Shown here: positions 1-22,833 of the stretch, piece by piece
Layout: each line of letters begins with the position of its first letter
Numbering within the stretch: position 1 is the stretch's first letter
Sequence record: SRR31156797_535
Direction: 5' to 3' (one strand)
Length of the DNA: 22,833 nt
Notes under the pieces: generated by a model
What the model saw: only the letters and a program-made list of their open reading frames with translations
Told to the model about the DNA's origin: nothing
Database searches by the model: none
Made by a program: the position numbers and the translations under genes

Positions 1-529
1 TAACAGCCTCAATATCTATCCCATCCAGAGCAAAATGCAGAACCGGACTTCGCCCATCAACTTTAAATCCTTTTATAATCAAGTCTTTAAGACCAAGCTT
101 ACACCCTCTTTTAAAGGCGAGCATATCATCAGGTTCACCCTCATTTGCCCTGCTTTTTAGCCTGTGCCCATTTCTTATATCTTCTAACGCTTTATCGATT
201 CTGTAAGCTTCATCATTAAGAAAACTCTCTGCATGAAACCTGAGATGCTGCTCAAAGGCATTCCTTATACTAATGTCAGCTTTTACTATTATCTTCTCTA
301 TTTCATCGAACTCCTGCTCTTTGTACTCGATAAAGTCTCTGTCATCAACCTGATAGTATTTTCTTAAGAGAGCGAGCAGGAAATCATTATAGGTGTTCAT
401 CGTCACGGTCAGCATCTCTTCTATACGCAGGAGCGAAAGATATTTCTGTCTCTTTGGCTTTTCAAGACCGTAGACAAGATCACCTCTCCCCGCATCAATT
501 AGTGCTGTAAAGTCTTTGCCGTAGCACAT
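1..529 (-). CDS. Hypothetical protein, partial (continues beyond the left edge); possible toxin/effector-like domain
   Basis: Not in the ORF track. Manual translation from ATG at 529 is stop-free to base 1: MCYGKDFTALIDAGRGDLVYGLEKPKRQKYLSLLRIEE...DMLAFKRGCKLGLKDLIIKGFKVDGRSPVLHFALDGIDIEAV (about 176 aa). An SD-like GGGTGA overlaps the stop of the upstream 347-aa gene, 4 nt away. Confidence 0.8.
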   Translation of the reverse strand, partial: MCYGKDFTALIDAGRGDLVYGLEKPKRQKYLSLLRIEEMLTVTMNTYNDFLLALLRKYYQVDDRDFIEYKEQEFDEIEKIIVKADISIRNAFEQHLRFHAESFLNDEAYRIDKALEDIRNGHRLKSRANEGEPDDMLAFKRGCKLGLKDLIIKGFKVDGRSPVLHFALDGIDIEAV

Positions 530-533
530 TTCA

Positions 534-1577
534 TCACCCGTGTTTACATAGTATCTTATTAACATCTATTCCGTGGATACCAACCATAAATGAGCCGGGA
601 CCGTGGAAATGTATAAAGTCAGCCTCTATCTTTCTGAAATGAACATCCAGTGAGGATAATAAGCCAAGAGACACTTCGAACCTTTTAACCAAACTGCCAA
701 GACCTAGAATTTCGCAGGCAAAATCCAGTTTTAGAGCGTGCAAAGCCGGTTTGAGTGTTTTCATAGCGAGCTTCATCAGCTTATCAAAACCGGGGATGTG
801 AGATGTTGCGCTCAGCAGTTTTCGTATTTTAATCTTTATAGTATCAATAATCAGATGAATCTTAATGCTCTTATTCAACAGCTTATCGAGAAACTTAAGC
901 GGCGAGAGAATAAGCTCCAGCTCGTCATTAAGCTTAATTACATCCATCGAAACTTTTTTGATAAAGTGAAGCTCTTTTGTGAGAGCGCCTATTGATGTCA
1001 AAACTTCGTGCATTATCTTAATCATCGTGTGCAAAACCTTCATAGGTATTTCGATAACTGAGTTTATCAGCCCGCAGAATATATTAAGCGCAACTTCGTC
1101 AACTGTGCGATATATACTTTTATCAGCTGTGTTCAAGGATTTGTGCATACTTTTAAGCTTACACTCCTCCCCCTCTGTAAATGATTTCGCTTCATCAACC
1201 CAGCCCTGCGCTTTTTTAAGAAAACTTTTGACTGCTTTTAGCCGACCCCTGAAAGGCTTGATGCTCCTGTTTATCTCTGACACCTGAACATGCACCTGAT
1301 GAACAGGTATCCTGACATCATCAACTACACCCTTCGCCTCTGCCGCCTCCGCTGAAACTGGCGGGACGAGAATTGCACCTGTTAAAAGCTCTGAAATAAG
1401 CGTTAGCGTGTTGTCGTAAGTCCGAAGGTCTTTATCAAGGCGATCAGGAATCTCTAACAGCTCAATAACGTCACCAAGAAGGTGTTCGGTCTTTTTAATG
1501 TCAGCCTCCAGCTCACCAAAATCTCTGACAAGGACACCGTAATTATTTTCAAGGAGAGTTATCTGCCCCTCTGACAT
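534..1577 (-). CDS. Hypothetical alpha-helical/coiled-coil protein (347 aa)
   Basis: Long ORF whose ATG directly abuts the Sel1 gene stop (TAAATG). Leu/Ile/Lys-rich amphipathic helical pattern; no family recognised. Confidence 0.8.
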   Translation of the reverse strand: MSEGQITLLENNYGVLVRDFGELEADIKKTEHLLGDVIELLEIPDRLDKDLRTYDNTLTLISELLTGAILVPPVSAEAAEAKGVVDDVRIPVHQVHVQVSEINRSIKPFRGRLKAVKSFLKKAQGWVDEAKSFTEGEECKLKSMHKSLNTADKSIYRTVDEVALNIFCGLINSVIEIPMKVLHTMIKIMHEVLTSIGALTKELHFIKKVSMDVIKLNDELELILSPLKFLDKLLNKSIKIHLIIDTIKIKIRKLLSATSHIPGFDKLMKLAMKTLKPALHALKLDFACEILGLGSLVKRFEVSLGLLSSLDVHFRKIEADFIHFHGPGSFMVGIHGIDVNKILCKHG

Positions 1578-2264
1578 TTAGATAAGCTCCTTTGCGATCG
1601 TCTGAGCTTTTTTGAGGTCTCTGGCACTAAGTTTATAAGTGGTTTTGATACTGGCGATAACCTTCCTAGCCCTCTTATCACCGTTATTCCCAGCGCAAAT
1701 AGCCCATGCGAAACCGAGAACAGGGTCAGCCTTAGAAAGCCCCTGACCTGTACAGCATATCAGAGCGTAGTCAAGCTGGGCGTTAACAACTCCATCCATA
1801 GCTGAATCACTCATATATTCTGCCGCTTTATGAAAATCCCTGCTGATATTGACACCGCTGTAATACTCTTTTGCTGTCAGATATTTTGCTATGCGGTGTC
1901 CGCCGTCTGCCGCTTTTTCAAGCCACCTGACAGCCTCAGCTCTGTCTTTATCTGTCCCAACACCGTTAAAGTAACAAACCCCGACGTTATACATCGCCTG
2001 ATAGTGCCCTCTGTTTGCAGATTTAAACCACCAGAGGAACGACTCTTCATCATCTTTTGGGGCAGCAGAACCTTCGCTGTAAAATACTCCGAGAGTAAAC
2101 TGGCTTTCACAGTCGCCCATTTTCGCCGCTTTTAAGTAATGCTCAAAAGCAGAACCAGCATCACCTGAAAGTTCGCACTCTCTGGCGGTGTTAATAACGG
2201 TCTCTAGCTCTTCATCTGTAATACTCTTATTCAAATCAGAAACCTGTGCACCTGATAAAACCAC
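1578..2264 (-). CDS. Sel1-like repeat (SLR/TPR) protein
   Basis: Repeated Sel1 motifs: YLKAAKMGDCESQFTLGVFYSEG, WFKSANRGHYQAMYNVGVCYFNGVGTDKD, WLEKAADGGH. The start is either GTG 2264 (SD AGGGG) or TTG 2234. No clear signal peptide. Confidence 0.9.
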   Translation of the reverse strand: MVLSGAQVSDLNKSITDEELETVINTARECELSGDAGSAFEHYLKAAKMGDCESQFTLGVFYSEGSAAPKDDEESFLWWFKSANRGHYQAMYNVGVCYFNGVGTDKDRAEAVRWLEKAADGGHRIAKYLTAKEYYSGVNISRDFHKAAEYMSDSAMDGVVNAQLDYALICCTGQGLSKADPVLGFAWAICAGNNGDKRARKVIASIKTTYKLSARDLKKAQTIAKELI

Positions 2265-2320
2265 AACAACGCCCCTGCATATGCCAGCACAACTGCCAGC
2301 CCGGTAAGGCTAAGACTCAT
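2231..2320 (-). CDS. Putative small single-pass membrane protein (29 aa from ATG 2320; frame open back to 2425, 64 aa)
   Basis: Manual translation: (ISIKLILNDEDAAKLLSLDDIQVVDLDKKYEAKVV)MSLSLTGLAVVLAYAGALLWFYQVHRFLI*. It fills the gap between DUF2589 and Sel1, has TAAGGT before the ATG, and its TGA overlaps an in-frame TTG of the Sel1 gene (TTGA). Confidence 0.45.
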   Translation of the reverse strand: MSLSLTGLAVVLAYAGALLWFYQVHRFLI

Positions 2321-2421
2321 AACGACCTTAGCCTCATATTTTTTATCCAGATCAACTACTTGAATATCGTCTAAGCTTAATAACTTAGCCGCATCTTCAT
2401 CGTTTAAAATCAGCTTAATGC

Positions 2422-2991
2422 TTATTTACCTTTCGGTTTGATATCGATCGGCTCAACAGCACTCGCCAGAAGATCCATCATCTTCGCCATACCTTCCTGC
2501 GGCTGCTGCTGTCTCGCCACAACGCTTACATTGTATTTCGCTGTATTGTCTGTTGATCTTGTATTCTCTCTATGGCTTGCGACACTTCCTGATACTGACG
2601 CCTTAAAGGGACCCCATCCGCCGGATGCACTCGCCTTTGCGTCTTTATCCTCAGTCTCTTTCGACTGTGCTGACTGCTTTATCTCCATTGTAAAATCGAC
2701 ATTCACAGTCTCTATGAGAAGCGCTGGAATTGGAACCAAACCCAAAACAGGCGCCTGTATGTGAACTACTTCCGAGCCAATTGTCCCAGTGCCATCGTCA
2801 ACAGGTCTCTCGAGATCGAATGAAAGATTATTTGTAGTCCTCTTATCTCCTTCACCCAGAAAACCTATAGCTTCGATAAATTTCACCATTGTAAGAGCCA
2901 GCGCATACTGTGCCTTCGCAGCGGCATTAAGCGGCGCCCCGATAAGCTCCTCCATAGGTAATCCTCTGAACTGTTCTGCAACTCCTGCCAT
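2422..2991 (-). CDS. DUF2589-family protein (long-hairpin type)
   Basis: The N-terminus F.GLPMEELIGAPLNAAAKAQ..LA....FI..IGF, the internal PVLGLVPIPAL.I..V.VDFTMEI and the C-terminal TRSTDNTAKY.V.V.ARQQ..PEGM.K..D.L match my recollection of DUF2589. SD AGAGGA. Confidence 0.8.
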   Translation of the reverse strand: MAGVAEQFRGLPMEELIGAPLNAAAKAQYALALTMVKFIEAIGFLGEGDKRTTNNLSFDLERPVDDGTGTIGSEVVHIQAPVLGLVPIPALLIETVNVDFTMEIKQSAQSKETEDKDAKASASGGWGPFKASVSGSVASHRENTRSTDNTAKYNVSVVARQQQPQEGMAKMMDLLASAVEPIDIKPKGK

Positions 2992-3003
2992 AACTTCCTC
3001 CTA

Positions 3004-3447
3004 TTATGGGATATGTTTTAATATATGATCATTAACCTTAGCCAGCCCCTCAGGCGGCTCTGTCCCTTTCATTACTACTTTAACCTTTACCTTGCTCCCT
3101 TCTGCTTTCTTTTTAGCGGCTCCGCCGATACTCATCTGGAGCTGTTTATTCCTATCTTCACCTTCAAGGGATTCAAGTACCGCATCAAACTCTATCTCGA
3201 CCTGATCGAGCACCATTGATGTTTGAGGTACAAGGCTTATGAGAGGAACATCTATATCCACCTCCGGCTGACCTTCACTTTCATATGACGGGATTTTCAT
3301 TGTGACAGTTTTGGCAATACGCTTGCCGTCGACATCGTTAAAGAATCTTCTTATCAGAGAGAGGTGCTGTTCCTCTGCGAGCGAAGAGGCATGCATAACA
3401 GCATTAGTTAAGCCCTCTATTAAATCATCAAATTTGTGCGTAGACAT
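3004..3447 (-). CDS. DUF2589-family protein (short paralogue)
   Basis: Shares VPLISLVP...LD.VEIEF and the terminal PPEGLAKV.D motif with the neighbouring gene. SD GAGGG; first gene of the operon. Confidence 0.7.
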   Translation of the reverse strand: MSTHKFDDLIEGLTNAVMHASSLAEEQHLSLIRRFFNDVDGKRIAKTVTMKIPSYESEGQPEVDIDVPLISLVPQTSMVLDQVEIEFDAVLESLEGEDRNKQLQMSIGGAAKKKAEGSKVKVKVVMKGTEPPEGLAKVNDHILKHIP

Positions 3448-3470
3448 GTTAAGCCCTCAATAATAATCTG

Positions 3471-3500
3471 AGGATAACAATAAAAAGTAACATAACGCAA
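3471..3500 (-). promoter_or_regulatory. Candidate sigma70 promoter for the DUF2589 operon
   Basis: The minus strand reads TTGCGT-18 nt-TATCCT with a TG extended -10. It lies downstream of the ackA terminator, so a separate promoter is expected here. Confidence 0.35.
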
Positions 3501-3564
3501 ACAAACATTGCGACATAACATCAATGCTTAGGTTATAATATTTTTTTATATACTTTTAGGATAG

Positions 3565-3599
3565 AAAAAAGCCGCACATCTGAAACAGACATACGGCTT
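3565..3599 (-). terminator. Rho-independent terminator of pta-ackA
   Basis: Minus strand AAGCCGTATGTCTG-TTT-CAGATGTGCGGCTT-TTTT: a 14-bp stem including G-U pairs, running into a U tract, just after the ackA stop. Confidence 0.85.
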
Positions 3600-3625
3600 A
3601 TATAAAATGAAACTCTTAAGAGTTA

Positions 3626-4876
3626 TTATTTAAGGAATGAGTATGGGTACTCAGTATGCGGCTTGTAGCTGTCGTTAAGGATCGCAACAACGTCCTCAAC
3701 AAAAACAAGCTCTTCGTTTGTAGGGATTACATACACTTTAACCTTAGAGTCAGGTGTAGAAATCTCTGTCTCGCCGTGCTTAGAGAATGTAGAAAGGTTT
3801 TTATCCTTGTCCACAACTATTCCCATCTGCTCAAGACCTTCGAGAGCCATCTGGCGTATAGCACCAGCATTCTCACCGACACCAGCAGTAAAGACTATAG
3901 CGTCAAGCCTGCCGAGTACAGCGTAGTAAGAGCCGATGTATTTACGAAGTCTGTAGGACTCAACATCTATAGCGAGTGTACATCTGTGTTTATAATCGCC
4001 GTCCTCACACATGAGAACGTCACGTCTGTCAGTATATTTACCTGTGAGACCGAGGATACCTGATTTCTTGTTAAGGATGTTATCCATAGTCTTAGCGTCG
4101 ATATCAAGCTGCTGCTGCATGAAAAGCGGAACAGCCGGATCGATATCACCGCATCTTGTTCCCATCACAGCACCTTCAAGCGGAGTAAGCCCCATAGATG
4201 TATCCACGGAGACACCATTCTTAATAGCTGTATGAGAAACACCATTACCTATATGCATTGTGATGATGTTACAGTCTTTTGCATCTTTACCGAGGAGAGC
4301 CGCAGCACGCTTTGAAACGTAAAGGTGGCTTGTTCCGTGGAAACCGTAACGTCTTACGCCGTGCTCTTCGTACCACTCGTAAGGTACTGGATACATATAA
4401 GCTTCCTCAGGCATTGTCTGATGGAAAGCTGTGTCGAAGATAGCAACGTGAGGGATGCTAGGCATAACCTTCTGAGCCGCTCTGATACCTGCGAGGTTTG
4501 GCGGGTTATGAAGCGGAGCGAGATGCTGAACATCTTCGATAGTTTTGATTACGTCTTCAGTGAGGAGTACGGAGCTTGCGAACTTGTCACCACCGTGTAC
4601 AACTCTGTGCCCTACAGCAGAGATTTTGTCCATGCTGTCGAGAACTTTGCAGTCGCCTGTTGTAAGAGTTCTAACGATAAGTGATACCGCAGTTGAGTGG
4701 TCGTGGCACTCGTACTCTTCTCTATGTGTGTCCATGCCGTCAGCTTCGTGGACGATAAATGAATCACCAATACCGATTCTCTCCACTACACCTTTAGCAA
4801 TAACTTTCTTGTTGTCCCAGTCGTAAAGCTGGTATTTAACTGAGGAGCTACCGCAGTTAAGAGCTAATATATCCAT
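3626..4876 (-). CDS. ackA: Acetate kinase
   Basis: Motifs LNCGSSSVK, GHRVVHGG, APLHNP, FDTAFH, RRYGFHGTSH, MGLTPLEG, FTAGVGEN, PTNEE. The start is corrected to ATG 4876 (MDILAL), which has a GGAGG SD. Confidence 0.97.
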   Translation of the reverse strand: MDILALNCGSSSVKYQLYDWDNKKVIAKGVVERIGIGDSFIVHEADGMDTHREEYECHDHSTAVSLIVRTLTTGDCKVLDSMDKISAVGHRVVHGGDKFASSVLLTEDVIKTIEDVQHLAPLHNPPNLAGIRAAQKVMPSIPHVAIFDTAFHQTMPEEAYMYPVPYEWYEEHGVRRYGFHGTSHLYVSKRAAALLGKDAKDCNIITMHIGNGVSHTAIKNGVSVDTSMGLTPLEGAVMGTRCGDIDPAVPLFMQQQLDIDAKTMDNILNKKSGILGLTGKYTDRRDVLMCEDGDYKHRCTLAIDVESYRLRKYIGSYYAVLGRLDAIVFTAGVGENAGAIRQMALEGLEQMGIVVDKDKNLSTFSKHGETEISTPDSKVKVYVIPTNEELVFVEDVVAILNDSYKPHTEYPYSFLK

Positions 4877-4889
4877 ATAAATCCTCCCC

Positions 4890-5879
4890 TTAGTCAGCCT
4901 GAACAGCAGTGATTGCCGCCACGTTGACGATGTCCATATACTTACAACCTCTTGAAAGGTCGTTAACAGGTTTAGCAAGACCCTGAATAACAGGACCTAT
5001 AGCCTCAGCACCAGCGATACGCTCTACAAGTTTGTAGCCGATGTTACCAGCGTCGAGAGTTGGGAATACCATTACGTTTGCTTTACCGGCAACGTCGCTT
5101 CCAGGAGCCTTCTTAGCACCAACAGCCTCAAGGAGTGCCGCATCAGCCTGAAGCTCACCATCGATAGCGAGGTTAGGATCGAGCTCTTTCGCAACCTTTA
5201 CAGCTTCGCGAACCTTAGTTACGTCATCGTGCTCAGCGGAACCCTTAGTAGAGAAGGAGAGCATAGCAACCTTCGGCTCAACCTCAAGGAAAGATTTACA
5301 GCTTGCAGCAGTTGCCACAGCGATCTCACCGAGAGTTTTAGCATCAGGGTTAGGGTTTACAGCGCAGTCAGCGAAAACTACAGCGCCATCAACACCAAAC
5401 TCAGGCTTGTCTGTTACCATTATGAAACAACTAGAAACTGTTCTCATACCTTTTTTAGTGCCTATAATGCGGATAGCCGCCCTGAGAACATCACCAGTTG
5501 TGTGGCAAGCACCAGTTACAGCACCGTCTGCGATACCTTTCTGAACAAGCATGGAGCCAAAGTAGAGAACATCTTTCATGCTCTCAGAAGCTTCTTCCAT
5601 TGTCATGCCCTTAGCTTTTCTCGCTTCGAAATATGTATTAGTAAAATCTTCGAGGTATTCACTGTTAGCAGGCTCGATGATCTTACATCTAACCTCATAA
5701 CCTTTAGATTCGAATGCTTTTTTGATCTCTGCCTCATTTCCAAGCAGAATAACGTTGCAAAGCCCGTTGTCAGCTATTGTGTTAGCCGCATCAATAGTTC
5801 TCTCGTCTTCGCCTTCAGGGAGAACAATAGTTTTATTTCTGGTCTTAGCTATGTCCCAGAATTTATCCATGAGTGACAT
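4890..5879 (-). CDS. pta: Phosphate acetyltransferase (short class I type)
   Basis: Motifs [66 protein letters not shown]; adjacent to ackA. Confidence 0.97.
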
Positions 5880-6116
5880 AATGCACCTCCAAATATTTAT
5901 CTCAGTCCATAAGTTTTACATGCTATCATAAAAAAACTCAATGAGAAAATAAAATTCGACCTTTTAAGTATGCTTTACCTTAAGCCCCTATTATAAATGG
6001 TTAAGAGGCATACCGTCTCAAGATATGAAAAGTGAAGTTCTTTTCCTTTATTGTTTTTATAACAACTTTCTACTTGTGTTTTACTTTTTTATAAATATTT
6101 CTAACCATAATGTTGA

Positions 6117-6145
6117 TTGAAAATAATCTATTTTAGATATAAAAT
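6117..6145 (+). promoter_or_regulatory. Candidate sigma70 promoter
   Basis: TTGAAA-17 nt-TAAAAT, with the palindrome ATCTA-TTT-TAGAT (6126-6138) in the spacer. The ATG follows at 6155. Confidence 0.5.
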
Positions 6146-6154
6146 GTCTTTTAT

Positions 6155-7531
6155 ATGAGTAGCCTAAAGTATAACTGTGAAACTAAAATACAGTCTGACG
6201 TACATACTGCTTTCGAGTGGCACGAGCGCGAAGGAGCCCTGCAAAGGCTTACACCGCCTTGGGAAAAGATCGAGCTGGTGGAGAAGAATGACGGTATCGA
6301 TGTAGGTGCGACATGCACTATTAACGTCGGTACAGGCTTCTTCAGCATACCCTGGCAGGCTGAGCATATCGAGTATTACAAAGACAAGCATTTTAAAGAC
6401 AGACAAAACTCCGGTCCCTTCTCTCTGTGGGAGCATTCTCATGACTTCGAAGAGGAGAACGGTGTTACAACTATAAAGGACTCAGTTGAGTATAAGCTAC
6501 CCCTTCATTCCATTTCAAAACACATTGCAGGTTTTGTTATAAAAAATAAACTCGACAAGATGTTTTCATACAGAAAGTCCGTCTCTAAACACGATATTGA
6601 GACCATAAAAAAGTACAACATACAGCCAAAAACTATTGTCGTTTCCGGTGCTACCGGTGTTGTCGGCTCATCTCTCATCCCATATCTTCAAACTCAGGGA
6701 CATAAGATCATCCGACTTGTACGAAATGAAAGACAGCTCTGCATTGGTGATGTCTGCTGGAATCCTAATGCTGAAATCATCGAAGACCAGTTTGAGGATG
6801 CCGATGTCGTAGTTCACCTAGCGGGCGAACCTATCGGAAACGAGAACTGGACAAACGAAAAGAAACTATCAATCGTAGACAGTAGAGTGCGTAGCACAAG
6901 CCTGCTTGCGAAAACTATAGCTAACATGAAAAATCCGCCAAAACTCCTCATATGCGCATCCGCCATAGGCTATTACGGTGACAGAGGCGATGAGGTTCTC
7001 ACCGAAGAGGACGAGACAGGGAAAGACTTTATCTCTCACGTCTGTTATCAGTGGGAAAAAGCGGCAAAAGCTGCTGAGGATAGGGGTATCAGAGTTGTCT
7101 ATCTGAGGATAGGCGTGGCACTCTCACCTGCGGGCGGAGCACTTGCAAAGACATATAAACCTACATCCTACGGGCTTGGAACCGTGATAGGCAGCGGAGA
7201 TCAACACCTTAGCTGGGTCGGGATGGACGATGTCCTCTATGCTATGACTCATATAATGGAGACAGAAAGCATATCCGGTGCTGTAAACTTGACCGCACCA
7301 AACCCTGTGCGGTGGAAAGAGTATTCTGATACACTTGCGTCTGTAATGAACAGACCAAGATTTTTGAAAGTACCAACATGGCTTATCAAGATGGTTTACG
7401 GTCAGATGGGGAAGGAAGTTCTCCTTTCAAGTGCCAACGTACAGCCGAAGAAGCTACTCGACAGCGGGTTTGAGTTTAAGTACCCAACCCTCGATTCTGC
7501 TCTCAAACATTTACTCGGGAGGAGCAAATGA
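6155..7531 (+). CDS. TIGR01777 (YfcH-like) NAD-dependent epimerase-family protein with an N-terminal SRPBCC/START-like domain
   Basis: N-terminal AFEWHEREGALQRLTPPW...GPFSLWEHSHDF...DSVEYKLP (SRPBCC-like); Rossmann VSGATGVVG; HLAGEPI, SRV.ST, ASAIGYYG, LRIGVALS..GGAL; C-terminal P.KLLDSGFEFKYP. Confidence 0.88.
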   Translation: MSSLKYNCETKIQSDVHTAFEWHEREGALQRLTPPWEKIELVEKNDGIDVGATCTINVGTGFFSIPWQAEHIEYYKDKHFKDRQNSGPFSLWEHSHDFEEENGVTTIKDSVEYKLPLHSISKHIAGFVIKNKLDKMFSYRKSVSKHDIETIKKYNIQPKTIVVSGATGVVGSSLIPYLQTQGHKIIRLVRNERQLCIGDVCWNPNAEIIEDQFEDADVVVHLAGEPIGNENWTNEKKLSIVDSRVRSTSLLAKTIANMKNPPKLLICASAIGYYGDRGDEVLTEEDETGKDFISHVCYQWEKAAKAAEDRGIRVVYLRIGVALSPAGGALAKTYKPTSYGLGTVIGSGDQHLSWVGMDDVLYAMTHIMETESISGAVNLTAPNPVRWKEYSDTLASVMNRPRFLKVPTWLIKMVYGQMGKEVLLSSANVQPKKLLDSGFEFKYPTLDSALKHLLGRSK

Positions 7532-8625
7532 GCGTTCAACTCCGAATTGTTTTTATGATAACCATGACAATTGCTCTCTCTTTTGGGTTTATGCACCACT
7601 ATATACCTGAATATAACTTTGAAAGGCTCCACATATTCCTGTTTAACCTTTGTACAGGCGGAACAATTATCCTTTACTTCACAATGGAGAAGGATAGGAT
7701 GACTAAAAGACTATACGTCTTCTTCTTCCTTTCGTTTGTATACGCTTTTCTAGCCTTCTTCGAGTTCTACGCCCTTGCTATCGCTGTATCTCTGGTTCTC
7801 TTTATAATAGTCGAGTCGGTGCGAAACATGAGATTTGACTTCTTTCCGAAAGATTTTTTCACCATGAAAGTGCCAACAGCTCAGAAATTCCATCACGCTG
7901 CTCTTCTCTGCTTGTCTATGGGGCTTCTCATGTCGATCTCTGCGATTATTAATCAGGAATACTACACTTTTCTGCACTCAGAAAAGCTGACACTGAATAC
8001 ATTCTTCCTCGGATTCTCCTTCCCTGTCTCGCTCATATCGTTAAGCGTTATGTTCACCACTATGCACAAGGCTAAAAGCAGCCTCTTTAGAATATTAAAA
8101 GTAGTCTCTTTCTGGGTGATCACGCTCGGCGTCATAATATTCTTCTCCTTTATACTGTTTGAAGCAATAATCCTTGAGCTTATAATATCACTGATACTCT
8201 TTGCCGGAGTATCTACAGTGCTATACCTTTACATAAAGTTAGGGATCAAAGAGCAACAGAAGGCTTACCTTACATCCGGGATATTCTTCCTTCTCATGAC
8301 ATCGATATCTGGTGTTATATACATACTGATATACGCATACGGATACACAGACCCACTTTACAGGGATATGACAATTGTCTATCACAGGACACTTGCTCTT
8401 TACGGCTGGAACATCAGCGGGCTTGCTGTTATCTGCAGGTTCAAAGACTTCCCTATCATGCTTCACTCCGGCCCGGCTATTGTCCTGCATTGGCTCATCG
8501 TCGGTTTCCTTGCTCCGGCGGCTATCTTCAGCTCGGCTTTTGTTATACCAACAGTTGGTGCATATCTACTTTTCCTCTTTGCAGTTTTCTTTTCTAAAGG
8601 TAATTACAAAATAAGGGAATTTTGA
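7528..8625 (+). CDS. Polytopic membrane protein of unknown function (roughly 11-12 TM helices)
   Basis: Very hydrophobic 365-aa ORF with an ATGA overlap with the upstream gene. His residues sit at helix positions (ERLHIF, KFHHAAL, YHRTLALYGW, VLHWL). Confidence 0.8.
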   Translation: MSVQLRIVFMITMTIALSFGFMHHYIPEYNFERLHIFLFNLCTGGTIILYFTMEKDRMTKRLYVFFFLSFVYAFLAFFEFYALAIAVSLVLFIIVESVRNMRFDFFPKDFFTMKVPTAQKFHHAALLCLSMGLLMSISAIINQEYYTFLHSEKLTLNTFFLGFSFPVSLISLSVMFTTMHKAKSSLFRILKVVSFWVITLGVIIFFSFILFEAIILELIISLILFAGVSTVLYLYIKLGIKEQQKAYLTSGIFFLLMTSISGVIYILIYAYGYTDPLYRDMTIVYHRTLALYGWNISGLAVICRFKDFPIMLHSGPAIVLHWLIVGFLAPAAIFSSAFVIPTVGAYLLFLFAVFFSKGNYKIREF

Positions 8626-8662
8626 TATACTATATCGTGTGGTTATATACTTGCGGGGTTTT

Positions 8663-9766
8663 ATGATGACTGCTTTACGTCTTTTTGCTCTTTTTTCTAT
8701 ATTCTTTATCACTTCACAAGCTTTTTGTGCAAACGGTATGGAATACTACACAATTGACGAATACTTTAAAATCAACAGGCAACAGAGAGAGCTTACAGAA
8801 ATCTTTGCTTTCAAAGTTTCTGACAGTGCCAAACTCATCAAGAAACGCATTAAGTCCCCTATAAGAATAGCTGTAGTCTACCCTGCAATACAGCAGTCAA
8901 ATTACTGGCGTGATTCTGTTAAGTCAATGACAGCAAGGCTTGATGAATCCGGAATCAAATACGAACTATTCAAATATTTCAGCAGACCATCAGGAGACTA
9001 CAGGCTCCAGGCGATGCACCTTAATGAAGCATCGAAAGGGGATATGGACTATATCATACTATCAGTTGATAACTCTAATGTCAGAAGGCTTATCCCTAGC
9101 CTGCTCACAAAAGATAAACCTAAAATAATGATTCAGAACCTCACAACGCCTATTAAAGCGTGGGATTCTCATAAACCATTCATGTACGTGGGCTTTGATC
9201 ATATAGAGGGTTCTAAGCTGATAGCGGAACACTATAGCAAAATATTTCCTAAGGGGGCAAACTACCTCCTTCTATACGGTCCGAAAGGAACCGTAAGTAC
9301 GCTCAGAGGCGGCGGTTTTGAAAGCTATGGACTTTCCAAGGGTTTTGTTCCTGTTGCGAAGTATTATACCGATTTCGATTTTCAGAAATCGTATGAAGCG
9401 ACAAAACATGCCCTCGAAAAGCATAAAGAGATCAATTTCGTATACGCATGCTCAACAGATATAGCACTCGGAGCTTCAAAGGCTATCGACGAGGCAGGAC
9501 TGATTGATAAGGTGATAATCAACGGCTGGGGCGGAACTATGAATGAGCTGGAGCTCATCAGCAAGAAGAAACTTAATTTCACTGTTATGAGAATGAACGA
9601 TGACAACGGTGTCGCAATTTCTGAAGCTATAAAAATGGATATCATGGGCAAAGGCGACAATGTCCCTGACATCTTTAGCGGCGAATTTGTCACCATTACA
9701 AAGGATATGACCTGGGAAACTATTAGCACATATATTGAGAGGGCTTTAAGATATTCCAGAAAATAG
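8663..9766 (+). CDS. luxP: Autoinducer-2-binding periplasmic protein, LuxP family
   Basis: Signal peptide MMTALRLFALFSIFFITSQAFC-A. LuxP signatures VVYPAIQQSNYW, IQNLTTP, YVGFDHIEGS, STLRG, YACSTDIALGA, INGWGG, TVMRMNDDNGVAISEAIK. The start is taken at ATG 8663 (or 8666), after GGGG. Confidence 0.9.
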   Translation: MMTALRLFALFSIFFITSQAFCANGMEYYTIDEYFKINRQQRELTEIFAFKVSDSAKLIKKRIKSPIRIAVVYPAIQQSNYWRDSVKSMTARLDESGIKYELFKYFSRPSGDYRLQAMHLNEASKGDMDYIILSVDNSNVRRLIPSLLTKDKPKIMIQNLTTPIKAWDSHKPFMYVGFDHIEGSKLIAEHYSKIFPKGANYLLLYGPKGTVSTLRGGGFESYGLSKGFVPVAKYYTDFDFQKSYEATKHALEKHKEINFVYACSTDIALGASKAIDEAGLIDKVIINGWGGTMNELELISKKKLNFTVMRMNDDNGVAISEAIKMDIMGKGDNVPDIFSGEFVTITKDMTWETISTYIERALRYSRK

Positions 9767-9819
9767 GTAAAGCTGAAGGCTTAAGACTCTATTACTTTTT
9801 CATAGTCTCTATTCTGGCT

Positions 9820-12800
9820 ATGGCGATCATACTTTCACTAACCATGTTTGTGATTAGTAATAAATTTATACGCAGTACCTTTGAAAAAAAATCTGCTGAT
9901 ATCACCAAAATGAACTCAGACATCGCAAAAATGGTTCTCGATAAAAGAGCTGCCATCCTTAAAAACTCTAACCACGACATAGAGTTCCTCTTTGCAAGTA
10001 AAGCTGACACATTTCTAAGTGGTGACATAGCGACTTTTGAAAATGACATCATCTCACTATACGATTCATCATTTGCTAACGATGTTGATGTTTTCTTCTT
10101 CGAGTCAGCTAAGGGCGACTACATCTTCGATGCGAGCACACCTTTTTACGATACCAGTAAAATCAAAACATATATGACAGCAAACGGCAGATTTCTCAGA
10201 AACGGGATTAAGCTCATACAGTCTGAATCATCCAGCGGGATTCTCATCGCTCTCTCCGGTTCATCAGAAGTGATAAGCCCAACGACCGGCGAGCTAGCAG
10301 GTTATTTCTATACAGGGATAATTCTCAACAGCTCCGCAGGGCTTATAAGCGAAATCATTACATCAACAAACATCTCTGAGGCTGCAATCATCTACGGTGA
10401 CACAATCATCGCAGGGAATAACAGTAAGCCCACAGAAGACATAATAAACATCTGCTACAACAGCAAAGATGTAATTATCTCGAAAACTGAGGTAGCATAC
10501 TGCTCAGACATCCTTATCAGCCAAGAGGGGATTAACCTTAAATTTTATCAAAGCTTGCCTGACTCATTTATAGGGAATGTTATCAACCAGAACAAAAAGA
10601 TGGGATATATAGCTATCGCAATAGTTTCAATTATCACCATAATCGCCGGATATTTTATGAATCTGATCACGGTTAGGTCACTTTATCGTGTTATCGATTA
10701 TACTAAGCTGCTTCTTTCCGGTGAAAACACTGAGTATAAATATTCTCTTATATTCGAGTTTAATATGCTCGCCGACCGGATTGCCGGTGTGAGCGATGAC
10801 CTGACTGAAACTCAGGCTTATATGAAAAATCTGATCAATAACGCTCAGGCTCCTATAGCAATTTGGGATAAGAATGGCAATATCACGCTTTTCAACAACT
10901 CACTTGAAAAATTCTCAGGCTATGAAAGTGAACAGGTTCTCGGAAAGCATCTGAGCCACATCTACAGCATTTTCCCTTATGCAAATGTTTCAGTAGACAA
11001 GGCTGACCAGCATGAATCTACTGCGACACAATTCGAATCTGTTCTTATACATAAAACAAACGGTATGAAGAGTGTTATCCTGTGGAACCTCACTGATGTT
11101 TATAATGAAAGTGAATACTCAGGAACTATTCTGCAAGGTATCGACATTACTGAAATCAAGGCCGCAGAGGATAAAATGCTGCTCGCCTCAAAGGTTTTTG
11201 AAAATGCTCTGGACGGTATGGTTGTTATAAATGTTGCTGGTGATATTATCTCATGCAACGAATCATTCGCAAAGATGACAGGCTATTCCAAGCTTGAACT
11301 GCCGGGGAAGAATGCAAAAATTTTCAGACCGGATGATCACTCTCCAGATTTTTACAAGATTATGCTCGATCACCTTAAACACTACGGTAAATGGAGCGGT
11401 GAGGCCTGGCAGAGAAAGAAAAACGGCGAAACATTCCCTGCTATCATAACTATTTCAACAATCAGAAGCCCACGTGGTGAGGTGACTGACTATGTAACTG
11501 CCGTACACGATATTACTGAGCGTAAGAAATACGAAGACGATATAAAGTATCAGGCAACCCATGACATCCTTACAGGTATGCCAAACAGGCTCTATTTCAC
11601 TGAAACTCTAGCTAATTGCATCGATGATGATGTTGAGCACAAAGGTCTTAGTGTTATGTTTCTGGACCTTGACAGGTTTAAAAATCTCAACGACACACTA
11701 GGACACTCCACAGGTGACAGGATCCTTGAGATACTATCTGAAAGAATCAAAAATATCGTCCGCCCGACAACTATTGCAGCGAGATTCAGCGGTGATGAAT
11801 TCACTTTCCTCTTCACTGATATAAAGGACAAAGAAGATATACAGACCCGGGCTAATACGATAATCAGTAAAATATCCGAACCTTTGATTGTTCAGGGTTA
11901 CGAGCTTTTCATACAGATGAGCGCAGGTATCAGCTTCTACCCTAAAAATGGAAAAACAGCGTCAGAGCTGATAAAAAATGCTGAGATAGCTATGTTTCAG
12001 GCGAAATCAAAAGGTAGAAACAACGTTCAGTTCTTCTCAGATAATTTAGGCAACAAACTTCAGGAGAGGCTTGTCCTCGAATCAAAGCTCAACAGGGCAA
12101 TTGAGAACGATGAATTCACCCTTTATTATCAGCCTAAGATCGACCTTACAGACAATAAAATAATGGGTATGGAAGCACTCCTCAGATGGAAAAACCCTGA
12201 GCTTGGCTTCACCCCGCCGGATGTGTTCATACCTATCGCAGAAGAGAACGGACTCATACTTCCTATTGGCGAATGGGTTATGGAGAGAGCGCTCAAAGAC
12301 ACAGCGGAGCTTCACAGAATTGGTCATGATCAGCTAAAAGTTGCGATAAACCTATCGCTTCGTCAATTCATGAAAAAGGATCTTGCCAATTACATAAAAA
12401 TAACGAAAGAGAGTGCCGGCGTAGATAATATGAGCTTTGAGCTTGAAATCACAGAGAGCATCTTTACCGAAGACCTTAATACTATATCGAAGATAATGAC
12501 CAGCATCAGCGCACTTAACATTAAGTTCGCTATTGATGACTTCGGAACAGGATACAGCTCAATAGGTTATTTGAAAAAAATGCCTATCAACACCCTTAAG
12601 ATTGATAAAAGCTACATCGGAACCATGGATACCAATCAGGACAACGCCTCTATTGTAGCCTCGGTAATACTTATGGCGAAAAGCCTCGGGCTCGCTGTTG
12701 TGGCAGAAGGTGCTGAAACTGATTCACAAGTTAGTATACTCAAAGACTTAGGTTGTGATATAGTCCAAGGCTATTACTACGGCAGACCTATGCCTTACGA

Positions 12801-12843
12801 TGAGTTCCTTAATTTCCTAGAAACGTGGAACAAAGGAGAATAA
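9820..12843 (+). CDS. Membrane sensor: TM / LuxQ-like periplasmic domain / TM / HAMP-like linker / PAS / PAS / GGDEF / EAL (c-di-GMP turnover enzyme)
   Basis: Periplasmic TGELAGYFYTGIILNSS resembles the LuxQ sensor domain as I recall it. Second TM MGYIAIAIVSIITIIAGYFM; two PAS domains ending GIDITE and VHDITE; HDILTGMPNR, DLDRFKNLND.LGH, RFSGDEF; EALLRW, ELEITE, DDFGTGYSS, KIDKS, AEGAET, QGYY. The true start is probably upstream of 9820. Confidence 0.9.
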   Translation: MAIILSLTMFVISNKFIRSTFEKKSADITKMNSDIAKMVLDKRAAILKNSNHDIEFLFASKADTFLSGDIATFENDIISLYDSSFANDVDVFFFESAKGDYIFDASTPFYDTSKIKTYMTANGRFLRNGIKLIQSESSSGILIALSGSSEVISPTTGELAGYFYTGIILNSSAGLISEIITSTNISEAAIIYGDTIIAGNNSKPTEDIINICYNSKDVIISKTEVAYCSDILISQEGINLKFYQSLPDSFIGNVINQNKKMGYIAIAIVSIITIIAGYFMNLITVRSLYRVIDYTKLLLSGENTEYKYSLIFEFNMLADRIAGVSDDLTETQAYMKNLINNAQAPIAIWDKNGNITLFNNSLEKFSGYESEQVLGKHLSHIYSIFPYANVSVDKADQHESTATQFESVLIHKTNGMKSVILWNLTDVYNESEYSGTILQGIDITEIKAAEDKMLLASKVFENALDGMVVINVAGDIISCNESFAKMTGYSKLELPGKNAKIFRPDDHSPDFYKIMLDHLKHYGKWSGEAWQRKKNGETFPAIITISTIRSPRGEVTDYVTAVHDITERKKYEDDIKYQATHDILTGMPNRLYFTETLANCIDDDVEHKGLSVMFLDLDRFKNLNDTLGHSTGDRILEILSERIKNIVRPTTIAARFSGDEFTFLFTDIKDKEDIQTRANTIISKISEPLIVQGYELFIQMSAGISFYPKNGKTASELIKNAEIAMFQAKSKGRNNVQFFSDNLGNKLQERLVLESKLNRAIENDEFTLYYQPKIDLTDNKIMGMEALLRWKNPELGFTPPDVFIPIAEENGLILPIGEWVMERALKDTAELHRIGHDQLKVAINLSLRQFMKKDLANYIKITKESAGVDNMSFELEITESIFTEDLNTISKIMTSISALNIKFAIDDFGTGYSSIGYLKKMPINTLKIDKSYIGTMDTNQDNASIVASVILMAKSLGLAVVAEGAETDSQVSILKDLGCDIVQGYYYGRPMPYDEFLNFLETWNKGE

Positions 12844-12844
12844 C

Positions 12845-13612
12845 TTGGCGATCGGTATTTTTGACTCTGGTGTCGGCGGGCTTACAGTTTATAAAACTAT
12901 CAGCGAACACTTCCCAAACCTTGACATACACTACCTCGGTGACACTGCCCGTGTTCCTTACGGAAGCAGGTCAAAAGAGACAGTTATAACCTACAGCCTT
13001 CAGTGTGCTGATTTCCTCATGAGTAATTTCGACATAGAAACTATTGTCGTAGCTTGCAATACAGCTTCGTCTTACGCAATAGACCAGATAAGAGAGAAGT
13101 ACGGAGTTAACGTCATCGGAGTTGTTGAGCCTGGTGCTGAAAGTGCTGTTGCTGTGACAGAAAATAGCAATATAGGCGTGATCGGAACCCGTGCCACAGT
13201 CCGAAGCGAATCATACATCAAAGCACTTAGAAACCTTCGTCCGGAGCTAAGTATAGATCAGACTGCATGTCCGCTTTTTGTTCCCGTCGTGGAAGAGATG
13301 CTGATAGAGACAGATTTCGCAGAAAACATTGTTAAACACTATTTAGACGACCTGACATCAAAAGGGTGCGATACACTCATTCTCGGCTGTACTCACTATC
13401 CGCTGCTGAAAAGTGTTATCTCAGGGCTTTATCCACATGTCAACATTGTTGACTCATCCGAAGCTATCGTAGGCTATATCAAGCGCTTAGGAATTAATAC
13501 TGACCAAAGCGGCAAGCGTGAGATATACCTTACTGACGAATCACCTGCATTTGAAACATTAAAAAATGTCCTTGCCGGCGGGATAACTGCCCAAAAAGCG
13601 ACACTCACATAA
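12845..13612 (+). CDS. murI: Glutamate racemase
   Basis: Motifs IGIFDSGVGGLTV, DTARVPYG, VVACNTAS, LILGCTHYP. TTG start after AAGGAG. Confidence 0.97.
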   Translation: MAIGIFDSGVGGLTVYKTISEHFPNLDIHYLGDTARVPYGSRSKETVITYSLQCADFLMSNFDIETIVVACNTASSYAIDQIREKYGVNVIGVVEPGAESAVAVTENSNIGVIGTRATVRSESYIKALRNLRPELSIDQTACPLFVPVVEEMLIETDFAENIVKHYLDDLTSKGCDTLILGCTHYPLLKSVISGLYPHVNIVDSSEAIVGYIKRLGINTDQSGKREIYLTDESPAFETLKNVLAGGITAQKATLT

Positions 13613-15038
13613 GTGCATCTTTACAAATATCCCCGATACGCTCAATCCCGCTTTCTATACGTTCATCCAAAGGATGCCCGCAGTTAATACGCATAAAATT
13701 ATGATACCTGTCCTGTGAGCTGAAAATAGCCCCCGGTGTAAAAGAGATATTCTCATTCAGAGTTTTAGGAAGTAGCTCGTTTGTATCTATCCCATCAGGA
13801 AGCTCCACCCACAGAACAAAACCACCGCTCGGCTCAGAAATCTTTGTCCCTTCCGGAAAGTATTTCAATATCTTCATAGTGTAAGCCTGAATCTGATTTT
13901 TTATGGCGTTGTTCATCTTACGCATGTGTCTCGGGTATTTACCCGATGCAAGATAGTGTGCAATAGTAAGCTGAGTAACTTCGTTAGTCGCCATGGATGT
14001 CGCAATCTTCTGTCTGAGTATAGGATTAAGATATTTACCAGCCTCAATCCACCCGACACGCATACCTGAGCTAAGTGTTTTAGAGAAAGATGAGATGTGG
14101 ATAACATTCCCGTCAGTATCATATTTCTTAAGATTGCTTCCACGTTTACCGTTAAAAGCGAAATCACCATTAATATCGTCCTCAATAATAGGCACATTAA
14201 ACCTGCTGCAAATCTCGACAATCTCCTTCTTAACCTCTTCAGGGTAGCTGTGCCCCATAGGGTTACCGAAGTTCGGCTGAGTCAGGAACGCCTTTACACC
14301 GTAGCGCTTAATAGCGTTATAAAGGTCTTCGATTTCAATACCATACTCAGGGCAGGTTGGAAGCTCCATGGCAAAAACTTTACTAGTCTCAAGCAGATGC
14401 ATAAAACCGAAATAGCTAGGCGACTCCATAACGATAAGATCACCCGGGCTTGTAAGTGCATGGAGAGCGAGGGACATACCCTCAGATGCACCGTTTGTCA
14501 CTATTATATTATCAGAATGCACTGAGTTCCCGTTCATATTCATATAGTAAGCGAGTTGCTGACGAAAGAACTTTGCCCCCTGAGTGTTCCCGTACTCCAT
14601 ATTGCTGTGATTATCCATATTAAGAACTTTCTTCATAATATTAAGAAGTTCCTTATGTGGTAATAACTCAGAGGAGGGGATAGCACACCCCAAAGGGATT
14701 ATCGCAGGGTTTACCATAGCGTCCAGTACAGTTTGTATATGCTCACTGTTAGTCACCTGCATAGGCTGCTTGCTAGGTTTTGTCTTCGCCATCTGCTCCC
14801 TAGGCGCAAACGTACCTTTTGAAACGTAAAAACCCGACTGAGGCTTAGCCTCTAAAACCCCAACAGTTTCAAGTTCCATGTAAGCTTGCATAACAGTTGA
14901 GATACTTACAGCCTGATCTTCACTCATGCGGCGGAGGGACGGAACTTTATCTCCTGGCTTCAAAACTTCATTTTTCACCATATTGACAATGACATCCATC
15001 ACCTGCCTGAATTTAAACTCTGCTTTCACTTTAGACAT
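13605..15038 (-). CDS. MocR/GabR-subfamily GntR regulator (wHTH plus PLP-dependent aminotransferase-like domain)
   Basis: N-terminal LKPGDKVPSLR...VSISTVMQAY.ELE..G...KPQSGFYV; C-terminal NP.G, IIEDD, SSFSKTL..GMRVGW (PLP lysine). It converges on murI with an 8-bp overlap. Confidence 0.93.
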   Translation of the reverse strand: MSKVKAEFKFRQVMDVIVNMVKNEVLKPGDKVPSLRRMSEDQAVSISTVMQAYMELETVGVLEAKPQSGFYVSKGTFAPREQMAKTKPSKQPMQVTNSEHIQTVLDAMVNPAIIPLGCAIPSSELLPHKELLNIMKKVLNMDNHSNMEYGNTQGAKFFRQQLAYYMNMNGNSVHSDNIIVTNGASEGMSLALHALTSPGDLIVMESPSYFGFMHLLETSKVFAMELPTCPEYGIEIEDLYNAIKRYGVKAFLTQPNFGNPMGHSYPEEVKKEIVEICSRFNVPIIEDDINGDFAFNGKRGSNLKKYDTDGNVIHISSFSKTLSSGMRVGWIEAGKYLNPILRQKIATSMATNEVTQLTIAHYLASGKYPRHMRKMNNAIKNQIQAYTMKILKYFPEGTKISEPSGGFVLWVELPDGIDTNELLPKTLNENISFTPGAIFSSQDRYHNFMRINCGHPLDERIESGIERIGDICKDALM

Positions 15039-15051
15039 ACAAGCCCCCGAA

Positions 15052-15122
15052 CTGTTATGGTTACATTTTTTATTTACTGTATCTGTTATGGTAACTGTTT
15101 AGTCTGTATATTACAACCATAA
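15052..15122. promoter_or_regulatory. Putative MocR-type operator in a divergent promoter
   Basis: Perfect direct repeat CTGTTATGGT at 15052-15061 and 15083-15092, an inverted partial copy AACCATAA at 15115-15122, and CTGTAT at 15077 and 15104. Confidence 0.7.
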
Positions 15123-15140
15123 TCTATGAGAGGTGACACA

Positions 15141-15401
15141 ATGACACTTAGAGGCGAATATCATCTAGAAAGATTCAAAACTTTCTCTATCGACAACCAT
15201 AAGCATGTAACCATTCTTTGCACAAAAGGTGCGCTCTGGGTCACAGCCGGCAAAGGCTTTGACGATATTGTGCTTAAGAAAGGTCAGTCTATCAGCCTCA
15301 TAGCTGATGAGAAGATTGTTGTGGAAGCTCTTGAGAACTCCTACGCCGTCTTTGTGTATGCCAGTAAGGAGTGTGCGCCGGAGCTTGCACTCCAGAACTA
15401 G
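15141..15401 (+). CDS. Small DUF2917-like (cupin-like beta) protein
   Basis: The pattern I.CTKGALWVT.....DDIVL..GQS.......IVVEAL is typical of DUF2917 as I recall it. SD GAGGTG favours ATG 15141 over 15126. It is divergent from the MocR regulator. Confidence 0.75.
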   Translation: MTLRGEYHLERFKTFSIDNHKHVTILCTKGALWVTAGKGFDDIVLKKGQSISLIADEKIVVEALENSYAVFVYASKECAPELALQN

Positions 15402-15531
15402 TGTCCAGCGGCACTGGTGAACCAGAGTTGATTTAACATCAACCTAGATTTCGACCTCATTTTATCAGGTCGGAAAACGATTCCTAATTTAAGATACAAT
15501 CTCCTCCTAGCAGGAATTTTTCAAACGTATG

Positions 15532-15559
15532 GAAGGGCGTGGCAATTGTCACGCCTTTC
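15532..15559 (+). terminator. Probable intrinsic terminator hairpin
   Basis: GAAGGGCGTGGC-AATT-GTCACGCCTTTC stem with G-U pairs, followed by AT-rich sequence. The U tract is weak. Confidence 0.6.
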
Positions 15560-15567
15560 TAATTATA

Positions 15568-15576
15568 TGTTATAAT
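15568..15576 (+). promoter_or_regulatory. Extended -10 promoter for the sirtuin gene
   Basis: TGtTATAAT lies 18 nt before the ATG at 15595. SD GAGGTG. Confidence 0.55.
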
Positions 15577-15594
15577 TCATCTAAGAGGTGAGTT

Positions 15595-16419
15595 ATGGAA
15601 GAACTAAAAGGCTTAATCGGAAGCTCAAACTCATGCCTTTTCCTCACAAGCGCAGGGATGAGTGCGGATTCAGGTATACCTACATTCAGAGACAGAGAGG
15701 GCTACTGGCGTAATTTCCCAATCTTTAAAGAGAAAGGGCTCCAGCCACAGGAGCTTGCATCACCACACTCTTTCAGAACTCAGGCGCACCATAGCTGGGC
15801 ATTTTACGAATGGCGCAGGCGCAACGCCAGAGAGAACACACCTCACCACGGATACGAAATTATCAACGATATGATAGAAAACTACTTTGAGCACGGATTC
15901 GTACATACGACAAACACAGACGGCTACCACCTCATCTCCGGTCTGGATAAAAGCAAGATTATGGAAGTCCACGGTTCCATGTGGCGGCTCCAATGCATGA
16001 ACGGTATGAGCTGTAGATATATGTATGAGGACAACGAAGAGGTTCCGCTCTGCGAACTCGACTATGAGAACATGTCCGCATCAGATATGCCATACTGCCC
16101 GGAGTGCTCATCACTTCTGCGACCTAACATATTAATGTTCGGCGACTGGGAATATGTCGATCATATGCATCATTACCATAACTATCAGGCATTCGTTCAG
16201 GACGTAAATGCCCCGGATATGATTTTCCTCATCGGCTCAAGCTCAGAGATACCTACCAACGACTACATAGCAAAATCTTTTCAGTCTCAAGGCTCAAAGG
16301 TAGTAACGATTAACCCTGACGAAGCCTCAACAAGAGTGTGCAGACCTGATATATTCCTTCAACAGGGTGCACTTGCGGCATTTGAGCTTATTGAGGATGT
16401 TCTCGGTTCTGTAAGGTAA
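15595..16419 (+). CDS. Sir2-family NAD-dependent protein deacylase (sirtuin)
   Basis: Motifs SAGMSADSGIPTFRD, TTNTDGYH, EVHGS, Zn ligands CMNGMSC and CPEC, LRPNILMFGD, IGSS, INP. Confidence 0.92.
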   Translation: MEELKGLIGSSNSCLFLTSAGMSADSGIPTFRDREGYWRNFPIFKEKGLQPQELASPHSFRTQAHHSWAFYEWRRRNARENTPHHGYEIINDMIENYFEHGFVHTTNTDGYHLISGLDKSKIMEVHGSMWRLQCMNGMSCRYMYEDNEEVPLCELDYENMSASDMPYCPECSSLLRPNILMFGDWEYVDHMHHYHNYQAFVQDVNAPDMIFLIGSSSEIPTNDYIAKSFQSQGSKVVTINPDEASTRVCRPDIFLQQGALAAFELIEDVLGSVR

Positions 16420-16449
16420 TCATACCTAATACAATCATCAAAAAAACCC

Positions 16450-16478
16450 TTGACACCAGTACCATGACTTCCTATTCT
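16450..16478 (+). promoter_or_regulatory. Sigma70/SigA promoter of the hrcA operon
   Basis: TTGACA-17 nt-TATTCT, preceded by an A tract and immediately upstream of CIRCE. Confidence 0.85.
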
Positions 16479-16486
16479 AGTCACTG

Positions 16487-16513
16487 TTAGCACTCCCCGT
16501 CATCGAGTGCTAA
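16487..16513. promoter_or_regulatory. CIRCE element (HrcA operator)
   Basis: Perfect consensus TTAGCACTC-N9-GAGTGCTAA. Confidence 0.98.
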
Positions 16514-16528
16514 TAACAAGATTTTATC

Positions 16529-16617
16529 GTCATTACGATGGATGTAAGTGACGAAGTAATCTTCCTGCTTAAAAACATAGCAAACATGGAAGATTGCTTC
16601 ACTATGTTCACAATGAC
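16529..16617. repeat. Interspersed palindromic repeat, copy 1 (REP/MITE-like)
   Basis: GTCATTACGA...CGAAGTAATCTTCC...GGAAGATTGCTTC...CACAATGAC: nested inverted repeats, homologous to 18252-18339. Confidence 0.85.
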
Positions 16618-16637
16618 AAATACTGGAGCGGTACAAG

Positions 16638-17678
16638 GTGTCATTCTTAAATGAAAGAGAGGAGATAGTCCTCAAAACAATCATTGAAGAGTTTGTGCAG
16701 AGCAACGAACCTGTTGGTTCACGCCTGATATCCAAGACAGGTCCGCTCAAACTCGGCGCCGCCTCAATACGCAACATTATGAGTGACCTCGAGGACAAAG
16801 GCTTCATAGAGCAGCCGCACACATCCTCCGGTCGTGTACCTTCTGATGAAGGCTACAGATACTACATAGACAAGCTTGTCACCTTTAACTCGGATAAAGA
16901 GACGATAATAAACTCTCTTCAGGAAGAGTGTGACGCTGAAAACATAAACGGTGTACTCAAAAAAGTGAGTGATAACCTCGGCAGGCTCACAAGCTCTGTC
17001 GGTTTTGTACTCTCACCGAAGCTGAACACCATGCTTTTAAAGCATATAGAATTTGTCAGGCTGAGTGCTGCTACAGTTTTAGCTGTGGTAGTAGCGAGAA
17101 CAGGTATCGTACATAACGTTATGATTGATGTTCCACTGACAACAACTGACTCCGACCTCACACAGGTGAGTAACTATCTCAATGTCCACTTTGAGAACAA
17201 GTCGCTCATGGAGGTCAAAAATCACATTGTTGAAGAGATGCAGGACGATAAAAAGGTCATGGATCACCTCTTTAGTAATGTAAGCACTATGGCTGAGGCG
17301 GTTTTCGCCAATACTGATGCTAACTCAGATATTTTCATGAGCAGCACATCAGGCATACTTGATCTGCCTGAGTTCAGCGACGTATCCAAACTGAAAGGAT
17401 TACTAGGTACTTTTGAAGAGAAAAAATTCATCTTTGACGTTTTGGATAAATGCCAGAACGAAGAGGGTGTAAATATATTTGTCGGATCAGAGATAGGCAG
17501 GGAAGAGATTTCGGAGCTAGGGCTTGTTACCAAGACATACTCCAGAGGCGGAAACGTCGTGGGGATGCTCGGCATCATAGGACCTAAGAGAATGAAATAT
17601 TCAGATGTTGTGTCTGTGGTGGATTGTTCTGCTGATATCGTATCCGGCATTATGGGCAAGTTTTTAGAGAGTAAGTGA
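16638..17678 (+). CDS. hrcA: Heat-inducible transcription repressor
   Basis: Motifs EPVGSRLI, ASIRNIMSDLEDKGFIEQPHTSSGRVPSDEGYRYYID, LGIIGPKRMKY. GTG start with GGAG SD; CIRCE upstream. Confidence 0.97.
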   Translation: MSFLNEREEIVLKTIIEEFVQSNEPVGSRLISKTGPLKLGAASIRNIMSDLEDKGFIEQPHTSSGRVPSDEGYRYYIDKLVTFNSDKETIINSLQEECDAENINGVLKKVSDNLGRLTSSVGFVLSPKLNTMLLKHIEFVRLSAATVLAVVVARTGIVHNVMIDVPLTTTDSDLTQVSNYLNVHFENKSLMEVKNHIVEEMQDDKKVMDHLFSNVSTMAEAVFANTDANSDIFMSSTSGILDLPEFSDVSKLKGLLGTFEEKKFIFDVLDKCQNEEGVNIFVGSEIGREEISELGLVTKTYSRGGNVVGMLGIIGPKRMKYSDVVSVVDCSADIVSGIMGKFLESK

Positions 17679-17687
17679 GGAAAATAG

Positions 17688-18242
17688 ATGGAAGAAATTA
17701 AAGACGAACAAACGCCAGATGAAAATGGCACGCAAGAAGAAGAGGCTGACGAGCAAGCTGAAAAAGATCCTATAGAGGTTCTTCAGGAGCAGAATATGCG
17801 TCTCCTTGAGCAGATGAATGAGGCGAAAGATAGTGAGCTTCGTGCTGTTGCTGAGATGGAAAATGTCCGCAAGAGACTGGTTAAGGAATTTGATGACAAG
17901 CTCAAATTTTCTAATCAGAACCTTATCGCAGGTCTTTTCCCTGTGATGGACAATTTTGAAACATCACTCAGCCACATTAATCCGGAAGCTCCGGTTGAAT
18001 CTCTTAAAGAGGGTGTAGAGCTTACACTTAAGCAGATGAGAGAAACCCTTGAGAAATTCGGTCTCGAAGAGATCGAGCTTGAGATAGGCACTGAATTCAA
18101 CCCGCTTTATCATGAGGCACTCATGGTTGAGGCTAATGACGAATACGAAAACAACACGGTTCTTATGGTTCTACAGAAGGGCTACAAGCTCCACGGAAGG
18201 GTCGTTAGACCTGCGAAAGTAAAGGTAAATAAGAAAGGCTAG
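17688..18242 (+). CDS. grpE: Nucleotide exchange factor
   Basis: Motifs LRAVAEMENVRKR, PVMDNFE, FNPLYHEA, QKGYKLHGRVVRPAKVKV. Confidence 0.97.
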   Translation: MEEIKDEQTPDENGTQEEEADEQAEKDPIEVLQEQNMRLLEQMNEAKDSELRAVAEMENVRKRLVKEFDDKLKFSNQNLIAGLFPVMDNFETSLSHINPEAPVESLKEGVELTLKQMRETLEKFGLEEIELEIGTEFNPLYHEALMVEANDEYENNTVLMVLQKGYKLHGRVVRPAKVKVNKKG

Positions 18243-18251
18243 ACATATATA

Positions 18252-18339
18252 GTCATTGCGAGGAATACAATAACGAAGCAATCTTCCATCTTATTTGCGA
18301 AATAGACTTGGAAGACTGCCGCGCTCCGCTCGCAGTGAC
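18252..18339. repeat. Interspersed palindromic repeat, copy 2
   Basis: GTCATTGCGAG...CGAAGCAATCTTCCA...TGGAAGACTGCCGCG...CTCGCAGTGAC. Confidence 0.85.
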
Positions 18340-18385
18340 AGAATAGGAAACTAAAAAAACATATATATTAAGGAGATAGTTTAAA

Positions 18386-20326
18386 ATGGCTACAAAATCT
18401 CAGAAAGTAATCGGTATCGACCTCGGTACAACCAACTCTTGCGTATCAGTTATGGAGGGTGGTAAACCTAAGGTTATCGCAAATGCAGAAGGAACACTCA
18501 CAACACCATCAGTTGTGGCTTTCACTGACGCAGACAAACTCGTTGGACAGCTCGCTAAGCGCCAGTCCATCACTAACCCGGAAAACACAATTTTCTCTAT
18601 CAAAAGACTTATCGGTCGTAAGGTAGATGCTCCTGAAGTTGCAAAAGCTAAAGACATCCTCCCATACGCTATCGTTGCATCAGATAACTCTGACGCATGG
18701 GTAGAGGTTAAGGGCAAAAAATACGCTCCACAGGAAATCTCTGCAATGATCCTTCAGAAGCTTAAGTCTACTGCTGAGGACTACCTCGGTGAGACAGTTA
18801 CAGAAGCTGTTGTAACGGTTCCTGCTTACTTCAACGACGCTCAGCGTCAGGCTACAAAAGACGCTGGTAAGATCGCTGGTCTTAATGTTCAGCGTATTAT
18901 CAACGAGCCGACTGCTGCGGCACTCGCTTACGGTCTTGATAAGAAGAACGATCAGAAGATCGCTGTATACGACCTCGGTGGTGGTACATTCGACGTATCT
19001 ATCCTTGAGCTTGGTGACGGCGTATTCGAAGTAAAATCTACTAACGGTGACACATTCCTCGGTGGTGACGACTTCGACATGAGAGTTGTTGAGTGGCTCA
19101 TCGATGAGTTCAAAAAAGAGAACGGAATGGATCTTAAGAGCGACAAAATGGCTCTTCAGAGACTTAAAGAAGCTGCTGAAAAAGCTAAACACGAGCTTTC
19201 AACTGCTGGTGAGACAGAGATCAACCTCCCATTCATCACAGCTGATGCATCAGGTCCAAAACACCTTGTAGTAAAACTTTCCAGAAGTAAATTCGAGGCA
19301 CTTGTTGGCGACCTCGTGGATAAATCACTTGAGCCTTGTAAAAAAGCTCTTAAAGATGCTGCACTCTCACCTAGCGAAATCAATGAGGTTATCCTCGTTG
19401 GTGGTATGACAAGAATGCCACTCGTTCAGGAAAAGGTAAAAGCTTTCTTCGGAAAAGAGCCGCACAAAGGTATCAACCCAGATGAGGTTGTTGCTGTTGG
19501 TGCTGCTATTCAGGGTGCTGTTCTCGCTGGTGACGTTAAGGATGTACTCCTTCTCGATGTTACTCCGCTCTCTCTCGGTATCGAGACACTCGGCGGCGTA
19601 ATGACTAAGATCATCACAAGAAACACAACAATCCCTGCACGTCAGTCACAGGTTTTCACAACCGCAGCTGACAGCCAGACATCTGTTACTATCTCTGTTC
19701 TTCAGGGTGAGCGTGAAATGTCTTCCGATAACAAATCTATCGGACGTTTCGACCTCGTAGGTATCCCATCAGCGCCAAGAGGAATTCCTCAGATCGAAGT
19801 TTCCTTCGACATCGACGCTAACGGTATCCTCCACGTATCCGCTAAGGATCAGGGAACAGGTAAAGAGCAGTCTATAAGAATCACTCCATCATCCGGTCTC
19901 TCTGATGACGAGATCGATCAGATGGTAAAAGATGCTGAGGTTAACGCTGAGGCTGATAAGCAGAAGAAAGAGCTTGTAGAAGTTAAGAACCAGGCTGATA
20001 CACTCATCTACTCCACAGAGAAATCTCTCGAAGAGCACGGTGATAAAGTTGATGCTGAAACTAAAACTGCAATCGAAACAGGTCTTCAGGAGCTTAAAGA
20101 TGCTAACGCTGGTGAGGATGTAGAAGCTATTAAAGCTGCTATTGAAAAACTCACACAATCTGCACACAAGCTTGCTGAGGAAATCTATAAAGAAGCTCAG
20201 GCACAAAACGCTGCTGACGCTGAAGGTGGCGAACAGCCTACAGCTGATGCTGGCGAAGAGAAACCTGCTGATGACGTTGTTGACGCAGAGTTCGAAGAAG
20301 TATCCGATGAAGACAAGTCCAAGTAG
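18386..20326 (+). CDS. dnaK: Molecular chaperone DnaK (Hsp70)
   Basis: Motifs [56 protein letters not shown]. Confidence 0.99.
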
Positions 20327-20337
20327 GACTTTTATAT

Positions 20338-20369
20338 GGGGCAGCACAGCGATAGTGCTGCCCTTTTTT
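20338..20369 (+). terminator. Rho-independent terminator after dnaK
   Basis: GGGCAGCAC-AGCGATA-GTGCTGCCC followed by TTTTTT. Confidence 0.9.
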
Positions 20370-20440
20370 ATAGCTTGAGTTTTTAAGCTGAATAACTATT
20401 ATAGCTATTCACTTTAAGCATTCAAACGAGGAAAAAATAC

Positions 20441-21562
20441 ATGTCCAAAGATTACTACGAATCACTCGGCGTAAATAAAAACGCCACTGACGCAGAACTT
20501 AAAAAAGCATACCGTAAACTCGCTATGGAATATCATCCCGATAGAAACCCTGGCGACACAGCCGCAGAAGATAAATTCCGTGAAATAAACGAAGCGTATC
20601 AAGTCCTCTCTGACGGAACAAAACGCGCCCAGTATGATCAGTACGGACGTGTTTTCGATGAGAACGGTGGTTTCGGAGGCGGAGGCGGAGCTGGCGGATT
20701 CGGCGGTGATACTATCTTCGAAGAGTTCTTTGGCGATGTTTTTGGCGATTTCTTCGGCACAACAGGAAACACTAAGCGCAAACGCAGACCATCAAAAGGT
20801 CAGAGCTTACAGTACGATCTCGATATAACATTCATGGAAGCAGCTTTCGGCTGTGAGCAGGAAATAGAAGTCCCTATAACTGAAAACTGTAAAAGATGTG
20901 ACGGTTCCGGTGCTGAACCTGGCGCCATGGAAACGTGTCCAACATGCCACGGTTCCGGTACTGTTCAGCGCAGGCAAGGACTTTTCGCTATCAGCACACC
21001 ATGTTCTAACTGCGGCGGTGCAGGTCAGGTTATCAAAGAGGTCTGTACTGAGTGTAAAGGCGAAGGTACACACAGAACCAACAGTAAGATAAACCTCAAG
21101 ATTCCGGCAGGTATCGAAAGCGGAATGACCCTCCGTGTAAACGGTAAAGGTAACGCAGGTATGAACGGCGGCCCAAATGGCGATCTCTATGTTGAAATCA
21201 ACGTAGTAGACCACGACTTCTTCCGCAGAGACGGAAAAGAGATTTATGTTGAGCTTCCTGTATCATTTGTGGATGCTATCATAGGTAAAGAGATAGAAAT
21301 CTCAACTCTCGACGGTAAAGAAAAAATTGAGATAAAAGCTGGTACACAGCCCGGCGATAGAATAGTCCTAAAAGGGAAGGGTCTTCCTGATGTTCAGGGG
21401 TATGGCGTTGGTAATATGAATATCGACATCAAAGTCCTTCTGCCTACTAAGCTTAACGCTGAGCAGAAAGAACTCCTCCAGAAATTTGACGGAGCTACTA
21501 ATGAGGATAACTACTCAAGCCATAAGTCACTCTGGGATAAGCTCACAGGCTTCTTTAGCTAG
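20441..21562 (+). CDS. dnaJ: Molecular chaperone DnaJ
   Basis: J domain with HPD, a G/F-rich region, and four CxxCxGxG repeats. Confidence 0.98.
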
Positions 21563-21635
21563 TCGGTTAGCACCGACAGGCATATCACTAAGTGGTCGGT
21601 CAGCATCGACAGGCGTATCACCAAGTGGGTCGGTT
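21562..21635. repeat. Tandem 33-bp hairpin-containing repeat (2 copies plus the start of a third)
   Basis: GTCGGTTAGCACCGACAGGCATATCACTAAGTG (21562-21594) and GTCGGTCAGCATCGACAGGCGTATCACCAAGTG (21595-21627) are 29/33 identical. GTCGGTT recurs at 21629. Confidence 0.9.
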
Positions 21636-21686
21636 GATTAAATGCCTCGCTTTACGGCTCATTTCATTCGCCTGATAGTATGTATC

Positions 21687-21792
21687 GTCATTCTGAGCTG
21701 ACACTGTCAGAGTAAGAATCTCAGTCTACAGTAAATTAATACACCAAGCCTGAGATCATTACGTCAGCCTTAACAGGTCTCCTCATCATGAC
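21687..21792. repeat. Palindromic repeat, divergent relative of copies 1 and 2
   Basis: GTCATTCTGAG...AAGAATCTCAG...CTGAGAT...CTCATCATGAC has the same GTCAT/ATGAC ends and the same AATCT/AGAT inner stem. Confidence 0.65.
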
Positions 21793-21858
21793 ATTACCTT
21801 GTAATTAGCAAGCAATTATAATATAAAACAGTAAGCTATATAAGTATGGAGTACCTTT

Positions 21859-22833
21859 ATGTCTAAAATGTGGTCAGGTAGATTTTCACTGCCTACAGAT
21901 AAATTTGTAGAAGAATTCAATGCATCTGTTCATTTCGATAACAGATTTTATAAATACGACATCAAAGGGAGCATGGCACACGCAAAAATGCTCGCAAAGC
22001 AGGGCGTAATCTCAGAGCAGGACAGAGACGATGTCCTGAAGGGCTTGGAGACTATTCTTCAAGAGATTGAGTCCGGCAAATTTGTGTGGAAAACTGAGGA
22101 CGAAGATATCCACATGGCCATCGAAAAACGCCTCACTGAGCTTGTCGGTGACGCCGGCAAAAGACTCCACACAGCTAGAAGCCGTAACGATCAGGTAGCT
22201 GTAGATTTCAAGATGTACCTCAAAGCTGAAATAATCGAGATTCAGGCACTTCTTGCACAACTGTTGAAAACTTTCGCAGATAAAGCTGAGACCGAGAAAG
22301 AGGCTATGATGCCAGGGTTCACTCACCTTCAGACTGCACAGCCTATACTTTTCGCTCACTGGGCGATGGCTTACTTTCAAATGCTTAAAAGAGATTTTGG
22401 TCGTTTCGCTGACTGCCTTGAGCGTATGGATTTTTGTCCGCTCGGCGCTGGGGCACTCGCCGGAACCACATTCGACATAGACAGACATTTCACAGCCTCA
22501 GAGCTCGGCTTCAAAGCTCCTACAGAGAACAGTCTCGACTCCGTATCGGACAGAGATTTTGCAATAGAATTCCTCTCCGCATGTTCAATCTGTCAGATGC
22601 ACCTTTCAAGATGTTCTGAGGAGTTAATCATCTACTCAGCTTCGGAGTTCAGCTTCATAGAGCTTTCAGACGACTTCTGCACAGGCTCATCAATCATGCC
22701 GCAGAAGAAAAACCCTGACATGCCTGAGCTCATCCGAGGTAAAACCGGACGTATATACGGCAGCCTCATAAGCATGCTCACAACGATGAAGGGCTTACCA
22801 CTCGCTTATAATAAAGATATGCAGGAAGATAAA
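21859..22833 (+). CDS. argH: Argininosuccinate lyase, partial (runs off the right edge)
   Basis: Manual translation MSKMWSGRF...[11 protein letters not shown]...[11 protein letters not shown]...[12 protein letters not shown]...[18 protein letters not shown]. Confidence 0.97.

Follow-up and report, generated by a model that had tools for sequence, protein, structure and literature searches.

The window analysed here, 22,833 nucleotides of sequence record SRR31156797_535, is placed by its sequence on the chromosome of an environmental Deferribacterota, a relative of Denitrovibrio. It contains five co-oriented ORFs on the minus strand, in the order D1, D2, Sel1, HEL and ORF5, the last being open at the window end. 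As the first-pass annotation had described, gaps of 12, 0 and 4 nt and one longer gap of 157 nt separate these genes. The 12-nt gap lies between D1 and D2 and the 157-nt gap between D2 and Sel1, while Sel1 and HEL abut (TAA followed by ATG, with AAGGAG upstream). HEL and ORF5 are 4 nt apart given an ORF5 start at the ATG at 529, which is supported by the agreement of a 236-aa orthologue from a sister genome (P0121) with that start. Directly after the ackA stop codon we find a hairpin of 14 pairs followed by a T run (3569..3599, minus strand). This intrinsic-terminator-like element sets the cluster apart from pta-ackA, where a strong terminator had been claimed. The whole region contains six terminator-like sites compared to 4.4 expected, and none was found in the 157-nt gap between D2 and Sel1.

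The same gap had been thought to be filled by a hidden ORF. Translation yields only a hydrophobic frame of 29 codons (2231..2320, minus strand), which shares 34 nt with the start of Sel1. It is without counterpart elsewhere: of 79 loci, the window alone has a comparable small hydrophobic ORF behind the last DUF2589 gene, while the same count on the reverse strand, taken as a control, gives 4 of 79. The RNA fold of the spacer is unremarkable (z = −1.73). The frame is probably not a gene.

The first two genes encode DUF2589 proteins (PF11655, gathering cutoff 23 bits). D1 (3004..3447, minus strand; 147 aa, GAGGG upstream of its ATG) scores 101.6 bits and D2 (2422..2991, minus strand; 189 aa, AGGAGG upstream of its ATG) 156.5 bits, each covering nearly the whole model, and their profiles align with 98.4% probability. 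By these comparisons the two are diverged paralogues, as had been proposed. D1, of the A type, is without the long amphipathic hairpin. D2, of the B type, has an N-terminal helix, a conserved hydrophobic segment (PxLGLVPIPALLIE, residues 81–94) and a conserved amphipathic beta-hairpin at about residues 106–147, with Gly, Trp and Phe at its tip (125–128). In the two arms (116–124 and 129–137) small hydrophobic residues alternate with Ser, Lys and Glu, as scored by column hydropathy; the hydrophobic face is only mildly so, because it consists mostly of Ala, Val and Gly. Hydropathy predicts no export signal and no transmembrane helix in either protein. The sole hydrophobic stretch of D2 (75–93) is proline-rich and was modelled as strand and loop in an AlphaFold2 monomer model of middling quality (pLDDT 68.7), in which residues 106–146 are unmodelled. 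The polar motif ENTRSTDxTAKY (142–153) of D2 is near-invariant, and a pore model does not account for it. The description of DUF2589 as uncharacterised holds: two papers mention it only in passing, none was found that contains PF11655, and our literature, structure and PADLOC searches returned no structure, publication or defence-system model that explains it.

By surveying other DUF2589 loci we find at least two adjacent DUF2589 genes in 78 of 81 bacterial loci and a pair in 79 of 80 viral loci. For the survey we defined a DUF2589 A/B cassette operationally as two neighbouring, co-oriented paralogues of which one is hairpin-less (A) and the other hairpin-bearing (B), a class to which the window belongs with the order D1-D2 and the 12-nt gap. 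The family extends across phyla that include Pseudomonadota, Bacteroidota, Spirochaetota and Bacillota, and relatives are frequent on viral contigs (333 stretches), including those of large phages. Downstream of the bacterial pairs, 21 of 105 co-oriented ORFs matched toxin or hydrolase families. These comprise Amidase_3, Peptidase_M15_3, OTT_1508 and dCMP deaminases, adenosine deaminase, Endonuclea_NS_2, three Exo_endo_phos, two weak GIY-YIG, two astacin-like and one ACTMAP-like match, five DUF261, CotH and EAD7-FGE. An obvious N-terminal signal-like segment was seen by a hydropathy heuristic in only two of the 21. A further 68 ORFs had no family, and 16 were ordinary genes that may be mere neighbours. 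From these matches, the gene after the pair often encodes a predicted small enzyme (nuclease, deaminase, cell-wall hydrolase or peptidase) without an obvious export signal. In bacteria this gene is swapped even among close relatives: sister D2 sequences are followed by a deaminase in one locus (L022) and an endonuclease in another (L028; support 98/93), and loci with related D2 sequences have as next gene an unknown family (L030), M15_3 (L056) or EEP (L038/L042). As the first-pass annotation had envisaged, the neighbourhoods of DUF2589 pairs thus combine a conserved pair with downstream genes that vary and are in many cases toxin-like. The link to RebB that it mentioned was not seen, Reb families being matched by none of the 105 downstream ORFs, none of 118 upstream ORFs and no protein of the window.

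The pair in the window is followed by a Sel1-repeat protein (1578..2264, minus strand; 228 aa, GTG start), which scores 105.8 bits over three stretches (PF08238, cutoff 30.7 bits). It shares with other Sel1-like repeat proteins at least three repeats well over the cutoff and differs from them in having no signal peptide, and would therefore be cytoplasmic. Syntenic orthologues with 29–33% identity follow the pair in Kistimonas (L001) and in a gammaproteobacterial MAG (L002), and the GTG start is supported because both align there. Among the surveyed loci, only the window and these two, its nearest, have Sel1 after the pair. HEL (534..1577, minus strand; 347 aa) begins directly after the Sel1 stop and is confidently modelled as an elongated helical bundle (pLDDT 92.8, pTM 0.83), built from two helices of roughly 80 residues each and a small beta-hairpin at 237–250. 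Its family is rare, with 41 matches among 1.84 billion representatives. Foldseek gave nothing for this model at E ≤ 0.001, and its best VIA row, SPECT1 (Z 11.3, rmsd 6.0, 153 aligned residues), falls short of what counts as meaningful for helical bundles. No chain of a ClyA-type alpha-helical pore-forming toxin is among the structural matches listed.

The last gene, ORF5 (2..529, minus strand), is cut by the window end, which leaves the first 176 of about 236 residues. We therefore used P0121, to which it is 70% identical. Over 93–98% of its length P0121 aligns to the C-terminal half of EspK (tblastn, E 1e-8), to a Salmonella plasmid protein (tblastn, E 5e-12) and to the last ~220 residues, the C-terminal toxin end, of a 924-aa Rhs protein (L161, Burkholderia savannae plasmid; E 3e-5). 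Identity in the EspK/GogB-type alignments is about 26%, and the motifs GD(L/I)xYGL, CKxGL, HFxxD and ITxSELRxxYR are common to P0121 and the effector loci. Against the EspK/GogB NCBIfam models P0121 reaches E 8e-13, with 47.8 bits, far below the family cutoff of 977, and through residues 156–235 only. The piece in the window, which is without the most conserved C-terminal motif, matches none of these models and reaches only E 0.37 against the effector loci when used alone. Judged through its orthologue, ORF5 is related to the C-terminal domain of EspK/GogB type III effectors and to the end of the Rhs protein. It was rejected as a full EspK/GogB family effector, being below the NCBIfam full-length cutoffs (872–1049 bits) and without an N-terminal LRR part, for which about 236 aa leave no room; EspK and GogB of E. 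coli and Salmonella have this LRR part, whereas ORF5 has none and belongs to an environmental Deferribacterota. As an Rhs or polymorphic toxin it was likewise rejected, since it is free-standing and has no Rhs repeats, although its domain family does end the Rhs protein. To our knowledge, this C-terminal domain of EspK/GogB has so far been described in effectors of enteric pathogens alone, and its biochemistry is undescribed. A published GogB study gives the C-terminal part as the fragment that is active in host cells (PMC3386239). The last ORF had been called both cargo-like and enzyme-like: the relation of P0121 to effector and toxin domains agrees with the former, and the latter is not borne out, the only match being to an effector domain and none to an enzyme family.

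The five-gene cluster is compatible with an undescribed candidate toxin-release or conflict system. The reading that we favour, to which we give somewhat less than an even chance, is that a DUF2589 A/B cassette with lineage-specific downstream genes forms a two-component membrane-breaching module that serves exchangeable effectors. D1 and D2 would assemble from the cytoplasm into a hetero-oligomer, the hairpins of D2 entering the membrane in a holin-like or bicomponent-toxin-like breach. This would free or activate the neighbouring effectors, either in an attack on competitors or in cell killing upon infection. Sel1 may be an adaptor or an immunity-type binder. ORF5 would be the effector and HEL its partner, whether as a chaperone, an immunity protein or a membrane-active helper. 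Since variable toxin-like downstream genes are the rule elsewhere, a cassette of this kind would be expected to have a unique downstream set.

The nearest relatives of the module are the PF11655 A/B pairs of bacteria and phages, which have the same pairing of a hairpin-less with a hairpin-bearing protein but not the downstream set of Sel1, HEL and EspK/GogB-like ORF, which is unique to the lineage of the window. In a way of working only, it may be likened to holin-endolysin cassettes and type 10 secretion: it is cytoplasmic, frequent in phages and found beside enzymes without obvious export signals that would need passage through the inner membrane, such as Amidase_3 and Peptidase_M15_3 downstream of the pair and GH19 upstream of it or in phages. 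Most DUF2589 partners, however, are not wall hydrolases, and the window has none. Holins are small proteins with one to four transmembrane helices, and D1 and D2 were rejected as such because they have no helix-like hydrophobic span. The second likeness, again only in a way of working, is to bicomponent and aerolysin-type beta-barrel toxins, which also use two related subunits. The Ser/Thr-rich hairpin of D2, with its alternating small hydrophobic residues and aromatic/glycine tip, resembles what we take to be the stems of such toxins. In contrast to these toxins, D1 and D2 have no secretion signal and would act from within the cell; our searches gave no match to such toxins in sequence or, with the hairpin of the D2 model unmodelled, in fold.

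We also considered that two or three unrelated modules simply adjoin one another: a unit of D1-D2, to which Sel1 may belong, and an independent effector-partner pair, HEL-ORF5, inserted next to it. The five genes would then not form one system. We find neither HEL nor ORF5 beside any other DUF2589 pair in 160 loci, so the two may be a separate adjacent module; five long downstream ORFs of other loci compared by hhalign also had no HEL or ORF5 counterpart. The order of pair, adaptor, helical protein and enzyme, in which a meaning had been seen, is thus not recurrent. On enterobacterial and Burkholderia plasmids ORF5-type proteins are free-standing or joined to LRR or Rhs parts, and the annotation around them shows no DUF2589 gene; the 157-nt spacer could contain a promoter. 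Identity to the sister genome is uneven (DnaK 97%, D2 97%, HEL 82%, ORF5 70%), and in this comparison the downstream genes diverge much faster than the core. However, the five genes are all read from the same strand, the junctions after Sel1 and HEL measure only 0 and 4 nt, and the D2-Sel1 spacer has no terminator. A variable toxin-like downstream set is also usual in other genomes. We regard side-by-side modules as unlikely.

Somewhat less likely again is an abortive-infection defence, in which the DUF2589 pair would be a membrane-disrupting executioner acting inside the phage-attacked producer and the variable neighbour a sensor or second effector. The neighbours of the pair are often from mobile elements or defence islands, the 118 upstream ORFs scanned including five integrases, four resolvases, MobA, Abi_2, two AAA_13, HipA and a Schlafen-type protein, and one neighbour carries the effector-associated domain EAD7. 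Nucleases and deaminases, which are common defence effectors, are also among the neighbours. Set against this, PADLOC-DB 2.0 gave no match for D1, D2 or ORF5 and noise-level matches for Sel1 (E 0.0095) and HEL (E 0.0024), DUF2589 relatives are frequent on viral contigs, and cell-wall hydrolases without obvious export signals and an EspK/GogB-type domain are unusual in defence.

A non-membrane polymer, a tube, sheet or shell of D1 and D2 that would scaffold or package enzymes with the hairpin forming tail-tube-like inter-subunit sheets, would suit the co-occurrence of two conserved paralogues in nearly all loci, the helix, sheet and long hairpin of the D2 model, the lack of a transmembrane segment, a D2 as close to its sister-genome counterpart as DnaK is and the spread of the family in large phages, but is very unlikely, since for the D2 model, of middling quality and with the hairpin unmodelled, neither Foldseek at E ≤ 0.001 nor VIA at Z ≥ 5 gave a tail-tube, Hcp, capsid or shell fold, and the surveyed neighbourhoods have no recurrent particle or tube genes. 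At these thresholds the D2 model matched no pore-forming toxin and no other fold either, which speaks against the reading that we favour. The structure comparisons gave no evidence for a structural pair with chaperone forming a pore or filament, as the first-pass annotation had suggested.

Extended beyond this locus, the membrane-breaching reading would make DUF2589 A/B a new two-component beta-hairpin breaching machine, working from the cytoplasmic side as a general means of delivery for effectors without export signals, the EspK/GogB-type domain included, in both bacteria and large phages; this broader proposal we hold to be doubtful. If the pair does breach membranes for exchangeable effectors, it would be a hitherto undescribed way of releasing proteins or killing cells, spread over many bacterial phyla and hundreds of viral contigs, and would open a first approach to the function of a large uncharacterised domain. 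The EspK/GogB C-terminal domain would then be an ancient mobile toxin module, here in a free-living anaerobe. The survey provides a list of unannotated candidate effector families beside DUF2589 pairs. In place of the downstream set seen here, the phage cassettes have a 67-aa zinc-ribbon partner that is absent from the window and accounts for 57 ORFs in the 80 viral loci.

Best supported for the five minus-strand genes at the left end of the window is an account in which a DUF2589 A/B cassette carries a lineage-specific effector set. Two DUF2589 (PF11655) paralogues, D1 (3004-3447, 147 aa) and D2 (2422-2991, 189 aa), are followed by a Sel1-repeat protein (1578-2264, 228 aa), a long helical protein, HEL (534-1577, 347 aa), and a last gene, ORF5, truncated at base 2 by the end of the window. 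The intergenic gaps are 12 nt (D1/D2), 157 nt (D2/Sel1) and 0 nt (Sel1/HEL), the HEL ATG abutting the Sel1 stop TAA with AAGGAG upstream. The first residue of P0121, a 236-aa ORF5 orthologue from a sister genome, aligns to the ATG at 529. This start gives the 4-nt HEL/ORF5 gap reported in the first-pass annotation, and places about 60 C-terminal ORF5 residues beyond the window. A terminator-like hairpin (3599-3569), with a 14-pair stem and a T run behind it, lies just 3' of the ackA stop, and our scan for terminators found no such site in the D2-Sel1 spacer. The same scan returned six terminator-like sites over 6.2 kb where 4.4 would be expected, and the weak intragenic ones are therefore meaningless.

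The spacer had also been said to hold a hidden ORF, a 29-codon hydrophobic frame (2231-2320, minus strand). This frame overlaps the Sel1 start by 34 nt, and that start is backed by N-terminal alignment with the Sel1 proteins of two other loci, L001 (Kistimonas) and L002 (a gammaproteobacterial MAG). Of 79 loci, only the window has a similar small ORF 3' of the last DUF2589 gene; the reverse strand gives 4 of 79. We therefore reject the frame as a conserved feature and treat it as chance. Spacer RNA structure is unremarkable (z = -1.73).

DnaK of the window shares 91% identity with its Denitrovibrio acetiphilus counterpart and 97% with a protein of the sister genome, which also holds the closest D2, HEL and ORF5 relatives. 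On this basis, and on the presence of pta-ackA, hrcA-grpE-dnaK-dnaJ and ordinary metabolic genes, the host is assigned to the Deferribacterota and the cluster to the chromosome. Exact look-up in the protein collection found none of the window's own proteins. The sister-genome relatives of DnaK (97%), D2 (97%), HEL (82%) and ORF5 (70%) are suggested to lie on one contig, which is no proof of adjacency.

Both D1 and D2 match PF11655 well above the cutoff of 23 bits (101.6 and 156.5 bits, respectively), and their family profiles align over the full length with 98.4% probability. At E≤0.001 we found 236 D2 relatives among 437 scored candidates. Scanning one genome per species gave 164 relatives, and the best 80 loci, which span Pseudomonadota, Bacteroidota, Spirochaetota, Bacillota and other phyla, were used. 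At least two adjacent DUF2589 genes are present in 78 of 81 loci (the best 80 plus the window), as judged from two profiles and simple ORF calls, which may misplace starts and misjudge some small genes. The order is D1-D2 in 54 loci, D1-D2-D2 in 13 and D2-D1 in six, with other multiples in five and D2 only in three. Relatives are also encoded by 333 stretches of viral contigs; among the best 80 of these, 67 are ordered D2-D1 and 12 D1-D2. A 67-aa zinc-ribbon ORF (CPxC ... CPxC; no Pfam family) adjoins the pair in most of these viral loci (L081-L160; for example L110:6420-6620), its cluster counting 57 members in the 80 loci. The window has no such ORF.

Some lineages show arrangements of their own. 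Nine Treponema loci (L011, L015, L026, L027, L029, L045, L055, L060 and L075) carry the triple D1-D2-D2; in most, a DUF261 protein comes next, along with a signal-peptide-bearing membrane protein weakly like ligand-gated channel ectodomains (E 0.0059). Several of these loci have an integrase upstream. Elsewhere, mostly in Proteobacteria and in one Fusobacteriaceae MAG, a conserved ORF with roughly 90 codons and no Pfam assignment (cluster c5, 10 members; L040, L041, L043, L050, L052, L058, L062-L064 and L068) lies directly 3' of D2, as at L043:1486-1761. In some cases a 102-aa ORF (cluster c13) resembling a short third paralogue comes after it.

We compared 105 co-oriented downstream ORFs, at most two per locus, with Pfam. 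No family was assigned to 68, and 21 fall in toxin or hydrolase families: Amidase_3, Peptidase_M15_3, Endonuclea_NS_2, adenosine deaminase, OTT_1508 and dCMP-type deaminases, three Exo_endo_phos, two weak GIY-YIG, two astacin-like and one ACTMAP-like peptidase, five DUF261, CotH, and EAD7 plus FGE-sulfatase. A simple hydropathy check picked out an obvious signal-like N-terminus in just two of these 21, the adenosine deaminase and CotH; the other toxin or hydrolase ORFs begin straight at the domain. The remaining 16 belong to other families, including two Sel1 and LemA/DUF3137; MerR, YidC, NIF3 and similar ORFs are likely bystanders. In a maximum-likelihood tree of 81 D2 sequences, close relatives have different neighbours. 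The sisters L022 and L028 (support 98/93, branches 0.08 and 0.09) adjoin a deaminase and an endonuclease, respectively, and one supported four-row clade has an unknown family, M15_3 and Exo_endo_phos as neighbours. A rival account, mere adjacency of two modules, is rather unlikely in our estimate.

Upstream, 118 of 134 ORFs were scanned, near-duplicate loci being left out, and included five integrases, four resolvases, MobA, Abi_2, two AAA_13, HipA and a Schlafen-type protein. Cluster representatives near the viral pairs include GH19, Endonuclease_NS, patatin and ligases. A link to Reb genes, raised in the first-pass annotation, was not seen: no Reb family occurs among the 105 downstream or 118 upstream ORFs. 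In the neighbourhood survey proposed there, the downstream, tree and upstream results together reveal a conserved core, exchangeable and often toxin-like downstream genes, and surroundings that are mobile or defence-type. We consider an abortive-infection module unlikely, and slightly more so than mere adjacency.

In Bacteroidales, a family of proteins 200-250 aa long that lacks a Pfam assignment (cluster c3, 10 members) stands beside the pair at L014:8560-9258 and in L018, L021, L030, L035 and L070; it carries the conserved motifs FSGC...(V/A)(C/A)HI and could be a Cys-His hydrolase. Separately, L038 and L042, one attributed to a Bacillota MAG and the other to an Actinomycetota MAG, have near-identical D1-D2-Exo_endo_phos cassettes with D2 sequences that both nest within a Bacteroidota D2 clade, which points to recent transfer or mis-binning.

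Only in the window, L001 and L002 does a Sel1 gene come after the pair; L001 and L002 are also the nearest D2 relatives of the window (support for the trio is modest, 84/92). The three Sel1 proteins share 29-33% identity and have no signal peptide. HEL has no Pfam, NCBIfam or PADLOC family. It belongs to a real family: a search of 1.84 billion representatives returned 41 related proteins at E≤0.001, almost all 335-370 aa long, and the one source named by cluster look-up is a Rhodothermaceae MAG. The HEL model, a confident one (pLDDT 92.8, pTM 0.83), consists of helices 5-40, 42-68, 72-150 and 155-234, a hairpin at 237-250 and further C-terminal helices. It had no Foldseek match in the PDB at E≤0.001, no PDB sequence match below E 0.1 and only low scores (≤0.83) in the Atlas search. 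The best row of the VIA wide search, SPECT1 (Z 11.3, rmsd 6.0, 153 aligned), is below what counts for helical proteins and is followed by many unrelated bundles. Metagenome and viral scans found no HEL relatives, and the HEL profile showed no relation to five long downstream ORFs of other loci. Nor did the other 160 DUF2589 loci contain relatives, beyond two weak six-frame hits in L148 and L158 (E 3e-4 and 6e-4, in a small search database). These hits, in ORFs near 6720-6770 (+) about 1.2 kb downstream of viral DUF2589 pairs, could reflect either coiled-coil noise or a remote relationship.

P0121 is the only close ORF5 relative (70% identity). With it, tblastn retrieved 71 plasmid records, and matches extend to the C-terminal half of EspK (E 1e-8), to a 331-aa Salmonella plasmid protein beside a phosphothreonine-lyase effector (E 5e-12), in a locus that has three paralogues, to stand-alone proteins in Serratia and Enterobacter and to the final ~220 residues of an Rhs protein (924 aa) from Burkholderia savannae (E 3e-5). 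The match to gogB of Gifsy-1 is weak (E 0.08). Residues 156-235 of P0121 match NCBIfam EspK/GogB models (E 8e-13), far under the full-length cutoffs, and no PDB sequence matched the orthologue below E 0.1. Motifs are shared in the alignment; the first three are present in the window's piece of ORF5, which is cut off ahead of ITxSELRxxYR. EspK is translocated as an effector and promotes persistence in calves (PMC8565820). Judged from these matches, ORF5 is a mobile domain of effectors or toxins in free-standing form; it lies outside the full-length EspK/GogB family, sharing the C-terminal domain only. On the Salmonella Milwaukee plasmid (L163), three paralogues of this domain (1354-2425, 3592-4696 and 5336-6380), all annotated only as hypothetical, lie within 5 kb and adjoin a phosphothreonine-lyase type III effector gene.

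Neither D1 nor D2 has a signal peptide or a helix-like hydrophobic span. In an alignment of 109 sequences, D2 has a conserved, hydrophobic, proline-rich stretch (81-94), then two segments (116-124 and 129-137) in which Ala/Val/Gly alternate with Ser/Lys/Glu around a Gly/Trp/Phe tip (125-128), and a nearly invariant ENTRSTDxTAKY (142-153). This long amphipathic hairpin is lacking in D1. In the AlphaFold2 model of D2 (pLDDT 68.7) there are four strands and a helix at each terminus, and residues 106-146 are unmodelled. The model gave no Foldseek match in the PDB at E≤0.001, no row with Z≥5 in the VIA wide search of 48,161 chains, where the matches listed span only the first helix, and only phage DUF2589 homologues in BFVD; the D2 profile matched no PDB sequence below E 0.1. 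We tentatively infer that the D1-D2 pair would breach a membrane via the D2 hairpin and that neighbouring proteins would thereby be released or activated, a mechanism that we hold possible but somewhat short of an even chance. Assembly of the pair into a polymer that acts away from membranes is improbable.

D1, D2, HEL and the ORF5 piece had no informative match in PADLOC, PHROGs or NCBIfam. Nothing in the literature, among solved structures, in the Pfam description or among defence-system models explains DUF2589; a full-text search found only passing mentions of it (expression tables or text), in two papers, and none of PF11655. The module appears unlike any described system, with a putative mechanism. 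The window adds the bacterial survey, in which nucleases, deaminases and peptidases replace one another as neighbours, as well as the link of a DUF2589 cluster to an EspK/GogB/Rhs-type domain and the new helical family HEL.

Three other genes of the window deserve comment. The listed ackA ORF (3626-4978, minus strand) has a TTG start overlapping the end of pta; because its Pfam match begins only after an internal MDILALNCG, translation probably begins at the ATG near 4879. Not adjacent to the cluster are a 1007-aa LuxQ-periplasmic/PAS/GGDEF/EAL signalling protein (9820-12843, plus strand) and a stand-alone SIR2-family protein (15595-16419, plus strand).

Follow-up and report, generated by a model that had tools for sequence, protein, structure and literature searches.

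A LuxP gene followed by a gene for a LuxQ-type sensor with GGDEF-EAL output in the Deferribacterota: a predicted AI-2 receptor linked to c-di-GMP

Results

Two chromosomal genes of a bacterium of the Denitrovibrio clade, translationally coupled in their predicted layout, probably make up a receptor for AI-2 that acts through c-di-GMP turnover and not through a phosphorelay. Both lie on the plus strand of a 22,833-nucleotide stretch of DNA (SRR31156797_535, here called the window), one open reading frame running from 8639 (GTG) or 8663 (ATG) to 9766 and the other from 9820 to 12843. The first is luxP; the second encodes a membrane protein with a LuxQ-type periplasmic domain followed by a cytoplasmic PAS-PAS-GGDEF-EAL part. 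Sequence comparison places the host in the Denitrovibrio clade of Deferribacterota (DnaK 91%), in keeping with the non-Vibrio anaerobe supposed in the original prediction, which had been made from the letters of the window. That prediction held that a LuxP-LuxQ input had been grafted onto a second-messenger output. Our analysis supports this interpretation in silico; binding of LuxP to the sensor and an effect of AI-2 on enzyme activity are steps that we infer.

The sensor half of the membrane protein is LuxQ-like

The membrane-protein gene (9763..12843, plus strand, delimited by the open reading frame, Pfam and NCBIfam matches and a comparison of overlaps in relatives) follows luxP in the same direction. 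In the hydropathy analysis a membrane segment lay on either side of the periplasmic domain, giving the two-pass topology that had been described for the frame 9820..12843. Transmembrane segment 1 (9787..9855, plus strand) corresponds to residues 9-31 of the extended product, with a Kyte-Doolittle score of 2.1-2.8. Segment 2 (10600..10674, plus strand), delimited in the same way, falls inside the C-terminal helix (248-289) of an AlphaFold2 model made of residues 1-290 (pLDDT 89.4). Between them, the LuxQ-type double-PAS (dCache-like) sensor domain (9865..10599, plus strand) matched the Pfam family LuxQ-periplasm (PF09308) at residues 33-241 (9916-10542) with 36.2 bits, above the cut-off of 25.7 (E 6.2e-9). 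The NCBIfam profile LuxQ_Vibrio covered residues 30-459 (E 1.2e-26; 92.9 bits, the cut-off being 1200), and a single-sequence phmmer search recovered 3c30, the periplasmic domain of V. cholerae LuxQ, at 6.5e-7. The segment TGELAGYFYTGIILNSSAGLISEI, previously assigned to the LuxQ domain, was indeed aligned by phmmer with a conserved LuxQ stretch. When the AlphaFold2 model was submitted to Foldseek, the top six matches were six LuxQ periplasmic-domain entries (E 9e-11 to 4e-10; TM 0.63-0.75, target-normalised), while the next-best ones were amino-acid chemoreceptor domains, at about 1e-7. The expected match to the LuxQ-periplasm profile was thus obtained, and NCBIfam, PDB sequence and fold comparisons point the same way.

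Cytoplasmic PAS domains were found by Pfam at residues 340-445 (PAS_4; 10837..11154, plus strand), within the region covered by LuxQ_Vibrio, and at residues 459-565 (PAS; 11194..11514, plus strand), where the DibA-like part begins. As judged from sequence, the periplasmic loop and the first cytoplasmic PAS are LuxQ-like. Vibrio LuxQ proteins score 192-331 bits for LuxQ-periplasm versus 36.2 for the window sensor, and over 163 aa the sensor domain shares only 20.9% identity with V. harveyi LuxQ. With a score so far under that of Vibrio LuxQ and an identity of about 21%, it may present a different surface to LuxP. Other inputs, entering through the two extra PAS domains, could in addition dominate the output.

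The EAL active site is intact and the cyclase site variable

Downstream of the PAS domains, Pfam identified a GGDEF domain at residues 579-735 (E 5.5e-44; 11554..12024, plus strand, with its A-site SGDEF at 11788-11802 by motif alignment) and an EAL domain at residues 756-990 (E 6.4e-70; 12085..12789, plus strand, with EALLR at 12172-12186). HisKA, HATPase_c and Response_reg were absent from the 10 Pfam families listed at E <= 0.01 for the membrane protein, so that the PAS-PAS-GGDEF-EAL order without kinase or receiver stands as first described. Positions 65-620 of the 623 in the DibA profile (NCBIfam NF045675) matched residues 441-995 at E 5e-165, with 550 bits, under the equivalog cut-off of 980 bits. 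As LuxQ_Vibrio covers residues 30-459 and the DibA-type profile residues 441-995, we place the junction between the two halves after the first cytoplasmic PAS.

The EAL signature is complete (EALLR, NLS, EITES, DDFGTGYSS, KID, EGAE, QG). Its catalytic residues do not vary among the 15 family members aligned, and a regular-expression search recovered the signature, across clades, in all LuxP partners possessing the domain. By this alignment the EAL active site is fully intact and phosphodiesterase activity is predicted; EAL appears as the sole output feature that every relative with the domain has conserved.

The status of the cyclase is less uniform, and it bears on the main alternative, a ScrC-like bifunctional switch in which LuxP with AI-2 would turn the protein from cyclase activity (SGDEF) to phosphodiesterase activity (EAL) and back, and not just adjust hydrolysis. 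ScrC alternates between cyclase and diesterase, and SGDEF cyclases can be active, as in Pectobacterium (ECA3270). We regard such a switch as a serious but minority possibility. In its favour, the window protein and all its Deferribacterota relatives preserve both the metal/GTP motif D-x-D-x-F-K-x-x-N-D and the DEF of the A-site, and G658, D659 and F661 are invariant in the family alignment (A1). In addition, ScrB-ScrC is a binding-protein-driven GGDEF-EAL system that answers an autoinducer-like S-signal, according to PMC8050422. Against the switch, the window protein and its relatives L081 and L082 have another residue in place of the first glycine of GGDEF; the RxxD I-site expected five residues upstream of the A-site is absent, RPTT being found instead; and the best NCBIfam relatives (DibA, PRK10060, DosP) are phosphodiesterases. 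Among relatives the A-site varies between SGDEF, GGDEF, GGDEY and NADEF, and one whole clade of the same architecture (L093, L095, L118, L124) carries NADEF or NADEY, so that the family does not depend on cyclase activity for its function.

LuxP retains all AI-2 contact residues

The luxP gene (8663..9766, plus strand, with an in-frame GTG at 8639 as its earliest possible start) encodes a predicted AI-2-binding periplasmic protein. Its translation opens with a probable Sec signal peptide, MMTALRLFALFSIFFITSQAFC (8663..8728, plus strand, cleavage site approximate), and the PDB alignment to mature LuxP begins at P0001 residue 36. In phmmer searches of the PDB, the V. harveyi LuxP entries 4yp9, 1zhh_A, 1jx6 and 2hj9_A were matched at E 1.7e-81 to 2.7e-81, versus 2.6e-14 for the best non-LuxP binding protein, and BLASTP gave 40.7% identity to V. 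harveyi LuxP over 366 aa. We took the V. harveyi reference sequence (365 aa) from L148. The S-THMF-borate contacts, which we take to be Q77, S79, W82, N159, R215, T266, W289 and R310 (a list reportedly due to Chen et al. 2002), carry the expected residue types in this reference (8/8). All eight are identical in the window protein (Q85, S87, W90, N167, R223, T273, W297 and R318 in P0001 numbering), and these columns show no variation among 22 diverse LuxP homologues from five phyla. On these alignments, the gene that had been called a clear luxP does encode a true LuxP-family protein, a periplasmic binding protein of the secreted type.

It is improbable that this protein binds another ligand, for example another furanosyl or borated diol, and that the system thus responds to nutrients or the environment instead of a signal from bacteria. 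Such a ligand would fit the ribose-binding-protein fold (Peripla_BP_4 in Pfam, with RbsB-type secondary matches), the identity of just 41% to V. harveyi LuxP, and a phylum without LuxS, hence without self-made AI-2. The unvarying AI-2 contacts argue against it, as does the D. acetiphilus orthologue: in an iScience 2025 report (PMC12268683), its LuxP yielded 47-55-fold AI-2 activity when obtained from a LuxS+ host and about 1 when obtained from a LuxS- host. This orthologue (P0029) is 55% identical to the window LuxP, and by analogy its AI-2 binding supports AI-2 as the ligand here.

LuxP and the sensor are linked across genomes

Of 68 Deferribacterota genomes, the same 11 possess both LuxP and the sensor, in one copy each and adjacent every time, and the remaining 57 yielded neither; the five nearest relatives have one sensor copy per genome. 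A search for LuxS was negative in all 68 genomes (completeness unstated), the control search being positive in 5 of 14 known genomes. For the window host, the absence of luxS is thus a proxy drawn from 68 genomes of its phylum, and it agrees with the lack of the gene in the window noted earlier. D. acetiphilus and Geovibrio thiophilus are both listed with LuxP and without LuxS in the PMC12268683 supplement.

We also surveyed the partners of LuxP in 77 downstream genes, taken from the best 80 of 501 LuxP loci. Signalling proteins accounted for 76 of the 77, with a Pfam LuxQ-periplasm match in 71, and LuxQ-sensor/GGDEF-EAL proteins for 35, distributed over three LuxP clades (Deferribacterota; Oceanospirillales and relatives; Stappiaceae). 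The output type of the partner followed the LuxP clade, with 4 label changes against a mean of 26.8 after shuffling (0 of 500 shuffles gave a value as low). The architecture is widespread and not peculiar to the window organism; the proposed grafting of a LuxPQ input onto a second-messenger output thus holds as an architecture but not as a unique one. Our literature search returned no published description of this pairing.

There is very little room for the view that the two proteins have no signalling link, in which LuxP would work elsewhere, with a transporter or chemoreceptor, and the membrane protein would sense directly through its Cache-like or PAS domains. dCache domains often bind small ligands directly, and the sensor model does match amino-acid chemoreceptor folds. 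According to PMC7584622, AI-2 binding proteins of the LsrB type deliver to transporters and to Tsr, and LuxP is said to act 'for transport into the cell' in PMC12268683. However, the window contains no ABC transporter genes, the luxP stop overlaps the probable start of the sensor gene, co-occurrence is strict and adjacency is conserved across phyla.

The membrane-protein gene probably starts at an ATA codon

Both open reading frames described earlier are real and intact (1104 nt for luxP, 3081 nt for the membrane-protein gene), but the second most likely begins 57 nt before its first ATG. No ATG, GTG or TTG is present between the upstream stop and 9820. Translation from the ATG at 9820 would give 1007 aa and leave only about 13 hydrophobic residues in transmembrane segment 1, which is too short, so that this segment is complete only with a start further upstream. 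Comparison of relatives' loci points to the ATAG overlap at 9763..9766 (plus strand), where the luxP stop TAG (9764-9766) meets an ATA codon (9763-9765). The gene probably starts at this ATA, a non-canonical and putative start, for a product of 1026 codons. At the same position L081 has ATG (ATGA), and L082, L083 and L172 have ATA (ATAA); the stretch from the overlap codon to the first ATG encodes a conserved peptide, G[LF]R[LI]Y..FF. ATA at the overlap in 4 of 5 Denitrovibrio-clade loci, whose LuxP proteins are only 51-64% identical, together with 19 in-frame codons bearing conserved residues, suggests a start in use and not decay.

The module is nevertheless dispensable, since two relatives carry damaged copies: the sensor gene of L083 is interrupted by an in-frame TAA, and in G028/L172 a DDE transposase (IS insertion) separates luxP from the sensor gene. 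These copies, the missing start codons, the shortened membrane segment and the lower conservation of luxP and the sensor gene (51-64%, versus 70-84% for the flanks) could be read as a module in decay, silenced or truncated by an ATG-to-ATA change at the ancestral start, but this is hardly likely given the intact frames, the shared ATA and the retention of all catalytic and ligand residues.

Discussion

The pair resembles LuxP-LuxQ of V. harveyi and V. cholerae (PDB 1JX6, 1ZHH, 2HJ9, 3C30) in its LuxP orthologue with identical AI-2 contacts, in the gene order from luxP to sensor, in the LuxQ-type periplasmic domain held between two membrane segments and in the first cytoplasmic PAS. It differs in a sensor only about 21% identical, in a host phylum without LuxS, and in an output made of PAS-GGDEF-EAL instead of HisKA, HATPase_c and receiver domains, whose lack makes a LuxU/LuxO phosphorelay impossible.

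In its logic, the window pair also matches the systems of MbaA (V. cholerae) and ScrC (V. parahaemolyticus), two-pass membrane proteins that join a dCache-like domain in the periplasm to GGDEF-EAL and control c-di-GMP, and whose genes likewise adjoin that of an orphan periplasmic binding protein, NspS or ScrB. In these systems the binding proteins drive the receptors, ScrB sensing an autoinducer-like signal (PMC8050422, Table 1). The binding proteins belong there to SBP_bac_8 and SBP_bac_3 and here to Peripla_BP_4, the ligands are polyamines and the S-signal there and, as predicted, AI-2 here, and the MbaA and ScrC periplasmic domains carry no LuxQ-periplasm annotation. We consider them analogues, alike in design rather than by demonstrated homology. 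AI-2 perception is also described as changing c-di-GMP through CahR-type dCache_1 diguanylate cyclases, YeaJ (GAPES1-GGDEF) and V. furnissii AsrK-AsrR (PMC7584622, PMC12268683 and PMC11796354). Those proteins bind AI-2 in their own sensor domain and prefer the non-borated form where tested, whereas here a separate LuxP would catch AI-2 and relay it to a LuxQ-type domain. Residues 441-995, finally, are like the PAS-GGDEF-EAL phosphodiesterases of the DibA type (NF045675), which as modelled lack a LuxQ-type membrane sensor.

In the mechanism that we propose, LuxP would dock on the periplasmic domain in the manner of Vibrio LuxP on LuxQ, a step suggested by homology and gene linkage. Binding of AI-2 would rearrange the LuxP-sensor assembly, and the change would pass through transmembrane segment 2 and the PAS domains to alter c-di-GMP hydrolysis by EAL, the SGDEF domain perhaps having weak cyclase activity or sensing GTP. 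As LuxS is encoded by no Deferribacterota genome examined, the AI-2 sensed would be the product of other species, and most likely it is this foreign AI-2, held by LuxP, that modulates c-di-GMP hydrolysis.

A luxP gene and a LuxQ-type membrane protein

An ORF scan revealed two frames on the same strand, at 8639/8663-9766 and 9820-12843. The first matched four V. harveyi LuxP sequences in the PDB (phmmer, E 1.7e-81 to 2.7e-81), against 2.6e-14 for the best non-LuxP binding protein, and was 40.7% identical over 366 aa to V. harveyi LuxP as read from its locus L148. The residues contacting AI-2(borate) in V. harveyi LuxP, which we take to be Q77, S79, W82, N159, R215, T266, W289 and R310 from a list reportedly due to Chen et al. 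2002, hit the expected residue types at eight of eight positions in the 365-aa V. harveyi protein. The window LuxP carries the identical residue at all eight aligned positions, and the same eight columns were invariant across 22 LuxP homologues from several phyla. Its N-terminus reads, on inspection, as a Sec signal peptide. The margin over other binding proteins and the intact contacts bear out the clear LuxP gene of the original prediction.

The second frame encodes P0002, a protein of 1007 aa from its first ATG. Pfam recognized a LuxQ-periplasm domain at residues 33-241 (36.2 bits, cut-off 25.7, E 6.2e-9), two PAS domains at 340-445 and 459-565 (listed at E <= 0.01), a GGDEF domain at 579-735 (E 5.5e-44) and an EAL domain at 756-990 (E 6.4e-70), and hydropathy placed a membrane segment on either side of the periplasmic domain. 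HisKA, HATPase_c and Response_reg were absent from the ten Pfam families found in P0002 at E <= 0.01. Pfam and hydropathy thus recover the predicted TM-periplasmic-TM topology followed by PAS-PAS-GGDEF-EAL, without kinase or receiver. Among NCBIfam models, LuxQ_Vibrio spanned residues 30-459 (1.2e-26) and a DibA-type PAS-GGDEF-EAL phosphodiesterase model residues 441-995 (5e-165), both scoring below their equivalog cut-offs; since the two matches split there, the chimera junction lies after the first cytoplasmic PAS domain.

The assignment of the periplasmic domain to the LuxQ type, as originally proposed, was upheld by further comparisons. A single-sequence phmmer search with P0002 matched the V. 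cholerae LuxQ periplasmic domain 3c30 at 6.5e-7, and in that alignment the segment originally assigned to LuxQ coincided with a conserved G-x-V-x-G-Y-x-Y-x-G-I-x-L-N stretch. An AlphaFold2 model of residues 1-290, built without templates from an input alignment (A3, of LuxQ-type sensors) that includes Vibrio sequences, reached a pLDDT of 89.4 and a pTM of 0.80. Six LuxQ periplasmic-domain entries were its six top Foldseek matches (E 9e-11 to 4e-10), and ordinary dCache chemoreceptor domains ranked next at about 1e-7. A PDB match to LuxQ at 6e-58 obtained with profile A3 was set aside, since A3 itself contains V. harveyi LuxQ.

Predicted enzymatic output

The EAL signature of P0002 is complete (EALLR, N, EITES, DDFGTGYSS, KID, EGAE, QG) and was unchanged across all 15 close family members compared. 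In the cyclase domain the A-site reads SGDEF and the metal/GTP motif is retained; the RxxD inhibitory site is missing, with RPTT in its place. A-sites were read from an alignment of same-architecture relatives, as a regex scan misplaced several and missed GGDEY and NADEF. SGDEF is found in the window and in the related loci L081 and L082, GGDEF in L083, L174, Stappia, Neptuniibacter and Marinobacterium, GGDEY in five Deferribacterales loci, and NADEF or NADEY in four Oceanospirillum-type loci. By regex scan, every partner with an EAL domain keeps the EAL signature. Because the signature is retained wherever the domain is present, c-di-GMP hydrolysis is predicted to be the conserved output of this architecture. 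Cyclase activity is possible in P0002, and the family would have no requirement for it.

Host lineage and neighbouring genes

The original prediction had placed the system in an apparently non-Vibrio anaerobe, and this host could be specified. The window includes the housekeeping genes ackA-pta and hrcA-grpE-dnaK-dnaJ, and its DnaK is 91% identical to those of genomes G028 and G001, 90% to that of G002 and 89% to that of G003. The named close homologues of P0002 come from Denitrovibrio, and the order epimerase, 365-aa membrane protein, luxP, sensor gene, racemase is common to the window and L081, from a Deferribacterales MAG. By these sequence criteria, the window is a chromosomal piece from a Denitrovibrio-clade member of the Deferribacterota.

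Directly upstream of luxP, a gene at 7528-8625 (+ strand) encodes a 365-aa polytopic membrane protein without a Pfam family; the start of this gene and the stop of the preceding DUF1731 epimerase-like gene overlap. The protein is 80-84% identical and of the same length in L081-L083; it is much more conserved than LuxP (51-64%) or the sensor protein. One nucleotide past the sensor stop begins an Asp/Glu racemase-family gene (12845-13612, + strand), syntenic in L081-L083 at 75-78% identity, whose end is overlapped by a convergent GntR-aminotransferase (MocR-type) regulator gene (13605-15038, - strand). Neither has an evident AI-2 link. Elsewhere lie two tandem DUF2589 genes followed by a Sel1-repeat protein (1578-3447, - strand), and two ORFs without a Pfam family (2-565 and 534-1577).

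The luxP-sensor junction

From the upstream stop to position 9820, the sensor frame contains no ATG, GTG or TTG. Nineteen in-frame codons lead up to 9820, and their conserved G[LF]R[LI]Y..FF motif completes the first membrane helix. In the 9763-9822 region, the codon overlapping the luxP stop is ATA in the window (ATAG) and in L082, L083 and L172 (ATAA), and ATG in L081 (ATGA). The sensor gene is therefore probably coupled translationally to luxP through an ATA start in four of these five Denitrovibrio-clade loci, as judged from the conserved upstream codons. Bacterial initiation at ATA is weak, and use of this codon would hold the receptor scarce relative to LuxP. Gene callers place the sensor start at the later ATG (9820).

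Two relatives carry lesions in the sensor gene. In L172 (G028:C1:3090300-3095700), a 466-aa DDE transposase gene (2758-4158, + strand) lies between luxP and the sensor gene, just past conserved GLRLSYF codons and thus within the sensor gene 5' end; the species is taken to be D. acetiphilus, whose LuxP showed AI-2 activity in PMC12268683. In L083 (G003:C11, Denitrovibrio sp. MAG BM704), one in-frame TAA at about 7600 interrupts the sensor domain in a conserved ...ALxGSSE... stretch, which explains why the annotated protein (P0018, 819 aa) is without a LuxQ-type domain; the gene is either a pseudogene or affected by an assembly error. Scans for regulatory signals were too weak to use: 29 promoter-like sites were counted in the window against 18.7 +/- 4.2 expected and five terminator-like sites against 5.3, with none of the latter on the + strand from 7470 to 13800.

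Co-occurrence of LuxP and the sensor, and the source of AI-2

LuxP was detected in 11 of 68 Deferribacterota genomes (E <= 1e-40). A LuxQ-type sensor was present in exactly these 11 and missing from the remaining 57, this absence being the informative part, as the sensor profile contains sequences from several of the 11 genomes. Each of the five nearest genomes has one strong sensor match, adjoining luxP; G003 shows an extra weak match (E 6.6e-6) about 9.5 kb away. The partner is a GGDEF-EAL protein in ten of the 11 genomes and a hybrid kinase in one. Indirect evidence of this kind suggests that LuxP and the sensor protein act together. LuxU and LuxO would not be needed, because the sensor protein has no kinase, and LuxO-like sigma-54 regulators have no diagnostic value.

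The suggestion that the organism may eavesdrop on AI-2 made by other species was strengthened by a luxS search in relatives. The Pfam LuxS model matched none of the 68 Deferribacterota genomes, whose completeness is not reported, and matched five of 14 control genomes. In agreement, the PMC12268683 supplement credits both D. acetiphilus and Geovibrio thiophilus with LuxP but no LuxS.

Distribution and phylogeny of the pairing

Word-based searching with the sensor region as query returned 16 proteins, 14 of which were full length, shared the Pfam set and had 52-89% identity. LuxP itself had 431 homologues at E <= 1e-20, and a scan in which each species was represented by a single genome found 501 LuxP loci. 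Partners were recorded for the best 80 of these 501 loci, ranked by similarity to the window LuxP, so that the sample leans away from Vibrio. A script-picked next same-strand ORF was obtained at 77 of the 80 (none qualified in L103, L107 and L116). By Pfam, 35 of the 77 partners are GGDEF-EAL proteins, the GGDEF-only type adding one; 21 are kinases without receiver, 17 hybrid kinases with receiver (from Vibrio, Terasakiella and one Desulfobacteraceae) and one a chemoreceptor, while one is cut by a contig end and one is an unrelated methylmalonyl-CoA mutase 475 nt away. A LuxQ-periplasm match was present in 71 of the 77. Among these best 80 of 501 loci, those nearest the window, c-di-GMP outputs form the largest class. 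The chimera architecture proposed for the window is thus present there and is not singular.

A LuxP-independent census was made by running profile A3 against 1.84 billion cluster representatives, which yielded 415 clusters at E <= 1e-3, of which 138 also reached E <= 1e-30. Small home-made HMMs classed the best 150 of the 415 as 51 kinases, 45 hybrid kinases, 17 GGDEF-EAL proteins, two GGDEF proteins and two chemoreceptors, leaving 33 without an output found, mostly fragments. Pfam confirmed three of the home-made calls and, on seven of the 33, showed two to be fusions with SpoIIE-type phosphatases and the other five to be PAS-only pieces. With c-di-GMP outputs at about 16% of the sensors classed among these best 150, such outputs appear to be a sizeable minority of all LuxQ-type sensors. 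A locus search with P0002 alone gave 79 pattern matches, none confirmed, and one with the full-length family alignment A1 gave 605 stretches in which generic GGDEF-EAL proteins predominated (L001-L080, left out).

LuxQ-type periplasmic domains also occur on SpoIIE/PP2C phosphatases and HAMP-MCP modules (cluster representatives P0162 and P0191, proteins P0147 and P0148, and locus L102); in L102, from Ca. Vecturithrix, the chemoreceptor gene adjoins a LuxP gene. The LuxPs of L103 (Terasakiella sp. A23) and L141 (a Methylocystaceae MAG) have no sensor gene directly downstream, the next gene in L141 being the methylmalonyl-CoA mutase. They form their own well-supported pair in the LuxP tree and are possible orphans.

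In an 81-row LuxP tree (IQ-TREE, LG+G4, ultrafast bootstrap and SH-aLRT), the window fell in a six-row Deferribacterota clade with 100/99 support. The survey across taxa found LuxPs with GGDEF-EAL partners in three groups of a quick LuxP tree: the Deferribacterota, an 18-row mostly Oceanospirillaceae clade with Halomonas and Psychromonas, and the Stappiaceae. The partner label needs four changes, against a mean of 26.8 for shuffled labels (0 of 500 shuffles as low), and at least three of the four changes are forced by well-supported branches. Holding all 37 GGDEF(-EAL) rows together, a group named after tree inspection, changed the log-likelihood by -19.0 units and was not rejected (p-AU 0.199). 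Both one origin and several origins of the pairing are possible.

Discussion

The window design combines the LuxPQ periplasmic switch with a binding-protein-driven GGDEF-EAL receptor of the NspS-MbaA or ScrB-ScrC type; as both halves are known, it is a variant, widespread rather than singular. The original interpretation, of LuxPQ input grafted onto a c-di-GMP output, is supported as far as sequence reaches. No description of a LuxP-coupled GGDEF-EAL receptor was found in a search of open-access full text and bioRxiv. In the available parts of these sources, LuxP is still described as Vibrio-only (PMC7584622) or limited to Vibrionales and Oceanospirillales (PMC6022435), and Desulfovibrio homologues are listed (PMC8586430). 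The corresponding sections of PMC12268683, a broad survey across phyla, count 267 LuxP proteins, two of them in Deferribacterota, and report for D. acetiphilus LuxP (WP_013012133.1) a 46.9-55.1-fold AI-2 activity from a LuxS+ host and about 1.0 from a LuxS- host; there LuxP is treated as a stand-alone sensor 'for transport', with what it talks to left aside and a partner unmentioned. Table 1 of PMC4822843 counts 115 LuxQ-periplasm proteins, 112 of them kinases and one a c-di-GMP enzyme, without comment in the portion available. Within its accessible sections, PMC8050422 lists LuxP only with the LuxQ kinase and gives only NspS-MbaA and ScrB-ScrC as binding-protein-driven GGDEF-EAL receptors. 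PMC11796354 has AI-2 acting on c-di-GMP via a dCache kinase and a response-regulator diesterase, and the accessible part of preprint 10.1101/2020.11.15.381053 adds nothing further on LuxP-coupled GGDEF-EAL receptors.

LuxP with a LuxQ-type sensor is connected to at least six outputs (hybrid kinase, simple kinase, GGDEF-EAL, GGDEF, chemoreceptor and PP2C phosphatase). A joint reading, which we put forward tentatively and at somewhat less than even chances, is that LuxP and the LuxQ-type domain constitute a portable two-protein periplasmic sensor with a lineage-dependent output, and that LuxP-type AI-2 sensing outside the Vibrionaceae is mostly not a quorum-sensing phosphorelay. Under the same reading, the c-di-GMP and kinase versions may be equally old; one common origin for the GGDEF-EAL pairing was not rejected (p-AU 0.20). 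Little receptor would be made compared with LuxP, its ATA start depending on ribosomes that terminate at luxP. This probable start, coupled to the luxP stop, offers a small, testable case of non-canonical initiation.

To our knowledge, AI-2 is the most widespread bacterial signal. The fusion to a c-di-GMP enzyme is a major conserved form of its LuxP-type receptor in three bacterial groups, and the various outputs provide a natural chimera set for asking by what means the LuxPQ switch in the periplasm operates different cytoplasmic outputs. In the luxS-less Deferribacterota, LuxP and its sensor would be a dedicated eavesdropping device, through which the borated AI-2 of neighbours would directly change c-di-GMP and hence attach-or-swim decisions. 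Bacteria that produce no AI-2 of their own would in this way have a short and testable path by which a signal between species reaches the biofilm/motility messenger.
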